Source: a virus
Lineage: Duplodnaviria > Heunggongvirae > Uroviricota > Caudoviricetes
IMG/VR virus record: IMGVR_UViG_2703718848_000008
Reading direction: 5' to 3' (one strand)
DNA: 4,498 nucleotides
The position numbers were made by a program, and so were the translations under genes. The notes under the pieces were generated by a model, which ran no database searches, was not told the origin of the DNA, and saw nothing but the letters and a program-made list of their open reading frames with translations. This document shows positions 1-4,498 of the stretch, piece by piece. How positions within the stretch are numbered: the first letter of the stretch is position 1; each line of letters begins with the position of its first letter.

Positions 1-1
1 C

Positions 2-760
2 GGTGTGCCGGGACTGGACACCAAAGAGGTGGCTGTTGCACTGGCATCAGTCTGTCAGAAGCTGCGCGCTTTCGGGTATATCAGCGCATGGGACTGTAAA
101 ACCATTTCCGAGGTGAAAGCCTACCGTCAGAATTTCAGCCAGCGTGAGCTGATGGTCATCTGGCCGGATTTCCTCGCATGGGATACGGTCGCCAGTACCA
201 CCGCCACCGCGTATGCCACCGCCCGTGCGCTGGGCCTGCGCGCTAAAATCGACCAGGAGCAGGGCTGGCATAAAACGCTGTCCAACGTCGGGGTAAACGG
301 TGTTACCGGCATCAGTGCCTCTGTATTCTGGNNNNNNNNNNNNNNNNNNNNNNNNNNNNNNNNNNNNNNNNNNNNNNNNNNNNNNNNNNNNNNNNNCCGT
401 ACCTGCTCTGATGACCCGCTGTTCCTCTTTGAAAACTACACCCGCACCGCGCAGGTGCTGGCCGACACGATGGCTGAGGCGCACATGTGGGCGGTGGACA
501 AGCCCATCACTGCAACGCTGATTCGCGACATCGTTGACGGCATCAATGCCAAATTCCGTGAGCTGAAAACAAACGGCTATATCGTGGATGCGACCTGCTG
601 GTTCAGCGAAGAATCCAACGATGCGGAAACCCTCAAGGCCGGAAAATTGTATATCGACTACGACTATACACCGGTGCCTCCTCTCGAAAACCTGACCCTG
701 CGCCAGCGTATTACCGATAAATACCTGGCAAATCTGGTCACCTCGGTTAACAGCAATTAA
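2..760 (+). CDS. FI: Contractile tail sheath protein, C-terminal portion (5' end lies upstream of the window; interrupted by N run 332-396)
   Basis: Open frame runs from the window edge (codon phase from nt 2) to TAA at 758-760 and stays in the same frame across the 65-nt N run. It sits immediately upstream of the tail tube gene, as in the P2 FETUD operon. The translated C-terminus (…[67 protein letters not shown]…[11 protein letters not shown]) matches what I recall of P2-family sheath proteins. The 'M' at nt 5 in the ORF track is a GTG inside the gene, not a real start. Confidence 0.85.
332..396. other. Masked or unknown bases (65 N) inside the sheath gene
   Basis: Direct observation of a run of N. 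The sheath reading frame is the same on both sides of it. Confidence 0.99.
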
Positions 761-764
761 GGAG
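760..764 (+). promoter_or_regulatory. Shine-Dalgarno (AGGAG) for the tail tube gene, overlapping the sheath stop codon
   Basis: AGGAG lies 8 nt upstream of the ATG at 773 and overlaps the TAA at 758-760. Confidence 0.7.
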
Positions 765-772
765 CCTGACCG

Positions 773-1291
773 ATGGCAATGCCGCGCAAACTCAAGTTAA
801 TGAACGTCTTTCTGAACGGCTACAGCTATCAGGGCGTTGCAAAGTCCGTCACGCTGCCAAAACTGACCCCTAAGCTCGAAAACTATCGCGGTGCGGGGAT
901 GAACGGCAGCGCACCGGTAGACCTCGGCCTTGATGACGATGCGCTGTCAATGGAGTGGTCGCTCGGGGGCTTCCCGGATTCGGTTATCTGGGAGCTTTAC
1001 GCCGCAACCGGTGTGGATGCCGTGCCGATTCGTTTTGCAGGCTCTTACCAGCGCGACGATACCGGCGAAACGGTGGCCGTCGAGGTGGTCATGCGTGGAC
1101 GTCAGAAAGAAATCGACACCGGCGAGGGTAAACAGGGAGAAGACACCGAGTCGAAAATCTCCGTGGTCTGCACCTATTTCCGGTTGACGATGGACGGTAA
1201 GGAGCTGGTCGAAATCGACACCATCAACATGATTGAGAAGGTGAACGGCGTCGACCGGCTGGAGCAACACCGCCGCAATATCGGCCTGTGA
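773..1291 (+). CDS. FII: Contractile tail tube protein (P2 gpFII family), 172 aa
   Basis: Complete ORF from ATG 773 to TGA 1289-1291 with a strong SD. The translation (MAMPRKLKLMNVFLNGYSYQGVAKSVTLPKL…RLEQHRRNIGL) matches my recollection of P2 gpFII almost residue for residue. Size and position (after sheath, before E) fit the family. Confidence 0.92.
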   Translation: MAMPRKLKLMNVFLNGYSYQGVAKSVTLPKLTPKLENYRGAGMNGSAPVDLGLDDDALSMEWSLGGFPDSVIWELYAATGVDAVPIRFAGSYQRDDTGETVAVEVVMRGRQKEIDTGEGKQGEDTESKISVVCTYFRLTMDGKELVEIDTINMIEKVNGVDRLEQHRRNIGL

Positions 1292-1298
1292 TTTTCAT

Positions 1299-1319
1299 CC
1301 GGTCAGCCAGGCTGACCGG
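1299..1319 (+). repeat. Perfect inverted repeat (CCGGTCAGCC-a-GGCTGACCGG) in the FII-E intergenic region; potential RNA stem-loop
   Basis: The 10-nt arms are exact reverse complements, 8 nt past the FII stop. The sequence that follows (TTAATCCCGATTC) is only weakly U-rich, so it is not a canonical strong intrinsic terminator. Confidence 0.6.
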
Positions 1320-1347
1320 TTAATCCCGATTCAGAAGTGAGAAAACC

Positions 1348-1623
1348 ATGAACAAAGAAAATGTCATTACCCTGGAAAATCCGGTCAAACGTGGTGAGCA
1401 GGTCATCGAACAGATCACGCTGATGAAACCCAGTGCCGGGACGCTGCGCGGTGTCAGTCTGGCTGCGGTCGCGAACTCCGAAGTCGATGCACTGATTAAG
1501 GTGCTGCCGCGCATGACTGCACCGATGCTGACCGAGCAGGAAGTCGCCGCACTGGAACTGCCTGACCTTGTGGCGCTGGCCGGTAAGGTGGTCGGTTTTT
1601 TGTCGCCGAACTCGGTGCAGTGA
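1348..1623 (+). CDS. E: Tail assembly chaperone gpE (zero-frame product), 91 aa
   Basis: ORF from ATG 1348 to TGA 1621-1623, preceded by a purine-rich SD-like GAAGTGAG. The translation (MNKENVITLENPVKRGEQVIEQITLMKPSAGTLRG…) matches recalled P2 gpE. It lies directly upstream of the tape measure gene, the usual chaperone position. Confidence 0.88.
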   Translation: MNKENVITLENPVKRGEQVIEQITLMKPSAGTLRGVSLAAVANSEVDALIKVLPRMTAPMLTEQEVAALELPDLVALAGKVVGFLSPNSVQ

Positions 1624-1775
1624 CGTTTCCGAAAAATCTGTCGGTCGATGACCTGATGGCGGATGTGGCAGTGATATTTCACTGGCCGCCATCAGAACTG
1701 TATCCCATGAGCCTGACCGAACTCATCACATGGCGCGAAAAGGCGCTCCGGCGAAGCGGAAACACGAATGAGTAA
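1348..1775 (+). CDS. E+E': Tail assembly chaperone frameshift fusion gpE+E' (-1 slip at 1596-1602; predicted about 142 aa)
   Basis: By hand translation, the -1 frame after the slip reads VAELGAVTFPKNLSVDDLMADVAVIFHWPPSELYPMSLTELITWREKALRRSGNTNE and stops at TAA 1773-1775. The E' frame has no start codon with an SD of its own, so it depends on the slip. This is analogous to lambda G/GT. Confidence 0.78.
1596..1602 (+). promoter_or_regulatory. Slippery heptamer T_TTT_TTG for programmed -1 ribosomal frameshift (E to E')
   Basis: It fits the X_XXY_YYZ pattern in the E frame (TTT = Phe84, TTG = Leu85), 7 codons before the E stop. The -1 frame is open from here to TAA 1773-1775. This matches the frameshift site I recall as experimentally described for the P2 FETUD operon. 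Confidence 0.8.
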
Positions 1776-4145
1776 CAATGTAAAATTACAGGTATTGCTC
1801 AGGGCTGTTGACCAGGCATCCCGCCCGTTTAAATCCATCCGCACAGCGAGCAAATCGCTGTCGGGGGATATCCGGGAAACACAAAAATCACTGCGCGAGC
1901 TGAACGGTCAGGCATCCCGTATTGAGGGATTCCGCAAGACCAGTGCACAGCTCGCCGTGACTGGTCATGCACTTGAAAAGGCTCGGCAGGAGGCCGAAGC
2001 CCTTGCCACACAGTTTAAAAATACCGAACGTCCGACACGTGCTCAGGCGAAAGTGCTGGAATCCGCAAAGCGTGCGGCGGAGGACTTACAGGCGAAATAT
2101 AACCGCCTGACGGACTCCGTTAAACGCCAGCAGCGGGAACTGGCCGCTGTGGGAATTAATACCCGCAATCTTGCACATGATGAGCAGGGACTGAAAAACC
2201 GTATCAGTGAAACCACCGCACAGCTTAACCGTCAGCGTGACGCACTGGCGCGTGTCAGTGCACAACAGGCAAAACTTAACGCAGTCAAACAGCGTTATCA
2301 GGCAGGCAAGGAACTGGCCGGAAATATGGCCTCAGTGGGCGCTGCCGGTGTGGGGATTGCGGCGGCGGGAACGATGGCCGGAGTTAAGTTGCTGATGCCC
2401 GGTTATGAGTTTGCGCAGAAAAACTCAGAATTGCAGGCTGTGCTCGGTGTGGCAAAAGACTCCGCCGAAATGGCCGCGCTACGCAAGCAGGCGCGCCAGC
2501 TCGGCGACAATACCGCAGCCTCGGCAGATGATGCAGCCGGTGCGCAGATTATTATTGCGAAAGCCGGTGGGGATGTTGATGCCATTCAGGCGGCAACGCC
2601 GGTCACGCTGAATATGGCGCAGGCGAACCGTCGCACGATGGAAGAAAACGCCGCCCTGCTGATGGGGATGAAATCCGCCTTTCAGCTTTCAAACGATAAG
2701 GTCGCTCATATCGGGGATGTTCTCTCCATGACGATGAACAAAACCGCCGCCGATTTTGATGGCATGAGCGATGCGCTGACCTATGCCGCACCTGTGGCAA
2801 AAAATGCCGGTGTCAGCATTGAAGAAACCGCCGCAATGGTCGGGGCACTGCATGATGCAAAAATTACCGGTTCAATGGCGGGGACGGGAAGCCGTGCCGT
2901 GTTAAGCCGCCTGCAGGCACCGACGGGAAAAGCATGGGATGCACTGAAAGAGCTTGGCGTGAAAACCTCAGACAGTAAAGGGAATACCCGACCAGTATTT
3001 ACCATTCTGAAAGAAATGCAGGCCAGTTTTGAGAAAAACCGGCTCGGTACTGCCCAGCAGGCTGAATACATGAAAACTATTTTCGGGGAGGAGGCCAGCT
3101 CAGCCGCCGCCGTGCTGATGACTGCCGCCTCAACCGGAAAGCTGGACAAACTGACCGCTGCGTTTAAAGCCTCAGACGGGAAGACCGCCGAGCTGGTAAA
3201 TATCATGCAGGACAACCTCGGCGGTGACTTTAAGGAGTTTCAGTCCGCTTATGAGGCGGTGGGGACTGACCTGTTTGACCAGCAGGAAGGCGCGCTGCGT
3301 AAGCTCACGCAGACGGCCACAAAGTATGTGTTAAAACTCGACGGCTGGATACAGAAAAACAAATCACTGGCGTCAACCATCGGCCTCATTGTCGGTGGCG
3401 CACTGGCGCTTACTGGCATCATCGGTGCCATTGGTCTTGTAGCCTGGCCGGTTATCACCGGCATTAATGCCATCATCGCGGCAGCAGGCGCAATGGGGGC
3501 AATTTTCACGACGGTTGGCAGTGCTGTTATGACCGCCATCGGGGAGATTAGCTGGCCGGTTGTGGCTGTGGTGGCCGCTATTGTCGCCGGGGCGTTACTT
3601 ATCCGTAAATACTGGGAGCCTGTCAGCGCATTCTTTGGCGGTGTGGTTGAAGGGCTGAAAGCGGCATTTGCGCCGGTGGGGGAGCTGTTCACGCCACTTA
3701 AGCCGGTGTTTGACTGGCTGGGTGAAAAGTTACAGGCCGCGTGGCAGTGGTTTAAAAACCTGATTGCCCCGGTCAAAGCCACCCAGGACACCCTGAACCG
3801 TTGCCGTGACACGGGCGTCATGTTCGGGCAGGCACTGGCTGACGCGCTGNNNNNNNNNNNNNNNNNNNNNNNNNNNNNNNNNNNNNNNNNNNNNNNNNNN
3901 NNNNNNNNNNNNNNNNNNNNNNNNNNNNNNNNNNNNNNNNNNNNNNNNNNNNNNNNNNNNNNNNNNNNNNNNNNNNNNNNNNNNNNNNNNNNNNNNNNNN
4001 NNNNNNNNNNNNNNNNNNNNNNNNNNNNNNNNNGGGCGGTACTGCGCCGGGGACACAGCTCGACCGCCAGTTACAGGATGCGCTCGAAAAATACGAGCGG
4101 GATAAACGTGCGCGCGCCCGTGCCAGCATGATGCATGACGGTTAA
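1768..4145 (+). CDS. T: Tail tape measure protein (P2 gpT family); interrupted by N run 3850-4033, with a reading-frame offset across the gap
   Basis: ATG at 1768 overlaps the E' stop (ATGAGTAA). The protein has an N-terminal Q/A/R/K/E-rich segment that looks coiled-coil, and a long Gly/Ala/Ile/Val-rich hydrophobic block (about nt 3367-3603), both typical of tape measure proteins. After the N run, the biologically sensible C-terminus (…GGTAPGTQLDRQLQDALEKYERDKRARARASMMHDG, stop TAA 4143-4145) is in a frame offset by one from the upstream part. The ORF-track end at 4131 is an out-of-frame artefact. Confidence 0.85.
3850..4033. other. Masked or unknown bases (184 N) inside the tape measure gene
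   Basis: Direct observation of a run of N. The length is not frame-compatible with the flanking coding sequence. Confidence 0.99.
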
Positions 4146-4149
4146 GGAG
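4144..4149 (+). promoter_or_regulatory. Shine-Dalgarno (AGGAGG) for gene U, overlapping the T stop codon
   Basis: AGGAGG at 4144-4149 overlaps the TAA at 4143-4145 and lies 10 nt upstream of the ATG at 4160. Confidence 0.75.
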
Positions 4150-4159
4150 GTGACGAAAA

Positions 4160-4498
4160 ATGATGCTCGCGTTAGGTATGTTTGTTTTTATGCGCCAGAC
4201 GCTGCCACACCAGACCATGCAGCGTGAATCAGATTATCGCTGGCCGTCAAATTCCCGTATCGGTAAACGGGATGCCTTTCAGTTTCTCGGTGTGGGTGAG
4301 GAAAACATCACGCTTGCCGGCGTGCTTTATCCCGAACTGACCGGCGGGAAGCTGACGATGACCACGCTCAGACTGATGGCAGAGAAAGGCCGGGCGTGGC
4401 CGTTGCTGGATGGCACCGGCATGATTTACGGCATGTATGTCATCAGCAGGGTGAGTGAAACAGGGAGTATTTTCTTTGCAGACGGCACACCCCGGAAA
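4160..4498 (+). CDS. U: Tail protein gpU (P2 GpU family), N-terminal 113 codons; continues past the window end
   Basis: ATG-ATG start at 4160 with a strong SD, open to the window end. The translation (MMLALGMFVFMRQTLPHQTMQRESDYRWPSNSRIGKRDAFQFLGVGEENITLAGVLYPELTGGKLTMTTLRLMAEKGRAWPLLDGTGMIYGMYVISRVSETGSIFFADGTPRK) matches recalled P2 gpU. It follows T as in the FETUD operon. It is absent from the ORF track only because it has no in-window stop. Confidence 0.85.
   Translation, partial: MMLALGMFVFMRQTLPHQTMQRESDYRWPSNSRIGKRDAFQFLGVGEENITLAGVLYPELTGGKLTMTTLRLMAEKGRAWPLLDGTGMIYGMYVISRVSETGSIFFADGTPRK

Follow-up and report, generated by a model that had tools for sequence, protein, structure and literature searches.

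The gpE/gpE+E′ frameshift site in the tail operon of a P2-like phage and a candidate SD-like element upstream of it

The stretch of DNA analysed (the window, 4498 bases in full) carries on its + strand the tail operon gene order of phage P2, namely sheath, tube, E, E′, tape measure and U, as recovered from Pfam matches. It begins with the 3′ part of the tail sheath gene (2-760; PF04984, Phage_sheath_1, and PF17482, 1C), a homologue of P2 FI that aligns with it and is broken by a run of N, followed by the FII homologue encoding the tail tube protein of 172 aa (773-1291; PF04985, Phage_tube, E = 1e-59). Gene E, homologous to P2 gpE and encoding the short tail assembly chaperone of 91 aa in the zero frame (1348-1623; PF10109, Phage_TAC_7, 2.6e-12; PHROG 103, 2e-44), precedes the tape measure gene, the P2 T homologue (1768-4145; PF10145, PhageMin_Tail; alignment to P2 T), and the 5′ part of the U homologue (4160-4498; PF06995, Phage_P2_GpU; alignment to P2 U). 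The E/E′ site therefore has the tube gene on one side and the tape measure gene on the other, within an operon for a contractile tail. Two runs of N interrupt the window, at 332-396 (65 bases) and 3850-4033 (184 bases). Alignment of the flanks to P2 leads one to expect 92 and 257 bases at these places, so the masked runs keep neither length nor frame. The second run prevents read-through of T, whose end is out of frame in the list of open reading frames and whose true stop codon is at 4143-4145. In addition, the intergenic space between FII and E contains a perfect 10+10 palindrome (CCGGTCAGCC a GGCTGACCGG, 1300-1320). The corresponding hairpin is kept in P2 with one G-U pair, a ‘partial terminator tI’ is annotated at the equivalent place in phage 186, and the palindrome may attenuate transcription into E-T-U-D.

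Close to its end, gene E contains the heptamer TTTTTTG (1596-1602), the first T of which is the third base of a GGT codon, so that it reads T_TTT_TTG in the X_XXY_YYZ phase of the E frame. Six sense codons follow the TTG before the E stop codon TGA at 1621-1623, which is the seventh codon, as the earlier note on this DNA had stated. The −1 frame is open from 1587 and, counted from G1602, runs through 57 sense codons to 1772 and ends with TAA at 1773-1775. Both frames are open over the 37 nt from 1587 to 1623, a zone that includes the heptamer and equals the overlap published for P2, where the E′ frame “extends 37 nt back into E” (PMC3931495). The tape measure gene starts with ATG at 1768 and overlaps the −1 frame by 8 nt (ATGAGTAA), so both the 57 open codons and the end 8 nt inside the tape measure gene, claimed earlier, hold to the base. 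Joining the 85 aa read from E to the 57 aa of the −1 frame gives an E+E′ product of 142 aa, join(1348..1602,1602..1775), exactly the size that had been estimated. On the + strand of the whole 4.5-kb window only 11 heptamers of the type XXXYYYZ occur in any phase, and one alone is found at the end of E. The −1 frame product (E′, 1602-1775) matches the profiles PF06528 (Phage_P2_GpE, 2e-22) and PHROG 1756 (1e-28); a search of NCBIfam with E, E′ and the fusion returned no match. The profile matches, the lone heptamer at the end of E and its conservation in relatives together argue that this arrangement is no chance open reading frame.

The region 1300-1800 of the window is matched at 95-99% identity by 74 phage records, P2 being among them at 97.4%. 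The P2 GenBank record (AF063097) presents E+E′ as a joined two-piece CDS and places a misc_feature, ‘site of -1 translational frameshift’, at the base homologous to the heptamer found here. Between the heptamer and the start of T a single base differs from P2 (1640, G for C) and this change is synonymous in the −1 frame; the E′ protein is identical to that of P2, which together with the PF06528 match answers the comparison with tail-chaperone models proposed in the earlier note. The predicted fusion shares 140 of 142 residues with P2 gpE+E′, the two differences being D10E and V23I. P2 was described to shift at TTTTTTG, yielding E of 91 aa and E+E′ of 142 aa (PMC3091744; PMC3931495), and according to the papers citing Christie et al. 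2002 (J Bacteriol 184:6522) frameshifting produces the P2 fusion and tail assembly requires E′. Homology, the P2 annotation and the literature thus agree that the feature is the event known from P2, present here in one of its close relatives, as already recognised from the letters alone, where it was assigned to the conserved E/E+E′ chaperone frameshift upstream of the tape measure gene and called known biology. The feature is already annotated in the closest reference genome and biologically it is nothing new. Its value is one of annotation, since ordinary gene callers overlook E+E′ or give a stray ORF of 39-51 aa, and the window should carry the join for the essential long chaperone. Many deposited P2-family genomes show E′ as a free-standing ‘GpE family’ ORF of 39-45 aa, or lack it, instead of presenting a joined CDS.

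Conservation was followed in 80 relative loci taken from bacterial assemblies, with one genome per species. Every one of these species-level loci has an in-phase T_TTT_TT[G/A] heptamer, and most of them share the six sense codons between heptamer and E stop, an E′ of 57 or 58 codons and the ATGAGTAA overlap. A broken E′ frame behind an existing heptamer was observed in just one of the 80, from a Symbiopectobacterium endosymbiont (L140). Among 16 distant P2-family phages sampled, T6G is kept in 11 (186, ENT90, Burkholderia phiE52237, KL3, AP3, Ralstonia, Pseudomonas Sirocco, Klebsiella ST512phi13.6, SEN4, Fels-2 and Aeromonas LPM4), and the remaining five have another slippery heptamer in the same place (TTTTTTC in two, TTTTTTT, CCCTTTC and GGGAAAG). 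Overall, an in-phase heptamer leading into an E′-like ORF was found in 250 of the 257 loci analysed. Four loci (L092, L098, L101 and L167) with enterobacterial-type P2-like tail genes, 70-92% identical to the window, come from assemblies labelled Chryseobacterium sp. 18061, Vagococcus sp. WN89Y and Sporobacter termitidis MAG, where such genes probably represent contamination or mis-binning. Furthermore, the motif C[C/A]GAA at +4 to +8 past the heptamer (1606-1610 in the window; loci L169-L262) is kept in very distant P2, Pseudomonas, Burkholderia and Fels-2 types. It encodes Glu, the third E′ residue, and the constraint could act on protein or on RNA.

The anatomy, homology and conservation observed here, joined to the shift itself as described in the P2 literature, give us very high confidence, on both counts jointly, that the window is the FI-FII-E-E′-T-U tail operon of a P2-like (Peduovirus) phage or prophage and that a programmed −1 ribosomal frameshift gives rise to gpE and gpE+E′. 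The sequence holds no counter-evidence to the E/E+E′ frameshift. Most ribosomes starting at the E start codon (1348) would stop at 1621-1623 and release the 91-aa gpE, and a minority would move back by one base at U_UUU_UUG (1596-1602) as tRNA-Phe in the P site and tRNA-Leu in the A site re-pair on UUU_UUU. For the shifted ribosomes GUC at 1602 would be the next codon, the first of 57 read before the TAA at 1773-1775, and the product would be the 142-aa gpE+E′. On the model of lambda G/GT, the N-terminal part shared by both chaperones would bind the tape-measure protein and E′, as a rare extension, would bring in the tube protein, so that the frameshift would fix the ratio of the two chaperones.

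The exact slippage route bears on one residue of the product. Simultaneous slippage of both tRNAs predicts the junction ...VVGFL-VAELGAV..., which had been proposed as the peptide to look for; this holds under that model, whereas residue 85 (Leu or Phe) is model-dependent and public annotations differ on it. If only the P-site tRNA-Phe slipped on U_UUU while the A site awaits the infrequent decoder of UUG, residue 85 would be Phe. In terms of peptides, VVGFLVAELGAVTFPK / GFLVAELGAVTFPK (GFL-VAELG) would denote tandem slippage and VVGFFVAELGAVTFPK / GFFVAELGAVTFPK (GFF-VAELG) P-site slippage or transcript editing. Proteins sourced from NCBI give the GFF-V junction (P0001) and the depositors of P2 and Wphi give GFL-V (P0003). 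No junction sequence was found in the literature searched. Slippage in the P site alone is a serious but improbable variant, given that the tetramer U_UUG stays at background in reporters (0.119%, PMC4066793) and that heptamers are generally viewed as sites of tandem slippage after zero-frame decoding of the A-site codon (PMC4066793). Moreover, position 7 is kept as G/A in the relatives, suggesting that the A-site codon matters.

The homopolymer at the shift site also brings to mind transcriptional slippage, in which RNA polymerase would add one U to U6 and the edited mRNA would be translated to ...GFF-VAELG.... The weakness of the heptamer as a ribosomal shifter in reporters would fit such a source of the long product, as would the T7 or T4 found in place of T6 in public assemblies, which marks the run as length-unstable at least during sequencing or replication. 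Nevertheless, efficient slippage by bacterial RNA polymerase generally requires runs of about 9 or more A/T, and a run of six is short by comparison. The X_XXY_YYZ phase is strictly conserved together with G/A at position 7, features that are relevant to tRNA re-pairing and irrelevant to the polymerase, and related phages carry the non-homopolymeric CCCTTTC and GGGAAAG at the same place. With a run of only six and with phase and seventh base conserved, transcriptional slippage is very unlikely to be the main route. In the assemblies with an altered run (Logan L002-L008; proteins P0005-P0022), a T4 run (GGTTTTGTC, giving the junction GF-VAELG) or a T7 run (giving GFF-VAELG) replaces T6 and puts E and E′ into a single in-frame ORF. 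One T4 form was seen on 11 contigs, all from one SRR2338xxxx series, and its sheath, tube and tape-measure neighbours are intact. Sequencing errors in the homopolymer may account for these forms, or they may be genuine indel mutants, which would produce the long chaperone only.

That E′ is instead a separate small gene with its own start (GTG 1620 or ATG 1656) is scarcely credible, although a 51-aa GTG ORF (1620-1775) stands in the ORF-finder list and many phage records carry a free-standing 39-aa ‘P2 GpE family’ ORF from the Met of DDLMAD: GTG 1620 is found in only one of 46 dereplicated relatives, being unique to the window, neither candidate start is preceded by an SD, the PHROG 1756 alignment begins at residue 1 of the −1 product, and P2 E′ was reported to lack a ribosome binding site (PMC3931495). 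Furthermore, 33 of the 46 dereplicated relatives have no ATG, GTG or TTG in the −1 frame between the heptamer or E stop and the conserved DDLMAD Met, and yet the stretch from the E stop to this Met varies with −1-frame codon periodicity (entropy 0.70/0.46/1.27 at positions 1/2/3), so independent initiation is not viable as a general explanation.

No conserved 3′ structure at the canonical spacing of 5-9 nt was found in the window fold, in the consensus of 46 relatives or in 59 dereplicated lineages, which upholds the earlier statement that no convincing hairpin or pseudoknot is visible downstream of the slip site and agrees with the published statement that P2 lacks such a structure (PMC3091744). 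Folding of 1603-1700, run as had been suggested for the RNA 3′ of the slip site, gave z = −3.07 and nothing that we accept as a stimulator. The minimum free energy fold contains a small 5-bp hairpin CGCCG-AACU-CGGUG (1604-1617, + strand) 1 nt after the heptamer, with 76% of cells paired in relatives and almost no covariation; it is too near the shift site to be a canonical 3′ stimulator and is probably incidental. A 10-bp stem CUGAUGGCGG/CCGCCAUCAG with an inner hairpin lies 50 nt past the shift site (1653-1695, + strand). It is 93% paired in relatives with weak covariation, sits on the near-invariant LMAD...WPPSE codons and does not emerge as a significant consensus structure. The consensus fold of the 46 relatives is weak (−9.7 kcal/mol, covariation term −0.65), and in the 59 lineages the first 50 nt past the heptamer mostly give z between −1 and +1 relative to shuffles. 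With marginal covariation and no excess folding in most lineages, both helices were rejected as established stimulators, and they are retained mainly because they lie on conserved codons.

A long-range helix proposed by RNAalifold (1586-1595/1645-1654) was rejected as well, since by per-pair counts R at column 26 and Y at column 84 do not co-vary, and so was an upstream hairpin with U run from the terminator scan (1575-1596), the count of which is no better than in shuffles. Rfam showed no family near the shift site. Two of the distant phages, Fels-2 (L179, 655-680) and Klebsiella ST512-KPC3phi13.6 (L177, 670-695), have a 6-bp hairpin GUCGGU...ACCGAC or GUCGGC...GCCGAC placed 8-9 nt after the heptamer. 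The spacing is canonical for a stimulator, and one compensatory change of U-A to C-G distinguishes the two phages.

How a heptamer working at about 0.1% in reporters reaches several percent natively with no visible 3′ structure is a question for recoding specialists. The 2002 abstract of Christie et al. is said to put the P2 shift at about 10%. In systematic E. coli reporters the shift on U_UUU_UUG amounted to 0.118% when no stimulator was present and rose to 0.247% when the IS911 signals, and to 0.765% when the IS3 pseudoknot, were supplied (PMC4066793, Table S3), whereas the efficiency in P2 and its relatives is put at 2-3 times that of lambda, where G:GT is 30:1 (Atkins review, PMC5009743). 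A heptamer this weak in reporters, set against the higher efficiency reported for P2, implies that something in the native context must raise the efficiency.

The only candidate found is a possible 5′ modulator immediately upstream. The SD-like sequence AGGTGGTC (1586-1593, + strand; AGGUGRUY in relatives) is complementary, with one G-U pair included, to 5′-GAUCACCU-3′ near the 3′ end of 16S rRNA. Of all anti-SD matches in E plus 160 nt it ranks first in 68 of 81 loci, and its start is always 11 nt before the heptamer. Among the 59 dereplicated relatives, the third base of codon −4 is G in 58 although the residue varies between K, Q and E, and codon −3 is GTG in 53. At codon −4 the ratio of AAG to AAA is 48:1, while AAA is preferred at three other conserved Lys columns of E. 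As a negative control we used GAGGTGGTCA inside the tube gene FII (1082-1091), which has equal anti-SD complementarity (−15.8 kcal/mol); this control site (GAGGTGGTC, 1082) varies freely in relatives at synonymous sites (GAA 18, GAG 15). Judged from these alignments, the element at 1586-1593 appears to be under nucleotide-level selection at synonymous sites.

The same GGTG is found in the same register in 186, Fels-2, ST512phi13.6, SEN4, Aeromonas LPM4 and Ralstonia phages, the E proteins of which are only 40-70% identical to that of the window. In Pseudomonas Sirocco it is displaced by one codon, and Burkholderia phages have GGGGGG 12 nt upstream in its place. The five distant phages with more slippery heptamers lack the element. 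It is also absent from about 16 Pseudomonas-type T6G lineages, in which the best duplex is about −5 kcal/mol, and for this reason we rejected the notion that it is a universal partner of T6G.

The distance to the heptamer is short, as AGGUG ends 5 nt and the extended AGGUGGUC 2 nt before it. In 1994 Larsen et al. reportedly found an SD to be inhibitory at 3 nt before the dnaX site. The range over which an SD stimulates −1 shifting is 9-14 nt upstream (PMC5009743). When set in register with the full anti-SD complement UAAGGAGGUGAUC, however, we infer that the spacing would be only about 2 nt shorter than in dnaX. We tentatively propose, as a possibility well short of an even chance, that during elongation AGGUGRUY base-pairs to the 3′ tail of the ribosome's 16S rRNA and so promotes, or at least tunes, the −1 slip at the weak U_UUU_UUG; on this view the element is under synonymous-site selection in phages of the P2, 186, Fels-2, Aeromonas and Ralstonia types, at a spacing shorter than in dnaX. 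No description of a 5′ element at the P2 E/E′ site was found in the literature searched. If the proposal is true, it would explain how the weak heptamer reaches several percent and offer a modest lead on how weak heptamers are boosted.

Among known systems, the E. coli dnaX site (A_AAA_AAG) resembles the window in having, upstream of a −1 heptamer and within the coding region, an SD-like sequence conserved at synonymous sites. It differs in that the 3′ edge of the dnaX SD is 10 nt from the heptamer and a 3′ hairpin follows, whereas in the window the edge lies at 2-5 nt, outside the range of 9-14 nt, and no stem-loop is placed 5-9 nt downstream. The lambda G/GT pair (G_GGA_AAG) follows the same logic in the same position, with two ORFs that overlap and are flanked by the major tail protein and tape measure genes and a low-level −1 shift that sets a fixed ratio of short to long chaperone, as for the P2-type E/E+E′ (PMC5009743). 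The heptamer is different, the tail is contractile on the P2 side, and E and E′ of the window show no sequence homology to lambda gpG/gpGT, Pfam returning PF10109 and PF06528 alone. Hence the resemblance to lambda is one of organisation and mechanism and not of sequence.

Much closer are the E/E′ pairs of phage 186 (Orf51/Orf52), Fels-2, Burkholderia KL3 and KS5 and other Peduoviridae, which encode homologous proteins, carry T6G near the end of E and, as in the window, let E′ stop at or over the tape-measure start. These pairs share 40-70% protein identity with the window and differ in the distance from heptamer to E stop (6-22 codons), in the use of TTTTTTC, TTTTTTT, CCCTTTC or GGGAAAG in place of T6G in some lineages, and in the hairpin 8-9 nt downstream of the heptamer that is present in Fels-2-type phages and lacking in the P2 type. 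The closest system is P2 gpE/gpE+E′ itself, with the same operon order, the same heptamer base, products of 91 and 142 aa, the 8-nt overlap with T and an identical E′ protein; the window departs from it by the two conservative replacements in E and by a small number of synonymous changes, and functionally nothing distinguishes the two.
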